14,113 nt of DNA from a virus. Taxonomy: Duplodnaviria > Heunggongvirae > Uroviricota > Caudoviricetes. Both the position numbers and the translations under genes were made by a program. Shown one piece after another: positions 1 through 14,113 of the stretch; positions within the stretch are counted from its first letter, which is position 1, and each line of letters opens with the position of its first letter. The DNA is taken from the IMG/VR virus record IMGVR_UViG_2778261687_000004, positions 1 to 14,113 of that record; one strand, given 5' to 3'. A model generated the notes under the pieces. That model worked only from the letters and a program-made list of their open reading frames with translations. It had not been told where the DNA came from and made no database searches.

Positions 1-174
1 ATGATTGAACAAATTAACATCGCTCTTGAGCAAAAAGGGTCCGGGAATTTCTCAGCCTGGGTCATTGAAGCCTGCCGCCGGAGACTGTGCTCAGAAAAAA
101 GAGTTTCTTCTGAAGCAAACAAAGAAAAGAGTGACATTACTGAATTGCTCAGAAAACAGGTCAGACCAGATTGA
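1..174 (+). CDS. Small hypothetical protein (57 codons, ATG at window position 1, TGA at 172-174); may be a complete small gene or the 3' end of a longer one (ynfO position)
   Basis: Open frame from position 1 to TGA 172-174 (MIEQINIALEQKGSGNFSAWVIEACRRRL...). Not in the ORF track because it starts at the window edge. Name by synteny only. Confidence 0.45.
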   Translation: MIEQINIALEQKGSGNFSAWVIEACRRRLCSEKRVSSEANKEKSDITELLRKQVRPD

Positions 175-216
175 AGCAATTTAGATAATCGTGCAGACTA
201 CGCCCCCTCATATCAC

Positions 217-642
217 ATGGAAGGTTTATCTATGGATCAGGTAGTCATTTTTAAACAAATATTTGATAAAGTTCGAAACGATTTAAACTATCAATGGTTT
301 TATTCTGAGCTAAAACGTCACAATGTCTCACATTACATTTACTATTTAGCCACAGAGAATGTTCATATTGTATTAAAAAATGATAATACAGTGTTATTAA
401 AGGGCCTAAAAAACATTGTGTCTGTCAAATTTTCAAAGGATAGGCATCTTATAGAAACGACCTCTAATAAGCTGAAATCCAGAGAGATCACATTTCAGGA
501 ATACAGAAGAAACCTTGCTAAAGCAGGAGTTTTTCGGTGGGTTACAAATATCCACGAACAAAAAAGATATTACTATACCTTTGATAATTCATTACTATTT
601 ACTGAAAGCATCCAGAAAACTACACAGATCTTACCACGCTAA
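217..642 (+). CDS. ydfO: DUF1398-family prophage protein (YdfO-like); alternative start ATG 232 gives 136 aa
   Basis: 141-aa ORF in the track; sequence and position upstream of gnsB match my memory of the YdfO/YbcV family. Confidence 0.7.
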
Positions 643-650
643 ACCATAAC

Positions 651-679
651 GTCCGGCTTCTCTCACTCCTGAGCCGGAC
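651..679 (+). terminator. Possible stem-loop downstream of ydfO (8-bp stem GTCCGGCT/AGCCGGAC, 13-nt loop), weak U-tract
   Basis: Inverted repeat 651-658 / 672-679 seen directly; the following T-tract is poor, so terminator function is uncertain. Confidence 0.3.
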
Positions 680-793
680 TGCATTGGTTTAATAAAAACC
701 ATCAACAATTGTGATTTAGATATTCGGAACCATTCAAATATAACAAAACCCCGTAAAAACGAGGTTTATGGATAAATTTTATTATTGAATACA

Positions 794-968
794 TCAGATT
801 AAATTAATCTTGACATCATAGCTTTCAAGACCCGTCATTTTTTCCCGTGCGGTAAACTGAATACTGGTAACTTCTTTCCCGGTCTTTTTCTTAAGTTCAA
901 TAATTTTTTTTTGTTATATATTCAGAAATATCTGCTTCTGCTTTTGTTTTTAAGTTTTCAATATTCAT
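794..968 (-). pseudogene. gnsB: GnsA/GnsB-family gene disrupted by a 1-nt frameshift in a T9 homopolymer (plus 904-912)
   Basis: Minus strand ATG at 968 with RBS AGAGGAAA. Translation MNIENLKTKAEADISEYITKK then the frame breaks in the A9 run (TAT TGA). With A8 it reads ...KKIIELKKKTGKEVTSIQFTAREKMTGLESYDVKINLI* (57 aa, GnsB-like). Span is 175 nt, not a multiple of 3. Confidence 0.6.
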
Positions 969-1139
969 CATTTCCTCTTTTAGTCTGTTATGACTTTCCA
1001 GTTACACAGTAAGTCGATTATATGGTGCAAACGTGTAAAAGATAAGATGAAACATCGCAATAATCAACATACGATAGTCTAAATTTTACACAAACAGACA
1101 AAGAGAATTTTCCTGAATTATCAATGCAATAGCATCAAA

Positions 1140-1373
1140 TCAACTCAAGAGCCTTATTGCTGCTTCCAGAATTTCTTCTGAAGTAACATGTCGATCCGCG
1201 GCTACATAAATGACTTTATGATCTCCGGTCAGAGATGGAAACCCTGCGGCCATTACAGTAAGGTGTGTTTTTTCGCCATTTGGATATTCACGCATGATGG
1301 TGTTAACTCCAGTCATCGCTGGCACTACCACTGCTGGTTCAGAGTTAAAAAAAACTATGATTTTTTTCATGAT
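1140..1373 (-). CDS. Hypothetical 77-aa protein at the ynfN position between cspI and gnsB
   Basis: ORF-track entry 1140..1412 begins with TTG; the first ATG is at 1373 (MKKIIVFFNSEPAVVVPAMTGV...). No strong SD. Identity not recognised. Confidence 0.45.
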   Translation of the reverse strand: MMKKIIVFFNSEPAVVVPAMTGVNTIMREYPNGEKTHLTVMAAGFPSLTGDHKVIYVAADRHVTSEEILEAAIRLLS

Positions 1374-1414
1374 GTTACCGTAGTATGTGAGTATCCATCG
1401 AATAGACACCAAGC

Positions 1415-1434
1415 AAAAAAGCTCCCGAAGGAGC
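1415..1434 (-). terminator. Intrinsic terminator for the minus-strand cspI transcript
   Basis: Hairpin GCTCC-CGAA-GGAGC (1421-1434) preceded on plus by A6 (1415-1420), so the minus-strand RNA has the stem followed by U6. Confidence 0.55.
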
Positions 1435-1641
1435 CTTCATTTTCACTTTTTTAAATCCAACGACAGACGGCTGGCATTTAAGTATTGTGAAATATTATCA
1501 AATGTAATCATCATTGATTTACAAAAGATACATTTTGCCCCGAAAGGATTCATGTCAGAAACATCAAAAGATGATGTTCTATACTGGGAACCATGACAAC
1601 ACGGGCATCTAAAGTGAATATGGTTTGTAATATTGTCTACC

Positions 1642-1854
1642 TCAAAGCGCCACTACATGAACAGCGGCAGGACCTTTAGGTCCGTTCTCAATACCAAATT
1701 CAACTTCCTGATTCTCAGTTAATGTTTTGAAATCGTTGCTCTGAATTGCTGAGAAATGGACAAACACATCTTTGCTGCCATCTTTCGGCGTGATGAAACC
1801 AAAACCTTTTTCAGGGTTAAACCATTTCACTAAACCAGTCATTTTGTTAGACAT
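1642..1854 (-). CDS. cspI: Cold-shock protein, CspA family (70 aa)
   Basis: [38 protein letters not shown]... contains the canonical cold-shock domain RNP motifs (KGFGFI, VFVHF). Paralog assignment is by synteny next to the lysis cassette. Confidence 0.88.
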
Positions 1855-2216
1855 AATTATTACCTTTTGAAGAAATTAGCCCTTGGGCAGAATGGTCCGA
1901 AAAAAAATATCAGAGAGAAAAACCAACAAGGAAATCTCAAGAGGTACAAATAATAAAATTATAACAATGACTGCTTCAGATAAATTTGTAACAAACCAGA
2001 ACACCATTAACGCATGATTAACCACCCATAGCAAGGATTACTTTTGTAAAGAAAAACACAGCAATGAAAGAATAGCTTTATTTATTAATAAAACGTGTCA
2101 TTCTGATTAAGACCTTTTATCTTACCCTTAAGATTTCAGGAATTTTGGCTCATGGAAGAGTCCTTTTTATTTAAATTTTACATTCCGCGATGTAAATGTT
2201 CCGATTTAATATTACC

Positions 2217-3239
<1,023 letters not shown>

Positions 3240-3243
<4 letters not shown>

Positions 3244-3551
3244 AGATATTTATGATGAGGACGCTCGTGCTTATTGGCAGGATTTTCAATCTTAAAGGAG
3301 TACTGATGCTGCAGATAAGACTCAACTTTTTCTGACAATTTTTCTGCTACTTCCAGGAAGACTTGCCGGACGCTCCTTCTGGCTGCTGCCTCATAAAACT
3401 CCAGCGCAGCTCCTTCAACACGGTCCATGGCGACATCCAGGTCAAAAATTTCACCGTCAAAGCGTTCTTTGTCCTGTAAGGCTACAGTTACCGTAACTTT
3501 ATTCTCAAAATTACGGACTCCTTTCACAACCAGTTCATAGTCTTGAGTCAT
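3240..3551 (-). CDS. ydfR: DUF1327-family prophage protein (YdfR-like), translationally coupled to the endolysin
   Basis: 103-aa ORF with RBS GAGAGGAG upstream of ATG 3551; its stop overlaps the endolysin start (ATGA 3240-3243). Confidence 0.75.
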
Positions 3552-3555
3552 TGGA

Positions 3556-3771
3556 TTACTCTCCTCTCGCAGCCTTACGCCTGTCTTCTTTAATCTTGAA
3601 ATAAAGATTTGTCAGATACGTCAGCAGGCCAAAAACCAGGCTACCCAGCACACCGATTGCAGCCCACTGTGACGGAGTTACTTTATCGAGTAACTGCAAT
3701 GCCCAGAAACCAGCATTACCCGCCGATGTGCCATAGGCAACACCTGTTGTTAACTTATCCATTGATTTCAT
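3556..3771 (-). CDS. essQ: Class II holin / pinholin (S21-like, 71 aa) with dual-start motif MKSM
   Basis: [71 protein letters not shown] has two TM segments and a charged C-terminus. The longer track ORF (to 3846) has a non-holin-like N-terminal extension. Confidence 0.8.
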
Positions 3772-3990
3772 ATCCTCACCCCGATGTACACGGATGGTGC
3801 AATATGTTTGAAAAGATCGGAGTCTACGGGGTAGTTTTGACAGCACACGTTGTTCTCAACGGCGCTAAAAAAACATACACATTAAAAATGTGGGTAATTA
3901 TTTTGAAAGAAAGTCATATATAAAATAATAATACGAGAAATGTTTTCATATTTAGTGTACTGTATACGGCCATTTATACAGGAAAAGCCT

Positions 3991-4161
3991 ATGTCAGAAC
4001 GTAAAAACTCAAAATCACGCCGTAATTATCTCGTTAAATGTTCCTGCCCAAACTGCACCCAAGAGTCAGAACACAGTTTTTCAAGAGTACAAAAAGGTGC
4101 CCTTTTGATCTGCCCTCATTGCAACAAAGTATTCCAGACAAATCTTAAAGCTGTAGCCTGA
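3991..4161 (+). CDS. ynfU: Small zinc-ribbon protein (56 aa, CxxC...CxxC), YnfU-like
   Basis: ATG 3991 with RBS AGGAAA 5 nt upstream; MSERKNSKSRRNYLVKCSCPNCTQESEHSFSRVQKGALLICPHCNKVFQTNLKAVA carries two CxxC pairs. Symbol from memory of K-12 small-protein annotation, not verified. Confidence 0.6.
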   Translation: MSERKNSKSRRNYLVKCSCPNCTQESEHSFSRVQKGALLICPHCNKVFQTNLKAVA

Positions 4162-4220
4162 TTGATTTTATTAGTAACAAGTATTTTTTATATTTTAATA
4201 ATATATTTAAAGCAGATAAT

Positions 4221-4243
4221 AAAAAACCCGCCTGAGCGGGTTT
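4221..4243. terminator. Bidirectional intrinsic terminator between convergent ynfU-like (+) and cspB (-)
   Basis: A6-CCCGC-CTGA-GCGGG-TTT; on the minus strand the stem is followed by U6. Confidence 0.6.
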
Positions 4244-4524
4244 GAGATTGTGGTGCTTTTTGTGGGAGTCATCCACTTACGCACTTTGTTTTGCCATGCC
4301 AGCAGTTAGCTTCTGCTGTAAAACTATTCATGCAGCAAACCTGCACTTCACCACAATGGTTAGCATACTTTTCCTGATTAAGATTTTGCCAAATATGCTA
4401 GCCATTGTTTCATGTATTGGACCTCCTTACTTTTTATTAAAGAGATCCAATATTCACTACTCTGTCCGTATCTCTACTCAGGCATCAGCCTTCTTCGTTA
4501 TCGTATACAGACGAGCGATGAATT

Positions 4525-4740
4525 TTAATCAGTAATGATGACATTTGCTGCTGCAGGACCTTTAGCACCACTCTCTATAGAGAAGGTAACCTTTTGACCT
4601 TCAAATAAGGTTCGATAATTATCATTCTGAATCGCAGAAAAATGCACAAACACATCTTTACTACCATCAACAGGAGAAATAAAGCCGAAACCTTTATCAG
4701 CGTTAAACCATTTTACTAAACCAGTCATTTTATTTGACAT
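4525..4740 (-). CDS. cspB: Cold-shock protein, CspA family (71 aa)
   Basis: [67 protein letters not shown]...; RBS AAGGAA; long 5' leader. Confidence 0.88.
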
Positions 4741-4757
4741 TCTACATTCCTTAACTT

Positions 4758-4769
4758 GAGCCTTTCGGC
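4758..4769 (-). promoter_or_regulatory. csp 5'-UTR 'upstream box'-like element (GCCGAAAGGCTC) just 5' of the cspB SD
   Basis: Minus strand reads ATGCCGAAAGGCTCAAGTTAAGGAATGTAGA-ATG. This is one mismatch from the cspA-family upstream-box consensus GCCGAAAGGCACA as I recall it. Confidence 0.5.
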
Positions 4770-5040
4770 ATAAATGGTTTGCATAACAGAAACGACTTCG
4801 TACTTAATTGGAGAGACTCAAAGAAGGAATAAGTGAATAACACCTGAAATGAGAACTGCTTTAGTAAACTACTTCGTATATCGTCTGTTCTTCAAACCGA
4901 CGCAATCATTAACGCATAGTTGAACATATGAAGCAATGTTTATTTTAGACATCCAGCCATCTTCAACCCCATCAAAAAACTATAGCTTTCTTCAGGAACG
5001 TGTGTATAGTGCGCCAAGTTATCAGTATTAAGGAATTTTT

Positions 5041-5253
5041 TTGTCCCGTAAAATGACAGGAATTGTCAAAACCTTTGACGGCAAAAGCGGCAAGGGTCTT
5101 ATCACCCCATCCGATGGTCGTATCGATGTCCAGCTTCATGTTTCAGCGCTCAATCTCCGCGATGCAGAAGAAATTACCACCGGATTACGCGTGGAATTTT
5201 GCCGGATAAATGGTCTGCGTGGCCCTTCAGCTGCCAATGTTTACCTTTCATGA
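5041..5253 (+). CDS. cspF: Cold-shock-domain protein of the CspF/CspH subgroup (70 aa), apparent TTG start
   Basis: [70 protein letters not shown]; SD AAGGAA 6 nt upstream of TTG 5041; next ATG is codon 5 (5053). Divergent from cspB. Confidence 0.8.
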
Positions 5254-5307
5254 GCTATATTAAAGCTTTAATTTCAGGCCCCATCGGATCACACATGGAG
5301 AGTTTTT

Positions 5308-5397
5308 ATGAATAACCCCGTCTGTCTTGATGACTGGTTGATTGGCTTTAAAAGCTTATGCTGTACTTTGGCCGTAATAGCTCTGCTAATAATATAA
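5308..5397 (+). CDS. Candidate 29-aa hydrophobic small protein downstream of cspF
   Basis: ATG 5308 preceded by GGAGAG 5 nt upstream; [29 protein letters not shown], with a C-terminal hydrophobic segment. Below the ORF-track length cutoff. Confidence 0.35.
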
Positions 5398-5548
5398 TAA
5401 GCAGACTCATTGTGTTTAGGGACATTGTACTGGAAGAAAACATTTTAAACATCAGGCAAATAACCAAGTCACCAGCTAAATAATAAGTTAACAGACATGA
5501 GTCCCGGGATGAGATTCAACATTACCATTGCCCCATTTAAAGCACAAA

Positions 5549-5569
5549 ACCCGCTCATCAGCGGGTTTT
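5549..5569. terminator. Bidirectional intrinsic terminator between cspF-side (+) and quuQ (-) transcription
   Basis: AAAA-ACCCGCT-CATC-AGCGGGT-TTT: 7-bp GC-rich stem, 4-nt loop, A-tract before and T-tract after. Confidence 0.6.
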
Positions 5570-5674
5570 CTACTTTTTCTTAACGTCGGGTATACAAAGC
5601 CCATCGTTGAAAAAATTTTATCCATATTTTTTGAAAAATGCAAACATCATGTCGCCATCTTCAGCAAAAATCAT

Positions 5675-6427
5675 TTATCTCGTCACCTTCCTCAATTGCG
5701 CTTCCGCGTATGCTTCTTCCTGCCAGCACTTTGTTACCAGTTTACCAATGACGTCCGCATACCCCTTATACCACTGATAATCGGTCAGGTCTGGTACCAG
5801 CTTCTGGACATGACGTCGTGCCAACGTGGTCGGTAAACGACTAAACCGGTTTCCATTACAACGCCCACAAATCTTATATACCGGTACGCCATGAAACCGG
5901 GTTCTTTTTTCATCCAGAACAATCCCTTTACCCTTACACCCTCTGCACGCTGTGCTGGCTTCGCCCTTACCATGGCAATGCTGACATAGTTCCTTCACCC
6001 ATTATTCCTTGATTACAGATTCCCCGCGTCTGTAGTGTTTCACCACTTCGCGCAATACATTATAAAATCCCGTACCTGAACAATGCTCACAGCGAGCCTT
6101 ACTTGCCGCAGACCTGGAGTAATCAGCAAAGGCAAAACTCACGAGGTAAGGAATAATCTGTAACCGGATTTCTTCACTCAATTTGTTCAATGTCGGGTTA
6201 TCCAGTGCCATCGCGTAATTTAGCAGGCCTTCAATCGCAAACTGAGGGTCCTGAACACCAACTTTTGCCAGAAATAAGGCCAACCCAAGTGGTGCTTTCG
6301 ACTGCACCATCCCCTGCGCTGCCATTACATCCGTAATTGTTAAACAACCGGTGCCTGTCGCTGGAGCGTCATCGCTCAATTTTGGAGATTTTGGGGAGTA
6401 ATATTTTGGTAAGGCTTCAAGGTTCAT
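5675..6427 (-). pseudogene. quuQ: Lambdoid late-gene antiterminator Q homolog interrupted by an in-frame TAA (plus 6002-6004)
   Basis: Track ORFs 6002..6457 (N-terminal part) and 5675..5998 (C-terminal part with zinc-finger CxxC...CxxC: CQHCHGKGEASTACRGCKGKG...CGRCNG) are in the same frame, separated only by TAA-TGG. ATG 6427 has RBS GGAGAA; counting the stop as a codon gives 250 codons. Confidence 0.75.
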
Positions 6428-6440
6428 GCTCGTTCTCCAC

Positions 6441-7325
6441 TTACGCCAGTACGCCAATTGCCAGCGCGCGATCGATAAAACGAAATATCAGCTCCAGTTG
6501 AGAGCCATACTTATCTTCAAATGCCACTGTATCCGTATGCAGCTCGTTGTGATGCTTTCTGCACAAAGGCAACACAAAGAGATCATGTGCTTTTGTTCCC
6601 ATTCCGCCCTGCCCGTGACCAATCAGATGATGCGGATCGTCGGCTGGCATACCGCAGCAAGCACACGGCTGTGTCTTAACCCAACGTGTGTATTTCTCCT
6701 TAACCCAGCGGCGACGTTTAGGCAGCTTCATGAAAGATTCCGGAGACTCTGGATCAACGGTGATGCTTACCACCGTCTTTTCCTGTGGTGATTTTTGTTG
6801 CTGGTGGGCGTAAGGCAACGGTGCAAGATTTTTTGTGCGTTGTTTCAATATGCTGGTGGCGGTCTGCTCTCCCGGTACGATGTCGCTTTCGCGGTACACC
6901 GAGCAGATTTTTTCCGCTGGTAATCCCAGCGAACGACGCGATACAGCCTCAGGTAGTGCATCCACCACCTGATTGCAGACCGCCCACCAGGATAATTCAG
7001 CCAAAGATAATTCCCGCTCCTGCGTACCGCTTATTGCGTGACGGATGACGTCAATCACCCATGCTGTCAGATTTTGTTGAGCAAGCAGCTCCAGTGATTC
7101 CGATGTCTGGTCACGCAGTTGGTTGTCGCAGTGCCAGCACAACACCATTGCGCCGGTACCATAACGGTGAATGACTGTTTCAGTGTGATGGTAATCGCCA
7201 TTAGGCCACTGGCAGGATGTAACATGACGTAATAGCCAGTCGGACAATGCGCCAACCCGCGCCTGCGGTAAGAATGAATCAGCCATTCGGCCTGTTCTGC
7301 AGTGCATGGAGGGTGCTGGAACCAT
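6441..7325 (-). CDS. ydfU: DUF968-family prophage protein with C-terminal HNH/zinc-finger-like motif (YdfU-like); probably the 3' portion of a frameshifted gene
   Basis: 294-aa ORF; C-terminus CACCGMPADDPHHLIGHGQGGMGTKAHDLFVLPLCRKHHNELH. Its ATG is immediately preceded by an in-frame TGA and has no SD. Confidence 0.8.
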   Translation of the reverse strand: MVPAPSMHCRTGRMADSFLPQARVGALSDWLLRHVTSCQWPNGDYHHTETVIHRYGTGAMVLCWHCDNQLRDQTSESLELLAQQNLTAWVIDVIRHAISGTQERELSLAELSWWAVCNQVVDALPEAVSRRSLGLPAEKICSVYRESDIVPGEQTATSILKQRTKNLAPLPYAHQQQKSPQEKTVVSITVDPESPESFMKLPKRRRWVKEKYTRWVKTQPCACCGMPADDPHHLIGHGQGGMGTKAHDLFVLPLCRKHHNELHTDTVAFEDKYGSQLELIFRFIDRALAIGVLA

Positions 7326-7414
7326 TCAGACTTGAATGCGTGAGAATACCGCCCGTGCGTGCAGGCAAGAACGGGCGAATTATCAGAATTGTAATATTTT
7401 GCGTTGCGTGCCAT
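7067..7414 (-). CDS. ORF with good RBS that overlaps ydfU in another frame; likely the true 5' end of ydfU (frameshift near 7250-7260) or, less likely, a separate overlapping gene
   Basis: ATG 7414 preceded by CCGGAGAAAACCG. The first ~50 aa look protein-like (MARNAKYYNSDNSPVLACTHGRYSHAFKSEWFQHPPCTAEQAEWLIHSY...); the remainder is low-complexity (C/W/T-rich) while the ydfU frame becomes protein-like at the same point. Confidence 0.35.
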   Translation of the reverse strand: MARNAKYYNSDNSPVLACTHGRYSHAFKSEWFQHPPCTAEQAEWLIHSYRRRGLAHCPTGYYVMLHPASGLMAITITLKQSFTVMVPAQWCCAGTATTNCVTRHRNHWSCLLNKI

Positions 7415-7752
7415 CGGTTTTCTCCGGTGGCACGGTGTTACTCAGCGGGAGTTCAGCCCCGCGCAAGATTGTAGATGAGTTTATTCTCCTGAAAAAGCAG
7501 AAAAGCCAGCTTTTATTCCGATCTCTTTCAATGCCTGTAATGAAGTGACAAACTCACCTTCGCGCAAGATAAATCCGTCCGTGACCTGACCTGTCGATAA
7601 AGGAACGTAACACGTTTTATGCAACACCCGCATGCGGCAGAAAATTATTGCCGAACGTTTACCCCTGTCAACAAGCTTTACTTTCTGAGGCGCGCCAGCC
7701 CGCGAGGAAAACAATCTGAACATCAAACAATTAATGACACAAGAAATACGAT

Positions 7753-7779
7753 TAAAGATTTTTTTGTGCATGCCGATAG
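7753..7779 (+). promoter_or_regulatory. Sigma28 (FliA) class promoter for flxA
   Basis: TAAAGATT (7753-7760), 11-nt spacer, GCCGATAG (7772-7779), matching the sigma28 consensus TAAAGTTT-N11-GCCGATAA; lies 24 nt upstream of the flxA ATG. Confidence 0.65.
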
Positions 7780-7802
7780 TGCTTTTTTAAAAGGAGAAAT
7801 CT

Positions 7803-8135
7803 ATGTCTGTCACAATTCAGGGAAATACCTCAACCGTTATTTCAAACAACTCCGCCCCGGAAGGAACATCAGAAATAGCCAAAATCACAAGACAAATTCA
7901 GGTGCTGACTGAAAAGCTTGGGAAAATCTCATCGGAAGAGGGGATGACGACACAGCAGAAAAAAGAAATGGCTGCATTGGTACAGAAGCAAATTGAAAGC
8001 CTCTGGGCTCAACTGGAGCAGTTGTTAAGGCAGCAGGCAGAGAAAAAGAATGAAGACGCGACAGTTCAGCCTGATAAAAAAGAAGAGAAAAAAGACGATA
8101 CAAATACCGCTGGCACCATTGATATTTACGTCTAA
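7803..8135 (+). CDS. flxA: FliA-regulated prophage protein FlxA (110 aa)
   Basis: MSVTIQGNTSTVISNNSAPEGTSEIAKITRQIQVLTEKLGKISSEEG...; RBS AAGGAG; sigma28 promoter upstream. Recognised from memory of FlxA. Confidence 0.85.
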   Translation: MSVTIQGNTSTVISNNSAPEGTSEIAKITRQIQVLTEKLGKISSEEGMTTQQKKEMAALVQKQIESLWAQLEQLLRQQAEKKNEDATVQPDKKEEKKDDTNTAGTIDIYV

Positions 8136-8149
8136 GTGACAGCCGTATT

Positions 8150-8172
8150 GTGGCCCTCATCGGGCCACTTTT
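8150..8172 (+). terminator. Intrinsic terminator of flxA
   Basis: GTGGCCC-TCATC-GGGCCAC followed by TTTT, 15 nt after the flxA stop. Confidence 0.7.
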
Positions 8173-8571
8173 CGCCATCAGCCTTTTCTTTAAAGACATA
8201 TTATCTTTGTATCATTTCTGATAGTTAACATTACAAGATATAAGTAATGGACGCACTCCCAATTAGTCTATTTAAATCGCCACGAGTTTAACTGACAACC
8301 CATGATCAATTATGAATTGCAACTATTTCTGTAGTCACTTTTGTGGGGACAGTCCACAAAACTGCCAACTTCCGCTTCTTGCTCTTAGCGGACATTAGCA
8401 TAGGCTATTTACCATAACGCCTCATTACGCGCACCGCCCAGACTGACTCAGCGCGTTTCTGGCATATCCCCGGTAAAACAAGTAACAAACCACCCGAAAA
8501 TGAACACCAGAAACGCGACTTAAGAATCTACCCTATGAATGGATATGCACTCAACCGAATCGATCTTGGTT

Positions 8572-9885
8572 TCAATCTTTTTTATCGGGATCAGGCTTCT
8601 TTTTAGGTAACTTCGGGGGCTTAACTTGCTGATGACTTTGCGTTCGGCGCGTAAGCCAGGGATGGTCAGCTTTAGGTTTAACATAGTATTTTGAGCGTAA
8701 ATCAATACGGGCATTATCCACTCGTTCATGGACACTCTTTTCATCATCCAGTGGTATAGGCTCCGGGCCATCAACATACTTTTCCCAGCCCAGCGCTTTC
8801 CCGTCATACAGAACGTTAATTTCACCGTCAAAGTTCTCGCATACAGTAACAACCGAATGCCTAAGTCGATATCCCCGGCCCTCACTGCGTACCTGAAACG
8901 CACTGCTTTTGTACTGGAAAGTGAGATTTTTAGACAGAACGCGCTTCGCCTGTAGGCTGAAGATATAACCCAGTTCCTCTTCAGAATGGTGCACATCAAG
9001 ATGAGCATTATCAGTAGTACGAGGCGACGTAGCGAACCGGTTGTTATAGGCTTCAATAAAGGTCGGCAACCATGCATTTGCTGTTTCAATATCACTGATA
9101 TTCTGAAGCCGCATTTCTTTGACCAGCCTGTCCTGTAGTGTCTGATTGGCGCGCTCTACCCGCCCTTTTGCCTGCGGGCTGTTGGCATGGATTGGCTCGA
9201 TGCCCAGTGTCTTTATCGCACGAGTGAACTGGGTCAGCTCACCTTCCCGCTCTGGGTTATTTACCCTGAATATACTGTGTCTATCAGAGTAGAGAGCGAG
9301 CGGTACGCCATGATCATTAAGGTAACCCCGGAGGGTTTCCATGTAAGCCCGGGTTGTTTCAGCAGGCACAAAACGCAACGCCATCAACGCACTGGTGGCA
9401 TCATCAATGAAAACGATCAGTGTACATCTGGGGCCTCGATTTTCAAACCAGTCATGAGGTGAGCCATCAATCTGGATCAGTTCACCGTAAGATGGTCGTC
9501 GCATGCGGCGTTGATATATACGGGCAATTTTACGACGGCGTTCACGCCATAACCCCTCTTCTATCATCCACTTTCTGAGAGTTTCAACGGATAAAGATAA
9601 ACCGTGTATCTCGCGCAATTTTTCGCACGCAAACGTAGGTCCAAAATCAGCGTAACGGCCTTTGAGGAGTGAAATTACTGTTGCTCTGAATTCAGTAGAA
9701 AAGGAATTATTAGGACGCTTTCCACGTCGGTGGGAAACCAGACCAGAAGGCCCTTCATTTCTATACCGTTGCACCAGACGTTTAACCTGCCGAATAGAAA
9801 TGCCAATGCGTGCCGCAGCTTGTTCCTGAATAATCTGAAGTCGGTGGAGTTCCTTATGACTCATCGTAACAGTCTCTTTGATCAT
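8572..9885 (-). CDS. Transposase-like protein, N-terminal HTH plus DDE/rve integrase-core domain and C-terminal extension (437 aa); probably IS481-family-like, family not verified
   Basis: N-terminal HTH (GISIRQVKRLVQRYRNEGPSGLVSHRRGKRPNN); D residues in LIQIDGSPHDWF and VFIDDATS; HANSPQAKGRVERANQTLQDRL resembles the retroviral-integrase-type E motif. RBS TGGGGGAT upstream of ATG 9885. Confidence 0.8.
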   Translation of the reverse strand: MIKETVTMSHKELHRLQIIQEQAAARIGISIRQVKRLVQRYRNEGPSGLVSHRRGKRPNNSFSTEFRATVISLLKGRYADFGPTFACEKLREIHGLSLSVETLRKWMIEEGLWRERRRKIARIYQRRMRRPSYGELIQIDGSPHDWFENRGPRCTLIVFIDDATSALMALRFVPAETTRAYMETLRGYLNDHGVPLALYSDRHSIFRVNNPEREGELTQFTRAIKTLGIEPIHANSPQAKGRVERANQTLQDRLVKEMRLQNISDIETANAWLPTFIEAYNNRFATSPRTTDNAHLDVHHSEEELGYIFSLQAKRVLSKNLTFQYKSSAFQVRSEGRGYRLRHSVVTVCENFDGEINVLYDGKALGWEKYVDGPEPIPLDDEKSVHERVDNARIDLRSKYYVKPKADHPWLTRRTQSHQQVKPPKLPKKKPDPDKKD

Positions 9886-9973
9886 GAAAAATCCCCCAGA
9901 GAATTGTCTGGGGACATTTTAGAATGGTTCAAAGGGGACATTACAGCTTGGTGTTAACAATAGCCTGCTTCTC

Positions 9974-9989
9974 CGTGCCTTTCGGCACG
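9974..9989 (-). other. GNRA-tetraloop hairpin (CGTGCC-GAAA-GGCACG) resembling a csp 'upstream box', followed by SD-like GGAGAAG, with no nearby start codon
   Basis: Minus strand reads ACGTGCCGAAAGGCACGGAGAAGCAGGC; GCCGAAAGGCAC matches the cspA-family upstream-box consensus as I recall it. Confidence 0.4.
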
Positions 9990-10219
9990 TAAGAGGCTAA
10001 CCTACATGTGTCTAGCATGAAATTGGCCTCAGATTAATGTTAAGCGTCTTGCAGGACGCGTAATGTTAACTGGGGCTTTTCTCTATCTGCCGTTGGTGTC
10101 CATGCCCGAGGCAGATAGCCTCAAGCACCCGCAGTCATTCTACTTAACTAAGATTTCCCCGCAAACCGTTTTTGTCCAGCACAGTAAATATCCAACTAAA
10201 CCAATGGAGTTCGCTGTAT

Positions 10220-10399
10220 TTACCGCCAGTATTCAATGCACATGACCGCCATGAACACCCCTAAAAAAAGGGCATTTATATATCCAAATATTAATATCAA
10301 AACATCAACTTTTTCCATATACCTTGCTGTGAAGATGATGGGCATACATGATGCGAACAACCAGAACGCAACAAACAAAAACTGCAATGCGTTTTTCAT
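10220..10399 (-). CDS. Candidate small membrane protein (59 aa, two predicted TM helices)
   Basis: Strong SD AGGAGG 4 nt upstream of ATG 10399; MKNALQFLFVAFWLFASCMPIIFTARYMEKVDVLILIFGYINALFLGVFMAVMCIEYWR. The longer track ORF starts with GTG and lacks a usable SD. Confidence 0.5.
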   Translation of the reverse strand: MKNALQFLFVAFWLFASCMPIIFTARYMEKVDVLILIFGYINALFLGVFMAVMCIEYWR

Positions 10400-11016
10400 T
10401 ATTCCTCCTACAATCAATGTGCAATTACATTTAAACACACCTCAATTTGGCCGGACATATAAATATCTAAACCAGAAAAAATCACTTACATAGCGTTACA
10501 AACTCTTTAGTCTAAAGGTTCATCGTAAAACATTCCCCATACTTATCAGTCCGTTCCGCGCCAGGTAGCTCATTGCCTTATCTGGCAACCTGTAATCAGG
10601 TTTCCGCTTTTTCAGTTGGCTGGTCGTTTAACCGACATAGTTAATCCATTAATCTAGTTGCCGGATGTTGGTGGATTTTCGCGTTTTAGTTGTTCATAAA
10701 AGTGCACAGCTTTAACCAGTTCTTCTGATGTAACTGGGACTGGTGAGGCAGTGAATAAGGCCTGAATTTGATAGTTCGGCCTGTCGTTACAATCCTCTTT
10801 TTTCGGTACATATTTCCAGTCACCAGACCACTACTTCCCCTGAAAGTCCGTAACGCCTTTTTTCACGTAGCGATATCGCCATGCCACTGGTTTTGCTTGC
10901 CCCGCCGTTTCATGCCCTTCCTGATAATTAATCTCGCTCATTCATCGCCCCACTCATCACAATATGCTTCGACCGGAGTTTTTCCCGCTTCATAGTCATC
11001 ACGCTAGGATTCGACA

Positions 11017-11316
11017 TCAGCAGCACTTCCACCGCGTAGCCTCCATAATTGCAGGCACTAGCGCCGTGAACTTTTCACGCTTATCCCTGGTGTCGATAGC
11101 CTTCCAGCGTTCAAATATCTTCACTCGATTAACGCCAAGCGCTCGCTGATCAATCGCGCCACCTTCATATGTGACACGCTGAACATCGATGTTCGGGCGC
11201 TCTTTCAAAGCCCAGAATGCTTCAGTGATTAATATCGTCGCCTGCTCCTGTGTCATTCCTGGTCGACATATCCAGGCATCCAGAGCCTCACGAGCCTGTT
11301 CAGGAGTGATTTTCAT
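11017..11316 (-). CDS. Hypothetical 99-aa protein immediately downstream of dicC, overlapping it by 17 nt (ydfX position)
   Basis: ORF MKITPEQAREALDAWICRPGMTQEQATILITEAFWALKERPNIDVQRV...; the dicC stop (11300-11302) lies inside it in another frame. Weak SD. Confidence 0.5.
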   Translation of the reverse strand: MKITPEQAREALDAWICRPGMTQEQATILITEAFWALKERPNIDVQRVTYEGGAIDQRALGVNRVKIFERWKAIDTRDKREKFTALVPAIMEATRWKCC

Positions 11317-11530
11317 TGTTCAACCGCCCCGCCCGCTTCGTCTTACGATATTCATCATAAACTTTGGGATCATACTGAAGCTCCCCGCCAGATGCCTCCT
11401 GTAGACGCATCGCGCGACCTTCGGGAACTAAATCCCCTTTCCAGCTATAAAGCGAAGCCAAACGAATACCTGCTGCTTGTGCAAGTTTTGTTTTTGAACC
11501 GAAATACAAAAGAGCGTCAGTTTTAAGCAT
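11300..11530 (-). CDS. dicC: Cro-like repressor of the division-inhibition operon, DicC (76 aa)
   Basis: MLKTDALLYFGSKTKLAQAAGIRLASLYSWKGDL... has an HTH; divergent from dicA across an operator-containing intergenic region; RBS AAGGTG. Confidence 0.85.
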   Translation of the reverse strand: MLKTDALLYFGSKTKLAQAAGIRLASLYSWKGDLVPEGRAMRLQEASGGELQYDPKVYDEYRKTKRAGRLNNENHS

Positions 11531-11544
11531 TTAAAACACCTTTA

Positions 11545-11564
11545 TTGTTAGTCATAACTAACAA
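11545..11564. promoter_or_regulatory. Perfect 20-bp palindromic operator candidate in the dicC-dicA divergent promoter region
   Basis: TTGTTAGT-CATA-ACTAACAA (11545-11564); a second, imperfect related site around 11597-11616 (TTAGCATTAGCTAACTA). Confidence 0.6.
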
Positions 11565-11613
11565 GATAGATGTTAACAAAAACATAGTCAATACGATTTA
11601 GCATTAGCTAACT

Positions 11614-12021
11614 ATGGAAACAAAAAATTTAACTATCGGCGAACGCATCAGGTATCGTCGGAAAAACCTCAAACACACCCAAAGGTCTCTTGCTAAAGCC
11701 CTGAAAATCTCCCATGTGTCTGTATCACAATGGGAACGGGGTGATAGTGAACCTACAGGGAAGAACCTTTTTGCCCTCAGCAAAGTATTGCAATGCTCAC
11801 CAACATGGATTCTATTTGGCGATGAAGACAAGCAACCAACACCACCTGTTGAGAAGCCAGTTGCCTTATCCCCCAAAGAACTAGAGCTCCTTGAGCTGTT
11901 TAATGCACTGCCAGAATCAGAACAGGATACCCAGCTCGCCGAAATGCGAGCTCGAGTAAAAAACTTCAATAAACTCTTTGAAGAATTACTAAAAGCCCGT
12001 CAGCGGACAAATAAAAGATAA
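11614..12021 (+). CDS. dicA: XRE-family HTH repressor DicA (135 aa), cI-like
   Basis: METKNLTIGERIRYRRKNLKHTQRSLAKALKISHVSVSQWERGDSEPTGKNLFALSKVL...: classic lambda-Cro/C1-type HTH. Confidence 0.88.
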   Translation: METKNLTIGERIRYRRKNLKHTQRSLAKALKISHVSVSQWERGDSEPTGKNLFALSKVLQCSPTWILFGDEDKQPTPPVEKPVALSPKELELLELFNALPESEQDTQLAEMRARVKNFNKLFEELLKARQRTNKR

Positions 12022-12187
12022 CATCATCAATGAGTTATCTTTTACCACATCAATTATGTTAGCTATAGCATACAAAATCACTTGACCGATATGTTAGTCA
12101 TGGCTAATCTTGTTTGCATCAACACACCGCACGGTGTTCTCAGCAAACAGTTCCGCTACCCCAGCGTTAAGGGGAAATGAGGTCAGC

Positions 12188-12343
12188 ATGGATACTATCG
12201 ATCTTGGCAACAACGAATCTCTGGTGTACGGCGTGTTTCCAAACCAGGACGGCACGTTCACCGCAATGACGTATACCAAAAGCAAAACGTTTAAAACCGA
12301 AAATGGTGCCCGTCGCTGGCTGGAAAGAAACTCAGGTGAGTGA
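12188..12343 (+). CDS. ydfA: Small prophage protein YdfA (51 aa)
   Basis: ATG 12188 with SD GAGG; MDTIDLGNNESLVYGVFPNQDGTFTAMTYTKSKTFKTENGARRWLERNSGE; first gene of the dicB operon. Confidence 0.75.
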   Translation: MDTIDLGNNESLVYGVFPNQDGTFTAMTYTKSKTFKTENGARRWLERNSGE

Positions 12344-12344
12344 T

Positions 12345-12473
12345 ATGGATTTCGACACAATCATGGAAAAGGCTTACGAAGAATACTTCGAAGGCCTTGC
12401 CGAAGGCGAAGAAGCTCTCAGCTTCAGTGAGTTTAAACAGGCGCTTTCCAGTTCGGCAAAATCTAACGGCTGA
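12345..12473 (+). CDS. ydfB: Small acidic prophage protein YdfB (42 aa)
   Basis: ATG 12345 starts 2 nt after the ydfA stop, with SD AGGTGAG; MDFDTIMEKAYEEYFEGLAEGEEALSFSEFKQALSSSAKSNG*. Below the track cutoff. Confidence 0.65.
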   Translation: MDFDTIMEKAYEEYFEGLAEGEEALSFSEFKQALSSSAKSNG

Positions 12474-12502
12474 TAAGCGAAACAGCACCGCGAGGAATCA
12501 GT

Positions 12503-12721
12503 ATGCAGAAACGAGAACCCGTCATCATCGCGCCAGACTATACCGATGATGAACTTTATGAGTGGATGCGCCAGAAAATTAATGCAGCGCAGGATCTGAA
12601 ATGGGCTAATGAAGCCAGGGCTAAGCAGGCTGAAAATCTGTCCGCTCTGGAGCAGGATATCACCAATCTGGAAAAAGCAGCGGCATTAAGCATTGCCAGA
12701 ATGATTACATACCCGCGTTAG
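12503..12721 (+). CDS. ydfC: Prophage protein YdfC (72 aa)
   Basis: SD GAGGAA 7 nt upstream; MQKREPVIIAPDYTDDELYEWMRQKINAAQDLKWANEARAK... Confidence 0.78.
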   Translation: MQKREPVIIAPDYTDDELYEWMRQKINAAQDLKWANEARAKQAENLSALEQDITNLEKAAALSIARMITYPR

Positions 12722-13061
12722 TAGCTAATCAACAAAGCTAAGGTTAGTAATTAAGGAGTTCTCCACGGGTGAGGTGGAGTGCGTGCGCCGGACACGGGTG
12801 CGCATCCGGAACTGACAGTTTACTGAAAGGATATTTCCCTGAAAAGTCAGACCATAACGCGAAAGCGCACGGCGAGGTAGCTGGTTCATAGATAGCCTGT
12901 CGTTAAATTTTCGTCGACCGTGCGCTTCCGGTTGTGGCAACCCGCGAAATGGCGCGGCGGTAAGTATGGCGGGGTTATTCCTTCCCCGTTGAGGACACCG
13001 GGTTGTCAGGTTGACCATACGCTTAAGTGACAACCCCGCTGCAACGCCCTCTGTTATCAAT

Positions 13062-13114
13062 TTTCTGGTGACGTTTGGCGGTATCAGTTTTACTCCGTGA
13101 CTGCTCTGCCGCCC
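13062..13114 (+). ncRNA. dicF: DicF small regulatory RNA (about 53 nt; ftsZ-targeting), processed from the dicB operon transcript
   Basis: TTTCTGGTGACGTTTGGCGGTATCAGTTTTACTCCGTGACTGCTCTGCCGCCC followed by TTTTT (13115-13119), between ydfC and dicB; recognised from memory of the DicF sequence; preceded by a GC-rich structured region. Confidence 0.8.
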
Positions 13115-13288
13115 TTTTTAAAGTGAATTTTGTGATGTGGTGAATGCGGCTGAGCGCACGCGGAACAGTTAAAACCAAAAACAGTGTTATGGGTGGATTC
13201 TCTGTATCCGGCGTTAATTGTTAACTGGTTAACGTCACCTGGAGGCACCAGGCACTGCATCACAAAATTCATTGTTGAGGACGCGATA

Positions 13289-13477
13289 ATGAAAACGTTA
13301 TTACCAAACGTTAATACGTCTGAAGGTTGTTTTGAAATTGGTGTCACTATCAGTAACCCAGTATTTACTGAAGATGCCATTAACAAGAGAAAACAAGAAC
13401 GGGAGCTATTAAATAAAATATGCATTGTTTCAATGCTGGCTCGTTTACGTCTGATGCCAAAAGGATGTGCACAATGA
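13289..13477 (+). CDS. dicB: Cell-division inhibitor DicB (62 aa)
   Basis: SD GAGGA 7 nt upstream of ATG 13289; MKTLLPNVNTSEGCFEIGVTISNPVFTEDAINKRKQERELLNKICIVSMLARLRLMPKGCAQ. Confidence 0.85.
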   Translation: MKTLLPNVNTSEGCFEIGVTISNPVFTEDAINKRKQERELLNKICIVSMLARLRLMPKGCAQ

Positions 13478-13665
13478 ATTCAGCATTTGTGCTTGTTCTG
13501 ACAGTTTTTCTTGTTTCCGGAGAGCCAGTTGATATTGCAGTCAGTGTTCACAGGACAATGCAGGAGTGTATGACTGCAGCAACCGAACAGAAAATTCCCG
13601 GTAACTGTTACCCGGTCGATAAAGTTATTCACCAGGATAATATCGAAATCCCGGCAGGTCTTTAA
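13474..13665 (+). CDS. ydfD: YdfD (63 aa), small membrane protein reported as a lysis-inducing toxin; start overlaps dicB stop (ATGA)
   Basis: MNSAFVLVLTVFLVSGEPVDIAVSVHRTMQECMTAATEQKIPGNCYPVDKVIHQDNIEIPAGL; N-terminal TM helix. Confidence 0.8.
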   Translation: MNSAFVLVLTVFLVSGEPVDIAVSVHRTMQECMTAATEQKIPGNCYPVDKVIHQDNIEIPAGL

Positions 13666-13757
13666 AACAGTTCCGTAATAAATATCCGGTTTCATTCTTA
13701 TATGCCAGCAATGGCAGGGATTTGTTCATCCTTAAATCTGTCATGAGGTTAAAACAA

Positions 13758-14113
13758 ATGAGTAAAGTCTTTATTTGCGCCGCTATTCCTGACGAACTGG
13801 CAACAAGGGAAGAAGGCGCTGTGGCTGTAGCCACAGCCATTGAAGCTGGCGACGAACGCCGTGCTCGAGCAAAATTTCACTGGCAATTCCTGGAACATTA
13901 TCCGGCTGCTCAGGACTGCGCTTATAAATTTATTGTCTGCGAGGATAAACCTGGCATACCCCGCCCTGCCCTCGATTCATGGGATGCTGAATATATGCAG
14001 GAAAACCGCTGGGATGAGGAGTCTGCTTCTTTTGTCCCGGTTGAGACTGAATCCGATCCGATGAACGTCACTTTTGACAAGCTGGCCCCTGAAGTACAGA
14101 ACGCTGTCATGGT
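13758..14113 (+). CDS. ydfE: YdfE-like prophage protein, 5' portion (runs off the window end)
   Basis: ATG 13758 with SD GAGG; MSKVFICAAIPDELATREEGAVAVATAIEAGDERRARAKFHWQFLEHYPAAQDCAYKF...; no stop before the window end, so absent from the ORF track. Confidence 0.7.
   Translation, partial: MSKVFICAAIPDELATREEGAVAVATAIEAGDERRARAKFHWQFLEHYPAAQDCAYKFIVCEDKPGIPRPALDSWDAEYMQENRWDEESASFVPVETESDPMNVTFDKLAPEVQNAVM

Follow-up and report, generated by a model that had tools for sequence, protein, structure and literature searches.

A frameshifted gnsB allele with an A9 tract in a decaying Qin-type cryptic prophage of Escherichia coli, probably a product of replication slippage

The analysed stretch of DNA, hereafter the window, is 14,113 nucleotides long and constitutes the whole of contig NLGV01000060.1 of the draft E. 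coli assembly GCA_002226155.1. The source names of its protein cluster likewise give E. coli, which spoke against a Shigella origin that had also been considered. The window holds a Qin-type cryptic prophage whose gene content comprises ynfO (partial), ydfO, gnsB, ynfN, ynfR, ynfQ, cspI, rzpQ/rzoQ, rrrQ, ydfR, the essD/essQ holin, cspB, cspF, ydfT, ydfU, rem, flxA, an ISNCY transposase, dicC, dicA, ydfABC, and dicB. At its left end, the synteny ynfO-ydfO-gnsB-ynfN-ynfR-ynfQ-cspI-rzpQ is conserved. Specifically, cspI-ynfQ-ynfR-ynfN (1140..1854, minus strand) forms an upstream, co-oriented syntenic block that closes with gnsB. The features of the region are listed in Table 1.

Table 1. Features of the gnsB locus and its surroundings in the window.
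Feature	Position	Strand	Basis or comment
gnsB, predicted pseudogene	794..968	-	Coordinates match those of 'gnsB frameshifted' in the PGAP annotation of loci L001-L004
A9 homopolymer, site of the +1 insertion; the consensus A8 encodes Thr-Lys-Lys-Ile	904..912	-	Sequence and allele census
Unrepaired truncated ORF, MNIENLKTKAEADISEYITKKNY, with premature TGA	897..968	-	Matches PF08178 positions 1-21 only
Out-of-frame remnant, GnsB residues 22-57, IIELKKKTGKEVTSIQFTAREKMTGLESYDVKINLI followed by a stop; sole usable internal start Met44	794..903	-	
Shine-Dalgarno-like GAGG, intact	974..977	-	Read from the sequence
Intrinsic-terminator-like hairpin and T tract, downstream of the gnsB stop	746..767	-	
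ynfN, intact	1140-1370	-	Annotation transferred from L001/L005
ynfR, intact	1375-1440	-	Annotation transferred from L001/L005
ynfQ/ymcF-like, intact	1443-1631	-	Annotation transferred from L001/L005; Pfam YmcF-like match
cspI, intact	1642-1854	-	Annotation transferred from L001/L005; Pfam CSD match
Second private homopolymer indel, A6 for A7 (T6 for T7 on the plus strand)	2436..2441	-	Frameshifts rzpQ and the embedded rzoQ

The gnsB orthologue extends from the ATG at 968-966 to the original TGA at 796-794. Its length, 175 nt, is not a multiple of three, as an earlier note on this DNA had pointed out for the span 794-968. The T9 run at 904-912 of the plus strand corresponds to A9 on the coding minus strand, and our reading of the letters agreed with the earlier one here as well. 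From ATG 968, frame 1 reads MNIENLKTKAEADISEYITKKNY before a stop: 21 codons of GnsB followed by N, Y, and the stop. These 21 codons, previously described as GnsB-like, are those of K-12 GnsB. The stop had been placed inside the A9 run; it is actually the TGA at 897-899, shortly past the end of the run, and the unrepaired ORF comprises 23 codons, not 21. The next frame continues as ...KKIIELKKKTGKEVTSIQFTAREKMTGLESYDVKINLI and ends at the TGA at 794-796. The coding strand read from 1020 to 780 is AGAGGAAATGATGAATATT...

The ORF listing gives the unrepaired ORF as 897..971. The Shine-Dalgarno-like GAGG lies 5 nt before ATG 968, a spacing that suits this codon and not ATG 971. An alternative start that would rescue gnsB was considered and rejected, as the downstream frame has no ATG, GTG, or TTG ahead of Met44, from which the product would be a 14-aa peptide. 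The proviso that the intact gene might start elsewhere was thereby answered.

Removal of one A from the run yielded, as had been predicted, a 57-aa protein ending at TGA 794-796, whose sequence matched that of E. coli K-12 MG1655 GnsB at 100% identity. The central proposal of the earlier note, a gnsB orthologue disrupted by a +1 homopolymer indel, is thus borne out by the reading frames and by the repaired protein. Against the Pfam family PF08178 (GnsAB_toxin; profile of 54 positions, gathering score of 27 bits), the repaired ORF scored 120.3 bits over positions 1-54 of 54, while the unrepaired 23-aa stub scored 37.3 bits over positions 1-21 only. The repaired protein also aligned with the GnsA structures 4xo1 and 4xo2 across residues 1-56. 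With respect to membership of the GnsA/GnsB family, a full-length profile match was obtained with the repaired ORF alone; in place of an uninterrupted ORF of approximately 57 codons, the locus has a stop after 23 codons; and Qin-type synteny downstream of cspI-ynfQ-ynfR-ynfN was present, based on the annotation of colinear loci and on our own Pfam matches. Judged by its sequence, the locus is a member of the GnsA/GnsB family by descent, as a predicted pseudogene, and its match to GnsB is far above chance.

The RefSeq family name for GnsB is 'addiction module toxin'. According to papers that cite Sugai et al. (2001), overexpression of gnsA or gnsB raised unsaturated fatty acids and suppressed fabA6(Ts) and a secG null mutation. 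A cspG-ymcF-ymcE-gnsA order is also on record, parallel to cspI-ynfQ-ynfR-ynfN-gnsB.

The closest reference is gnsB of K-12 (ydfY, b1550; Qin prophage, PF08178), which occupies the same locus in the same synteny, ydfO-gnsB-ynfN-ynfR-ynfQ-cspI. The two alleles are identical in nucleotide sequence save for one extra A in the window. However, the K-12 gene is intact, whereas the ORF of the window is broken after codon 21, leaving a coding capacity of only the 23-aa stub. A second K-12 gene provides a further comparison. In MG1655, ynfN is frameshifted by an indel in an A8 tract belonging to this cluster of small genes and is flagged accordingly by PGAP. That case concerns another gene and the opposite direction (A8 to A7, -1), and ynfN is intact in the window; nevertheless, it demonstrates that A8-tract indels do arise in lineages at the gnsB cluster.

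The alleles at the A8 tract were surveyed using a 401-bp query (window 700-1100), which matched approximately 1,487 complete E. coli genomes at an identity of at least 99%. Run lengths were counted by scanning for a pattern with N{0,5} and by searching with synthetic T7 sequences; a 30-nt megablast query was set aside, since low-complexity filtering would have hidden the run. An exact A9 (T9) was present in four of these genomes (FORC 064, O22:H8 154, WS4437A-1, and N196), and an exact A7 in 36, identified with the synthetic T7 query. Across the 401 bp, T9 versus T8 was the sole difference between the window and hundreds of genomes. Among 117 IMG/VR loci scanned for any run length, there were 108 A8, eight A7, and one A9. 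The metagenome contigs (n = 54) comprised 53 with A8 and one with A7, and A8 was found in all three of the GTDB representatives matched. Thus, the comparison with related strains that the earlier note had called for established A8 as the intact norm, accounting for roughly 97% of alleles, with roughly 3% of database copies off by one base, mostly -1; the A9 of the window is a +1 allele.

In all four A9 genomes, PGAP annotates gnsB as frameshifted, at the same coordinates as the pseudogene predicted here, and all four are identical to the window across the 401-bp query. They differ from it in being other strains with other prophage backgrounds: none has the deletions of the window, and the flanks in N196 are just 96.8% identical. 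These different backgrounds indicate independent events or errors. Some caution applies to individual records. The only A9 among the IMG/VR loci, L104, has four +1 homopolymer insertions within 2.5 kb and is probably a sequencing error, so database A9 alleles are not all trustworthy. Similarly, O22:H8 strain 154 carries another homopolymer frameshift close by, in ynfR.

In the complete genomes, A7 was nine times commoner than A9 (36 versus 4), a deletion bias that may be biological or may stem from under-calling in long reads. It was shared at matching coordinates by similarly named strains (CX08/CX12, MLI108K1/K2, and SW07163/11/19) and occurred in strain ER1709 too. The A7 loci L119, L124, and L139 were mutually close, but they were equally close to A8 loci in a nearest-neighbour comparison of the ±2.5-kb flanks, where diversity is low. 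One record labelled as a Veillonella parvula MAG (L196, JAGZPX010000007.1) contained the exact E. coli gnsB sequence and is probably a binning contaminant.

Two other A8 tracts of the cluster also varied in length. In 123 loci, 16 events were counted in the ynfN tract (1347-1354) and 23 in the tract upstream of cspI (1900-1907), versus about 12 in the gnsB tract. The neighbouring tracts being equally or more variable, the gnsB tract is not special. Variants of these two tracts were seen in loci L011, L030, L036, L039, and others. Some variants are fixed in lineages, the -1 in ynfN of the MG1655 record being an example.

To place the gnsB allele in context, the window was compared with a typical Qin prophage locus (L010) for indels, substitutions, and deletions. 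The comparison revealed the +1 in gnsB, a -1 in the T7 run of rzpQ, four private substitutions, and three deletions. The private changes (rzpQ -1, 2630 T>A, YdfT E142*, 5824, and 6501) were absent from all other loci that covered them, which numbered 35 to 130 per site out of 188 scanned. The rzpQ gene lies at 2216-2713 on the minus strand, with rzoQ embedded at approximately 2267-2538. Its indel joins RzpQ(1-92) to the last 56 residues of the RzoQ frame, giving a 148-aa product with Pfam matches to both DUF2514 and RzoQ, and also truncates the o-spanin RzoQ after ...VPKQK. This single indel is predicted to cost both spanin genes. Its T6 run occurred in none of the approximately 130 other fetched loci that span 2436-2441. 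Of the substitutions, 6004 C>A introduces the YdfT nonsense codon into a Q-like antiterminator (ydfT/quuQ, minus strand, 5675-6427), splitting it into ORFs of 141 and 107 aa; 2630 T>A changes RzpQ K28 to N and breaks a T8 run of other genomes; and the remaining two, 5824 and 6501, are synonymous. In the left 5.5 kb, all three lineage-private point changes sit in homopolymer tracts.

The deletions remove approximately 350 bp at 7254-7260, comprising the N-terminal part of ydfU and an adjoining small ORF; approximately 1.4 kb at 7581-7586, with loss of hokD, relE, relB, and part of ydfV and creation of a Rem-fusion ORF; and approximately 2.5 kb at 11037-11047, between the ISNCY region and ydaT/dicC. 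At each junction, the flanking BLAST segments have 6-11 bp in common, an overlap suggestive of microhomology. Because of these three deletions, none of the complete E. coli genomes in the collection was colinear with the window. Nothing was on record for the 294-aa ydfU-fusion ORF; records did exist for a 281-aa call and for two Rem-fusion ORFs, of 80 aa and 96 aa.

The same combination of defects was found in other deposits. Contig AASJMH020000066.1 of GCA_012386995.2, which is 13,901 bp long and whose ends differ from those of the window, matches window 23-13923 with 100% identity and carries the A9 in gnsB, the A6 in rzpQ, the ydfT nonsense mutation, and the three deletions. A Logan assembly contig, SRR9914100_375 (4,154 bp), is 100% identical to window 576-4729, including both homopolymer alleles, and SRR9914100_135 has the ydfT stop too. 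A contig of SRR13358462 has two of the three deletion junctions in common with the window. Literature searches yielded no relevant paper on these assemblies and sequencing runs or on the assembly of the window. Thus, the allele was reproduced in GCA_012386995.2 and in Logan SRR9914100, whose read sets, to judge from the differing accessions and contig ends, may well be independent. As expected of an authentic pseudogene, it is separated from intact orthologues by a single-base indel in a mononucleotide run.

The earlier note had left sequencing error and real mutation side by side. These data favour the latter, and the A9 in gnsB is probably a genuine replication-slippage mutation. Under the competing account, the genome would truly be A8 with an intact gnsB, the extra base being a homopolymer miscall in the consensus. 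Such indels are a classic class of error, A8 is found in approximately 97% of comparable sequences, and two homopolymer indels in 14 kb, in gnsB and rzpQ, are also what a homopolymer-prone platform would be expected to produce; error-prone assemblies do exist, as in L104 and strain 154. However, the A9 and the rzpQ A6 recur together in a second NCBI assembly, whose contig ends differ, and in the de Bruijn assembly that Logan provides for SRR9914100. That A9 recurs with the other private defects in separate deposits makes random sequencing error unlikely, since random errors would not co-recur only in samples that share the nonsense substitution (and, in the two NCBI contigs, the three deletions). 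A systematic platform error would appear widely, whereas database records of the frameshifted RzpQ product come from this lineage alone. Finally, the equally long or longer tracts at 1347 and 1900 keep their consensus length in the window, which argues against a generally homopolymer-noisy assembly; the window is a contig of a fragmented draft assembly and no obvious long-read product. That the true run might be T8 was the other proviso of the earlier note, and none of this lineage's data sets has T8. A miscall is therefore unlikely, and the genuine A9 mutation is the reading retained below.

A genuine A9 could still permit some expression. Baranov et al. (2005; PMC1088944) described 'pseudo pseudogenes', in which frameshift mutations turn a non-slippery 8A into a slippage-prone 9A, with an example from E. 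coli, and reported that selection against coding runs is evident from nine nucleotides in a large share of bacterial genomes. The gnsB allele resembles this class in that a frameshift has lengthened 8A to 9A inside an E. coli coding sequence. By this account, slippage of RNA polymerase on 9A (-1 or +2), or a ribosomal +1 or -2 shift, would yield some full-length GnsB, and the gene would be down rather than off. Frame arithmetic is compatible with it: loss of 1 nt from the mRNA, or gain of 2 nt, restores the GnsB frame, and the Shine-Dalgarno sequence, start codon, and terminator are all intact. Likewise, the tract reaches the length of at least nine A/T at which a 1-nt RNA change restores the ORF (A9; -1 nt), the threshold being that of PMC1088944 and slippage itself being predicted only. 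The rescue considered here differs from the published cases in being putative and in requiring a deletion-type slip on sense-strand poly(A), at which E. coli RNA polymerase is poor. Indeed, Wons et al. (2018; PMC6260861) found slippage by this polymerase to be low and to require more than seven adenines, and on the poly(A) runs that they tested they detected no rescue of the deletion type. Slippage rescue on 9A is accordingly unlikely to be efficient. Further, a conserved two-ORF layout of the kind expected of a frameshifting or slippage gene was not found, approximately 97% of alleles being a single ORF with A8, and the early stop would leave the mRNA open to polarity and decay. Overall, we consider residual expression by these routes quite unlikely. 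Programmed ribosomal frameshifting was rejected, as the A_AAA_AAA heptamer favours -1, which leads into the third frame, and GnsB needs +1 or -2.

Two further proposals assign a role to the variation in tract length. It is very unlikely that slippage on A9 returns a minor share of transcripts to the GnsB frame such that the A7/A8/A9 alleles, with approximately 3% of E. coli genomes off the norm, act as a low-frequency dial of gnsB expression. It is extremely improbable that the tract is a contingency switch, toggling gnsB between ON (A8) and OFF (A7 or A9) at high frequency as an adaptive control of a toxin-like small protein. Such a switch would accord with the variation in tract length on several haplotype backgrounds among the complete genomes, with the non-A8 alleles in 9 of the 117 IMG/VR loci, and with the A7 in 1 of the 54 metagenome contigs. 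Nevertheless, classical contingency tracts are longer than 8-9 nt, beside which this tract is short; the ynfN and cspI-upstream tracts vary equally or more; the data sets of this lineage are unanimous for A9; and part of the variation in the databases is probably error. Heterogeneity clearly above that of comparable tracts, the mark of a phase-variable locus, was not seen among close relatives or relative to the neighbouring A8 tracts.

Homopolymer tracts gain and lose bases by strand slippage in replication. On this basis, strand slippage on A8·T8 that added one base pair would be the most economical mechanism for the genuine A9 mutation. In the proposed sequence of events, replication slippage would lengthen the A8 tract of gnsB, which covers codons Thr19-Lys20-Lys21-Ile22, to A9 as a +1 insertion. 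Ribosomes initiating at ATG 968 would then exit the GnsB frame past Lys21 and terminate two codons on. The product would be a 23-residue stub without the C-terminal 36 of the 57 residues of GnsB, a protein whose GnsAB domain profile has 54 positions. Because this stub lacks 36 residues and no alternative start rescues the rest, gnsB is predicted to be a loss-of-function pseudogene here. The prophage around the mutation, cryptic and of Qin type, is itself decaying in this E. coli lineage. The loss may have come without a fitness cost, given that gnsB is a non-essential prophage gene known from overexpression phenotypes only. It also fits a prophage in which the lysis genes, the antiterminator, and two toxin-antitoxin modules are broken in this lineage.

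The event is of a known kind and affects a known gene, and RefSeq genomes with the identical allele already list gnsB as a frameshifted pseudogene. In annotation, the locus is best treated as a gnsB pseudogene whose frameshift is authentic, and neither silently 'corrected' nor called as a 23-aa gene. It provides one well-documented case of cryptic-prophage decay through homopolymer slippage, in which a single lineage has lost gnsB, both Qin spanins, the Q antiterminator, and the hokD/relBE modules. More generally, the A8 tracts of the cspI-gnsB cluster are length-variable in the databases, where real mutations are mixed with assembly errors, and pangenome presence/absence calls are consequently fragile for these tiny genes. 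If GnsB is a toxin or a modulator of membrane lipids, strains of this lineage would be natural knock-outs; if slippage on the A9 does yield some full-length protein, a toxin-like small protein would have been lowered in them, not lost.

Follow-up and report, generated by a model that had tools for sequence, protein, structure and literature searches.

The window analysed here, a stretch of 14,113 nucleotides, is the Qin cryptic prophage of Escherichia coli K-12. Positions 5030 to 5600 are 100% identical to the corresponding DNA of E. coli K-12 MG1655, and comparison of the ynfS region with E. coli genomes gave identities of 99.9-100%. The locus of interest carries cspF on the plus strand (5041-5253) and, 54 nt further on, the gene ynfS, which encodes a peptide of 29 amino acids (5308-5397 including the stop codon, plus strand) and is followed by a hairpin terminator at 5546-5569. 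On the other side of cspF, and divergent from it, lies cspB (4525-4740) on the minus strand, which is the strand of the late transcript; this gene belongs to the same conserved cassette. The gene ydfT/quuQ, encoding a Q-type antiterminator (5675-6427, minus strand; NC_000913 1642489-1643241), is convergent with cspF and ynfS. Among known RNA families, Rfam placed a cspA thermoregulator (RF01766) over the cspB leader at 4509-4901 on the minus strand. Further matches above the gathering score were a cspA thermoregulator on the cspI leader (1615-2000, minus strand), the sok antitoxin RNA at hokD (9959-10130, minus strand) and DicF (13063-13114, plus strand). These Rfam matches are expected features of the Qin prophage.

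Identity and translation of ynfS

The short reading frame downstream of cspF is almost certainly a real, translated and already known gene. Direct reading of the sequence gives the Shine-Dalgarno element GGAGAG at 5297-5302, the spacer TTTTT at 5303-5307, the start codon ATG at 5308-5310 and the stop codon TAA at 5395-5397, in agreement with the sequence-only reading, which had described GGAGAG, a spacer of 5 nt, an ATG and a frame of 29 amino acids. Short reading frames are common in themselves, and 29 of at least 20 amino acids overlap the 1.3 kb around ynfS. The combination of a strong Shine-Dalgarno element, an ATG, a frame of 20-50 amino acids and a 13-residue segment with a mean Kyte-Doolittle hydropathy of at least 2.9 occurs once in the window and 0.005 times per composition-matched random window, and this combination is therefore above chance.

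In the MG1655 reference sequence (NC_000913.3, 1642122-1642211) the frame is annotated as ynfS (b4750, YP_009518791.1), flanked by cspF and ydfT. The same peptide has the UniProt entry YNFS_ECOLI, and in other assemblies PGAP names it WP_120795389.1, 'hypothetical protein'. It matches the Pfam family PF23697 ('YnfS') with 80.9 bits against a cutoff of 27, and the match covers residues 1-29 of 29. The DNA, the protein and the neighbouring genes (cspF upstream, ydfT/quuQ convergent) are identical to those of YnfS in E. coli K-12, with no difference. Since the K-12 reference annotation, UniProt and Pfam have all listed ynfS from the time of the 2018 small-protein screens onwards, the earlier description of the frame as unannotated was wrong, and the gene is not a discovery. 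The remainder of that description is supported, in that a genuine Shine-Dalgarno-driven gene for a small hydrophobic peptide lies 3' of cspF in the prophage, between cspF and the terminator. A true gene of 29 amino acids can be recovered from reading of the sequence alone.

Translation of ynfS, for which ribosome profiling or epitope tagging had been proposed as a check, has been demonstrated in the literature by both methods. Chromosomal SPA tagging followed by immunoblotting detected YnfS as one of 36 small proteins (VanOrsdel et al. 2018, PMC6001520), and the ynfS entry in Table 1 of that paper agrees exactly with the window in sequence and in flanking genes. Expressed from its own chromosomal locus, the protein was visible in growing cultures, and the paper adds that Nakahigashi et al. 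2016 had also found ynfS in their ribosome-profiling screen with tetracycline. In the work of Weaver et al. (bioRxiv 10.1101/511675), retapamulin and Onc112 profiling each gave 'strong start peaks' for YnfS, and the tagged protein was detected once more. A tiling-array study assigned the ynfS transcript to a fluoride-repressed cluster (PMC10100675).

YnfS remains a member of the E. coli 'y-ome', a 2024 survey counted ynfS as an uncharacterised gene of Qin (PMC11551758), and the literature searched contained no functional study of the protein. To the published record we add protein-level selection across Escherichia and Citrobacter, the motif LxDWLxGxKSxCxT, a near-obligate linkage to cspF and the head-to-head arrangement of the unit with a lambda-like pR'/tR' leader. 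The selection, motif, linkage and pR'/tR' context lead to concrete mutagenesis and regulation experiments.

Terminator and pR'-like late promoter at the presumed cspF-ynfS unit

A terminator scan found no terminator-like site between cspF and ynfS, and the two genes probably form an operon in which ynfS would be co-transcribed as the second cistron. Because the unit opposes phage late transcription, its expression in the lysogen would depend on a promoter of its own, and the antisense direction of late transcription suggests that cspF-ynfS would be a lysogen-phase unit. Ribosomes would start at the exposed GGAGAG-N5-ATG and produce the 29-residue peptide, and the transcript would end at the hairpin at 5546-5569.

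This hairpin, of 10 pairs, reads AAAACCCGCT-CATC-AGCGGGTTTT on the plus strand and is flanked by A and T runs. The terminator scan scored it on the plus strand only; when the minus strand is read, the hairpin is then followed by TTTTGTGCTTT. It is likely to be bidirectional, acting as the terminator of cspF-ynfS on the plus strand and, presumably, as the tR' of the late leader on the minus strand. The second role is suggested by a pR'-like late promoter at 5600-5643 on the minus strand, which comprises TTGCAT (5643-5638), 17 nt, TAAAAT (5620-5615), 6 nt and AACGATGGG (5608-5600). Lambda pR' has the form TTGACT-17-TAAATT-6-AACGATGGG and shares both this layout and AACGATGGG with the Qin promoter. 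In lambda pR', the hexamer AACGAT is the sigma70-dependent pause element, at which RNA polymerase is engaged by the Q protein. On the minus strand, the end of ydfT/quuQ (5675) and TTGCAT are separated by 31 nt, and the hairpin falls approximately 40-65 nt into the late leader, at the place of tR'. Because the pR'-like promoter is located just upstream on the minus strand, the shared hairpin is likely the tR' of a late leader of about 65 nt. It follows from this pR'/tR' layout that Q-antiterminated transcription would first cross ynfS and cspF in the antisense direction and only then arrive at cspB and the lysis genes.

Two other assignments were considered from the position of the gene and rejected. 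A leader peptide or attenuator uORF does not fit, as ynfS is the last frame before the terminator, the next gene is convergent and there is no significant structure. Nor is ynfS a candidate for a phage lysis protein, as essQ, ydfR, rrrQ and rzpQ/rzoQ, the lysis genes, occupy the minus strand about 1.2 kb away and ynfS is on the plus strand, antisense to late transcription.

Distribution of ynfS and selection on its peptide

A tblastn search identified YnfS at 93-100% identity in the Escherichia phages PhiR42_1, HannyBb, PhiR63_1 and 2H10. In all four the module has the same form, with cspB divergent from cspF-ynfS and the whole placed between the Q gene and the holin gene. Annotation of the phage records at this spot is inconsistent: only PhiR42_1 of the four has ynfS called, the PhiR63_1 record calls an overlapping frame of 41 amino acids (locus 3551-3676), HannyBb calls a frame on the opposite strand (locus 3541-3645) and 2H10 calls nothing. 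The overlapping 41-residue frame, found in the window at 5358-5483 on the plus strand, was rejected as a candidate gene, being 15 amino acids long in C. braakii and C. pasteurii and absent among the frames of Citrobacter sp. FP75.

Two samples of the locus were assembled. The first used a degenerate DNA pattern for DDWLIGFK and returned 125 places, nearly all in IMG/VR viral contigs; all of these places are ynfS alleles of 29 amino acids with the same stop. The second, unbiased sample consisted of viral contigs retrieved through the cspF 3' end alone, independently of ynfS, and contained 142 assessable contigs. An intact frame of 29 amino acids lies 54-65 nt past the cspF stop in 140 of the 142, one of which has its ATG start changed to ATA, and the other two carry a frameshift of 1 nt. 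In these two IMG/VR contigs the frameshift is a T insertion in GGCTTT(T)AAAAGC that leads to a stop at codon 15. The peptide is exactly 29 amino acids long in every intact copy. Frame conservation in homologous prophages, which had been proposed as a tblastn check on the gene, is thus evident in the phages, the viral contigs and, as described below, Citrobacter.

Among complete E. coli genomes, the locus is present in about 26% (1406/5426), and a further set has a partial match only. In E. coli A23 (NZ_CP028752.1; locus 1299-1601) a deletion begins in the 3' end of cspF and stops just short of the terminator; the last cspF codons, all of ynfS and most of the 3' UTR are lost, and cspF is joined to the terminator region. 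The cspF gene of this strain is annotated as a pseudogene. Other E. coli loci with partial matches have the same match pattern as A23, the one such locus that was read, which points to a recurrent deletion allele. Since deletion, frameshift and ATA-start alleles exist, ynfS is dispensable. Paralogues were sought with an HMM search of six-frame translations, which returned none from the cspH-type loci or from the rest of the window; in K-12, no ynfS-like frame lies downstream of cspH, the cspF paralogue.

Homologues of YnfS are also found in Citrobacter. In three Citrobacter genomes, with one genome scanned per species, the relative of CspF is followed by a homologue of 29 amino acids with 52-59% identity: MYQKIYLNDWLTGLKSSCCTLIVTLLVFI in C. 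braakii, MYPKIYLNDWLTGLKSSCCTLIATILLFI in C. pasteurii and MNQTVYLSDWLTGLKSLCSTIAMTILLFI in Citrobacter sp. FP75. A fourth homologue, MYPKIYLNDWLTGLKSSCCTLIVTTLSVI, occurs in C. meridianamericanus on the minus strand (locus approximately 1400-1520) behind the Shine-Dalgarno element GGGAGAG. In this species ynfS is intact and the upstream cspF is truncated, its N-terminal half having been lost, so that ynfS has here outlived cspF. Citrobacter homologues match PF23697 with 32.3 and 37.2 bits. The (G)GGAGAG element is kept before the Citrobacter homologues, and the remaining intergenic spacer diverges.

Alignment of the E. coli and Citrobacter nucleotide sequences shows conservation in cspF, its loss in the spacer, its return at the Shine-Dalgarno element and the reading frame, and its loss again past the stop codon. 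By the Nei-Gojobori method, the E. coli and Citrobacter ynfS genes differ with pN of 0.21-0.30 and pS of 0.57-0.97. Where dS is unsaturated, as in the comparisons with three Citrobacter, dN/dS is approximately 0.15-0.32, and Fisher tests gave p values from 0.002 down to 2e-8. The ynfS frame is the only frame, on either strand, that is open in all lineages. Because of this dN/dS, the sole open frame and a conservation bounded by the Shine-Dalgarno element and the stop codon, these comparisons indicate that the peptide sequence of YnfS is under purifying selection between the genera. Within E. coli-type alleles there are 7 nonsynonymous and 1 synonymous polymorphisms, a ratio indistinguishable from neutral; this within-species dN/dS is based on too few changes, and the first sample was biased by its search pattern.

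Properties of the peptide and possible roles

Invariance was counted over five representative sequences of divergent E. coli and Citrobacter lineages, and ten positions are invariant among them (L7, D9, W10, L11, G13, K15, S16, C18, T20 and L26), two of which are substituted in rare variants. The conserved N-proximal motif is LxDWLxGxKSxCxT, running from L7 to T20, and positions 21-29 are variable yet always hydrophobic. The best 13-residue window has a mean Kyte-Doolittle hydropathy of 3.14, and the uninterrupted hydrophobic run is 13 residues only. The segment W10-I29 has a mean hydropathy of 2.29 over its 20 residues and includes the invariant K15; by this composition it could span the bilayer only with K15 near the interface. 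A conserved helix face serving as an interaction surface was considered and rejected, as on a helical wheel the invariant positions show no clustering (resultant 0.02, p = 0.99), which leaves no obvious interface for helix packing. Invariant residues alternate at 7/9/11/13/15 and then at 16/18/20, a period of two that suggests an extended segment and not a helix, and that may be a coincidence with five lineages. YnfS had no match in NCBIfam, PADLOC or the PDB, and a single non-significant one in PHROGs (E = 0.12).

In the mechanism that we favor, the hydrophobic C-terminal part of YnfS (approximately residues 17-29, or W10-I29 for a full span) would anchor the peptide in the inner membrane, and the LxDWLxGxKSxCxT segment would be the likely functional surface, binding another membrane protein. 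We regard the chances for and against a membrane-anchored, partner-binding YnfS as evenly balanced, and the full explanation, in which the identity of ynfS is blended with this mechanism, as reasonably probable. Points against it are the shortness of the strictly hydrophobic run, the burial of K15 that a full span would require, the scatter of invariant residues around the helix, the neutral-looking polymorphism within E. coli and the dispensability of the gene. Examples of small inner-membrane regulators are AcrZ, MgtS, MgrB and the PmrR and CydX classes. YnfS is similar to this group in having fewer than 50 amino acids and one hydrophobic segment, in its detection by SPA tagging and in lacking an enzymatic domain. 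It differs in that it has no sequence similarity to them, is prophage-borne and dispensable, and has conserved residues that do not lie on one face. Partner binding would be the default expectation because most of the characterised small membrane proteins of E. coli act in this way, and Weaver et al. likewise treat action through a larger membrane protein as the default for small membrane proteins (10.1101/511675). A role as a membrane regulator, one of two that the sequence-only reading had raised, appears plausible.

The comparison between genera bears directly on two explanations in which the peptide itself has no role. Translation of the frame could act only in cis, for example by protecting the 3' region of cspF against Rho or RNases, or could be tolerated noise in a decaying prophage, and the peptide would then be functionless. 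The neutral-looking 7:1 polymorphism within E. coli, the deletion, frameshift or start mutation of ynfS in some strains and its listing as uncharacterised (PMC11551758) are consistent with this explanation. We nevertheless consider it unlikely, since the dN/dS between genera reflects constraint on the amino acid sequence, ten residues are invariant over the five sequences, all intact copies have the same length, and C. meridianamericanus keeps an intact ynfS with a truncated cspF. Alternatively, the signal could be an RNA feature, either a structured 3' UTR or an sRNA derived from the 3' UTR of cspF, with the frame being incidental. The frame is located in a stretch of 290 nt from cspF to a strong terminator, and 3'-UTR sRNAs typically arise from such regions. 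However, folding is no better than that of shuffled sequences (z = -0.05 and -0.81), Rfam has no match at ynfS, and conservation between genera is limited to the Shine-Dalgarno element and the frame, follows codon positions and does not extend to the 3' UTR past the stop codon, which makes this explanation highly improbable.

The other suggestion of the sequence-only reading was a toxin. YnfS would then be a type I-like membrane toxin, such as Hok, Ldr, TisB or Ibs, that depolarises the inner membrane and is held in check by an antisense RNA. The likeness to the type I systems (Hok/Sok, Ldr/Rdl, TisB/IstR and Ibs/Sib) is one of size and hydrophobicity, the peptide being short with a hydrophobic C-terminus, and the same prophage also contains hokD/sok and relBE. 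Weak promoter-like hexamers are present in the antisense direction at the 3' end of ynfS, with TAAACA-16/18-TATATT/TATTAT between 5418 and 5389 on the minus strand. These hexamers match at 9 of 12 positions in AT-rich DNA, the 6 sites found are within chance of the 3.3 +/- 1.9 expected, and the sequence after the stop codon that holds the antisense -35 is not conserved in Citrobacter; they are probably due to chance. No antitoxin or sRNA family of Rfam was matched on or opposite ynfS, and the region of the Shine-Dalgarno element does not fold unusually (5254-5420, z = -0.05 against shuffles). YnfS thus differs from the type I toxins in having neither a match to a cognate antisense RNA nor a translation-blocked mRNA. 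Unlike tightly repressed toxins of this type, it is readily translated, with strong initiation peaks, and its tagged form builds up during normal growth in LB. Moreover, ynfS appears to be the second cistron of an operon and not a stand-alone toxin mRNA, and the literature searched contained no report of growth arrest or killing on overexpression of YnfS. With no match to an antitoxin RNA, no conserved antisense promoter, a ribosome binding site that is not unusually structured and a protein detectable at native levels, the suggestion of a toxin finds no support, and we consider it quite improbable.

The membrane-anchored, partner-binding reading of YnfS can be placed in the context of the cassette in which the gene resides. 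The same cspB/cspF-ynfS cassette is found beside different Q alleles in Citrobacter prophages, and C. braakii ATCC 51113 (locus 1391-2870) carries ynfU-, cspB-, cspF- and ynfS-like genes with no adjacent Q gene. Because it occurs with different Q alleles and, in C. braakii, without Q, the group ynfU-cspB-cspF-ynfS may be viewed as a 'moron', a mobile accessory cassette that Qin-type lambdoid prophages carry between Q and the holin gene. It resembles other Q-to-S morons, such as stx in the Stx phages, in occupying the slot between Q/pR' and the lysis genes and in having its own Shine-Dalgarno element and terminator; in contrast to stx, cspF-ynfS points against late transcription. For a specific role, we compared ynfS with HK97 gp15 and with DicB of Qin, which are small exclusion proteins expressed in lysogens; DicB is reported to confer phage protection via inner-membrane proteins (PMC6832061). 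PADLOC gave no match for YnfS, and an exclusion phenotype has not been reported. YnfS, alone or with CspF, might by this comparison be a membrane effector that is expressed in the lysogen and alters a host inner-membrane protein, for example by blocking DNA entry of superinfecting phages, and that is turned off in the lytic cycle by antisense Q read-through, a proposal that we regard as speculative and rather unlikely. If it were true, the spread of the cassette across prophages with different Q alleles, and the fact that C. braakii has kept it, would reflect a benefit to the host or the prophage. The C. braakii cassette is flanked by a frame for an ArsH-like reductase and by a frame of 545 amino acids, and may be a domesticated remnant of a prophage module.

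What the first reader, a model, noticed from the sequence alone, without database searches (positions are those of the whole stretch)
5675..6427. Q antiterminator homolog carries an in-frame TAA nonsense codon
The two track ORFs (6002..6457 and 5675..5998) are in the same frame, separated only by TAA (6002-6004) and TGG: ...GESVIKE * W VKELCQHCHG.... Together, from ATG 6427, they make a 250-codon Q-like protein with the C-terminal zinc finger. This is a point substitution, not a homopolymer slip, so it is less likely to be a sequencing artefact. It would abolish late-gene antitermination, consistent with a domesticated, non-inducible prophage, and would leave the N-terminal 141-aa fragment expressed.
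Basis: partly seen in the sequence, partly recalled or inferred. Interest (0 to 1): 0.55.

Follow-up and report, generated by a model that had tools for sequence, protein, structure and literature searches.

The report
Nonsense-mutated Q antiterminator in Qin prophage
The late-gene switch (Q antiterminator, quuQ/ydfT) of the well-known defective Qin prophage of E. coli carries a real but lineage-private GAA→TAA stop at codon 142, which is ordinary gene decay in an already dead prophage.

Summary
On the minus strand, 6427..5675 is the 250-codon quuQ (ydfT) gene of the E. coli Qin cryptic prophage. It is broken only by TAA at 6004..6002. Against K-12 the gene has two differences: GAA(Glu142)→TAA and a synonymous CTG→TTG at Leu202.

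Glu142 is the ancestral state. It is at least 90% conserved in 24 full-length homologues from many Enterobacterales. It reads GAA or GAG in all 79 other loci fetched. None of about 1,640 matching records from complete E. coli genomes carries the TAA.

The window is a whole draft contig (NLGV01000060.1). An independently built Logan assembly (SRR9914100) reproduces the TAA and the contig's other private lesions at 100% identity, so an assembly artefact is unlikely.

QuuQ belongs to the λ-Q family (Pfam PF03589; PDB 7UBM, E = 4.6e-36). The stop removes three of four CXXC motifs and the C-terminal half that aligns to the λ helix-turn-helix. The product should therefore fail to load at the intact PR'/pause/terminator cassette just downstream.

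Other assemblies carry different quuQ lesions: frameshifts, an IS3-family insertion, a deletion and a duplication. This is routine pseudogenisation. Interest is low.

The parts
5675..6427 (-). quuQ (ydfT) pseudogene: a 250-codon Q antiterminator of the Qin prophage, broken at codon 142.
   Evidence: Translation. It differs from the K-12 ydfT CDS at 2 of 753 nt. Pfam PF03589 scores 181 bits for the restored protein. PDB Qλ 7ubm matches at E = 4.6e-36.
6002..6004 (-). The TAA nonsense codon, Glu142 (GAA) to stop. The changed base is window 6004 (+ strand A, reference C).
   Evidence: Searches give the base difference. No record in 5,426 complete E. coli genomes matches a 71-nt probe at 100%. Codon 142 is GAA or GAG in 79 of 79 other loci. 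E142 is at least 90% conserved in 24 homologues.
6005..6427 (-). N-terminal remnant, 141 codons. It corresponds to Qλ residues 1-125: the torus-forming N-terminus, the first half of the body, and the first CXXC motif.
   Evidence: HMMER alignment to 7ubm_Q, query 1-120 against λ 1-125. PF03589 scores 76 bits. λ domain limits come from PMC9388147.
5675..5998 (-). C-terminal remnant ORF, 107 codons from GTG144. It holds CXXC motifs 2-4 and the segment that aligns to Qλ 117-207, which contains the HTH helices.
   Evidence: The same 107-aa ORF is called in other assemblies whose quuQ is broken by different lesions.
5824..5824 (-). Synonymous substitution CTG to TTG at Leu202. This is the second difference from K-12 within the gene.
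5603..5644 (-). PR'-like late promoter (TTTGCA, 18-nt spacer, TAAAAT, 5644..5615) followed by an AACGAT pause-element-like sequence (5608..5603). The TCAACGATGGG stretch is identical to the matching stretch downstream of λ Q.
   Evidence: Promoter scan. Alignment with λ J02459 downstream of Q. No difference from K-12 in this stretch.
5546..5569 (-). tR'-like intrinsic terminator: a 10-bp stem followed by a T-rich tail (TTTTGTGCTTT on the minus strand). It would be the first barrier that Q must override. The pattern scan called this stem-loop on the + strand; reading it as a minus-strand terminator rests on the palindromic stem and the tail read directly from the sequence.
   Evidence: Terminator scan, + strand call. 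Minus-strand sequence read directly. The role is inferred from the λ cassette layout (PMC9388147).
2267..3771 (-). Downstream lysis cassette, the presumed Q-dependent late genes: essD holin 3771..3556, ydfR 3551..3240, rrrQ lysozyme 3243..2710, rzpQ 2713..2267. In this lineage rzpQ is itself frameshifted.
   Evidence: Gene calls and Pfam hits on the source contig. K-12 annotation. rzpQ frameshift. Dependence on Q is inferred from the lambdoid gene order and was not tested.

Best explanation
This is the quuQ (ydfT) gene of the defective lambdoid prophage Qin of E. coli. A single G-to-T transversion on the coding strand turned Glu142 (GAA) into TAA and inactivated the gene. The intact protein is a λ-type Q factor. 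By analogy with λ Q, it would bind a Q-binding element at the late promoter just downstream of its own gene. It would load onto RNA polymerase paused at the σ-dependent pause element, and let the polymerase read through the adjacent terminator into the lysis genes. The truncated 141-residue product keeps the N-terminal torus-forming region and half of the four-helix body. It lacks three of the four CXXC zinc ligand pairs and the whole C-terminal half, including the segment that aligns to the λ helix-turn-helix. It should therefore be unable to bind DNA or load, and transcription from PR' should stop at the terminator. The mutation is a private, recent event in one lineage. In that lineage the same prophage has also acquired frameshifts in rzpQ and gnsB and three microhomology-flanked deletions. 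The simplest reading is neutral decay of a prophage that was already non-functional. Shown here: the lesion, its ancestral state, its rarity, the family assignment, and the intact downstream cassette. Inferred: loss of activity, expression of the fragment, and neutrality.
For: The gene is identified by 99.8% nucleotide identity to K-12 over 1,201 nt, with ydfU and ydfT annotated under the match.

The only in-gene differences from K-12 are 6004 (GAA to TAA) and 5824 (synonymous).

No complete E. coli genome carries the TAA. The best hit among 1,640 matching records is 98.6%, which is one mismatch in 71 nt.

The TAA-containing 38-mer has 0 hits in the GTDB representative genomes and in the JGI metagenomes. 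The adjacent 38-mer has 5 and 74 hits, and all 79 of those loci read GAA or GAG.

About 100 homologues covering the full query, from Citrobacter, Salmonella, Atlantibacter, Enterobacter, Cronobacter and other genera, are single proteins of 250-269 aa. E142 is at least 90% conserved among the 24 aligned.

Family membership rests on PF03589 at 181 bits, Qλ PDB 7ubm at E = 4.6e-36, and a Foldseek search in which the only significant matches are eight Qλ chains.

λ domain map: body 61-113 and 153-207 with the HTH formed by H4-H5, zinc-ribbon arm 114-152 (PMC9388147). QuuQ 160-250 aligns to λ 117-207.

The downstream PR', AACGAT and terminator are present and identical to K-12.

The allele is reproduced in a Logan assembly of SRR9914100 at 100% identity over 1,948 nt and 4,154 nt, including the rzpQ and gnsB lesions.

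Independent quuQ lesions occur elsewhere: +T at nt 294, +CA at nt 344, an IS3-family insertion near nt 384, an N-terminal deletion and an internal duplication.
Against: No raw reads were inspected. SRR9914100 could be the same isolate, or even the read set behind the draft assembly. In that case it excludes an assembly artefact but not a systematic sequencing error.

Loss of function was not measured.

An in-frame GTG two codons after the stop, with AAGGA 7 nt upstream, leaves room for reinitiation and a two-piece protein.

Nothing here shows whether quuQ is transcribed at all in this strain.
Confidence: 0.9

Rival explanations
1. The TAA is a sequencing or consensus error in a draft assembly, and the gene is really intact.
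For: The allele is absent from 5,426 complete genomes, from the GTDB representatives and from the JGI metagenomes. The source is a short draft contig. That contig also has homopolymer-length differences at 904 and 2435 and a single-base deletion next to a deletion junction at 7256.
Against: It is a substitution outside any homopolymer. Logan contigs from SRR9914100, built independently, are 100% identical to the window over 5049..6996 and 576..4729. They reproduce the TAA and every other private variant in those spans. Each of these contigs is recorded in two samples.
Confidence: 0.05
2. The gene works as a split Q. Ribosomes terminate at TAA and reinitiate at GTG144 (5998), and the 141-aa and 107-aa pieces reassemble into an active antiterminator.
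For: GTG lies 3 nt after the stop, with an AAGGA Shine-Dalgarno-like sequence 7 nt upstream. The break lies inside a roughly 40-residue insertion (121-159) that λ Q lacks.
Against: No homologue is split here. The AlphaFold model places residue 142 inside the second strand of a β-hairpin (E137-147), not in a loop. The break also separates the first CXXC from the other three. The same GTG ORF appears behind unrelated lesions, so it is a by-product of the sequence and not a selected start. The late lysis genes are decaying in the same lineage.
Confidence: 0.03
3. The stop is read through, by an ochre suppressor or by programmed readthrough, so full-length Q is still made.
For: Nothing specific. 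It is only that the frame continues unbroken after the stop.
Against: There is no tRNA gene in the window. The stop is not conserved in any relative. From general knowledge of E. coli termination signals, the TAA-T context is among the most efficient. Rfam finds no recoding element here.
Confidence: 0.02

Closest known systems
QuuQ / YdfT of E. coli K-12 Qin prophage (WP_001047135.1, 250 aa)
   Same: Same gene in the same place: ydfU, then quuQ, then PR' and terminator, then cspF/cspB, then essD-ydfR-rrrQ-rzpQ. 751 of 753 nt are identical.
   Different: The window allele has Glu142 replaced by a stop, plus one synonymous change. The K-12 allele is intact.
Bacteriophage λ Q (PDB 4MO1, 7UBJ-7UBN; Pfam PF03589, the Qλ family)
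   Same: Homologous over the N-terminal torus region, the four-helix body and the zinc ribbon (E = 4.6e-36; TM 0.67-0.75 normalised to the λ chain). The cassette layout is the same, and the TCAACGATGGG stretch downstream of the -10 element is identical.
   Different: QuuQ-type proteins carry an extra 40 residues (57 in the 269-aa members) inside the zinc-ribbon arm, with a duplicated CXXCXGXG knuckle. This gives four CXXC motifs and a weak DnaJ_CXXCXGXG hit. The transcribed leader before the terminator is much shorter than the λ 6S RNA. The window copy is truncated.
Other disrupted quuQ alleles in public E. coli assemblies
   Same: The gene is otherwise at least 99.5% identical, and gene callers report the same 107-aa C-terminal ORF.
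   Different: The lesions differ. There is +T at nt 294 (UGCX01000002.1), +CA at nt 344, an IS3-family insertion near nt 384, a deletion of the first 262 nt, and an internal duplication. Two further loci (L015 and L016) show several scattered single-base indels that may be sequencing errors. None has the E142 stop.

Membership tests
Qλ-family antiterminator (Pfam PF03589) | Sequence match to the family profile above Pfam's gathering score. | tested here: met
   The restored protein scores 181.3 bits against a cut-off of 26.7. The N fragment scores 76.2 bits and the C fragment 110.1 bits.
Qλ-family antiterminator (Pfam PF03589) | Homology to the solved λ Q structure across body and zinc-ribbon arm. 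| tested here: met
   phmmer against PDB gives 7ubm_Q at E = 4.6e-36, in two colinear stretches. In a Foldseek search with the AlphaFold model (mean pLDDT 76), the only significant hits are eight Qλ chains.
Qλ-family antiterminator (Pfam PF03589) | Conserved Cys ligands of the zinc ribbon. | tested here: met
   C113, C116, C161, C164, C187 and C190 are invariant, and C148 and C151 are at least 90% conserved, in 24 homologues. In the window they are split 1 + 3 by the stop.
Qλ-family antiterminator (Pfam PF03589) | Gene sits directly upstream of a late promoter, a σ-dependent pause element, a terminator and late (lysis) genes. | tested here: met
   Promoter-like site at 5644..5615, AACGAT at 5608..5603, and a stem-loop with a T-rich tail at 5569..5546 (called on the + strand by the scan). 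The region aligns with the λ PR' region. Holin, lysozyme and spanin genes lie downstream.
Qλ-family antiterminator (Pfam PF03589) | Uninterrupted reading frame encoding the whole protein. | tested here: not met
   TAA at codon 142. The locus is a pseudogene of a family member, not a functional member.
Qλ-family antiterminator (Pfam PF03589) | Antitermination activity at its cognate PR'/terminator. | not testable with these tools
   This needs a reporter assay or in vitro transcription.
Qin cryptic prophage quuQ orthologue | Synteny and near-identity with the K-12 Qin locus. | tested here: met
   Window 1..7260 is 99.88% identical to K-12 Qin in the same gene order. The window equals NLGV01000060.1 of GCA_002226155.1.
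Naturally two-gene (split) Q | Relatives that are split into two genes at the same position. | tested here: not met
   About 100 full-coverage homologues are single proteins of 250-269 aa. Codon 142 is Glu in 79 of 79 loci. Split calls in other genomes stem from unrelated lesions.
Programmed stop-codon readthrough / recoding | The stop codon is conserved among relatives. | tested here: not met
   0 of about 1,640 records from complete genomes. 0 hits in the GTDB representatives and the JGI metagenomes.

The most novel reading that the evidence does not exclude
The TAA, followed three bases later by an in-frame GTG with an upstream AAGGA, converts quuQ into a translationally coupled two-piece Q. 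The halves (torus plus half-body, and zinc ribbon plus HTH) would either reassemble into an active antiterminator, or the free N-terminal torus fragment would interfere with the Q proteins of co-resident lambdoid prophages.
Probability: 0.03. Interest if true: 0.45.

Novelty: already known. Interest (0 to 1): 0.1.

Why it matters
It matters little beyond correct annotation. The locus should be labelled as a quuQ pseudogene (E142*), not as two "antitermination protein" genes. It adds one more example of stepwise decay of the Qin cryptic prophage. In the same lineage the late-gene activator, a spanin gene, gnsB, the relBE-hokD toxin-antitoxin block and the replication region have all been hit. 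If the strain is ever used experimentally, its Qin lysis cassette should not be inducible through Q.

Tried and rejected
1. The exact-sequence look-up of the 141-aa fragment returned 19 contigs, which at first looked like a widespread allele. Inspection showed that six of the eight displayed contigs simply end at codon 141/142 and carry the wild-type G (…AAGGAAG). They are contig-end truncations selected by the exact-length look-up. Only the source contig and the SRR9914100 contig have the TAA.

2. A literature search for the assembly and run accessions found nothing, so the strain's identity and its relation to SRR9914100 remain unknown.

3. A literature search for quuQ/ydfT found no functional study of the protein.

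It was replaced by the adjacent 38-mer taken from the window itself.

5. A suppressor tRNA or recoding RNA in the window was looked for. There are no tRNA genes. Rfam finds only cspA leaders, sok and DicF.

6. A K-12 laboratory-strain origin was considered and rejected. The window holds 2.3 kb (8757..11035) that K-12 lacks.

Full report
**What is in the sequence.** The ORF list confirms the two same-frame minus-strand ORFs, 6002..6457 and 5675..5998. Translating 6427..5675 gives 141 codons, TAA, then 108 codons and the terminal stop...GESVIKE*WVKELCQHCHG....

**Identity of the locus.** A 1,201-nt query around the gene matches E. coli chromosomes at 99.8%, with ydfU and ydfT ("antitermination protein") annotated under the match. 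In K-12 MG1655 this is the Qin cryptic prophage, between ydfU and cspF/cspB. The window is a complete draft contig, NLGV01000060.1 of GCA_002226155.1, at 100% identity over 14,113 nt. K-12 ydfT is an uninterrupted 753-nt, 250-codon gene whose start and stop map to window 6427 and 5675.

**The lesion and its ancestral state.** Within the gene the window differs from K-12 and from strain EC17CM13 at two bases only.
- Position 6004 is A on the + strand where the references have C. On the coding strand this is GAA to TAA, Glu142 to stop.
- Position 5824 changes CTG to TTG at Leu202, which is synonymous.

The lesion is therefore a G-to-T transversion outside any homopolymer. Glu142 is at least 90% conserved among 24 full-length homologues from Escherichia, Salmonella, Citrobacter, Atlantibacter, Enterobacter, Cronobacter, Kluyvera, Raoultella and other genera.

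**How rare the allele is.**
- A 71-nt probe centred on the stop finds 1,640 records among 5,426 complete E. coli genomes. None is at 100%, and the best is 98.6%, which is one mismatch.
- The TAA-containing 38-mer has no exact match in the GTDB representative genomes or in the JGI metagenomes.
- The neighbouring 38-mer, used as a positive control, has 5 and 74 matches. All 79 of those loci read GAA (54) or GAG (25) at codon 142.

**Real mutation or error?** Raw reads were not available. A Logan assembly of run SRR9914100, built independently, yields two relevant contigs. One is 1,948 nt and 100% identical to window 5049..6996, and it contains the TAA and the neighbouring private substitutions. 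The other is 4,154 nt and 100% identical to window 576..4729, and it contains the private rzpQ and gnsB frameshifts. This argues strongly against an assembly or consensus artefact. I could not establish whether that run is the same isolate.

The other hits to the exact 141-aa sequence are misleading. They are contigs that end at codon 141/142 and carry the wild-type G.

**Is it naturally two genes?** It is not. About 100 of the 120 listed homologues cover the whole query as single proteins of 250-269 residues. The identical 107-aa C-terminal ORF is called in many other E. coli assemblies, but there it lies behind unrelated lesions:
- +T at nt 294
- +CA at nt 344
- an IS3-family insertion near nt 384
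- loss of the first 262 nt
- an internal duplication

Two further loci (L015, L016) show several scattered single-base indels that may be sequencing errors. Setting those aside, quuQ has been broken several times independently, and the GTG-initiated ORF is a gene-caller by-product.

**What the protein is.** The restored protein hits Pfam PF03589 at 181 bits. PMC9388147 names this the Qλ family. It matches λ Q in the PDB (7ubm/7ubn) at E = 4.6e-36. QuuQ 1-120 aligns to λ 1-125, and QuuQ 160-250 aligns to λ 117-207. An AlphaFold model (mean pLDDT 76) has only λ Q chains as significant structural neighbours.

Relative to λ Q, QuuQ-type proteins carry an insertion (residues 121-159) in the zinc-ribbon arm. 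The model predicts it to be a long β-hairpin (strands 121-131 and 137-147) followed by an extra CXXC. This gives four conserved CXXC(X)G motifs and a DnaJ-like signature. Codon 142 lies in the second strand of that hairpin.

**Consequence (inferred).** In λ Q the body comprises residues 61-113 and 153-207 and contains the HTH (H4-H5) that reads the Q-binding element. The zinc-ribbon arm (114-152) contacts DNA, σR4 and the β' zinc-binding domain. The C-terminal helix contacts the flap-tip helix and the torus (PMC9388147).

The 141-residue product corresponds to λ 1-125. It keeps the torus-forming N-terminus and half the body. It loses three of four CXXC pairs, the HTH-equivalent segment and the C-terminal helix. 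It should be unable to bind the Q-binding element or load onto RNA polymerase.

The target cassette is intact. It consists of a promoter-like site at 5644..5615, an AACGAT pause-like element at 5608..5603, and a stem-loop with a T-rich tail at 5569..5546; the scan called that stem-loop on the + strand, and the minus-strand reading rests on the palindromic stem and the tail seen in the sequence. The TCAACGATGGG stretch matches λ exactly in the same relative position. The whole stretch is identical to K-12. Without Q, transcripts from this promoter should end at the terminator, short of the essD-ydfR-rrrQ-rzpQ lysis genes.

**Context.** The prophage was defective long before this mutation. The same cryptic architecture with an intact quuQ occurs in well over a thousand complete genomes. 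This lineage has decayed further:
- a frameshift in gnsB (extra T at 904)
- a frameshift plus K28N in rzpQ (2435, 2630)
- three microhomology-flanked deletions relative to EC17CM13: 348 bp at the ydfU 5' end; 1,426 bp removing hokD, relE, relB and parts of rem and ydfV; and 2.5 kb of the replication region

The relBE-hokD deletion junction is not found in any complete genome. The stop codon is therefore one more step in ongoing erosion and does not explain non-inducibility.

**Rivals.**
- Sequencing error is unlikely for the reasons given above.
- A split, reinitiating Q is conceivable, because GTG lies 3 nt after the stop with AAGGA 7 nt upstream. It has no support from relatives. The break lies inside a predicted β-strand and separates the zinc ligands.
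- Readthrough has no support. There is no tRNA gene in the window, no conservation of the stop, and Rfam finds no recoding element.

**Verdict.** The finding is accurate and its interpretation essentially correct. What it describes is an ordinary, lineage-private nonsense mutation in a known gene of a known cryptic prophage. Novelty: already known kind. Interest: low.

Noticed in passing
window 904 (gnsB, minus strand, about 795..968): There is an extra T in a T-run relative to K-12 and EC17CM13. It frameshifts gnsB at codon 22 of 57. The change is reproduced in the SRR9914100 Logan contig.
   Followed up: partly
window 2267..2713 (rzpQ); changes at 2435 and 2630: One T is lost from a T-run, which frameshifts the spanin gene rzpQ after about codon 92 (148 aa instead of 165). 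There is also a K28N substitution. This exact 148-aa product is on record only in the source assembly and in SRR9914100.
   Followed up: yes
window 7581..7589 (junction): A 1,426-bp deletion relative to EC17CM13 and K-12 removes hokD, relE, relB and parts of rem and ydfV, across a GTGACC microhomology. No complete E. coli genome has this junction as one piece.
   Followed up: yes
window 7254..7260 (junction): A 348-bp deletion with short microhomology replaces the N-terminus of ydfU (DUF968). It leaves a 281-294-aa ORF in place of the 349-aa protein.
   Followed up: partly
window 11037..11047 (junction): A deletion of about 2.5 kb relative to EC17CM13 removes the replication-region genes (a DUF7167 pseudogene, a methyltransferase, DUF977 and a 321-aa protein) and part of the ydaT-like gene. 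K-12 has a different, larger deletion in the same place.
   Followed up: partly
window 8757..11035; sok hit at 9959..10130 (-), ORF 10063..10245 (+), ORF 8572..9885 (-): This 2.3-kb stretch is absent from K-12. It holds an ISNCY-family transposase-like ORF of 437 aa and an Rfam sok antitoxin RNA (104 bits) that overlaps a 60-aa ORF. It may be a second hok/sok-type module that survives while hokD has been deleted.
   Followed up: no
QuuQ residues 121-159 (window about 6067..5951): The whole QuuQ subfamily carries a 40-residue insertion in the zinc-ribbon arm relative to λ Q (57 residues in the 269-aa members). It includes a duplicated CXXCXGXG knuckle, giving four CXXC motifs, and is predicted to form a long β-hairpin. 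The λ arm tip contacts σR4 and DNA, so this subfamily may read a differently spaced Q-binding element.
   Followed up: partly
L004-L008, L010 (Logan and ENA contigs): Several unrelated assemblies have contigs that end within 1-2 nt of the codon 141/142 boundary. This is most simply a selection effect of the exact-sequence look-up. It could also mark a branch point between co-resident Q alleles.
   Followed up: partly
L028 (JAGZPX010000007.1): A contig labelled "MAG: Veillonella parvula" carries the E. coli Qin quuQ segment. This is probably binning contamination.
   Followed up: no
window 2630, 5824, 6004, 6501: All four substitutions that separate this contig from both reference Qin copies are changes to A on the + strand (T>A, G>A, C>A, G>A). 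The number is too small to interpret.
   Followed up: no
window 4509..4901, 1615..2000, 13063..13114: Rfam finds cspA-type thermoregulator leaders upstream of cspB and cspI, and the DicF sRNA. These features of Qin appear intact in this lineage.
   Followed up: no

What the first reader, a model, noticed from the sequence alone, without database searches (positions are those of the whole stretch)
6441..7414. DUF968 gene appears frameshifted near its 5' end
An ATG at 7414 with a good SD opens a frame whose first ~50 residues look protein-like, but the DUF968/HNH-like body (6441..7325) is in a different frame, and its own ATG follows an in-frame TGA with no SD. The frames exchange plausibility around plus 7250-7260 (GCGCGGG context), where adding one base would fuse them into a roughly 324-aa protein.
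Basis: inference. Interest (0 to 1): 0.45.

Follow-up and report, generated by a model that had tools for sequence, protein, structure and literature searches.

The report
Deletion-truncated ydfU pseudogene in Qin prophage
A 356-base deletion in the E. coli Qin cryptic prophage has removed the start of the ydfU nuclease gene and the end of the small gene in front of it, joining the two remnants out of frame; this is ordinary prophage decay, not a single-base frameshift.

Summary
Two minus-strand frames swap plausibility at 7250-7260, exactly as described.

The window is the E. coli Qin cryptic prophage. Compared with K-12 and with its closest complete genome, it lacks 356 bp at 7256|7257, with a 3-bp microhomology (AAC).

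The deletion removed:
- the native SD and GTG start of ydfU and its first 78 codons;
- the 1-nt spacer;
- the last 121 nt of a separate, conserved 92-aa upstream gene.

The ATG at 7414 is that upstream gene's start, not ydfU's. Intact YdfU proteins are about 349 aa, and homologues down to 29% identity align from residue 1. The "324-aa protein" would therefore be a chimera that no homologue has.

The remnant keeps the whole DUF968/HNH domain and is identical to K-12 YdfU residues 79-349. It has no SD and no native start, so I call it a pseudogene.

The junction was not found in 5,426 complete E. coli genomes, GTDB representative genomes, JGI metagenomes or IMG/VR.

The same 14 kb carries two more private deletions, a nonsense codon in the Q antiterminator ydfT, and frameshifts in gnsB and rzpQ. 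This is ordinary prophage decay and of low interest.

The parts
6441..7256 (-). ydfU remnant: codons 79-349 plus the stop codon. It contains the complete Pfam DUF968 / HNH (His-Me finger) domain.
   Evidence: The protein is identical to K-12 YdfU residues 79-349. DUF968 scores 256.6 bits against a cut-off of 27.8, and HNHc_6 scores 26.9 bits. Alignments to K-12 and EC17CM13 are collinear up to 7256.
7254..7256 (.). Deletion junction. AAC (GTT on the minus strand) is a 3-bp microhomology present at both breakpoints of the reference. 356 bp are missing between 7256 and 7257.
   Evidence: Exact-match extension from both sides and breakpoint sequences. An imperfect direct repeat follows both breakpoints in K-12; 15 of 500 shuffles reach its score.
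7257..7414 (-). 5' remnant (52 codons plus 2 nt) of a separate conserved 92-aa phage gene (WP_012304870.1, phrog_1212, function unknown).
   Evidence: Annotated as a separate CDS 1 nt upstream of ydfU in MC1061, EC17CM13 and phage PPompW. phrog_1212 E = 1.7e-35. pN/pS is 0.29 in its own frame and above 1 in the other two.
7422..7425 (-). Shine-Dalgarno GGAG of the upstream gene, 7 nt before ATG 7414.
   Evidence: Read directly from the sequence. The same sequence is present in K-12.
7067..7414 (-). Chimeric 115-aa ORF: 52 native residues of the upstream gene followed by 63 residues read out of frame through ydfU.
   Evidence: ORF list and alignment. No gene with this exact product is on record in the collection searched.
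7257..7325 (-). 23-codon leader of the 294-aa ORF. It is upstream-gene sequence read in the wrong frame. ATG 7325 follows an in-frame TGA and has no SD.
   Evidence: These 23 residues (MVPAPSMHCRTGRMADSFLPQAR) do not align to any YdfU.
5675..6427 (-). Context: ydfT (Q antiterminator), immediately downstream of ydfU, carries a private nonsense mutation (E142 GAA to TAA; stop codon at 6002-6004).
   Evidence: No complete E. coli genome shares the change; the best identity is 99.1%.

Best explanation
The window is the E. coli Qin cryptic prophage.

Shown:
- One 356-bp deletion with a 3-bp microhomology (AAC) removed four things. These are the last 121 nt of a 92-aa upstream gene, the 1-nt spacer, ydfU's own ribosome-binding site (GGAGG, embedded in the end of the upstream gene) and GTG start, and YdfU codons 1-78.
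- 356 is 2 mod 3, so the two remnants are joined out of frame.
- Translation from the surviving SD/ATG at 7414 gives 52 native residues and then 63 residues of nonsense, ending at 7067.
- The ydfU frame is open only from an ATG at 7325 that has no SD and lies in out-of-frame upstream-gene sequence.

Inferred:
- The deletion arose by illegitimate recombination or replication slippage. An imperfect direct repeat next to the breakpoints may have helped.
- ydfU here is a dead 5'-truncated pseudogene, and so is the upstream gene.
- What was lost is a phage nin-region nuclease: a conserved N-terminal region joined to a C-terminal zinc-binding HNH (His-Me finger) domain. The closest solved structures are the P1 Ref RecA-dependent nuclease and DLP12 YbcO.
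- The event is one of at least six gene-inactivating lesions private to this copy of Qin, which fits neutral decay of a defective prophage.
For: - Collinear alignment to K-12 MC1061 and to EC17CM13 shows a clean 356-bp gap at 7256/7257. The flanks are 100% identical on both sides.
- In K-12 the deleted segment contains '...tGGAGGtaacGTG', which is ydfU's SD and start.
- Full-length YdfU matches phrog_96 over positions 1-334 of 334, E = 2.8e-171.
- Most close family members are 347-352 aa. Representatives at 29-58% identity align from their residue 1 to query residue 1. Near-invariant G14, P39, G48 and V72 lie in the lost part.
- The separate upstream gene is conserved at 77% amino-acid identity, with the same 1-nt spacing, in PPompW phages. 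Its pN/pS is 0.29.
- The remnant retains the complete DUF968 domain.
- Other private lesions in the window are listed. They are deletions of 1432 bp and 2519 bp, a ydfT nonsense codon, and gnsB and rzpQ frameshifts.
Against: - No reads are available, so a sequencing or assembly origin of the gap cannot be excluded directly.
- The junction was found in no other sequence, so there is no independent confirmation.
- A 3-bp microhomology alone is weak evidence for mechanism (about 6% by chance).
- Lack of expression of the truncated ORF is inferred from the missing SD and start. It was not measured.
- YdfU's nuclease activity has never been demonstrated experimentally, as far as the searched literature shows.
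Confidence: 0.9

Rival explanations
1. One reading: a single gene of about 324 aa starting at ATG 7414, knocked out of frame by loss of one base near 7250-7260.
For: The frame arithmetic is correct. The starts are 89 nt apart, so one added base fuses the ORFs.
Against: - Intact homologues show two genes, not one, and a 356-bp rather than 1-bp difference at this point.
- YdfU's own N-terminus (MRVLLRPVLV...) is conserved down to 29% identity and is absent from the window.
- The only fused protein found, P0003 (438 aa), is a singleton that joins the complete upstream ORF to complete YdfU. It is not this architecture.
Confidence: 0.01
2. Sequencing or assembly artefact: the source genome has intact ydfU and the 356-bp gap was created by misassembly.
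For: - The junction is unique among all collections searched.
- Two other differences in the window are single-T changes in T8 and T6 homopolymers. These are typical of long-read errors, so the assembly may not be error-free.
Against: - There is no long repeat at the breakpoints that could collapse an assembly, only 3 bp plus weak similarity.
- Assemblers rarely drop 356 bp of unique sequence.
- Two other clean deletions with 6-bp and 2-bp microhomologies, and a nonsense substitution, occur nearby. This fits a truly decayed locus.
Confidence: 0.06
3. A functional arrangement. Either -1 ribosomal frameshifting from the 7414 frame into the ydfU frame makes a chimeric nuclease, or an N-terminally truncated HNH nuclease is made from ATG 7325.
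For: - The ydfU frame is -1 relative to the 7414 frame, and the two frames overlap over 7325-7067.
- The HNH domain is fully intact and identical to K-12.
Against: - No X XXY YYZ slippery heptamer is present in the overlap when the 7414 frame is read.
- ATG 7325 has no SD.
- The arrangement is conserved nowhere.
- The neighbouring late-gene activator ydfT is itself nonsense-mutated.
Confidence: 0.03

Closest known systems
YdfU of E. coli K-12 Qin prophage (b1560, WP_001265198.1; Pfam DUF968 PF06147; phrog_96 'HNH endonuclease')
   Same: - Residues 79-349 are 100% identical.
- Same genomic position, directly upstream of the Q antiterminator ydfT.
- Complete DUF968/HNH domain.
   Different: The window copy lacks codons 1-78, the native GGAGG SD and the GTG start. 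It is fused out of frame to the upstream gene.
WP_012304870.1, the 92-aa hypothetical protein upstream of ydfU (phrog_1212, unknown function)
   Same: The first 52 residues, the SD and the ATG are identical.
   Different: The last 40 codons are deleted and replaced by 63 out-of-frame codons from ydfU.
P1 Ref (PDB 3plw) and DLP12 YbcO (PDB 3g27): His-Me finger group 7 and related HNH nucleases
Other deletion scars in cryptic prophages, such as the K-12 Qin ydfX and tail-fibre remnants annotated 'partial in the middle of a contig'
   Same: The same kind of event: internal deletions that truncate genes and create chimeric ORFs. Database proteins that join YdfU residues 1-150/270 to tail-fibre or J-protein domains look like similar scars.
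   Different: This particular junction is not present in any searched collection.

Membership tests
DUF968 / YdfU family (PF06147, phrog_96) | Significant match to the DUF968 profile | tested here: met
   256.6 bits against a gathering cut-off of 27.8, covering profile positions 1-171 of 171.
DUF968 / YdfU family (PF06147, phrog_96) | Full-length architecture of about 349 aa with the conserved N-terminal region (residues 1-78) | tested here: not met
   Homology starts at YdfU V79. Family members at 29-58% identity align from residue 1. phrog_96 covers 1-334 of 334 in intact YdfU.
DUF968 / YdfU family (PF06147, phrog_96) | Own translation start (GGAGG SD plus GTG/ATG) 1 nt after the stop of the upstream 92-aa gene | tested here: not met
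   This segment lies inside the deleted 356 bp.
DUF968 / YdfU family (PF06147, phrog_96) | Position in the lambdoid nin region, just upstream of (rusA and) Q | tested here: met
   ydfT (Q) starts 14 nt after the ydfU stop in the window. The order is the same in K-12 and PPompW.
His-Me finger (HNH) nucleases | Beta-beta-alpha-metal fold with a Cys/His zinc site and a catalytic His | tested here: met
Single-base frameshifted pseudogene | Collinear alignment to the intact gene with a 1-2 nt indel at the frame switch | tested here: not met
   The gap at the frame switch is 356 bp and spans two genes.
Programmed -1 ribosomal frameshift gene | Slippery heptamer in the overlap, and conservation of the two-frame arrangement in homologues | tested here: not met
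   No X XXY YYZ motif is present in the 7414 frame between 7325 and 7067. The junction is absent from all collections.
Lambda Orf/NinB-like recombination mediator fused to HNH (proposed for Gram-positive DUF968 proteins, PMC4118853) | N-terminal domain with the Orf (PDB 1PC6) fold or a NinB profile match | tested here: inconclusive

The most novel reading that the evidence does not exclude
This copy of Qin may have been silenced by selection rather than by drift. Of the ten private differences from the nearest complete genome, six destroy genes: ydfU plus its upstream gene, rem-hokD-relBE-ydfV, the replication/YdaT block, the Q antiterminator, Rz and gnsB. Alternatively, the intact HNH domain may still be expressed as an N-terminally truncated, deregulated nuclease.
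Probability: 0.05. Interest if true: 0.3.

Novelty: already known. Interest (0 to 1): 0.08.

Why it matters
It matters mainly for annotation. Two coordinate ranges should be called as truncated pseudogenes caused by a single deletion: 6441-7256 is ydfU missing its N-terminus, and 7257-7414 is the upstream gene missing its C-terminus. They should not be annotated as one frameshifted gene or as two novel ORFs.

It also shows that this strain's Qin prophage is further decayed than any of the 5,426 complete E. coli genomes compared. It has lost the relBE and hokD toxin-antitoxin loci and a functional Q. That could matter to anyone using the strain for work on persistence, toxin-antitoxin systems or cryptic prophages. 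No new biology is implied.

Tried and rejected
- **Exact-product look-ups** of the 115-aa and 294-aa ORFs found nothing on record.
- **Junction searches.** A 38-nt exact junction pattern gave zero hits in GTDB representative genomes, JGI metagenomes and IMG/VR. A 44-nt junction megablast against 5,426 E. coli genomes gave no match. The source strain stays unidentified.
- **P0002** (278 aa, 100% identical) looked like a possible twin of the truncation. Its N-terminus (MIRAAGGVGAL...) is native YdfU sequence from an internal start call, not this junction.
- **YdfU N-terminus joined to other domains.** Proteins with YdfU residues 1-150/270 joined to other domains looked like evidence for a mobile N-terminal module. 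The partners are tail-fibre or J-protein domains, so these are probably other deletion chimeras.
- **Sequence search of the PDB** with YdfU gave nothing significant. NCBIfam had no model for either protein.
- **Programmed frameshifting** was considered and rejected because there is no slippery site and no conservation.
- **The promoter/terminator scan** of 6300-8000 gave nothing above shuffle expectation that bears on the finding.

Full report
**What is in the sequence.**
On the minus strand, an ATG at 7414-7412 is preceded by GGAG (7425-7422, 7-nt spacer). It opens a 115-aa ORF that ends at 7067. A second ORF of 294 aa (7325..6441) carries the DUF968 domain. Its ATG directly follows an in-frame TGA (7328-7326) and has no Shine-Dalgarno sequence. 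The two starts are 89 nt apart, so one extra base would fuse them into 324 aa.

**Where the window comes from.**
The whole window is the Qin cryptic prophage of E. coli, running from ynfO/ydfO through cspI, rrrQ, essD, cspB, cspF, ydfT, ydfU, flxA, dicC and dicA to dicB/ydfD. The closest complete genomes, for example strain EC17CM13, are about 99.9% identical. Even so, the 14,113-base window spans 18,420 bases in them, in four collinear pieces.

**The lesion.**
- Alignment to K-12 MC1061 (L002) and EC17CM13 (L003) shows that homology to ydfU runs up to window 7256. Homology to the gene upstream of ydfU resumes at 7257.
- 356 reference bases are missing in between (L002 10655-11010).
- A 3-bp microhomology, AAC, is present at both breakpoints.
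- In K-12 the two breakpoints are each followed by a weakly similar stretch of about 30 nt. Its local alignment score is 12 against 7.7 +/- 1.6 in shuffles, and 15 of 500 shuffles reach it. This may have favoured slipped mispairing, but the evidence is marginal.

**What was deleted.**
In K-12, EC17CM13 and (at 77% protein identity) the PPompW/Stx2a phages, ydfU (1050-1056 bp, 349-351 aa) is preceded by a separately annotated 279-bp gene for a 92-aa protein. That protein is WP_012304870.1, phrog_1212, of unknown function. Its stop is separated from the ydfU start by 1 nt.

K-12 reads '...atc tgG AGG TAA c GTG cgg gta...'. YdfU's strong SD (GGAGG) therefore sits in the last codons of the upstream gene, and ydfU starts with GTG.

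The 356-bp deletion removed:
- the last 121 nt of the upstream gene;
- the spacer;
- this SD and start codon;
- YdfU codons 1-78.

Because 356 is 2 mod 3, the remnants are out of frame. The 7414 frame gives 52 native residues (MARNAKYY...HSYRRRG) followed by 63 residues of out-of-frame ydfU. The 294-aa ORF is 23 residues of out-of-frame upstream-gene sequence followed by YdfU 79-349.

**The upstream ORF is a real, separate gene.**
Between K-12 and PPompW it keeps the same length. Differences fall 11/11/27 by codon position. pN/pS is 0.29 in its own frame and above 1 in the other two.

**The lost YdfU N-terminus is a conserved part of the family.**
- Intact YdfU matches phrog_96 ('HNH endonuclease') over positions 1-334 of 334, E = 2.8e-171.
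- Of the 120 best database relatives of the window ORF, most are 347-352 aa.
- Cluster representatives at 29-58% identity, 320-370 aa long, align from their residue 1 to query residue 1.
- In a 48-sequence alignment, G14, P39, G48 and V72 are nearly invariant.
- No family member starts at the position equivalent to 7325 or to V79, apart from partial gene calls. One of these is P0002, whose N-terminus is still native YdfU sequence.

**What YdfU is.**
- Pfam places DUF968 at residues 160-346. HNHc_6 and the P1 Ref family (RecA_dep_nuc) give weak hits at residues 268-328.
- This agrees with the published placement of DUF968/YdfU with DUF1364/YbcO in group 7 of the His-Me finger superfamily. That group's typical neighbours are RusA and Q (PMC5714182).
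- My inference is that YdfU is a nin-region DNA nuclease acting in phage recombination or replication. Its activity has not been shown experimentally in the literature I could search.

**Status of the window copy.**
The retained part is identical to K-12 YdfU 79-349 and includes the whole HNH motif. However, it has lost its SD, its start codon and 78 conserved residues. The only upstream in-frame ATG lacks an SD. I therefore call it a 5'-truncated pseudogene, and the upstream gene a 3'-truncated pseudogene. The absence of expression is inferred, not measured.

Programmed -1 frameshifting from the 7414 frame was considered. No slippery heptamer is present in the overlap, and the arrangement is conserved nowhere.

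**Uniqueness.**
A 44-nt query centred on the junction finds nothing in 5,426 complete E. coli genomes. Matches as short as 35 nt are reported by the same method. In a 200-nt query, all 40 listed top hits are split into two pieces 356 bp apart. The 38-nt exact junction is also absent from GTDB representative genomes, JGI metagenome contigs and IMG/VR. Neither chimeric protein is on record. The source strain is thus not in these collections, so the deletion has no independent confirmation.

**Context: a heavily decayed prophage copy.**
Relative to EC17CM13 the window has only ten differences, and six of them destroy genes.

1. The 356-bp deletion described above.
2. A 1432-bp deletion at 7581-7586 (microhomology GTGACC). 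It removes the 5' part of rem, then hokD, relE, relB and all but the last 20 nt of ydfV, and creates a chimeric 96-aa ORF (7481..7771).
3. A 2519-bp deletion at 11037-11038. It removes a DUF7167 pseudogene, a methyltransferase, a DUF977 gene, a 321-aa gene and the 3' end of ydaT.
4. A nonsense change in ydfT, the Q antiterminator: GAA to TAA at codon 142 (window 6004).
5. A +T in a T8 run at 904, which frameshifts gnsB.
6. A -T in a T6 run at 2435/2436, which frameshifts rzpQ.

Both ydfT substitutions are private: the best identity in 5,426 genomes is 99.1% over 231 nt. The two homopolymer changes could be sequencing errors. The deletions and the nonsense codon are not typical errors.

**Verdict.**
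The explanation is a two-gene deletion scar, not a single-base frameshift in one gene. This is ordinary decay of a well-known cryptic prophage. It matters for annotation and is of low scientific interest.

Noticed in passing
window 5675-6427 (-), stop at 6002-6004: ydfT, the Qin Q antiterminator, carries a private nonsense mutation (E142 GAA to TAA, C to A at 6004). This splits it into 141-aa and 107-aa ORFs. A second private SNP lies at 5824. No complete E. coli genome shares either change.
   Followed up: yes
window 7581-7586 (junction); chimeric ORF 7481-7771 (-): A second private deletion of 1432 bp (microhomology GTGACC) removes the 5' part of rem, then hokD, relE, relB and nearly all of ydfV. 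This Qin copy therefore lacks both toxin-antitoxin loci. Three complete genomes have a different, smaller rem-ydfV gap.
   Followed up: partly
window 11037-11038: A third private deletion of 2519 bp (microhomology TA) removes a DUF7167 pseudogene, a SAM methyltransferase, a DUF977 gene, a 321-aa gene and the 3' end of ydaT, relative to strain EC17CM13.
   Followed up: partly
window 904 and 2435/2436: Single-T length changes in homopolymers (T8 to T9 in gnsB, T6 to T5 in rzpQ) frameshift both genes. They could be real mutations or long-read sequencing errors.
   Followed up: partly
window 8572-9885 (-) and 9959-10130 (-): A 437-aa ORF has HTH and rve_3 domains and is annotated as a partial ISNCY transposase in relatives. 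Next to it is an Rfam sok antitoxin RNA match (104 bits). This segment is absent from K-12 Qin but present in E. coli C and many other strains.
   Followed up: no
window 13063-13114 (+); 1615-2000 (-); 4509-4901 (-): Rfam finds DicF sRNA and two cspA-type thermoregulator 5' UTRs (cspI and cspB), as expected for Qin.
   Followed up: no
database proteins P0145, P0189, P0190, P0157; P0003: Several database proteins join the YdfU N-terminal 150-270 residues to tail-fibre, J-protein or glycine-rich domains. One singleton (P0003, 438 aa) fuses the complete 92-aa upstream ORF to complete YdfU. These look like other deletion or indel scars, which suggests ydfU is a frequent casualty of prophage decay.
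   Followed up: partly
YdfU residues 93-122 (window about 7214-7125, -): A second invariant Cys/His cluster (C93-x7-HH-x15-CWHC, with C93 and C118 invariant in 48 homologues) lies in the non-Pfam N-terminal half. It looks like an additional zinc-binding motif. It is retained in the window remnant.
   Followed up: no

What the first reader, a model, noticed from the sequence alone, without database searches (positions are those of the whole stretch)
8173..10219. Transposase-like gene between flxA and dicC with no recognisable terminal inverted repeats
A 437-aa HTH plus DDE (rve) protein is flanked by about 400 bp and 330 bp of non-coding DNA. I could not find convincing terminal inverted repeats: the best candidate is a 12-bp inverted match AGTTAACATTAC at 8222-8233 and 10061-10072, half of it the GTTAAC palindrome, with no target-site duplication. 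The flanks do carry structured elements: a palindrome TTTTGTGG-N7-CCACAAAA (8339-8361), an 11-bp inverted repeat CGCGTTTCTGG/CCAGAAACGCG (8452-8462 and 8507-8517), and a hairpin CCCCAGA-N6-TCTGGGG (9894-9913). It is either an IS with atypical ends, a degraded IS, or a domesticated prophage-encoded transposase.
Basis: partly seen in the sequence, partly recalled or inferred. Interest (0 to 1): 0.5.

Follow-up and report, generated by a model that had tools for sequence, protein, structure and literature searches.

The report
One-ended remnant of hok-targeting ISEsa1 transposon
The gene is the transposase of the known insertion sequence ISEsa1; its second end seemed missing because the real mobile unit is a larger transposon carrying flxA and the relBE toxin-antitoxin genes, usually found at the start of hok toxin genes, and this copy has lost its far end by deletion.

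Summary
The 437-aa ORF (8572-9885, minus strand) is real. It is an IS1202-family (ISNCY) transposase, identical to the ISEsa1-type protein except for an in-frame 9-aa deletion.

IRL lies at 9934-9959, followed by one 15-bp target duplication (9960-9974) and an orphan sok/hok leader (9959-10130).

The partner end, IRR (19/26 match), is absent from this window. In K-12-type Qin prophages, a Shigella chromosome, and IncI and IncF plasmids it sits just beyond relE. The mobile unit is therefore IRL-tnp-cargo-relB-relE-IRR, 3.3 to 12.8 kb long, with TSDs of 13-16 bp (mostly 15).

At least 11 different hok-family loci carry it at the same position, the Shine-Dalgarno/start-codon region. Removing the element restores known intact loci exactly.

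The 1.6-kb "ISEsa1" of the literature (weak TIRs, no TSD) matches only the conserved transposase arm.

In this window a 1,426-bp deletion (junction 7581-7586) removed IRR, relBE, ydfV and hokD, so the copy is immobile.

The window feature is a degraded known element. The redefined ends, the relBE passenger and the hok targeting appear undescribed in the papers I could search.

The parts
8572..9885 (-). Transposase gene, 437 aa. It is ISEsa1-type (IS1202 family) with an in-frame 9-aa deletion (ESINRHITQ) before the HTH. Putative catalytic residues are D140, D201 and E244, with D161-D162 between the first two and Q251 at E+7.
   Evidence: NCBIfam NF033594 (ISNCY_2 transposase) scores 456 bits against a cutoff of 250. 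It is 437/437 identical to the 446-aa ISEsa1-family protein of L007 apart from the 9-aa gap. The residue pattern was read against the family signature quoted. Its last 49 codons are K-12 ydfW.
9934..9959 (-). [quoted passage not shown]
   Evidence: Single exact match in the window, none in shuffles. Homology to an uninterrupted hokD locus (L005) starts at 9960, and homology to the IncI plasmid copy stops at 9961. It matches IRR at 19/26 and the IRL of the simple Hahella IS at 23/26.
9960..9974 (.). Right-hand copy of the 15-bp target-site duplication, ATAGCCTGCTTCTCC. This is the hokD Shine-Dalgarno sequence through 'AT' of the start codon, read on the opposite strand.
   Evidence: The same 15 bp precede IRR in K-12-type L006 and flank both ends in Shigella L022. 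They occur once in the empty site of L005.
9959..10130 (-). Orphan hokD leader / sok region. This is the target locus, now separated from the hokD coding sequence, which is itself deleted here.
   Evidence: Rfam RF01794 sok, 104 bits (gathering 59), full-length model. It is 96% identical to the region directly upstream of hokD in L005.
9893..9914 (-). Stem-loop followed by ATTTTTC and then the transposase ATG. It probably shields the transposase from read-through transcription coming from the hok promoter and masks its ribosome-binding site (inferred).
   Evidence: Terminator-like hit (8 pairs, 5 G-C). It is conserved in all plasmid copies shown.
8367..9959 (-). Conserved 'transposase arm' shared by all cargo variants: 1,593 bp here and 1,620 bp without the 27-bp deletion. 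It probably corresponds to what the literature lists as the 1,609-bp ISEsa1.
   Evidence: The ncr-type plasmids L007 and L010 share homology only from 8367 onwards. The arm is 1,606-1,620 bp in pairwise comparisons of six cargo types. ISEsa1 is listed as 1,609 bp, TIR 15/22, no TSD in PMC10132070 Table 7.
9824..9834 (-). Site of the 27-bp in-frame deletion relative to full-length ISEsa1 copies.
   Evidence: BLAST pieces overlap at 9824-9834 with about 17 extra bases in L003, L004 and L007-L010. The protein gap is shown.
7587..8366 (+). Retained passenger segment of the transposon: the ydfV 3' tip, flxA (7803-8135) and its downstream spacer, which includes the 8339-8361 palindrome.
   Evidence: It is co-linear at 99-100% with the interior of the 3,301-bp element in L022, L009, L008 and L006. 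Pfam FlxA hit.
7581..7586 (.). Junction of a 1,426-bp deletion at GTGACC microhomology. The deletion removed the 5' part of rem, hokD, the left TSD copy, IRR, relE, relB and most of ydfV.
   Evidence: Window 7254-7586 matches L006 2023-2355, and window 7581-8756 matches L006 3782-4957. IRR is absent from the window at up to 3 mismatches. This junction is not found contiguously in any of 5,426 complete E. coli genomes.
8452..8517 (.). 11-bp perfect inverted repeat in the 3' untranslated part of the transposase arm. Function unknown.
   Evidence: I24. It lies inside the arm conserved among cargo variants. No T-run follows it.

Best explanation
The interval holds the transposase end of an ISEsa1-type transposon of the IS1202 family, the subgroup with TSDs of about 15 bp.

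The complete element reads IRL - tnp - variable passenger genes - relB - relE - IRR. In the Qin form it is 3,301 bp and carries flxA and ydfV. Its ends are 26-bp imperfect inverted repeats beginning TGT. On insertion it duplicates about 15 bp.

About half of the distinct insertion sites seen lie in the translation-initiation region of hok-family toxin genes. The duplicated 15 bp begin right after a GGCAA that closes a small stem-loop, and they span the Shine-Dalgarno sequence and the start codon. Insertion splits hok from its promoter, mok leader and Sok target, and places hok downstream of relBE. This accounts for the relB-relE-hokD (relBEF) operon of K-12.

In this window the element sits in hokD of a Qin-type prophage. 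It was later crippled in two ways. A 1,426-bp deletion removed IRR, relBE, ydfV and hokD, and a 27-bp in-frame deletion shortened the transposase. It is now a one-ended, immobile remnant next to an orphan sok.

Shown: the family assignment, both ends, the TSDs, the empty sites, the repeated hok association and the deletions. Inferred: DDE-catalysed transposition (probably copy-out/paste-in, as reported for a family member), how the target is recognised, the insulating role of the 5' hairpin, and loss of mobility.
For: Family assignment:
- NF033594 scores 456 bits against a cutoff of 250.
- PGAP labels identical genes 'IS1202-like element ISEsa1 family transposase'.
- The protein is identical to that family protein apart from 9 aa.

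Ends:
- IRL is exact at 9934-9959.
- IRR, TGTCAACGCAAAGCAGAAGTGTCACC, lies just past the relE stop codon in L006 and L009, L011 and L008 and 14 further loci.
- IRL matches IRR at 19/26, P = 3.6e-7.
- A simple 1,449-bp relative in Hahella, with at least 10 copies, has near-identical ends and 15-16-bp TSDs.

TSDs: perfect repeats of 13-16 bp, mostly 15, each with a different sequence, flank 14 elements of 3.3-9.1 kb and the 12.8-kb ncr/chr element.

Empty sites:
- hokD in L005.
- The reconstructed pnd site is 100% identical over 200 nt to ColIb-P9 and R64.
- The reconstructed IncF hok site is 100% identical to ENNIH2/3 plasmids.

Target choice:
- 21 distinct IRL flanks were found. Of these, 11 are different hok-family leaders joined within 1-2 nt of the same position, and a 12th (L026) abuts the hok coding side in the opposite orientation.
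- The downstream ORFs are Pfam HOK_GEF.

Architecture: tnp arm of 1,606-1,620 bp plus a relBE arm of 713 bp, conserved across cargo types.

Window damage.
Against: No transposition experiment exists for this element. Mobility of the 3.3-kb unit is inferred from comparative junctions only.

I could not consult ISfinder or TnCentral. The identification of the 1,609-bp ISEsa1 entry with the transposase arm rests on matching length and on Table 7 of PMC10132070.

About 9 of the 21 insertion sites are not hok, so targeting is a strong preference, not an absolute rule. One hok site (L026) has the opposite orientation.

Some spread between closely related hok loci by homologous recombination cannot be excluded for sites that share the same TSD (L008/L012 versus L013-L018).

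The window itself holds only one end and one TSD copy, so the whole structure is inferred from relatives.
Confidence: 0.85

Rival explanations
1. A stand-alone 1.6-kb ISEsa1 with weak 15/22 terminal repeats and no target duplication, as catalogued. On this view flxA and relBE are merely neighbours in the prophage.
For: PMC10132070 Table 7 lists ISEsa1 as 1,609 bp, TIR 15/22, with no TSD in multiple examples. The conserved transposase arm is about that long. The ncr-type and flxA-type copies diverge at 8367.
Against: Inverted matches around the gene reach only 14-15 of 22 and fall at positions unrelated to the homology boundaries, which is noise level. There is no TSD at the 8367 boundary. In contrast, perfect 13-16-bp TSDs and a 19/26 TIR bound the larger unit in at least 15 contexts, and three exact empty sites exist. 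relBE stays linked to IRR whatever the cargo.
Confidence: 0.06
2. A domesticated, prophage-encoded transposase-derived gene retained by Qin-type prophages for a host or phage function.
For: It sits at the same prophage position in about 800 of 5,426 complete E. coli genomes and in one sequenced phage, PhiR42_1. The ORF is intact here and its catalytic residues are present.
Against: The same sequence (98-100% identical) is on plasmids of several genera inside TIR- and TSD-bounded elements. Related prophages have an uninterrupted hokD instead. E. coli copies decay in several different ways: the 27-bp deletion, the K-12 truncation to ydfW, and IS1, IS3 and IS903 insertions.
Confidence: 0.03
3. 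A single ancient insertion into one hok locus that later spread to other hok loci, on plasmids and prophages, by homologous recombination in the flanking hok sequence. There would be no site-specific transposition.
For: hok loci share flanking homology (window 9960-10500 matches thousands of hok regions). Some sites share an identical TSD, GGAGAAGAAGGCCAT, in L008, L012 and L013-L018.
Against: At least 10 hok-type sites have different 15-bp sequences that are nevertheless duplicated perfectly, or match the local leader, at each site. The adjacent leaders also differ. Recombination would carry the donor TSD along. Non-hok sites with perfect TSDs show active transposition (L015, L023, L024, L029, L043). 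Reconstructed empty sites match intact loci at 100%.
Confidence: 0.05

Closest known systems
ISEsa1 (ISfinder; ISNCY / IS1202 group; Cronobacter sakazakii)
   Same: The transposase is the same protein, apart from a 9-aa deletion, as those PGAP names 'IS1202-like element ISEsa1 family transposase'. It is 446 aa, or 439 aa counted from the second Met, which equals the listed Tnp length. The conserved arm of about 1,610 bp matches the listed 1,609 bp.
   Different: The catalogue gives weak 15/22 TIRs and no TSD. Here the functional ends are 19/26 TIRs that enclose passenger genes plus relBE, with TSDs of about 15 bp and a hok-site preference. The window copy lacks one end.
ISTde1 subgroup of the IS1202 family (15-17-bp direct repeats; Siguier/Chandler preprint 10.1101/2022.12.17.520857)
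   Same: TSD length class, ends beginning 5'-TGT, the TGTnAnCACCAAGC-like end sequence, and the HTH + DDE transposase with Q at E+7. The preprint's supplement lists ISEsa1 on the ISTde1 sheet without end or repeat data.
   Different: Members described there are simple IS of 1.3-1.7 kb with no reported target specificity. These elements carry 1.7-11 kb of cargo and a toxin-antitoxin module, and they cluster at hok loci.
ISAjo2/ISAba32 subgroup, including tISKpn21 (IS1202 family elements that insert next to XerC/D dif or pdif sites)
   Same: Same family. They show oriented, site-specific insertion next to a short structured or palindromic target. Some members carry a passenger ORF.
   Different: Their TSD is 3-6 bp, not about 15. 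Their target is a dif-like site, not the hok initiation region. The transposases are only about 41% identical.
relBEF operon / hokD (relF) of E. coli K-12 Qin prophage
   Same: K-12 carries the left half of exactly this element: TSD, IRR, relE, relB, ydfV, flxA and the last 49 codons of the transposase (ydfW). Integration of relBE into the hokD/mok region from plasmids had already been noted by Ramisetty and Santhosh 2016, as cited in PMC6379469.
   Different: That work treated relBE as a minimal horizontally moving TA module. No transposase, terminal repeats or TSD were reported in the texts I could read.
Unnamed 1,449-bp IS of Hahella sp. SMD15-11 (62% identical transposase)
   Same: Near-identical IRL (23/26), IRR beginning TGTCAAC, TSDs of 15-16 bp, and CAA immediately before the TSD in 5 of 7 sites.
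   Different: It is a simple IS with no passengers and no TA module. It is multicopy and its sites are not hok.

Membership tests
IS1202 family (ISNCY/IS1202 group) | Transposase of about 394-507 aa with an N-terminal HTH and a DDE domain, matching the curated ISNCY_2 model. | tested here: met
   NF033594 scores 456 bits against a cutoff of 250. The next best model, IS481, scores 126 against a cutoff of 224. Pfam HTH_32/29/28 score above cutoff.
IS1202 family (ISNCY/IS1202 group) | [quoted passage not shown] | tested here: met
   By inspection: IQID140GS, FID161D162A, YSD201RH, VE244RANQTLQ251. The signature is as described in the preprint quoted. No family alignment was built.
IS1202 family (ISNCY/IS1202 group) | Imperfect terminal inverted repeats of about 22-29 bp that begin 5'-TGT. 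| tested here: met
   IRL is exact in the window. IRR was found in relatives only, with a 19/26 match. IRR is absent from the window.
IS1202 family, ISTde1-type subgroup | Long target-site duplication of 15-17 bp. | tested here: met
   TSDs of 13-16 bp, mostly 15, in 14 complete elements plus L011, L008 and L009. The Hahella relative gives 15-16 bp. The window keeps one copy, 9960-9974.
IS1202 family (simple IS definition) | Size of 1.3-1.75 kb encoding only the transposase. | tested here: not met
   Complete elements are 3,301-12,843 bp and carry relBE plus cargo. They are comparable to the 'transporter IS' exceptions noted.
ISEsa1 (ISfinder entry) | Nucleotide and protein identity to the ISfinder reference (1,609 bp; Tnp 439 aa). 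| tested here: inconclusive
Indirect support comes from PGAP naming of identical genes, Tnp length of 446 aa (439 from Met8), and an arm of 1,606-1,620 bp.
ISAjo2/ISAba32 dif-targeting subgroup | TSD of 3-6 bp and insertion 3-6 bp from a XerC/D (dif or pdif) site. | tested here: not met
   TSD is about 15 bp. The flanks are hok leaders, not dif-like sites.
Domesticated transposase | Loss of both ends, with conservation of an intact gene at a fixed host or prophage locus and no mobile copies. | tested here: not met
   One end is retained. Mobile copies with TSDs occur on plasmids and chromosomes of many genera. E. coli copies show diverse decay.
[quoted passage not shown] | A Sok/leader RNA element and a Hok/Gef-family ORF. 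| tested here: met
   Rfam sok, 104 bits, at 9959-10130. HOK_GEF Pfam hits for ORFs that abut IRR in L013, L019 and L030. HokD is 100% identical in L022. In the window the hok ORF itself is deleted.

The most novel reading that the evidence does not exclude
ISEsa1-type elements are a family of toxin-antitoxin-carrying cargo transposons, so far overlooked, that home to the ribosome-binding and start-codon region of hok-family type I toxin genes on plasmids and prophages. Their cargo includes relBE or TacA/GNAT, and nickel, chromate, arsenic or cation-efflux genes. Insertion cuts Hok off from Sok/mok control and puts the transposon's own type II module in its place. The textbook relBE (relBEF) locus of E. 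coli K-12 would then be the decayed left half of one such insertion, and the 'no TSD, weak TIR' anomaly of ISEsa1 in the IS1202-family literature would come from a mis-set boundary.
Probability: 0.7. Interest if true: 0.7.

Novelty: new variant of a known kind. Interest (0 to 1): 0.6.

Why it matters
In the window itself this is a broken copy of a catalogued IS, which is ordinary. The comparison needed to explain it gives four results that IS and toxin-antitoxin specialists could use.

1. It sets the true ends and TSD of ISEsa1. That removes it as one of the two members of a 'no TSD' subgroup in the IS1202 family classification.
2. It shows a second kind of site preference in this family, hok initiation regions in addition to dif sites. 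A possible shared CAA-N15 rule can be tested in vitro.
3. It gives a concrete origin for the relB-relE-hokD operon of K-12 and for the K-12 pseudogene ydfW/intK.
4. It identifies a vehicle that moves nickel, chromate, arsenic and cation-efflux genes between enterobacterial plasmids while disrupting the plasmid's hok/sok stability system.

Annotation pipelines currently split or mislabel this element.

Tried and rejected
1. Inverted repeats next to the gene. None coincides with a homology boundary, and the 12-mer's right arm is native hok-leader DNA. Rejected as ends.

2. The homology break at 8354 in H10. It is caused by an IS903B insertion plus deletion in that strain and is not an element boundary.

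3. H7/L003 as an independent insertion in a new context. It still carries hok-leader DNA up to 10149 and is cut by IS3 copies on both sides, so it is the same insertion rearranged.

4. The common break at about 10143-10150 in H5, H6 and H7. It lies in the flanking prophage or hok region, outside the element, and was not pursued.

5. Treating 8367-8378 as IRR. There is no TGT-type repeat and no TSD there. It is the arm/cargo boundary.

7. The exact deletion junction of this window was not found in 5,426 complete E. coli genomes, so the source strain was not identified.

8. No structure prediction or large protein searches were run. The family assignment was unambiguous without them.
Full report
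**What is in the window.** The window is a Qin-type lambdoid prophage segment of E. coli. It contains the cspB/cspF thermoregulator leaders, ydfT/ydfU, a rem remnant, flxA, the ORF in question, a sok element, ydfX/dicC/dicA, and DicF. The ORF at 8572-9885 (minus strand) is 437 aa. It scores 456 bits on NCBIfam NF033594, 'ISNCY family transposase', against a cutoff of 250. It has N-terminal HTH domains and a weak rve_3 match. Identical genes elsewhere are labelled by PGAP 'IS1202-like element ISEsa1 family transposase'. Against such a protein the window ORF is 437/437 identical, apart from a 9-aa in-frame gap (ESINRHITQ) just before the HTH. That gap is caused by a 27-bp deletion near 9824-9834. 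The motifs ID140G, D161-D162, SD201R and E244 with Q251 at +7 fit the IS1202-family signature described in the preprint quoted.

The palindrome (8339-8361), the 11-bp inverted repeat (8452-8462 / 8507-8517) and the hairpin (9894-9913) are all present. The 12-bp inverted match is real but lies one base off, at 8223-8234 / 10060-10071. A direct scan for 22-mers in inverted orientation around the gene gives only 14-15 matches, at positions unrelated to any homology boundary. So there is indeed no pair of repeats flanking the gene.

**Finding the ends by comparison.** K-12-type genomes keep only window 7800-8756. K-12 ydfW is therefore the last 49 codons of this transposase, and K-12 lacks window 8757-11035. 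Window 9960-10606 is 96% identical to the DNA directly upstream of an uninterrupted hokD in another lambdoid prophage (L005). Rfam finds a full-length sok/hok-leader match at 9959-10130. An IncI plasmid copy (L009) stops matching the window at 9961. The transposase-proximal end is therefore at 9959. Read inward on the minus strand it is TGTTAACACCAAGCTGTAATGTCCCC, a TGT-initiated end typical of the family.

In K-12-type L006 and in L009 a related sequence in inverted orientation, TGTCAACGCAAAGCAGAAGTGTCACC, lies just beyond the relE stop codon and directly next to the start of hokD or pndA. The two ends match at 19 of 26 positions (P = 3.6e-7). In each case the same 15 bp flank both ends:
- ATAGCCTGCTTCTCC at hokD.
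- ATCATAGCCCCTCCA at pndA.
- GGAGAAGTCAGCTAT at an IncF hok in Phytobacter.
- ATGGCCTTCTTCTCC at an IncF hok in Enterobacter.

The hokD 15-mer occurs once in L005. For the pnd and Phytobacter sites I removed the element and one repeat in silico. The reconstructed 200-nt sequences are 100% identical to intact loci in ColIb-P9 and R64 and in ENNIH2/3 plasmids.

**The element family.** A scan of one genome per species returned 78 loci. In the enterobacterial loci, 14 complete elements of 2.6-9.1 kb were delimited by the same IRL and IRR, with perfect direct repeats of 13-16 bp, mostly 15. All share an IRL-transposase arm of 1,606-1,620 bp. Most share a 713-bp relB-relE-IRR arm. The middle varies:
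- flxA + ydfV (3,301 bp).
- A cation-efflux protein plus cytochrome b561, with or without secondary IS insertions.
- ncrABCY + chrBA (12,843 bp).
- Putative arsenic-resistance genes. This is my reading of the ORF sequences and was not confirmed by a family search.

Two Scandinavium variants carry a TacA/GNAT toxin-antitoxin pair next to IRR in place of relBE. A 62%-identical transposase in Hahella belongs to a simple 1,449-bp IS with at least 10 copies. Its ends are almost the same (IRL 23/26) and its TSDs are 15-16 bp. This confirms that these are genuine family ends.

**Link to the literature.** Harmer and Hall (PMC10132070) list ISEsa1 as 1,609 bp, TIR 15/22, Tnp 439 aa, with no TSD in multiple examples. 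They place it with ISCARN112 in a separate 'no TSD' subgroup. The listed length equals the conserved transposase arm, and 439 aa equals the 446-aa ORF counted from its second Met. I infer that the catalogued ISEsa1 is only that arm. I could not check the ISfinder sequence. The Siguier/Chandler preprint lists ISEsa1 on its ISTde1-subgroup sheet (15-17-bp repeats) without data. The TSDs found here fit that placement.

**Target choice.** Among 21 distinct IRL-side flanks, 11 are different hok-family leaders. Each has its own sequence, a TGCC-GAAA-GGCA-like stem and then GGAG...ATG. All are joined within 1-2 nt of the same position and in the same orientation, with relE reading toward hok and the transposase next to the leader. 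A twelfth, L026, has IRL against the hok coding side. ORFs that abut IRR are Pfam HOK_GEF. Nine sites are not hok, and several of those still have GGCAA immediately before the TSD (L015, L043). The Hahella IS has CAA there in 5 of 7 sites. Different, perfectly duplicated TSDs at each locus argue for independent transposition events, not spread by recombination.

**State of the window copy.** Window 7254-7586 and 7581-8756 match K-12-type positions 2023-2355 and 3782-4957. A 1,426-bp deletion at a GTGACC microhomology therefore removed the 5' part of rem, hokD, the left TSD, IRR, relE, relB and most of ydfV. IRR is absent from the window. The copy keeps IRL, one TSD copy, the shortened transposase, flxA and an orphan sok. 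It should be immobile (inference). The stem-loop plus T-run at 9914-9893, directly before the ATG, lies where transcription from the hok promoter would enter the element. It plausibly insulates the transposase (inference).

**Consequences.** The insertion explains why K-12 hokD lacks its own leader and is co-transcribed with relBE. It also explains ydfW/intK. I found no paper describing a transposon that links ISEsa1, relBE and hok.

**Verdict.** The finding is a degraded copy of a known IS-family element, not a domesticated gene and not an IS with aberrant ends. The broader result is the true structure, the TSD, the TA and cargo content, and the hok preference of ISEsa1-type elements. This is a new variant within a known kind and is moderately interesting.

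Noticed in passing
window 7581-7586 and 9959-10130: This strain has lost hokD, relBE and ydfV through a 1,426-bp microhomology deletion but keeps the sok/hok-leader element. It therefore has an antitoxin RNA gene with no cognate toxin gene. The exact junction is absent from 5,426 complete E. coli genomes. Three genomes (H111-H113) show a different, smaller rem-ydfV deletion.
   Followed up: partly
window 8572-8721; L001 6773-8086: K-12 'protein YdfW' is simply the last 49 codons of the transposase ORF. In a genome identical to the window over 7800-10500 (H2/L001), PGAP still annotates ydfW plus an 'incomplete' ISNCY transposase, even though the 437-aa ORF is uninterrupted. This is an annotation artefact inherited from K-12.
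   Followed up: partly
window 8757-11035: K-12-type genomes lack this 2,279-bp stretch, which holds most of the transposase, IRL, sok and a DUF977-like remnant. The deletion fuses ydfW to the ydfX pseudogene. The window shows the state before that deletion.
   Followed up: partly
window ~9824-9834: The 27-bp in-frame deletion form of the transposase (PGAP: 'ISNCY family transposase') accounts for about 60% of an evenly spaced sample of E. coli hits. The full-length form is labelled ISEsa1 family. Whether the short form is active is unknown.
   Followed up: no
L026 9700-9960: In Citrobacter portucalensis A60, IRL abuts the hok coding side (…TTTCATGGCCTTCTTCTCC|TGTTAAC). This is the opposite orientation to the other 11 hok-site insertions. 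The other end lies beyond the fetched locus, so insertion in reverse cannot be told apart from a later inversion.
   Followed up: partly
L029 and L043 (Scandinavium manionii, S. hiltneri): Diverged elements (about 81% transposase identity) carry a TacA antitoxin / GNAT acetyltransferase pair next to IRR in place of relBE. A toxin-antitoxin module at the IRR end therefore looks like a conserved design feature and not a fixed gene pair.
   Followed up: partly
L031-L037, L040, L041, L057 (Hahella sp. SMD15-11): A simple 1,449-bp IS with at least 10 near-identical copies and 15-16-bp TSDs, usually preceded by CAA. It includes a tandem pair in L032. Whether it is named in ISfinder was not checked.
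   Followed up: partly
L054 9972-9997 (Leclercia adecarboxylata NCTC13032); L027 11529-11600: An IRR is joined directly to codon ~105 of another transposase copy (L054). In L027 an IRR is followed within 10 bp by a second IRL-like end. These look like nested or tandem insertions of the element family.
   Followed up: no
window 9911-9959: The IRL region holds two AATGTCCCC motifs in the same orientation. The inner one (…TTCTAAAATGTCCCC) resembles the IRR of the Hahella IS. GGGGACAGT / GCGGACATT motifs at 8345 and 8390 are in direct, not inverted, orientation. These may be subterminal transposase-binding sites.
   Followed up: no
window 10220-10438 (-): A 72-aa ORF beside the hok leader has no Pfam match and is not annotated in the identical RefSeq region.
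   Followed up: no
L090 (Escherichia phage PhiR42_1, PV340562.1): A deposited 48.7-kb phage genome from ECOR13 carries rem-hokD-relE-relB-ydfV-flxA plus the transposase, annotated as two fragments. A phage genome therefore carries this transposon.
   Followed up: partly
window 1615-2000, 4509-4901, 13063-13114: Two cspA-type thermoregulator leaders (cspI/cspB-type genes) and the DicF sRNA are present. All are ordinary Qin prophage features.
   Followed up: no

Follow-up and report, generated by a model that had tools for sequence, protein, structure and literature searches.

The window analysed here is a 14,113-nt stretch of a caudoviricete virus record (IMGVR_UViG_2778261687_000004). On its minus strand, an IS1202-family transposase gene is preceded by a small hairpin and an SD-like motif at 9995-9960, which the earlier note had read either as what remains of a csp-type leader after its disruption by the insertion or as a structured element in the leader of the transposase. 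The features of the locus, as they emerge from comparison with related genomes and with the hok/sok systems, are collected in Table 1.

Table 1. Features of the split hok/sok locus and of the adjoining transposon (positions in the window).
Feature	Position	Strand	Description and basis
Surviving part of the transposon	7587..9959	-	IRL, tnp, flxA (on the + strand, 7803-8135) and the final bases of ydfV
Transposase, IS1202 family (ISNCY_2, 'ISEsa1 family')	8572..9885	-	437 aa; NCBIfam NF033594
Terminator-like hairpin	9893..9914	-	8-bp stem and ATTTTTC, directly before the transposase ATG
Subterminal repeat AATGTCCCC	9910..9918	-	duplicates the inner part of IRL (9942-9934)
IRL TGTTAACACCAAGCTGTAATGTCCCC	9934..9959	-	imperfect inverted repeat of IRR (...CTTCTGCTTTGCGTTGACA) in L001, L003, L006 and elsewhere
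Truncated mok' frame	9941..10018	-	25 codons; read from the sequence and aligned with an R1-type leader
Left copy of the target duplication, GGAGAAGCAGGCTAT	9960..9974	-	15 bp; holds the hok SD (GGAG, 9974-9971) and the AT of ATG (9961-9960)
hok leader	9960..10130	-	starts at hok mRNA +1 with tac and ends after the AT of the hok ATG; RF01794
Hairpin CGTGCC-GAAA-GGCACG	9974..9989	-	CGTGCC 9989-9984, GAAA 9983-9980, GGCACG 9979-9974; inner stem-loop just 5' of the hok SD, inside the mok frame
Putative sok promoter	9975..10003	+	-35 GTGCCT (9975-9980), 17-nt spacer, -10 TAACCT (9998-10003); homology with R1
Conserved box TAGCCTCTT	9991..9999	-	closely follows the mok start; forms the 5' side of the outer stem
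Putative Sok antisense RNA gene	10011..10080	+	~70 nt; R1 Sok homology (primers, PMC1635323); within the RF01794 match
Putative hok -10 box TAGAAT	10137..10142	-	6 nt upstream of the first base of the leader (10130)

The minus-strand sequence that the earlier note had quoted for 9995-9960 was borne out, and direct reading of 9990-9963 gives ACGTGCCGAAAGGCACGGAGAAGCAGGC. The GAAA-tetraloop hairpin followed by GGAG is present as described, with a perfect 6-bp stem, and the transposase ATG indeed lies 75 nt beyond 9960, at 9885. The claim that no start codon follows needs one correction: the AT of the original ATG persists, its G having been displaced by the transposon end. The hairpin is nested in an outer stem, in which TAGCCTCTT pairs with GAG..AGGCTA (9973-9961).

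Short GNRA hairpins and GGAG motifs are common, and one could regard the element as a chance hairpin beside a chance GGAG. We give this reading practically no credence, as the 56-nt context of the hairpin has a folding energy of -22.1 kcal/mol, shuffled sequences averaging -12.4 (z = -3.9; none of the 200 shuffles folds as stably), the region is covered by a match to the Rfam model of the hok mRNA leader (RF01794, E = 1.6e-24), and the hairpin-plus-SD layout is kept across hok leaders. In 14 hok leaders, the corresponding position is occupied by a hairpin whose loop and stem vary (GAAA, GGAA, GCGA, GCAA, TTAAAT, CGT). A covariation test of the inner hairpin in the 13 leaders targeted by transposons gave no covariation support, the core G-C pairs being almost invariant; this near-invariance may reflect the sok -35 box, or a sampling bias, only targeted sites being included. 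The hairpin is supported instead by the different stems in more distant leaders (L010, L013, L042 and K-12 hokA). By itself it is ordinary, a known part of a known toxin-antitoxin leader.

The RF01794 match spans 10130-9959 of the minus strand and is full length (model positions 1-157; 104.1 bits, the gathering score being 59). The model consensus aligned to the hairpin element is ugccgaAAGGCAAgGggaaggCuAaaAUG, and where the consensus reads ugccgaAAGGCAAgG..AUG, the window has AUU for AUG. The segment 9960-10130, put to the hok leader model, passes, and it is 98% identical to the leader joined directly to hokD in strain a15. The pentamer TAGCC is invariant or nearly so in 13 hok leaders; the TAGCCTCTT box would be the 'dcb' of the hok literature, with a role deduced from PMC9841398.

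From +1 to the hok start, the architecture is the same as in the hok/sok (parB) locus of R1 and in chromosomal hokA-E (RF01794; toxin, PF01848): tac, the mok SD and start, the Sok target, the TAGCCUCUU box, the hairpin and GGAG-N8-AUG follow each other, and the antisense sok gene has the same location. GAGG at 10030-10027 is the mok SD. Unlike these loci, the window has neither a toxin ORF nor the 3' fbi element, and mok has only 25 codons, as it now stops at a TAA inside the transposon IRL and its overlap with hok is missing. No Hok/Gef toxin ORF (~50 aa) was found downstream of the SD, and no hokD in the window; the fbi element, which pairs with tac, belongs to the 3' part of the locus, and this part was lost with the deletion that corresponds to L003 8443-9868. 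The locus is split by a transposon, and not by IS150 or IS186 insertions or point mutations, as is reportedly the case in other hok loci of K-12. The window holds a remnant of a hok/sok locus and no functional member, and the GGAG is a genuine ribosome-binding site without its start codon. We are highly confident that 9995-9960 are the last 36 bases of a hok/sok leader, cut at the toxin start codon by a relBE-carrying transposon of the IS1202 family.

The resemblance to csp leaders, on which the earlier note had built, is real but limited. The csp upstream-box consensus used there is correct: cspA of K-12 has GCCGAAAGGCACA, 11 nt upstream of its SD, and the bona fide cspB leader in the window has GCCGAAAGGCTC at 4769-4758. 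A cspA-family 5' UTR whose cold-shock gene was removed by the insertion could account for the identity of 12 of the 13 bases between GCCGAAAGGCAC and the upstream box, and the window does contain two real csp leaders. The upstream-box 12-mer occurs once in the window against 0.01 occurrences expected by chance, and the likeness extends to a small GNRA hairpin a short distance upstream of an SD. The identity, however, depends in part on one base in which the window departs from the intact hokD leaders, both of those examined having GGCAA; the exact 12/12 match hinges on this base, and with GGCAA the match is 11 nt. The box match does not separate the two families, because the hok leader consensus has the same motif. 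In ~900 kb of loci, GCCGAAAGGCA was found only in hok leaders and in cspA itself, and the hairpins of other hok leaders have different loops, the identity being confined to one sub-type.

Alignment to csp 5' UTRs, which the earlier note had proposed as a check, went against the csp reading: the cspA, cspB and cspI leaders resemble the element in the ~12-nt box only, the likeness ending at the edges of the box, whereas the same 70 nt differ from an intact hokD leader by one base only. The position of the box is also different, as here it abuts the SD directly, while in cspA it precedes the SD by ~11 nt. The Rfam cspA thermoregulator (RF01766) matches the window only at 4509-4901 and 1615-2000, with no match in 9700-10400 at E <= 1, whereas the whole 171 nt fit the hok leader model; and at the empty sites described below it is hokD, not a csp gene, that lies downstream. 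A csp-leader origin is rejected by the Rfam models, by the alignments and by the distribution of the motif, and we consider it extremely improbable. What stands of the original proposal is a disrupted leader remnant, the family being hok/sok, not csp. The resemblance to the csp box is regarded as a coincidence, at most a convergence on a small stable hairpin.

At 9960/9959, where the leader breaks off, the left end (IRL) of an IS1202-family transposon begins. The reverse complement of its right end (IRR) is TGTCAACGCAAAGCAGAAGTGTCACC, so that the element ends with TGT and ACA; the IRL is also present in 79 genome loci and 91 metagenome stretches. Both junctions are seen in loci L001 and L003, with the order leader-GGAGAAGCAGGCTAT/TGTTAACACC...GCGTTGACA/GGAGAAGCAGGCTAT-GAAG (hokD) and an element of 3274 bp, and K-12 (L002) has the right junction only. 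The 15-mer GGAGAAGCAGGCTAT directly follows IRR and precedes hokD in all three of these loci, and it is present in a single copy at the empty sites (L004 and L005). In the related genomes, the second copy of the duplication is found at a distance of 3.27 kb, behind relB-relE and immediately in front of hokD. At the empty sites, in strains a15 and MLI023K2, the same leader continues straight into hokD, followed in a15 by rem and ydfU. The leader at these sites was checked for a Hok ORF downstream, and the ORF is there: the ORF that in L001 and L003 lies 3.27 kb away behind relBE (PF01848, 82.9 bits) is contiguous with the leader in L004 and L005, and the a15 protein (WP_000813254.1) has the very accession annotated as HokD in the insertion-bearing W5-6 and EC17CM13. 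The leader and hokD are contiguous in 4020 of the 5426 E. coli genomes.

These comparisons also bear on whether the hairpin could be a part of the transposon, that is, a structure in the 5' UTR of the transposase gene or an outward-facing signal regulating it. No gene lies in the 75 nt between the hairpin and the tnp ATG downstream of it, both are on the same strand, and transcription from the hok promoter might in principle extend into tnp. On the other hand, the terminal inverted repeat begins at 9959 and does not include the hairpin, the hairpin is unchanged where the transposon is missing, and the sequence found at this position differs beside other copies of the transposon. In addition, the terminator-like hairpin at 9914-9893 stands between it and the tnp start; this separate hairpin is the structured element that truly belongs to the transposase leader. 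We consider an origin of the hairpin from the transposon very unlikely, and the second suggestion of the earlier note fails, as the hairpin lies beyond the repeat and is present at the empty sites.

We conclude that a 3.27-kb IS1202-family transposon with the order IRL-tnp-flxA-ydfV-relB-relE-IRR inserted into the hok leader with its IRL starting at 9959, and that the insertion duplicated the 15-bp GGAGAAGCAGGCTAT; therefore the leader retains the SD and 'AT' without a toxin gene after them. Together with the other SD copy, the toxin gene hokD was moved behind relBE, to the other end of the transposon, which is the relBEF operon of K-12. The position of the second duplication copy, after relB-relE and just before hokD, explains this operon: like relBEF (relB-relE-hokD), the right end of the transposon in related genomes consists of relB, relE, 60 bp with IRR, the duplicated hok SD and hokD, and the leader in the window represents the 5' half of the locus that encodes the toxin HokD (RelF) of K-12. 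The idea of two halves of hokD that meet without an overlap was refined, as the halves overlap by 15 bp; this overlap is the target duplication, and the halves do not represent two paralogous loci.

The window itself, unlike K-12, lacks these genes. In a BLAST comparison with L003, window positions 7581-11047 correspond to L003 9869-13336, while L003 8443-9868 is missing; the right end of the transposon (relB, relE and IRR), the second copy of the duplication and hokD are deleted, and no IRR motif was found in the window. Thus, in the lineage of the window, a later deletion took relBE, IRR and hokD. The arrangement of the window is also present in E. coli C, W and IAI1. The orphan half of the leader carries no annotation in the RefSeq records examined. 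A passage of a review (PMC6379469), citing Ramisetty and Santhosh (2016), states that relBE was integrated into hokD; our literature search retrieved no source that names an IS1202-family transposon as the vehicle of relBE or describes its duplication.

The transposase matches NF033594 with 456 bits (cut-off, 250) and the Pfam domains HTH_32, HTH_29 and HTH_28, with rve_3 just below the threshold; the PGAP name is 'IS1202-like element ISEsa1 family'. It agrees with the definition of IS1202 transposases (ISNCY_2 type, N-terminal HTH and DDE core, 394-507 aa). As in the IS1202 family (formerly the IS1202 group of ISNCY), the transposase is of the HTH-HTH-DDE type with ~440-450 aa (PMC10132070; bioRxiv 2022.12.17.520857), the terminal repeats are imperfect, ~24-26 bp long and end with TGT/ACA, and the inner part of the repeat has a subterminal copy. 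The same subterminal-repeat architecture is described for the family (PMC10132070), and this copy is likely a second binding site of the transposase. The last 49 codons of the gene are annotated as 'ydfW', and hence ydfW of K-12 is the tail of a transposase. In an alignment with the 446-aa form, which is found for example on the IncI1 plasmid p7_33_46A-2 (NZ_CP074821.1) and in an IncHI2 copy, the transposase of the window lacks 9 aa (SINRHITQE) in the N-terminal HTH region; because of this deletion and of the missing right end, the copy in the window is probably inactive.

Across the transposon family, the layout is IRL-tnp-cargo-relBE-IRR, with a total size of 3.3-7.3 kb, relBE fixed next to IRR and variable cargo; passenger genes are also borne by some other IS1202 members, including the 'transporter IS' tISKpn21. 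The target duplications are of 13-16 bp in enterobacteria, mostly 15-16 bp, and of ~15-17 bp in the Hahella copies (more than 15 loci), so that both fit the IS1202 subgroup with 15-17 bp duplications (bioRxiv 2022.12.17.520857), other subgroups having 5-6 or 27-28 bp; the window has the left copy only. Harmer et al. reported no duplication for ISEsa1, and no target for the groups with long or no duplications. The 1609-bp ISEsa1 entry of ISfinder may represent the left 1.6 kb of such a transposon, and a wrongly placed right boundary would then account for the undetected duplication.

The consequences of the insertion are best considered against the intact locus. There, the minus-strand transcript is the hok mRNA, and the TAGCCTCTT box, the small hairpin and GGAG..AUG form a two-tier stem-loop. 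Since this structure hides the hok ribosome-binding site, Hok is made only if ribosomes translating the overlapping mok frame open it, and mok translation is blocked by the Sok antisense RNA. In the window, the putative Sok is complementary to the mok translation-initiation region, and the 3' half of the hairpin would serve, on the opposite strand, as the sok -35 box. This box is GTGCCT here and TTGCCT in the intact loci (T-to-G in the first position, A-to-C on the leader strand). The putative hok -10 box TAGAAT is at the position equivalent to that of the experimentally defined -10 box of R1 hok, TATGAT (PMC9841398). The 5' end of Sok was set from the in-vitro transcription primer in PMC1635323, and the sok promoter was placed with the help of the delta-pSok mutation, which falls in dcb. 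A generic sigma-70 scan of 9850-10300 yielded no promoter and called neither that of hok nor that of sok; therefore the positions of both are homology-based.

The element now appears to be a fossil that controls no toxin. The leader remnant may still yield a short leader transcript and Sok RNA; read-through from the leader into tnp is probably limited by the terminator-like hairpin within the transposon, which would attenuate transcription from the hok promoter. Alternatively, the remnant could have been kept as a functional element, its orphan Sok neutralising incoming or paralogous hok mRNAs as an 'anti-addiction' module. Many genomes have the leader, its sok region included, with 100% conservation, and most E. 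coli genomes have several hokD-type loci whose leaders, 90-98% identical, are possible targets of Sok. However, recent common descent may alone explain the high identity, the first position of the putative sok -35 box is changed from T to G relative to the intact loci, and K-12 lacks the whole remnant with no known consequence. We consider a retained function of this kind unlikely, and favour the fossil.

The insertion into the hokD leader is not a solitary case. Related transposons abut at least 16 different hok leaders, by our own grouping, at the same position and each with its own duplication. The RF01794 match ends exactly at IRL in L006, L009, L013, L016, L027 and L041, and in all six loci tested the right-flank ORFs encode Hok/Gef (PF01848). 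IRL lies 38-42 nt from T[AG]GCC, in most cases at 40-41 nt. Hok initiation regions make up 39 of the ~52 distinct left flanks (genomes and metagenomes, the Hahella copies excluded), a count that exceeds the number of independent events, as the descendants of one insertion acquire point mutations and are then counted as separate flanks. Among the 637 plasmid records with IRL, 500 also match into a hok-leader flank. The same 3.3-kb element was independently inserted in a pnd locus (hok family) of an IncI1 plasmid, with the 16-bp duplication TGGAGGGGCTATGATG, and the occurrence of the same element at different sites with different duplications argues for its mobility. The pattern of flanks suggests that the transposon family lands preferentially at the hok translation-initiation region, tnp always being oriented as hok.

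The preference is not absolute: ~13 enterobacterial flanks are non-hok (e.g. L012, L080, L088, L095), and the Hahella copies (62% identical) insert elsewhere. About half of the non-hok targets also have a weaker core motif, (T/A)G(G/T/A)CA, 16-17 nt from IRL, which is similar to the tip of the element's own IRR (TTGACA). In hok leaders, the 3' half of the hairpin, GGCA, sits exactly at the left edge of the duplication. In tandem arrangements (IRR-duplication-IRL; L102, L161), the hairpin is not beside the new insertion, and therefore the hairpin itself may not be the feature that is recognised. When IRR was compared with the hok leader left of the duplication, the similarity was limited to the terminal G-CA and to an 8-mer, GCTTTGCG, shared with the R1 hairpin, which is unconvincing. 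IRR also contains CTTCTGC, which is complementary to the GCAGAAG-type sequence of the hok initiation region.

A similar mode of insertion is found in the IS1202 members of the ISAjo2/ISAba32 type, which target dif/pdif: these are also inserted in one orientation beside a conserved site, with the duplication between the site and IRL. Unlike in these elements, the duplication here is ~15 bp (13-17 bp), not 5 bp, and the hok translation-initiation region takes the place of a XerC/D site as the target; no XerC/D (dif-like) site was seen in the target by eye against the consensus. No description of an association of hok with ISEsa1, IS1202 or ISNCY, nor of a target preference for hok, was found in a literature search.

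Taken as a whole, the flanks make it likely that the hok initiation region, comprising the hairpin, the SD and the start codon, is the preferred site of widespread relBE-carrying transposons of the IS1202 family. Under the mechanism that we infer for this landing preference, each insertion would be oriented and would duplicate the hok SD and start codon; it would uncouple the toxin from its own promoter and from Sok control, placing it behind relB-relE. Operons of the relB-relE-hok type, such as relBEF of K-12, would thus arise repeatedly, and orphan leaders would be left behind.

For the textbook relBEF operon, this provides a concrete mechanism of origin, with precise ends and a target duplication. 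The transposon family is present in hundreds of plasmids of Klebsiella, Enterobacter, Citrobacter, Salmonella and E. coli, and its elements, which bear an addiction module of their own and variable cargo, repeatedly land in another addiction module. If the preference is true, it would supply a target for a branch of IS1202 in which published surveys had found none. As regards annotation, orphan hok leaders, and possibly an orphan Sok RNA, lie unannotated beside 'ISNCY/ISEsa1' transposases in ~700-800 of the 5426 complete E. coli genomes.

The minus strand of positions 9995-9960 reads as the earlier note gave it. A perfect 6-bp tetraloop hairpin, CGTGCC (9989-9984), GAAA and GGCACG (9979-9974), is enclosed by an outer stem formed by TAGCCTCTT (9999-9991) and GAG..AGGCTA, and for the 56-nt stretch around it the folding energy is -22.1 kcal/mol (z = -3.9 versus shuffles). 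The GGAG motif (9974-9971) is directly 3' of the hairpin, and the transposase ORF (437 aa) starts at 9885 on the same strand. The consensus of the csp upstream box in the earlier note is also accurate: K-12 cspA has GCCGAAAGGCACA 5' of its Shine-Dalgarno sequence (SD), and the window's own cspB leader has GCCGAAAGGCTC, while only 0.01 chance occurrences of the 12-mer of the box are expected in the window. With the sequence, the fold, the GGAG and the box match all borne out, the observation is confirmed. The cspI 'upstream box' in the window is a variant, GCCCAAGGGC.

The Rfam scan of the window yielded four matches, two cspA thermoregulators, DicF and RF01794 'sok' (see the table). As its alignment demonstrates, the RF01794 model is the sense-strand leader of hok mRNA, spanning from GGGUGCUUGAGG (the 5' tac element) through to the hok AUG, with the consensus AGCCuCUUaccugccgaAAGGCAAgGggaaggCuAaaAUG across the hairpin and the SD. 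The window agrees with it throughout, except for AUU at the end instead of the model's AUG. Thus, the hairpin and the 'SD-like motif' are the hok ribosome-binding region, and the hok toxin ORF is severed within its start codon, of which the first two bases are left. A permissive Rfam search found no csp match in 9700-10400, and in direct alignment with the cspA, cspB and cspI leaders the likeness of the hairpin region was confined to the box, whereas the same 70 nt are identical to an intact hokD leader but for one base. The RF01794 match, the lack of a csp match in that search and the box-only likeness together rule out a csp leader, and the csp resemblance is coincidental. Hence, of the proposal that a csp-type leader remnant had been disrupted by an insertion, the remnant and the insertion stand, while the family is hok rather than csp. 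As a feature, the hairpin is of a known kind, a standard component of an established RNA family.

Features of the window: RNA family matches, inferred sok promoter elements and deletions relative to most Qin-type prophages (e.g. L003, a related locus with the transposon and both junctions)
Feature	Position	Strand	Basis or remarks
RF01794 'sok' match	10130-9959	-	Rfam, 104 bits
cspA-type thermoregulator leader (cspB)	4509-4901	-	Rfam, above gathering threshold
cspA-type thermoregulator leader (cspI)	1615-2000	-	Rfam, above gathering threshold
DicF sRNA	13063-13114	+	Rfam, above gathering threshold
Inferred sok -10, TAACCT	9998-10003	+	Alignment to R1
Inferred sok -35	9975-9980	+	Alignment to R1
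Deletion, ~350 bp, ydfU end	7254-7260		Short overlap at joint
Deletion, 1.4 kb, rem'-hokD-relE-relB-ydfV'	7581-7586		Short overlap at joint
Deletion, ~2.5 kb, DUF7167, methyltransferase, DUF977, replication genes	11036-11047		Short overlap at joint

Translation of Hok requires translation of the overlapping frame mok, which is blocked by the antisense RNA Sok. Where the locus is intact, a two-tier stem-loop made up of the TAGCCUCUU box, the hairpin and GGAG..AUG occludes the hok SD (PMC9841398). We positioned the putative sok promoter by alignment to hok/sok of the reference plasmid R1, the 5' end of Sok being defined by a primer in PMC1635323 and the delta-pSok mutation being situated in dcb, an element of the hok mRNA; a generic promoter scan did not call this promoter. 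So placed, the -35 element would be the 3' half of the hairpin. Within the hairpin, the family consensus is most conserved at AAGGCAA, the complement of which is TTGCCT, and a -35 role would explain this. Intact loci read TTGCCT at this point, as does at least one hokD-type leader with the transposon (the L113 group), and the window reads GTGCCT; hence, the base by which the hairpin becomes perfect and the csp match grows from 11 to 12 nt is probably a later mutation weakening the putative -35.

The window, a cryptic lambdoid prophage of the Qin type from E. coli, contains the genes cspI, cspB, cspF, ydfT, ydfU, flxA, 'ydfW', the ISNCY transposase gene, dicC, dicA and dicF. A leader-only search returned thousands of E. 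coli loci with homology reaching window position 9960, the gene under the match being annotated hokD; at least one contiguous leader with hokD is present in 4020 of 5426 complete E. coli genomes. The locus of strain a15 (replication genes, leader, hokD, rem, ydfU) is an empty site, and its HokD (WP_000813254.1) has the same accession as that of the insertion-bearing strains W5-6 and EC17CM13. The empty site reads ...GCCGAAAGGCAA GGAGAAGCAGGCTAT GAAGCAG..., and at the occupied sites (L003 and a similar locus, L001) the left junction is ...GGCAC GGAGAAGCAGGCTAT / TGTTAACACCAAGCTGTAATGTCCCC..., followed 3274 bp onward by the right one, ...CTTCTGCTTTGCGTTGACA / GGAGAAGCAGGCTAT GAAGCAG (hokD). The hok leader thus breaks off at the junction with a transposon, whose insertion duplicated 15 bp.

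The transposon carries the transposase gene, flxA, ydfV, relB and relE between imperfect inverted repeats (left, IRL; right, IRR) with terminal TGT and ACA, and AATGTCCCC recurs subterminally. The transposase (NF033594 ISNCY_2, 456 bits; PGAP name 'IS1202-like element ISEsa1 family'), the ends and the subterminal repeat agree with what has been published on the IS1202 family (PMC10132070), and the duplication length fits the subgroup with 15-17 bp in the Siguier/Chandler preprint (bioRxiv 2022.12.17.520857). Within the transposon, between the hok leader and the transposase start, a terminator-like hairpin of 8 bp and the ATTTTTC after it (9893-9914, minus strand) immediately precede the transposase ATG, and the hairpin overlaps the second AATGTCCCC; plausibly, it is a guard against read-through from the promoter of the target. 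At the other end, the IRR (L003 8974-9000, minus strand; the relE-hokD spacer of K-12) includes CTTCTGCTT, complementary to AAGCAG(AAG) just downstream in the duplicated hok initiation region, and also GCTTTGCG, which occurs in the R1 hairpin as well; hence, this end may give the captured hok an SD-occluding structure again.

K-12 (L002) keeps just the right ~2.07 kb of the transposon (IRR, relE, relB, ydfV, flxA and ydfW), having lost the IRL, most of the transposase gene and the hok leader. Thus, YdfW is the transposase tail, 'ydfW' (b1567; window 8572-8721, minus strand; L002 11175-11324) being the last 49 codons of an IS1202-family transposase ORF, and relB-relE-hokD (relBEF) is the right junction of the transposon. 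The window is the opposite remnant, with the leader, the IRL, the transposase gene and flxA kept, and ydfV-relBE-IRR-hokD and a part of rem taken from its lineage by the 1.4-kb deletion. The hok leader here is probably a fossil: mok' runs for 25 codons to a stop within the IRL, and no toxin ORF follows the leader in the window. The transposase of the Qin copy (window 9885-9820, minus strand; L003) lacks, in frame, nine residues of the N-terminal HTH, SINRHITQE (codons 22-30 in the 446-aa full-length form); these residues are present in Shigella, plasmid and other enterobacterial copies.

The insertion is recurrent. An identical 3.3-kb element resides in the pnd (hok-family) locus of an IncI1 plasmid, between trbA and excA, with a different duplication, TGGAGGGGCTATGATG, followed by an intact PndA-type ORF. 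The different duplication sequences either side of the element favour transposition over spread by homologous recombination. Among 79 loci from a transposase scan with one genome per species, the IRL adjoins a hok leader, each with its own sequence, in the Enterobacteriaceae loci L009, L010/11/14/15, L013/25, L016, L018, L019, L024, L027, L041 and L042. The RF01794 match ends precisely at the IRL in six of these and is absent from the nine non-hok loci; in 6/6 loci tested, the ORFs 3' of the right-hand duplication encode Hok/Gef (PF01848). The related elements, 3.3-7.3 kb long (right ends located for most) with duplications of 13-16 bp, all have in common the left ~1.6 kb (IRL and transposase gene) and the right 713 bp (relB, relE and IRR), RelB (PF04221) and RelE (PF05016) being the conserved cargo. 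The variable cargo in between includes predicted membrane proteins, regulator-like ORFs (as judged by eye from translations) and secondary IS insertions.

In metagenomes, an exact-pattern IRL scan gave 91 stretches with 40 distinct left flanks, ~30 of them hok initiation regions. When all sources are pooled without the Hahella copies, the hok initiation region accounts for 39 of ~52 distinct flanks, which by our own grouping represent no fewer than 16 clearly distinct hok leaders. The conserved T[AG]GCC lies 38-42 nt from the IRL, in most cases 40-41 nt. In PLSDB, the IRL region occurs in 637 plasmids, 500 of which match into the leader flank too. These data show oriented, position-specific insertion at hok initiation regions; candidates for the recognised feature are the hairpin, the GGCA edge, the SD-ATG segment or DNA structure.

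The preference is not absolute: ~13 enterobacterial flanks are non-hok, and no Hahella copy (a 62%-identical 1.45-kb IS) is at hok. In about half of these enterobacterial flanks and in several from Hahella, (T/A)G(G/T/A)CA is present 16-17 nt from the IRL, a motif similar to the hok GGCA and to the element's own IRR tip (TTGACA). Tandems, in which the IRR is followed by a spacer of one duplication length and another IRL, were seen in L102 and L161 (metagenome), L029 (Hahella, 7375-7395) and L024 (~7528-7545, with the IRL of a related element), which suggests that one site is used repeatedly or that the element's own right tip serves as a target motif.

A second, unrelated IS end (TTATTCTGTCCAACTTTTTGGGGTCAGTAC) is at the same position in four hok leaders (L007, L010, L018 and L024), ~75 nt upstream of each IRL and adjoining the sequence just 5' of the mok SD, and at K-12 hokA (L008 934) IS150 is 32 nt upstream of the ATG, next to the equivalent hairpin; hok leaders appear to draw several IS types to fixed places. 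In one locus, L020, a copy with no RF01794 match, an Rfam isrO (RF01397) match (5837-5950, minus strand, 58.8 bits) crosses the IRL junction, and the flank has TAGCC and GGCA at hok-leader-like distances from the IRL; this transposon end, or else a hok-like leader, may be part of the isrO seed.

Pedersen and Gerdes (1999) reportedly ascribed the inactivation of hokD to a 'major rearrangement'. A passage of a review citing Ramisetty and Santhosh (2016) has relBE integrated into hokD (PMC6379469), and Harmer, Pong and Hall (2023) described ISEsa1 without a detectable duplication and found no target for the long-duplication or no-duplication groups. The full-text literature searched describes neither the relBE vehicle with its ends and duplication, nor the orphan leader, nor recurrent hok targeting, and we provisionally regard the transposon vehicle, the orphan leader and the recurrent targeting as novel.

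In a distant element from Scandinavium (L040; 4275 bp; ~70% DNA identity in the transposase region), relBE by the IRR is replaced by another addiction module (3349-4094), of the DUF1778 / GNAT-acetyltransferase type as judged by eye from translations. A toxin-antitoxin pair beside the right end seems to be a recurring trait of these transposons. The interest of the hairpin lies in the transposon junction that it marks.

Follow-up and report, generated by a model that had tools for sequence, protein, structure and literature searches.

A 59-codon open reading frame beside a truncated hok/sok locus in a Qin-type prophage is a credible gene for a small membrane protein

Small membrane proteins encoded by prophages are a known kind of gene product, and the locus described here is not a new kind of system. 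Of the described proteins that it resembles, the entericidins, the colicin lysis proteins and Cor/Llp are soluble or amphipathic lipoproteins; the class II holin of phage 21, S21, carries the small-residue ladder GxxxSxxxG on its helix 2; and the Hok/Gef toxin locus hokD/relF of E. coli K-12 lacks its 5' regulatory half. Morons are defined as extra DNA between genes that in related phages are adjacent or have another filling between them, with deviant base composition and a promoter and terminator of their own that permit expression while the prophage is repressed, and gp15 of phage HK97 is a moron-encoded small inner-membrane protein that functions in superinfection exclusion (PMC3594210). 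In addition, prophages show an enrichment of hok genes, as found by a survey of Hok that does not discuss the neighbouring genes (bioRxiv 10.1101/2025.08.07.668861).

Here we analysed a window of 14,113 nucleotides (IMG/VR virus record IMGVR_UViG_2778261687_000004, positions 1 to 14,113), in which a 59-codon ORF lies upstream of a truncated hok/sok locus. We regard this ORF as a credible, uncharacterised small membrane-protein gene belonging to a two-clade family of E. coli/Shigella prophages. On balance, we favour the fuller reading of a true gene that encodes an inner-membrane protein of 59 residues and is carried in an AT-rich cargo cassette of Qin/Rac-type lambdoid prophages between the last nin-region gene and hok/sok.

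The window carries dicC at 11300-11530, DicF at 13063-13114, cspA-type leaders, lysis-gene homologues and homologues of ydfT and ydfU. It is a cryptic lambdoid prophage of E. coli, of the Qin type, and not that of MG1655, which has a deletion of window positions 8756-11036. Compared with fuller Qin prophages (loci L001 and L003), the window itself carries two further deletions, at about 7581-7589 and at 11037-11047. The first has taken out hokD and relBE along with most of ydfV and part of rem. Through the second, the genes for O-like, DUF977, methyltransferase and DUF7167 products have been lost, and a fragment of a YdaT-family gene (YdfX-like, 11017-11316) is now fused to a decayed nin-region gene. 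The ydfT homologue, a Q-antiterminator gene at 5675-6427, contains a nonsense codon at 6002-6004 on the minus strand, where MG1655 has E142, and is thereby split into ORFs of 151 and 107 aa. The features around the 59-codon ORF are as follows.

8572 to 9885, minus strand: 437-aa ISNCY-type transposase ORF of the insertion that truncated hok, with matches to Pfam HTH_32, HTH_29 and rve_3
9959 to 10130, minus strand: truncated hok/sok locus, matching the Rfam sok family RF01794 at 104 bits against a gathering score of 59
10178 to 10519, minus strand: AT-rich variable cargo slot (moron-like cassette), delimited by homology breakpoints, GC content and the other fillings of the slot
10220 to 10399 including the stop codon, minus strand: probable coding sequence of a 59-aa two-helix membrane protein, from the ORF list and sequence, the clade-B alignment and the AlphaFold2 model
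10236 to 10493, plus strand: opposite-strand shadow ORF of 85 aa, judged not to be a gene (no Shine-Dalgarno sequence, stops in clade B, no PHROGs match)
10404 to 10409, minus strand: Shine-Dalgarno sequence AGGAGG, 4 nt ahead of the ATG, read directly from the sequence
10520 to 10941, minus strand: decayed nin-region gene whose protein would end in NGLISMGNVLR, from RefSeq annotation and homology to pPE4 gp23

The ORF runs on the minus strand from an ATG at 10397-10399 to a TAA at 10220-10222, and the spacer AATA (10400-10403) separates the start codon from the AGGAGG hexamer. In this region, the minus strand reads TTGATTGTAGGAGGAATAATG and TTGATTGTAGGAGGAATAATGAAAAAC. The product, MKNALQFLFVAFWLFASCMPIIFTARYMEKVDVLILIFGYINALFLGVFMAVMCIEYWR (59 aa), is the same peptide as in the original prediction, and our reading of the sequence confirms the ATG at 10399 behind AGGAGG that had been proposed for it; the placement of the gene stood as to the ORF itself, with its strand now corrected to minus. 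Across both strands of the 14-kb window, the pattern AGGAGG-N3-8-ATG occurs at two sites against 0.41 expected. The other of these, at 4411-4427 on the minus strand, precedes an 11-codon ORF (MKQWLAYLAKS) located 3' of a cspB-like gene. The common variant of the hexamer ahead of the 59-codon ORF, AGGGGG, retains pairing through G-U, while the homologous ORF of clade B, described below, has a weaker AGGG about 7 nt upstream of its ATG. A Shine-Dalgarno sequence as strong as that in the window should drive efficient translation. Some pipelines call a 72-aa form extended to a GTG; there, GAGG directly abuts the GTG and leaves no usable Shine-Dalgarno spacing, and in clade B the ATG is preceded, 18 nt upstream, by an in-frame stop codon, making the extension unlikely. 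A consensus scan and a laxer hand-written scan, both of them crude, yielded no credible sigma-70-like promoter for the ORF on either strand and no minus-strand terminator for its cassette.

The cassette comprises a 120-nt leader, the ORF and a trailer of about 40 nt. It is bounded by the stop codon (10520-10522) of the decayed nin-region gene, 120 nt upstream of the ORF; this gene is homologous to the C-terminus of pPE4 gp23, and RefSeq annotates an identical sequence in other strains as 'hypothetical protein; frameshifted; internal stop'. In comparisons with related prophages devoid of the ORF, homology stops exactly at 10520 and resumes near the hok promoter, at 10177 (pPE4-type) or at 10154 (Rac 442/2). 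In phage Rac 442/2 the slot is filled by an unrelated gene for an 87-aa soluble protein, and in pPE4 by only 74 nt. The pPE4-type slot of phage vB_Apl-pPE4 (L178, positions 3014-3097) holds a 27-codon single-helix mini-ORF, MTWPEAFTTVGIAMAVALVVYSICRWG, an unrelated small hydrophobic ORF that overlaps the upstream stop codon (ATGA) and lies just ahead of the hok promoter. The GC content is about 33-39% across 10150-10549 (around 35%), as against 45-53% on both sides. Thus, an insert between homologous flanks and a deviant GC content were both found, and a promoter and terminator of its own were not, so that two of the three features of a moron are present. Since neither signal is recognisable, the cassette would probably be transcribed together with the early-right operon, which starts at dicC and is repressed by DicA, reading on into hok/sok. 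The ORF had at first been described as standing alone; it lies instead in a cargo slot, with a decayed gene upstream and the truncated hok/sok locus downstream.

The 5' end of the hok/sok locus is found 89 nt downstream of the ORF. By comparison with the intact hok of phage vB_EcoS-640R1, hok in the window is cut directly after the 'AT' of its ATG (junction 9959/9960); the truncated locus keeps the mok start, the Sok region and the hok promoter, and the toxin gene is gone. RefSeq labels a stretch homologous to the adjoining transposase ORF 'ISNCY family transposase'. The 5' region of hok/sok directly follows the 59-codon ORF in all 84 loci of clade A (the clade of the window) that have enough sequence, and 45 of these, about half, part from the window sequence where the IS begins and therefore lack the ISNCY-type insertion. 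In the window, the transposase ORF at 8572-9885 is uninterrupted. Its last 49 codons are what is known in K-12 as the gene ydfW (49 aa); the remainder was lost in the MG1655 deletion, as were the hok remnant and the 59-aa ORF. Fuller Qin prophages of the ATCC 8739 type have hokD about 3.5 kb beyond this point, behind relBE; the remnant may therefore be the 5' regulatory half missing from K-12 hokD/relF. We also considered the ORF as part of the hok module itself and rejected this, as the hok/sok modules of 933W-type Stx phages start at a point about 47 nt past the ORF stop and have other DNA upstream. The ORF is, moreover, intact where hok has been destroyed, both in this window and in all clade-B copies, and its function therefore does not require Hok.

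The main and decisive evidence for coding comes from comparing these sequences with a second clade. Clade B (P0094/P0099), MRKILMYLCISIWIVISCVPIILTSEYLTEASIMALMFGHANALCIGVFISIIYIECWR, was identified by searching all of 1.84 billion representative proteins with HMMER; it is also 59 aa long and aligns ungapped from end to end at 41% identity (E = 1.2e-8). Clade B is encoded between ttcA plus an integrase fragment and uspF-ompN, in a prophage remnant that occupies the Rac attachment site in strains of B2 type, CFT073 and ST131 among them. Fragments of ydaW and DUF977/lygF lie upstream of it and a 3' hok fragment about 65 nt downstream, and synteny, in the order DUF977 fragment, ORF, hok fragment, is preserved.

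At the DNA level, the ORFs of the two clades are 59% identical without an indel, and they differ at 25, 17 and 31 first, second and third codon positions, respectively. These differences give a pS of 0.72, a pN of 0.34 and a pN/pS of 0.47, with a Jukes-Cantor dN/dS of about 0.19. Of the six frames, that of the 59-codon ORF is the only one open in both clades, and pN/pS is lowest there. Between the clades we could detect no homology in the flanks except for some 20 nt just beyond the stop codon. When neutral evolution was simulated in 200,000 runs of 73 substitutions each, frame, start and stop survived in 0.23% of them. The core of the original prediction was a real gene for a small two-helix membrane protein with a strong ribosome-binding site, and it had looked to tblastn and HMM searches and to whether homologues conserve the frame. 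These searches uncovered a second 59-aa clade with the frame intact, in which length, start and stop are likewise kept at 41% identity, the opposite of a frame that is not conserved, and this conservation in clade B supports the core reading. We thus consider it likely that the 59-codon ORF is a functional coding gene.

Among complete copies, leaving out those truncated by contig ends, the ORF is intact in 154 of 155 from clade A and in all 16 from clade B. The sole exception (L089; CP178302.1, E. coli ECMA0423, 2809-3369) has three 1-nt deletions and a 3-nt insertion in the ORF, its flanks also carry many indels, and the frame breaks probably represent assembly error and not decay. Within the clades, 10 of the 11 substitutions are nonsynonymous (one synonymous and seven nonsynonymous in clade A, none and three in clade B), where about 22% synonymous would be expected under neutrality. 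As a sequence pattern, this appears to fit neutrality rather than strong purifying selection; an excess of nonsynonymous changes is common at very low divergence. Segregating sites number 6 per 180 nt in the ORF and 25 per 300 nt in the non-coding sequence that flanks it, and none of the six common amino-acid polymorphisms lies in any of the 19 alignment columns that are invariant between the clades. Three clade-A polymorphisms, I37M, Y40H and Y57C, correspond to the residue fixed in clade B (I37M and Y40H in 35 loci each), and may have arisen in parallel, at sites that tolerate change, or through an old exchange between the two clades.

Clade A is carried by 1568 (29%) and clade B by 1045 (19%) of 5426 complete E. 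coli genomes. The close homologues, all of them in E. coli or Shigella, share at least 93% identity where they are full length, and by themselves such similar sequences would say little on coding. Across the searches made, the family consists of two clades found in E. coli/Shigella only: a profile search built from both clades found no third, none was seen among the best 80 loci listed from the metagenome and IMG/VR scans, and tblastn against plasmids and phages returned no clade beyond A and B, while a scan of GTDB genomes gave only three loci, L089 among them. Searches with either clade found no match in Pfam, NCBIfam, PHROGs or the PADLOC defence-system models even at E = 10, and Foldseek against BFVD gave no fold match, only non-significant hairpin look-alikes. 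In RefSeq complete genomes, no feature is annotated under the ORF, on either strand, in any of the 60 clade-A or 40 clade-B copies sampled; GenBank and UniRef hold many entries of 59 or 72 aa, named 'hypothetical protein' or 'membrane protein'. A literature search for the peptide strings found neither a mention nor expression data. MG1655 has no clade-A or clade-B copy, and surveys of small proteins in K-12 could therefore not have detected the 59-aa protein.

In line with the hydrophobic two-helix product originally proposed, the 59-aa protein has a GRAVY of 1.27, and AlphaFold2, run on a 10-sequence alignment, predicts a hairpin of two helices (residues 2-24 and 31-58) joined by a loop at 25-30, with a mean pLDDT of 73.5. 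The product probably inserts into the inner membrane as a helical hairpin with both termini in the cytoplasm and the short loop in the periplasm. This topology is favoured because the N-terminus carries positive residues (K2 in clade A, R2-K3 in clade B) and the loop between the helices is net neutral in clade A and acidic in clade B, as the positive-inside rule would have it. The 19 invariant columns include W13, S17, C18, P20, N42, E56, W58 and R59. They form a face on helix 1 (W13 and S17-C18-x-P20-I-I), a second on helix 2 (F38-G39-xx-N42-A43-L44-xx-G47) and a C-terminal patch, E56-x-W58-R59. The pattern of conservation suggests that the helix faces and the C-terminal patch are candidate contact surfaces, for self-association or for binding a host membrane protein, and the face on helix 2 is a ladder of small residues such as mediates helix packing. 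The protein would thus probably work within the membrane, by one or other of these contacts. As to the outcome, we would guess at an accessory function at the level of the membrane, putatively phage exclusion or membrane permeabilisation, and it may also be modulation of a host protein; a role as a toxin or in exclusion is a guess. The likeness to small membrane toxins or phage-exclusion peptides that had been suggested originally was neither borne out nor contradicted: models of Hok, holins, YebO/gp15 and defence systems had no match to the protein, and the scans turned up no antisense RNA and no promoter.

Helix 1 could also be read in another way. The prokaryotic lipobox pattern that we used asks for a Cys 15-35 residues in, after an n-region containing K/R and a hydrophobic h-region. 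With C18 as the Cys, both clades fit this pattern, through L-F-A-S-C at residues 14-18 in the window (about 10346-10360) and I-V-I-S-C in clade B. About 9% of shuffles of helix 1 fit it too, and a lipoprotein is therefore a possible, unproven reading. Instead of forming half of a hairpin, helix 1 would then serve as the signal peptide of a lipoprotein, with cleavage at the invariant S17-C18, and the mature peptide of 42 residues would be anchored in the inner membrane by its N-terminal lipid and its C-terminal helix. Extended to its full form, this reading would make the ORF the founder of an unrecognised family of prophage micro-lipoproteins, membrane effectors of phage exclusion or of controlled permeabilisation that have travelled with hok since the split of Qin- and Rac-type prophages, a proposal that we regard as a long shot.

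Several other explanations of the locus bear on the reading of the ORF as a small membrane-protein gene. The ORF might have arisen by chance, in an AT-rich spacer upstream of hok where a T-rich frame stayed open behind a hexamer resembling a Shine-Dalgarno sequence; the T-richness would then account for the hydrophobic product, and no functional protein would be made. Such an origin is consistent with the one synonymous against ten nonsynonymous changes within clades, with the missing annotation in the RefSeq copies sampled, with scans that found no promoter and searches that found no homologues outside E. coli and Shigella, and with a setting of decaying prophage DNA amid pseudogenes. It is nonetheless unlikely, given that frame, start and stop are kept without an indel at 59% nucleotide identity between flanks that cannot be aligned, that pN/pS is lowest in this frame and neutral retention has a P of about 0.002, that invariance between the clades extends to rare residues (W, C, P, N, E, W, R), and that the ORF is less polymorphic than its flanks. 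The comparison between clades likewise makes it very improbable that the block is a non-coding element, an RNA or cis-regulatory leader of hok/sok in which the ORF is incidental, as it is the ORF and not the leader that is conserved between them. Within clade A, a block of about 300 nt (the ORF and 117 nt upstream) is indeed more conserved than its surroundings and directly adjoins the hok promoter, as such an element might; its fold energies, however, are no better than those of shuffles on either strand (z = -0.57 and -0.14), no Rfam family matches 10220-10520, and hok/sok of Stx phages functions without the block. Least probable of all is that the real gene is the 85-aa ORF on the opposite strand (10236-10493), which is annotated in the phage GenBank records PV340562.1, ON470612.1 and ON470619.1, twice as 'hornerin' and once as 'hypothetical protein'. 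This ORF is the longer of the two, was picked by gene callers in all three records and has a weak terminator-like hairpin about 100 nt downstream (10587-10602, plus strand), although the number of such hairpins equals that expected by chance. No Shine-Dalgarno sequence precedes any of its ATGs, PHROGs holds no match to it, and in clade B its frame (r2) is interrupted by two stops and has a pN/pS of 0.91.

A different question is whether the 59-aa protein, if made, acts as a toxin, either in a type I toxin-antitoxin pair that has gone unrecognised or alongside Hok as a second membrane toxin; such a toxin would be kept silent and, when expressed, would kill by membrane depolarisation. The size and hydrophobicity of the protein suit this reading, as does its linkage to hok in both clades; the conserved small-residue face G39-A43-G47 may point to oligomerisation, and the enrichment of hok in prophages noted above is in keeping with it. 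Yet we found no antisense promoter, structured RNA or Rfam family over the ORF, the protein is predicted to have two helices where a single helix is typical of type I toxins, Stx-phage hok/sok modules occur without the ORF, and the ORF persists in the window and in clade B where hok is destroyed and so does not depend on Hok. Taken together, these observations make a toxin improbable.

If the ORF is translated, it represents a so far uncharacterised family of small membrane proteins in the most studied bacterial species, one that has no model in Pfam, NCBIfam or PHROGs and carries no annotation in any of the RefSeq complete genomes sampled. The ORF also marks a cargo slot of variable content, located directly upstream of hok/sok loci in prophages, that holds different small genes in different phages, and because its contents vary in this way, the slot is a convenient place to seek accessory or defence functions of prophages. 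At a practical level, three phage GenBank records annotate the wrong strand at this position. By itself, the finding opens no long-standing question.

Set against the known systems with which we began, the 59-aa protein shares features with each and differs from each. As with the small lipoproteins (entericidins, colicin lysis proteins, Cor/Llp), a lipobox-type pattern can be fitted to it, with S17-C18 invariant in both clades, as it can to about 9% of shuffles of helix 1; unlike them, its putative mature peptide of 42 residues would itself be a transmembrane helix. With the class II holins and pinholins (S of phage 21, K-12 EssQ; PF04971) it has in common a length of roughly 60-70 residues, two transmembrane helices and a small-residue ladder on helix 2, here G39-A43-G47. 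We nevertheless rejected an S21-type holin: hhalign against the window's own EssQ gave a probability of 0.2%, and the protein has no Pfam match, whereas EssQ hits PF04971 at 4e-34. In addition, its helix 1 is strongly hydrophobic and not SAR-like, there is neither a dual start nor a charged C-terminal tail, and the ORF lies outside the lysis cassette (homologues of essQ, ydfR and rrrQ at about 2710-3846), between the replication/nin genes and hok. The Hok/Gef toxins (hokD/relF, hokW) are likewise small hydrophobic prophage peptides, and the ORF adjoins hok/sok in both clades. The 59-aa protein differs from them in having no match to the Hok family (Pfam, E <= 10) and two predicted helices instead of one; the ORF has neither an overlapping mok-like frame nor an antisense RNA of the Sok kind, and the match to the Rfam sok family lies wholly outside it. 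Finally, the comparison with morons of the HK97 gp15 type shows differences in that the protein has no Pfam match of any kind, including to the YebO family of gp15, that no promoter or terminator belonging to the ORF was found, and that the ORF lies in the early-right/nin region and not in a tail operon, with an exclusion role that is putative. What it shares with these morons is a small membrane protein encoded on an insert of deviant base composition that is present or absent between the same flanks.

What the first reader, a model, noticed from the sequence alone, without database searches (positions are those of the whole stretch)
11531..11613. dicC/dicA divergent control region with a perfect 20-bp palindrome
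TTGTTAGT-CATA-ACTAACAA sits between the divergent repressor genes, the expected position of a DicA/DicC operator in a P22-like immunity switch. A second related but imperfect site lies next to the dicA start. dicA has no obvious SD, suggesting weak or atypical translation initiation.
Basis: partly seen in the sequence, partly recalled or inferred. Interest (0 to 1): 0.4.

Follow-up and report, generated by a model that had tools for sequence, protein, structure and literature searches.

The report
Known Qin prophage DicA operator Oc
The palindrome is the already published and tested DicA repressor binding site (operator Oc) of the E. coli Qin cryptic prophage, and the missing ribosome-binding site of dicA is explained by its documented leaderless mRNA, so the finding is correct but ordinary.

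Summary
TTGTTAGT-CATA-ACTAACAA lies at 11545-11564 in the 83-bp spacer between dicC (-) and dicA (+) of the E. coli Qin prophage. This stretch is 100% identical to K-12. The repeat is not strictly perfect: the arms are 8 bp and perfect, but the CATA centre is only half symmetric.

The 20-mer is letter for letter the operator Oc that Yun et al. 2012 cloned. They showed in vivo that it binds DicA and that a single arm substitution (ACTaACAA to C) abolishes binding. Reg-Seq found the DicA repressor site at the dicC promoter again.

Oc covers about -8 to +12 of the dicC promoter. The second site (11596-11613) matches in position the predicted operator Oa, the counterpart of P22 OR3. It contains the -10 (TAGCAT) and the start site of dicA. 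Yun et al. found that DicA alone does not bind it.

dicA has no SD because its mRNA is leaderless: the mapped TSS is 3 nt before the ATG.

My comparison with P22 immC and six other immunity types shows the same layout everywhere. Operator arms change together with the repressor recognition helix.

Verdict: already known, low interest. The one open point is how DicA at Oc "activates" dicA.

The parts
11300..11530 (-). dicC, the Cro-like repressor (76 aa)
   Evidence: ORF. RefSeq annotation. Pfam P22_Cro at 44.1 bits against a cut-off of 30.2. P22 Cro structure 1rzs at E 7e-6.
11537..11542 (-). dicC Shine-Dalgarno sequence: AAGGTG on the - strand, 6 nt before the ATG
   Evidence: Read directly from the sequence.
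11545..11564 (.). Operator Oc: TTGTTAGT-CATA-ACTAACAA. The functional core is the 18-mer TGTTAGY-N4-RCTAACA at 11546-11563.
   Evidence: Identical to the Oc cloned and tested by Yun et al. 2012. The outer 7 bp of each arm are nearly invariant in 28 natural haplotypes. The same position is kept in 7 homologous regions and in P22 OR1.
11563..11568 (-). dicC promoter -10 hexamer TATCTT. The dicC TSS is inferred at about 11556, in the centre of Oc.
   Evidence: Promoter scan. Yun et al. mapped the dicC 5' end by 5'RACE and state that the -11 A lies exactly 11 nt from it and that Oc overlaps the -10. I computed the TSS coordinate from that statement; I did not see the figure.
11586..11591 (-). dicC promoter -35 hexamer TTGACT (AGTCAA on the + strand)
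   Evidence: Promoter scan. AGTCAA is invariant in all 8 aligned regions, including P22.
11570..11589 (.). Candidate middle operator Om, at the P22 OR2 position. It has one good half-site (ATGTTAAC) and a degenerate other half.
   Evidence: A 2-mismatch dyad at 11569-11586 and a half-site hit at 11570-11577. Yun et al. report no DicA binding to Om tested alone. The exact published coordinates of Om were not available to me.
11596..11613 (.). Second dyad ATTTAGC-ATTA-GCTAACT, taken to be Oa at the P22 OR3 position, abutting the dicA ATG
   Evidence: P22 OR3, ATTTAAG-ATGA-CTTAACT, lies at the identical distance from the c2 ATG, centre -9.5. Nearly invariant in natural haplotypes. Not bound by DicA alone according to Yun et al.. 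Equating this dyad with the published 'Oa' rests on position.
11599..11604 (+). Inferred dicA promoter -10 hexamer TAGCAT, inside the left half of Oa. No recognisable -35.
   Evidence: It spans -12 to -7 relative to the mapped TSS. A TAGNAT or TAAGAT hexamer sits at the same distance in all homologues and in P22, whose record places the PRM promoter there. Yun et al. found no obvious dicA promoter.
11611..11611 (+). dicA transcription start, giving a leaderless mRNA with a 3-nt leader (ACU-AUG)
   Evidence: Romero et al. 2014 Table S3 lists the TSS at 1645954 and the dicA start at 1645957, distance 3, confirmed by RLM-RT-PCR. I transferred this to the window by sequence identity. The first 26 nt of the mRNA are predicted unpaired.
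11614..12021 (+). dicA, the C2-like repressor (135 aa), with an N-terminal HTH and a short non-peptidase C-terminal part
   Evidence: Pfam HTH_3 at E 1e-16. P22 C2 N-terminal domain structures 1adr, 2r1j and 3jxb at E about 1e-19 over residues 7-71.
12057..12074 (.). Oc-like site TGTTAGC-TATA-GCATACA upstream of the dicB-operon promoter (PL-side operator)
   Evidence: 2 mismatches to the Oc-derived pattern. Repeat families D6 and I1.
12092..12109 (.). Oc-like site TGTTAGT-CATG-GCTAATC, between the candidate -35 TTGACC (12082-12087) and the -10 of the dicB-operon promoter. This is the P22 OL1 position.
   Evidence: P22 PL has cacTTGACC followed by an operator in the spacer in the same arrangement. 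Related sites occur downstream of dicA in Citrobacter and Serratia.

Best explanation
The 83-bp spacer is the OR-type control region of the Qin prophage immunity switch. It is homologous to P22 immC.

Shown by others:
- A DicA dimer binds the dyad Oc (11545-11564).
- A single arm substitution (ACTaACAA to C) abolishes that binding.
- DicA represses dicC. A ten-fold drop in dicA gives a 700-fold rise in dicC.
- DicA is needed for dicA promoter activity.

What follows from the positions:
- Oc spans about -8 to +12 of the strong dicC promoter (-35 TTGACT, -10 TATCTT). Bound DicA therefore blocks RNA polymerase there.
- dicA is transcribed from a weak promoter with a -10 TAGCAT and no -35. Its start lies 3 nt before the ATG, so the mRNA is leaderless and has no SD. 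This is like lambda cI from PRM and, by the record's annotation, like P22 c2.
- The second dyad (11596-11613, the OR3 position) overlaps that -10 and the start site.

Inferred:
- The second dyad is the site through which DicC (Cro-like), or DicA at high concentration, shuts off dicA.
- The related sites at 12057-12074 and 12092-12109 are where DicA represses the dicB operon.
For: - Identity of the region. It is 100% identical to K-12 dicC-dicA over 11440-11720 and carries the RefSeq annotation.
- Published operator. Oc is given as TTGTTAGTCATAACTAACAA, with in vivo DicA binding, the point mutant, and mutations that cluster in Oc when the promoter region is cloned at high copy.
- dicC promoter and regulation. 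The dicC TSS was mapped by 5'RACE, Oc overlaps the -10, and DicA is required for dicA promoter activity. Reg-Seq classified the DicA site at dicC correctly.
- Bistable switch genetics for DicA and DicC.
- Leaderless dicA with a 3-nt leader.
- Protein homology. The DicA N-terminal domain matches the P22 C2 N-terminal domain at E 8e-20. DicC matches P22 Cro.
- Layout. P22 OR1, OR2 and OR3 are centred at -57.5, -34.5 and -9.5 from the c2 ATG. The Qin sites are at -59.5, about -35 and -9.5. The P22 RM transcript starts 4 nt before the c2 ATG. AGTCAA is invariant across all regions.
- Covariation. The same recognition helix ISHVSVSQWER goes with the same half-site TGTTAGY in Qin, O26, Citrobacter and Serratia, even at 59-73% protein identity. 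Different helices go with different arms: CCTTAGR, ATTGAG, and ATTTAAG in P22.
- Natural variation. In 28 haplotypes the changes are concentrated at the inner arm position and the centre of Oc, and the outer 7 bp are essentially fixed.
Against: - Nothing contradicts the identification of Oc.
- The published binding evidence I could read is in vivo, from a reporter and a titration assay. It is not a footprint, and no purified-protein footprint is in the papers I could read.
- The 1986 and 1988 Bejar papers that defined Oc, Om and Oa could not be read. My coordinates for Om and Oa are therefore inferred from position and from P22.
- DicA did not bind Om or Oa in isolation, so a lambda-style three-site cooperative scheme is not established.
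- The dicA promoter gave no signal in Reg-Seq.
- Oc is centred at -56.5 from the dicA start. That position is neither the usual class II position nor one of the usual class I positions, so direct activation from Oc alone is not obviously workable (my inference).
Confidence: 0.95

Rival explanations
1. This rival has the same parts but a different mechanism for autoregulation. DicA at Oc would not activate the dicA promoter by touching RNA polymerase. The apparent activation would be indirect, through two routes. First, the dicC and dicA promoters overlap back to back, so polymerase on the much stronger dicC promoter excludes polymerase from the dicA promoter. Repressing dicC at Oc removes that block. 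Second, without DicA the cell makes DicC, which shuts the dicA promoter at the OR3-like dyad.
For: - The dicC -35 (11586-11591) lies inside the spacer of the dicA promoter, which has its -10 at 11599-11604 and its TSS at 11611.
- A standard polymerase footprint on dicCp, about -55 to +20 by textbook knowledge, would cover 11536-11611.
- Oc is centred at -56.5 from the dicA start, and Om, which sits in the OR2-like position, is degenerate and not bound alone.
- Yun's reporter test compared dicA+ and delta-dicA hosts in which chromosomal dicC was still present and derepressed.
- Overexpressed DicC represses dicA, as cited by Ragunathan et al..
Against: - Yun et al. interpret their data as direct activation, by analogy with lambda.
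- In P22, lambda and 434 the repressor activates PRM directly. That is established knowledge which I did not test here.
- Cooperative filling of Om next to an occupied Oc has not been excluded.
Confidence: 0.35
2. The palindrome would be mainly a DicC (Cro) site, or a site for another factor such as H-NS/Cnu or YjdC, and DicA binding would be secondary.
For: - Cro-type proteins share operators with their repressors.
- CnuK9E with H-NS antagonises DicA at Oc.
- YjdC shows ChIP-qPCR enrichment at the dic locus.
Against: - The operator-reporter phenotype depended on dicA and was restored by a dicA plasmid.
- The arms co-vary with the DicA-type recognition helix.
- These other factors are additional to DicA binding, not alternatives to it.
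Confidence: 0.03
3. The inverted repeat would be a chance feature of AT-rich DNA, or would act as an RNA hairpin in the dicC leader.
For: One perfect 8+4+8 dyad somewhere in a 14-kb window is not rare (P about 0.27). The spacer is only 27% GC.
Against: - P is about 0.004 within this spacer.
- The half-site recurs at three further sites of the immunity region.
- The dyad is conserved and co-varies across immunity types.
- There is published mutational evidence.
- The dicC transcript starts near the centre of the dyad, so the mRNA carries only one arm and cannot form the hairpin.
Confidence: 0.01

Closest known systems
Operator Oc of the E. coli K-12 Qin prophage dicA-dicC region (Bejar et al. 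1986/1988; Yun et al. 2012, PMC3441716)
   Same: The 20-mer is identical, the flanking sequence is identical (100% over 281 bp), and the genes are the same. This is that element.
   Different: Nothing in the control region differs. Elsewhere the window's Qin copy differs from the complete genomes searched by deletions and an ISNCY element.
Salmonella phage P22 immC: OR1/OR2/OR3 between cro and c2, and OL1-3 at PL
   Same: - The divergent repressor and cro genes are about 80 bp apart (80 bp in P22, 83 bp here).
- The operators are 18-bp dyads of 7+4+7.
- The strong cro-proximal site, the middle site and the site abutting the repressor ATG sit at nearly the same distances.
- The -35 of PR (AGTCAA) is invariant.
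- The repressor transcript starts 3-4 nt before the ATG.
- The PL-side -35 is cacTTGACC with an operator in the spacer.
- The repressor N-terminal domain and Cro are homologous.
   Different: - The half-site is TGTTAGY rather than ATTTAAG/ATTAAAG, and the recognition helix is SHVSVSQ rather than SNVAISQ.
- The middle site is a perfect dyad in P22 but degenerate here.
- DicA has 135 aa and lacks the RecA-cleavable C-terminal domain of the 216-aa C2. It is controlled by the antirepressor Rem and by temperature.
Phage lambda OR with the leaderless cI mRNA from PRM
   Same: It has the same bistable two-repressor logic, and the repressor mRNA starts at or next to its AUG.
   Different: There is no sequence homology of the operators. 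The lambda spacer is longer and its operators are 17 bp, which I state from general knowledge and did not test here.

Membership tests
Published Qin operator Oc | Sequence 5'TTGTTAGTCATAACTAACAA between dicC and dicA | tested here: met
   Window 11545-11564 is identical to the operator cloned in pHL1105. The surrounding 281 bp are 100% identical to K-12.
Published Qin operator Oc | Sequence-specific binding of DicA | not testable with these tools
   Shown in vivo by Yun et al. 2012, including the point mutant. Supported here only indirectly, by covariation with the recognition helix and by natural variation.
P22-type lambdoid immunity region (immC) | Divergent repressor and cro genes separated by a short spacer that carries both promoters | tested here: met
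   dicC (-) and dicA (+) are 83 bp apart. P22 cro and c2 are 80 bp apart.
P22-type lambdoid immunity region (immC) | Repressor DNA-binding domain homologous to the P22 C2 N-terminal domain, and partner homologous to P22 Cro | tested here: met
   C2 N-terminal domain structures match at E 8e-20 over DicA residues 7-71. Pfam P22_Cro scores 44.1 bits against a cut-off of 30.2, and 1rzs matches at E 7e-6.
P22-type lambdoid immunity region (immC) | Three 18-bp dyad operators in the spacer at OR1/OR2/OR3 positions | tested here: inconclusive
   The OR1-like site (Oc, 0 mismatches) and the OR3-like site (1 mismatch) are present at matching distances. The OR2-like site has only one good half-site. DicA did not bind Om or Oa alone.
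P22-type lambdoid immunity region (immC) | A second operator set at the leftward early promoter beyond the repressor gene | tested here: met
   Two Oc-like sites lie at 12057-12074 and 12092-12109, around a TTGACC -35 that aligns with P22 PL. Ragunathan et al. speak of three operators there; I located two.
P22-type lambdoid immunity region (immC) | SOS-cleavable repressor (C-terminal S24 peptidase-like domain with an Ala-Gly site) | tested here: not met
   DicA has 135 aa and only HTH-family Pfam hits. C2 has 216 aa. The literature states that the cleavage site is absent and that control is by the antirepressor Rem. DicA is therefore a short, non-cleavable variant of the C2 family, as already described.
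Leaderless repressor mRNAs of temperate phages (lambda cI type) | Transcription start at or within a few nt of the start codon, with no SD | tested here: met
   No SD is present in the sequence. The published TSS is 3 nt upstream and was confirmed by RLM-RT-PCR. dicA is listed among the known leaderless genes. The same SD-less geometry is seen in all 7 homologues. The mapping itself is from the literature, not done here.

The most novel reading that the evidence does not exclude
The published 'autoactivation' of dicA by DicA bound at Oc may not be a lambda-like protein contact. It may instead be relief of promoter occlusion, together with relief of DicC repression at the OR3-like dyad. The occlusion would arise because the strong dicC promoter physically overlaps the weak, -35-less, leaderless dicA promoter. 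On this reading a single functional DicA operator in the spacer would be enough to build a bistable switch, without the three-site cooperative scheme of lambda or P22.
Probability: 0.3. Interest if true: 0.3.

Novelty: already known. Interest (0 to 1): 0.07.

Why it matters
It matters little as a discovery. The operator, its binding protein, the switch it belongs to and the leaderless nature of dicA are all published. [quoted passage not shown] The only scientifically open point is mechanistic. It is unclear how a short C2-like repressor, which binds only one of three predicted sites on its own, both represses dicC and sustains its own expression. The role of the ATG-abutting dyad is also unsettled.

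Tried and rejected
- The two founding papers (Bejar et al. 1986, PMID 3532030 / PMC311701) are not held. The original Oc, Om and Oa coordinates could not be read, so Om and Oa were placed by position and by comparison with P22.
- The search for related loci in genome contigs gave only 6 loci, of which 3 were useful. The viral-contig scan returned 80 loci that were all 93-100% identical. That set was useful for natural variation but not for deep divergence.
- The sigma-70 scan found only the dicC promoter. It found no dicA promoter and no dicB promoter at its thresholds. This agrees with the published difficulty in seeing a dicA promoter.
- The RNA-hairpin reading of the palindrome was rejected because the dicC transcript starts inside the dyad.
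- Chance origin was rejected for the reasons given above.
- The supplement of the kasugamycin paper had no further dicA details.
- An Rfam scan gave nothing in the control region.

Full report
**What is there**

Window 11000-12300 is the dicC-dicA-ydfA segment of the E. coli Qin cryptic prophage (megablast; K-12 annotation). The stretch 11440-11720 is 100% identical to K-12 MG1655, BW25113 and many other strains.
- dicC runs 11300-11530 on the - strand.
- dicA runs 11614-12021 on the + strand.
- The spacer is 11531-11613, 83 bp, 27% GC.
- The reported repeat TTGTTAGT-CATA-ACTAACAA is at 11545-11564.

The 8-bp arms of the repeat are perfectly complementary. The centre CATA is only half symmetric, so the 20-mer is not strictly a perfect palindrome. 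In a Citrobacter homologue the centre is CATG and the palindrome is perfect.

**Chance**

A perfect 8+4+8 dyad is expected 0.3 times per simulated window, but only with P about 0.004 in this spacer. The Oc-derived pattern TGTTAGYNNNNRCTAACA at up to 3 mismatches gives 6 hits against 2.06 expected. Four of the six lie within 570 bp: 11546, 11596, 12057 and 12092. The half-site WTGTTARY occurs 13 times against 5.5 expected, with six hits in the immunity region.

**Published identity**

Yun et al. 2012 (PMC3441716) give the operator Oc as 5'TTGTTAGTCATAACTAACAA, letter for letter the window sequence. Their findings:
- Cloning the dicA-dicC promoter region at high copy selected point mutations clustered in Oc.
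- Oc placed before an rpsL reporter gave dicA-dependent repression.
- A single A-to-C change (ACTaACAA, window 11560) abolished that repression.
- Two further predicted operators, Om and Oa, were not bound by DicA when tested alone.

They also mapped the dicC 5' end by 5'RACE and noted that Oc overlaps the dicC -10. They saw no obvious dicA promoter, and showed that dicA promoter activity requires DicA. Reg-Seq recovered the DicA repressor site at dicC but saw no active dicA promoter (PMC7567609). Ragunathan et al. 2023 (PMC10448788) describe DicA and DicC as a functional bistable switch with three operator sequences in each of the two control regions. They note that DicA is short, is not RecA-cleavable, and is countered by the antirepressor Rem.

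**Geometry**

The only sigma-70-like promoter found by the scan is on the - strand: TTGACT at 11591-11586, a 17-nt spacer, then TATCTT at 11568-11563. From Yun's statement that the -11 A is exactly 11 nt from the start, the dicC TSS is about 11556. Oc therefore spans about -8 to +12. I calculated this; I did not see the figure. The dicC mRNA would then have a leader of about 26 nt with the SD AAGGTG (11542-11537).

**dicA initiation**

There is indeed no SD before the dicA ATG, and the explanation is published. dicA is one of five leaderless mRNAs that Romero et al. 2014 found in E. coli. Its TSS is at 1645954 and the start codon at 1645957, a distance of 3 nt, confirmed by RLM-RT-PCR (PMC4681348). 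It is listed again as a known leaderless gene in PMC8794815.

Transferred to the window, the TSS is 11611. The hexamer at -12 to -7 is then TAGCAT (11599-11604), with no acceptable -35. The first 26 nt of the transcript are predicted unpaired.

**Comparison with P22**

The DicA N-terminal domain matches the P22 C2 N-terminal domain structures at E about 1e-19. DicC matches Pfam P22_Cro above its cut-off and the P22 Cro structure.

In the annotated P22 record the cro-c2 spacer is 80 bp and carries OR1-3. The RM transcript starts 4 nt before the c2 ATG.

Site centres, measured from the repressor ATG:

| Site position | P22 | Qin |
|---|---|---|
| OR1 / Oc | -57.5 | -59.5 |
| OR2 / Om | -34.5 | about -35 (degenerate site) |
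| OR3 / Oa | -9.5 | -9.5 |

P22 OR3 (ATTTAAGATGACTTAACT-ATG) and the Qin site (ATTTAGCATTAGCTAACT-ATG) are visibly homologous. So is the AGTCAA that forms the -35 of the cro-side promoter. On the other side of dicA, cacTTGACC followed by an Oc-like site parallels P22 PL/OL1.

**Other immunity types**

I collected six other dicC-dicA-type regions:
- E. coli O26:H11
- Citrobacter (DicA 73% identical)
- Serratia (59-64% identical)
- a Rac-type prophage
- PPompW
- mEp460

All of them keep the strongest dyad next to the cro-like gene, centred -57.5 to -59.5 from the repressor ATG. All keep an invariant AGTCAA, and none has an SD before the repressor ATG. Most also show a weaker dyad abutting that ATG; in PPompW and mEp460 it fell below the scan threshold.

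The arms change with the recognition helix:

| Recognition helix | Half-site | Found in |
|---|---|---|
| ISHVSVSQWER | TGTTAGY | Qin, O26, Citrobacter, Serratia |
| VAHVTISQWER | TGTTAGR or CCTTAGR | Rac-type, PPompW |
| VSGSSISLWES | ATTGAG | mEp460 |
| VSNVAISQWER | ATTTAAG | P22 |

**Natural variation**

Among 78 near-identical loci from viral contigs there are 28 haplotypes of the 83-bp spacer.
- Changes concentrate in the dicC leader, at arm position 8 and its symmetric partner (position 13), in the 4-bp centre, and at the base just outside Oc.
- The outer 7 bp of each arm are essentially fixed.
- 11566-11613 (Om, both promoters, Oa) is almost invariant.
- The outermost base pair of the 20-mer varies, so the functional unit is the 18-mer TGTTAGY-N4-RCTAACA.

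**Mechanism and what stays open**

Shown by others:
- DicA binds Oc.
- DicA represses dicC and the dicB operon.
- dicA promoter activity depends on DicA.
- dicA mRNA is leaderless.
- DicC is needed to stabilise the induced state.

Inferred here:
- The OR3-like dyad is the place where DicC, or excess DicA, turns dicA off, because it covers the -10 and the start.
- The dicC and dicA promoters overlap. The dicC -35 lies in the dicA promoter spacer, so polymerase binding is mutually exclusive.

Oc is centred at -56.5 from the dicA start, and Om is degenerate and unbound on its own. The reported autoactivation could therefore be indirect, through relief of occlusion and of DicC repression, rather than a lambda-like contact. 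I rate this at about 0.3-0.35. The reporter experiments I could read do not separate the two possibilities.

**Verdict**

The element is already known and has been tested experimentally, so interest is low.

Noticed in passing
window 12118-12185: The leader downstream of the dicB-operon promoter (CATCAAcACACCGCACGGTGTTCTCAGCAAACAGTTCCGCTACCCCAGCGTTAAGGGGAAATGAG) is almost identical in Qin, O26, PPompW and mEp460, although their operators and repressors differ. It contains a small hairpin ACACC-GCAC-GGTGT and a second one, CCCC-N8-GGGG. It may be a nutL-like or RNA-processing element. I did not see it described in the papers I read.
   Followed up: partly
window 9959-10130 (-): Rfam sok antitoxin RNA hit (104 bits against a gathering score of 59), right next to the ISNCY transposase ORF (8572-9885). 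The corresponding stretch in the RefSeq genome EC17CM13 has no annotated feature.
   Followed up: no
window 13063-13114 (+): DicF sRNA (Rfam RF00039, 76.7 bits), as expected downstream in the dicB operon.
   Followed up: no
window 7254-7586, about 7581, and about 11037-11047: No complete E. coli genome among the best-ranked matches covers the window in one piece. Relative to strain EC17CM13 the window lacks about 350 bp near ydfU, about 1.4 kb (part of rem, hokD, relBE, part of ydfV) and about 2.5 kb (replication genes and most of the YdaT-like gene). This leaves the truncated 99-aa YdaT-like ORF at 11017-11316 that overlaps the end of dicC.
   Followed up: partly
window 1615-2000 (-) and 4509-4901 (-): Two cspA-type thermoregulator 5' UTR hits. 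Judged by collinearity with EC17CM13, they belong to the Qin cold-shock genes cspI and cspB.
   Followed up: no
window 4224-4243, 5546-5569, 13818-13837: Perfect GC-rich inverted repeats (AAACCCGC..GCGGGTTT twice, and GCTGTGGC-TGTA-GCCACAGC). The first two look like intrinsic terminators near the csp genes. The third lies further downstream in the dicB operon.
   Followed up: no
L009 (phage mEp460) 886-905: In mEp460 the dyad abutting the repressor ATG (TTATTAAGATATCTAAATA) resembles a P22-type operator half-site (ATTTAAG) rather than that phage's own strong dyad (ATTGAG-TTTT-CTCAAT). This suggests that the ATG-proximal site is constrained by its promoter role (-10 TAAGAT) more than by repressor specificity.
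   Followed up: partly

What the first reader, a model, noticed from the sequence alone, without database searches (positions are those of the whole stretch)
12722..13288. DicF sRNA embedded in a long, GC-rich structured spacer inside the dicB operon
Between ydfC and dicB, about 570 nt are non-coding on the sense strand; the only ORFs are antisense and implausible. The region has dense inverted repeats (for example GTGCGCGCCGGACACGGGTGCGCATCCGG) and contains the recognisable 53-nt DicF sequence ending in a terminator-like GCCGCCC-TTTTT, consistent with DicF being released from the polycistronic transcript by endonucleolytic processing.
Basis: partly seen in the sequence, partly recalled or inferred. 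Interest (0 to 1): 0.4.

Follow-up and report, generated by a model that had tools for sequence, protein, structure and literature searches.

The report
DicF small RNA and its processing spacer
This is the long-known DicF cell-division small RNA of the E. coli Qin prophage, sitting in a non-coding spacer whose folded parts are the signals that cut it out of the operon transcript; one 124-base folded part is widespread but unnamed.

Summary
The observation and the interpretation both hold. Rfam finds DicF at 13063-13114 (76.7 bits, threshold 48). That matches K-12 gene b1574, which maps to 13062-13114. ydfC ends at 12721, dicB starts at 13289, and nothing in the 567 nt between them behaves like a gene.

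The spacer is a mosaic of four RNA modules:
- An imperfect stem at 12852-12937. Its 3' side carries the published RNase III cut that makes the 190-nt DicF precursor (about 12929/30).
- A 124-nt multi-helix domain at 12927-13050, which I call module B.
- An RNase E-type site (AA|UUU, 13061/62), then DicF and its terminator.
- A 150-nt STnc100-like leader (13124-13271) closed by a 19-bp helix. This helix holds the second published RNase III site and runs down to the dicB ribosome-binding site.

All of this is already known biology (1989-2023 literature), so interest is low.

The one new item is module B. It is absent from Rfam and unannotated. It occurs in 81% of complete E. coli genomes and in phage P1. 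Covariation supports its fold. It is always followed by a terminator, but the small-RNA tail between them is swappable. It is not a put antiterminator homologue. Its function is unknown.

The parts
12082..12110 (+). Predicted dicB-operon promoter (TTGACC, 17 nt spacer, TAATCT). The inferred transcription start is about 12117.
   Evidence: Read directly from the sequence. It lies between dicA and ydfA, where the literature places dicBp. The published RNase III site at +813/814 then falls at 12929/30, which is 190 nt before the end of the U-run at 13119. The start site is an inference.
12503..12721 (+). ydfC, the last coding gene before the spacer.
   Evidence: RefSeq annotation of identical DNA; ORF.
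12761..12850 (+).
   Evidence: Minimum-free-energy fold. This stretch recurs in other phages with hairpin-loop replacements and a 1-nt indel. Function unknown.
12852..12937 (+). Long imperfect stem, the upstream RNase III processing site. Core helix 12860-12872/12918-12930. The inferred cut at about 12929/12930 makes the 5' end of the 190-nt DicF precursor.
   Evidence: Inverted repeat I2. Fold z = -2.75. The RNase III dependence of the 190-nt form comes from PMC10448788. Related loci keep the stem while its tip varies, and some use a wholly different pair of strands. K-12 differs at 12870 (T instead of C), giving U.G instead of C-G.
12927..13050 (+). Module B: a conserved 124-nt multi-helix RNA domain forming the 5' two-thirds of the 190-nt precursor.
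- P0: 12931-38/13038-45
- Ha: 12942-46/12953-57
- Hb: 12959-61/12997-99
- Stem I: 12970-74/12984-88, with a CU-rich loop
- Stem II: 13000-08/13028-36
- Proposed pseudoknot: 12964-69 with 13015-20
   Evidence: Covariance model R1 scores 146 bits here. Covariation: 94-96% of cells paired against 33-55% when partners are slid, and 10-11 pairs changed on both sides against about 5 in shuffles. RNAalifold recovers the five helices independently. No Rfam family matches. Found in 4417 of 5426 complete E. coli genomes, unannotated in every record listed; in about 500 plasmid records, mostly non-mobilizable and, among those listed, about 85-105 kb, the size of P1; and in phage P1.
13051..13062 (+). Single-stranded linker with an RNase E-type cleavage site. 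AA|UUU at 13061/13062 gives the 5' end of the 53-nt DicF.
   Evidence: Sequence CUGUUAUCAA|UUUUCUGG fits the RNase E preference for an AU-rich site with U at +2 (my own knowledge of that motif). RNase E dependence comes from PMC10448788.
13062..13119 (+). DicF small RNA (13062-13114) with its terminator hairpin (13077-13113) and U-run (13115-13119).
   Evidence: Rfam RF00039, 76.7 bits. K-12 b1574 maps here. Apart from 12870, the whole spacer including DicF is identical to K-12.
13124..13271 (+). STnc100-like structured leader of dicB, closed by a 19-bp helix (13124-13142/13253-13271). This is the downstream RNase III site. The 72-nt DicF 3' end at about 13133 pairs with 13262.
   Evidence: Inverted repeat I1. 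Fold z = -4.5. Rfam RF02076 scores 34.4 bits, below its gathering score of 47, E 1e-5. The 72-nt RNase III product is from PMC5069750. The helix is kept across 56 variants through G-C/G.U changes and one bulge.
13277..13477 (+). dicB ribosome-binding site (GAGGA, 13277-13281) and dicB coding sequence (13289-13477).
   Evidence: Annotation. In the fold the base of the leader helix pairs the DicF U-run and following bases (13115-13123) with 13272-13281, so the GAGGA is predicted to be paired. That pairing is an inference.

Best explanation
The region is the ydfC-dicB intercistronic spacer of a Qin-type lambdoid prophage. It carries the known Hfq-dependent small RNA DicF. The operon is transcribed from dicBp, upstream of ydfA.

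Upstream processing. A long imperfect stem (12852-12937) is cut by RNase III at about 12929/30. Termination at the DicF hairpin and U-run (13119) then gives the 190-nt species. RNase E cuts the AU-rich linker at 13061/62 and frees the 53-nt DicF.

Read-through transcripts. Polymerases that pass the terminator transcribe a second structured domain, whose 19-bp closing helix (13124-42/13253-71) is cut by RNase III. This gives the 72-nt DicF 3' end and a dicB mRNA with a short leader.

What is shown. The DicF identity and position, the helices, and their conservation are shown here. The nuclease dependence is shown in the literature for K-12.

What is inferred.
- The exact cut coordinates.
- A folding switch: the 5' strand of module B's closing helix (GUUGUGG) is first held in the RNase III stem and is released by the cut.
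- The leader helix masks the dicB ribosome-binding site until it is processed.

Module B (12927-13050) is a conserved folded RNA domain of the precursor. Its own role is unknown. My best guess is a folding and stability scaffold that presents a swappable seed-plus-terminator tail for RNase E release.
For: - Rfam DicF, 76.7 bits; same place as K-12 b1574.
- No CDS annotated in the interval; no Pfam hit for any ORF there.
- The two top inverted repeats coincide with the two published RNase III sites (PMC10448788; PMC5069750).
- Two independent calculations converge on 12929/30: 190 nt back from the U-run end, and +813/814 from a promoter-like site at 12082-12110.
- 13133, the 72-nt 3' end, is the pairing partner of 13262 in the leader helix.
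- The K-12/window difference at 12870 keeps the pair.
- Module B covariation.
- The leader helix is kept across 56 variants.
- Every module B copy that could be scored in the fetched loci (129) is followed within 130 nt by a hairpin and T-run: 128 by the automatic test and the last by eye. The intervening tails fall into at least 8 classes.
Against: - Cut sites were not measured here. The green-marked base of the paper's Fig. S1 is not in the held text, and the transcription start is predicted, not mapped.
- The 1,146-nt transcript length in PMC10448788 fits an end at 13262 rather than at the terminator, so my reading of their coordinates is an inference.
- The simple terminator scan did not list the DicF hairpin because its loop is too long for that tool.
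- Module B alone does not fold better than shuffles (z = -0.5). Its covariation comes from closely related sequences in only a few lineages (lambdoid prophages and P1-like phages).
- Rac-type phages keep the DicF-like terminator and the leader without module B, so module B is not needed for that layout.
Confidence: 0.9

Rival explanations
1. Module B is a cis-acting processive antiterminator RNA. It would work like HK022 put, letting RNA polymerase read through the DicF terminator and later terminators of an early-left operon that has no N protein.
For: - Every copy that could be scored in the fetched loci (129) lies 30-110 nt upstream of an intrinsic terminator, with early genes beyond it.
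- In P1 it starts about 20 nt after the Pban start, ahead of a strong terminator and the tRNA-tci-ban genes.
- In phage Ayreon it lies between the PL-like promoter with its terminator and all early-left genes.
- No N-like ORF is seen in Qin or Ayreon.
- Both terminated and read-through transcripts exist in K-12.
- Its conserved loops and junctions suggest a specific binding partner.
Against: - Model R1 finds nothing at HK022 putL or putR (best hit in that locus has E > 1).
- R1 finds nothing at the annotated HK639 putL-like RNA at 34187-34312.
- Rac-type phages have the same terminator, leader and kil layout without module B.
- In Qin it lies about 810 nt from the promoter.
- There is no experimental hint of antitermination.
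Confidence: 0.12
2. The spacer, or part of it, encodes small proteins: the 40-aa ORF at 12769-12891 with a TAAGGAG nine bases upstream, the 36-aa ORF at 12920-13030, or an N-terminally extended DicB starting at 13184.
For: - PHROG families match the 36-aa ORF (phrog_8854, E 7e-12) and the 13184-13288 extension (phrog_24763, E 3e-22).
- Phage records annotate 'hypothetical proteins' over this DNA.
- There is an SD-like TAAGGAG at 12753-12759.
Against: - Frequent 1-nt length variants inside the 36-aa ORF (124-nt versus 125-nt copies of module B) break its frame.
- The changes in module B are compensatory for RNA helices.
- The GTG start of the 40-aa ORF is lost in some variants (GGGTCAGG), and a 1-nt insertion occurs in others.
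- No Pfam hit. NCBI's pipeline calls no CDS here in K-12 or ATCC 8739.
- PHROG families built from automatic ORF calls on conserved DNA are not evidence of translation.
Confidence: 0.04
3. Apart from DicF, the spacer is decayed prophage DNA with no function. Its hairpins are incidental to GC-rich sequence.
For: - Qin is a cryptic prophage.
- Module B alone folds no better than shuffles.
- Much of the conservation is among near-identical E. coli prophages.
Against: - The modules recur separately in intact, plaque-forming phages (P1, Ayreon, Stx phages, Rac-SA53) in the same operon position.
- Compensatory changes keep the helices.
- The two main helices coincide with mapped RNase III processing.
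Confidence: 0.05
4. DicF has its own promoter inside the spacer and is an independent gene rather than a processing product.
For: One older study suggested a promoter upstream of dicB (cited in PMC10448788).
Against: - No sigma-70-like site on the + strand of the spacer.
Confidence: 0.03

Closest known systems
DicF RNA (Rfam RF00039; E. coli K-12 gene b1574)
   Same: Full-length match at 76.7 bits. Same operon position between ydfC and dicB. DicF and the rest of the spacer are identical to K-12 except at 12870, which lies upstream of DicF. Same terminator.
   Different: Nothing of substance. The window is not K-12 itself: it is 100% identical to ATCC 8739 over 12400-13600 and differs from K-12 at 12870.
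STnc100 / PasD prophage small-RNA family (Rfam RF02076)
   Same: The 13112-13321 stretch aligns to the whole model, including the closing helix and inner hairpins, with E 1e-5. Related leaders in Rac-SA53 score 43.8 bits and a P1 stretch scores 33.4 bits.
   Different: The score is below the curated threshold (34.4 against 47). Here the element is the leader of dicB and an RNase III site, not a free-standing small RNA. PasD copies are reported next to phage sialidase/esterase genes, which is a different context.
put antiterminator RNAs of phages HK022 and HK639
   Same: A folded RNA of similar size on the sense strand of an early operon, upstream of terminators, in phages without an N gene.
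   Different: No sequence or structure similarity is detectable with a covariance model. put has two stem-loops, whereas module B has five helices and a proposed pseudoknot. No functional test exists.
'dicF-like region' annotated in phage P1 (AF234173, 68472-68573)
   Same: It is module B. Model R1 scores 95 bits at 68405-68526 of the record, just after the Pban promoters.
   Different: P1 lacks the DicF sequence itself; Rfam DicF gives no hit there at E <= 0.01. Module B is followed instead by a different tail and a different terminator (GCCCATCTTCGGGTGGGC-T6). The P1 label therefore refers to the precursor domain, not to DicF.
RNase III processing stems between phage genes, such as the lambda N leader site and the T7 intergenic sites (from my own knowledge, not tested here)
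   Same: Long imperfect helices in an early phage transcript, cut by host RNase III just upstream of a gene's ribosome-binding site.
   Different: Here two such stems bracket a small RNA. The small RNA also needs RNase E and a terminator to mature.

Membership tests
DicF RNA (RF00039) | Covariance-model score at or above the curated gathering score (48 bits). | tested here: met
   76.7 bits, E 8e-16, model positions 1-52 of 52, at 13063-13114 on the + strand.
DicF RNA (RF00039) | Location between ydfC and dicB in a dicA/dicC-controlled prophage operon. | tested here: met
   Gene order dicC, dicA, ydfA, ydfB, ydfC, DicF, dicB, ydfD.
DicF RNA (RF00039) | 3' Rho-independent terminator hairpin followed by a U-run. 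| tested here: met
   The Rfam structure line pairs 13077-13113, and TTTTT lies at 13115-13119.
DicF RNA (RF00039) | 5' end made by RNase E, and longer forms made by RNase III. | not testable with these tools
   The sequence fits (AA|UUU at 13061/62; helices at both published RNase III sites). The cleavage itself is known only from the literature for K-12.
DicF RNA (RF00039) | Antisense pairing with ftsZ mRNA, and Hfq binding. | not tested
   ftsZ is not in the window. DicF is identical to K-12 DicF, for which this has been shown (PMC5069750).
STnc100 (RF02076) | Covariance-model score at or above the gathering score (47 bits). | tested here: not met
   34.4 bits, E 9.7e-6, model positions 1-206 of 206, at 13112-13321. 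It is a probable distant relative, not a curated member.
put antiterminator RNA (HK022/HK639) | Sequence and structure similarity to putL or putR. | tested here: not met
   Model R1, run with filters off, gives no hit at HK022 putL or putR, or at the annotated HK639 putL-like RNA.
put antiterminator RNA (HK022/HK639) | Lies on the sense strand downstream of an early promoter and upstream of terminators. | tested here: met
   P1 (about 20 nt after Pban), Ayreon (about 280 nt after a PL-like promoter) and Qin (about 810 nt). A terminator follows in all 129 copies that could be scored.
put antiterminator RNA (HK022/HK639) | Terminator read-through that depends on the RNA and on the beta-prime zinc-binding domain. 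| not testable with these tools
   Needs reporter or in vitro transcription assays.
RNase III substrate | About two turns (roughly 20 bp) of mostly uninterrupted double-stranded RNA. | tested here: met
   13124-13142/13253-13271 is 19 bp, extended to about 28 pairs in the fold. 12852-12937 has about 22 pairs with small internal loops.
Protein-coding gene within 12722-13288 | Reading frame kept among homologues. | tested here: not met
   1-nt indels fall inside the candidate ORFs, and one start codon is lost.

The most novel reading that the evidence does not exclude
Module B (12927-13050) is an autonomous, mobile, structured RNA family not yet described as such. It rides at the head of early operons of lambdoid prophages and P1-like phage-plasmids. 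There it controls what happens at the terminator that always follows it, for example RNA-mediated read-through in phages without an N protein, while serving as a common scaffold for interchangeable small-RNA tails, of which DicF is only one. That it is a conserved folded RNA is likely (about 0.75). The probability given here is for the specific claim of a new regulatory mechanism.
Probability: 0.15. Interest if true: 0.65.

Novelty: already known. Interest (0 to 1): 0.22.

Why it matters

What the follow-up adds is a base-level map that ties the published RNase III and RNase E products to specific helices. It also shows that the 'spacer' is built from separately exchangeable RNA modules.

If module B has a function of its own, it would be among the most common unannotated structured RNAs in E. 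coli: it is present in four of five complete genomes, often in several copies. It could also explain how N-less lambdoid phages and the P1 ban operon get past an early terminator.

Tried and rejected
- put homology. I compared module B by eye with HK022 putL and putR and with a covariance model against HK022 and HK639. No match.
- tRNA-like element. ARAGORN found none in 12600-13400.
- Coding potential. Pfam found nothing. The two PHROG hits were set aside because of frame-breaking indels.
- Pas small RNAs. PasA and PasD looked like candidates for the DicF/STnc100 positions, but they flank a late-region sialidase gene and no sequences were available.
- Species-wide scan. My scan of species-representative genomes used too short a pattern and returned almost only chance hits. 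Only Escherichia albertii was real, so the taxonomic range beyond the E. coli, phage and plasmid collections is not established.
- Papers not held. King 2011 on put-like RNAs, Lobocka 2004 on P1, and Faubladier & Bouche 1994 on dicF-like prophage sequences could not be read. The last may already describe conservation of the DicF flanks.
- A loop/3'-flank pseudoknot around stem I. Considered by eye, but the pairing is not kept in P1-type copies, so I dropped it.
- DicF seed complementarity. The 9-nt match between the DicF seed (13067-75) and 13231-39 is about what chance gives for a region this size, so I make no claim from it.

Full report
**Where we are.** The window is a Qin-type lambdoid prophage of E. 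coli. Positions 12400-13600 are 100% identical to E. coli ATCC 8739, and 4752 of 5426 complete genomes hold a match to this stretch. RefSeq annotation of that identical stretch gives the gene order dicC, dicA, ydfA, ydfB, ydfC, dicB, ydfD. K-12 MG1655 has the same order plus an ncRNA, dicF (b1574). By offset, ydfC is 12503-12721, dicF is 13062-13114 and dicB is 13289-13477. Across the spacer the window differs from K-12 at a single base, 12870.

**Checking the observation.** Rfam at gathering threshold reports DicF (RF00039) at 13063-13114 on the + strand, with 76.7 bits against a threshold of 48, over the full length of the model. The interval 12722-13288 is 567 nt without an annotated CDS.

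It folds better than shuffled sequence:
- z = -2.9 for 12722-13125
- z = -4.5 for 13115-13300
- z = -2.75 for the stem at 12845-12945

The spacer is 50% GC, and 56% at 12860-13060, against 44% for the window.

Two details need correcting. The quoted example string is not in the window; the true sequence at 12779-12809 has two more bases. Short sense-strand ORFs do exist.

**What the literature already says.**
- DicF is cut from the polycistronic transcript that starts at dicBp.
- RNase E is needed for the 53-nt form.
- RNase III is needed for a 190-nt form, whose 5' end was mapped between positions 813 and 814.
- No internal promoter was found.
- Transcripts of 1,146 and 1,608 nt were inferred (PMC10448788).
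- An earlier summary of the 1990 work adds that the terminator gives the 53-nt 3' end, and that RNase III cutting of the full-length mRNA gives a 72-nt form (PMC5069750).

**Tying those products to the sequence.** A sigma-70-like promoter, TTGACC-17-TAATCT, lies at 12082-12110, between dicA and ydfA. This predicts a transcription start near 12117. Position +813/814 then falls at 12929/30. Counting 190 nt back from the end of the U-run (13119) gives 12930. The two estimates agree.

That point lies in the 3' strand of a long imperfect stem, 12852-12937. Its core is the second-longest inverted repeat of the spacer (12860-72/12918-30). The window/K-12 difference at 12870 changes a C-G pair to U.G in that core.

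The 53-nt 5' end, 13061/62, lies in CUGUUAUCAA|UUUUCUGG. This is an AU-rich single-stranded site of the kind RNase E prefers (the motif is from my own knowledge).

A 72-nt DicF ends at 13133. This lies in the 5' arm of the longest inverted repeat (13124-42/13253-71), and its pairing partner is 13262. The sum 12117 + 1146 - 1 is also 13262, and 12117 + 1608 - 1 is 13724, just past ydfD and a hairpin at 13703-16. These coincidences support the map, but the exact cut sites remain inferences.

**The downstream domain.** The stretch 13112-13321 aligns to the whole Rfam STnc100 model at 34.4 bits. That is below the threshold of 47, with E 1e-5.

Among 56 sequence variants in related loci the flanks and the closing helix are kept, through G-C/G.U changes and one bulge. 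An inner hairpin is freely replaced. The last 25 nt change with the downstream gene: dicB, kil, or a third type. In Rac-SA53 the same leader (43.8 bits) precedes kilR.

In the fold the helix base pairs the DicF U-run with the dicB ribosome-binding site (GAGGA, 13277-81). Processing or melting of this helix may therefore set DicB translation. This is an inference.

**Module B.** BLAST against phages showed that query positions 210-332 travel on their own. They occur in phage Ayreon, in Stx2c phages and in P1, where the record calls them a 'dicF-like region' just after the Pban promoters.

Alignment shows a conserved core followed in each phage by a different tail and terminator. Two pattern scans of viral contigs gave about 130 copies.

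From 25 diverse copies I derived five helices and a possible pseudoknot:
- On the MAFFT alignment, 94% of cells pair, against 33-55% when partners are slid. Eleven pairs change on both sides, against 4.5 +/- 1.6 in shuffles.
- On 57 distinct model-aligned copies the figures are 95.6% paired and 10 pairs.
- RNAalifold independently recovers the five helices.

The caveat is that the copies are close relatives from a few lineages, so the number of independent events is small.

No Rfam family matches module B. It is present in 4417 of 5426 complete E. coli genomes, with a median of 2 copies and up to 8, and no feature is annotated under it in any record listed. It is also in about 500 plasmid records, mostly non-mobilizable and, among those listed, about 85-105 kb, the size of P1.

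Every one of 129 copies that could be scored is followed within 130 nt by a hairpin and T-run: 128 by the automatic test and one by eye. The intervening tails fall into at least 8 classes, and DicF is one of them. Rac-type phages lack module B but keep the terminator and leader.

**Is module B coding?** PHROG families match two small sense ORFs. Against that, 124-nt and 125-nt copies differ by a single base inside one ORF, another ORF loses its start codon and gains a 1-nt insertion, Pfam finds nothing, and the substitutions are those expected of RNA helices. I read the PHROG hits as automatic ORF calls on conserved DNA.

**Is module B a put RNA?** Its position suggests this: after an early promoter, before a terminator, in phages with no N-like gene. 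However, model R1, run with filters off, finds nothing at HK022 putL or putR, or at the HK639 element annotated as putL-like. Membership is therefore rejected. A put-like function is not excluded, but it has no direct support.

**A folding switch (inference).** The strand GUUGUGG (12931-37) can pair upstream with CCAUAAC (12852-58), which lengthens the RNase III stem. It can also pair downstream with CUGCAAC, which closes module B. Other phage types keep the same arrangement with quite different upstream strands, for example CACAACGAUGAGAGCA against UGCUCUCUUCGUUGUG. The RNase III cut would free the strand and let module B fold.

**Verdict.** The finding is real, correctly interpreted, and already known. 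The only part that may be new is module B as a distinct, widespread, unannotated RNA domain of unknown function.

Noticed in passing
window 12927-13050 (+): A conserved 124-nt folded RNA domain upstream of DicF. It is absent from Rfam and has no annotated feature under it in any record listed. It occurs in 81% of complete E. coli genomes, in about 500 plasmid records (mostly non-mobilizable; listed ones about 85-105 kb, P1-sized) and in phage P1. It is always followed by a terminator, with interchangeable tails between.
   Followed up: yes
window 12931-12937 with 12852-12858 or 13039-13045: The same strand, GUUGUGG, can pair either upstream (extending the RNase III stem) or downstream (closing module B). 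This suggests a folding switch triggered by the RNase III cut.
   Followed up: partly
window 13067-13075 and 13231-13239: The DicF seed GGUGACGUU is perfectly complementary to AACGUCACC inside the dicB leader. A 9-nt match is about what chance gives in a region this size, and the leader sequence is also conserved in phages without the DicF seed.
   Followed up: partly
window 13115-13123 with 13272-13281: In the predicted fold, the DicF terminator U-run and the bases after it pair with the stretch that holds the dicB ribosome-binding site (GAGGA). Kil-type leaders have AAAAA at the matching place.
   Followed up: partly
window 12870: This is the only difference from K-12 in the spacer (C here, T in K-12). 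It changes a C-G pair to U.G in the RNase III stem.
   Followed up: yes
window 1615-2000 (-) and 4509-4901 (-): Two matches to the cspA thermoregulator leader (112.8 and 158.8 bits). These are probably the cold-shock genes of Qin, cspI and cspB.
   Followed up: no
window 9959-10130 (-): A match to the sok antitoxin RNA (104 bits), as expected for the hokD/relBE region of Qin.
   Followed up: no
L003 40-228 (-), phage Ayreon: C4 antisense RNA (80.7 bits) and isrK (58.9 bits) lie side by side in the immunity region of a phage that also carries module B.
   Followed up: no
L002 3842-3961 (+), phage P1: A partial STnc100-like match (33.4 bits) lies just upstream of tciA in the ban operon. P1 therefore carries both module B and an STnc100-like leader, about 1.3 kb apart.
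   Followed up: no
L015 4666-4813 (-): One P1-type copy of module B has a 23-nt insertion that duplicates part of stem I.
   Followed up: no
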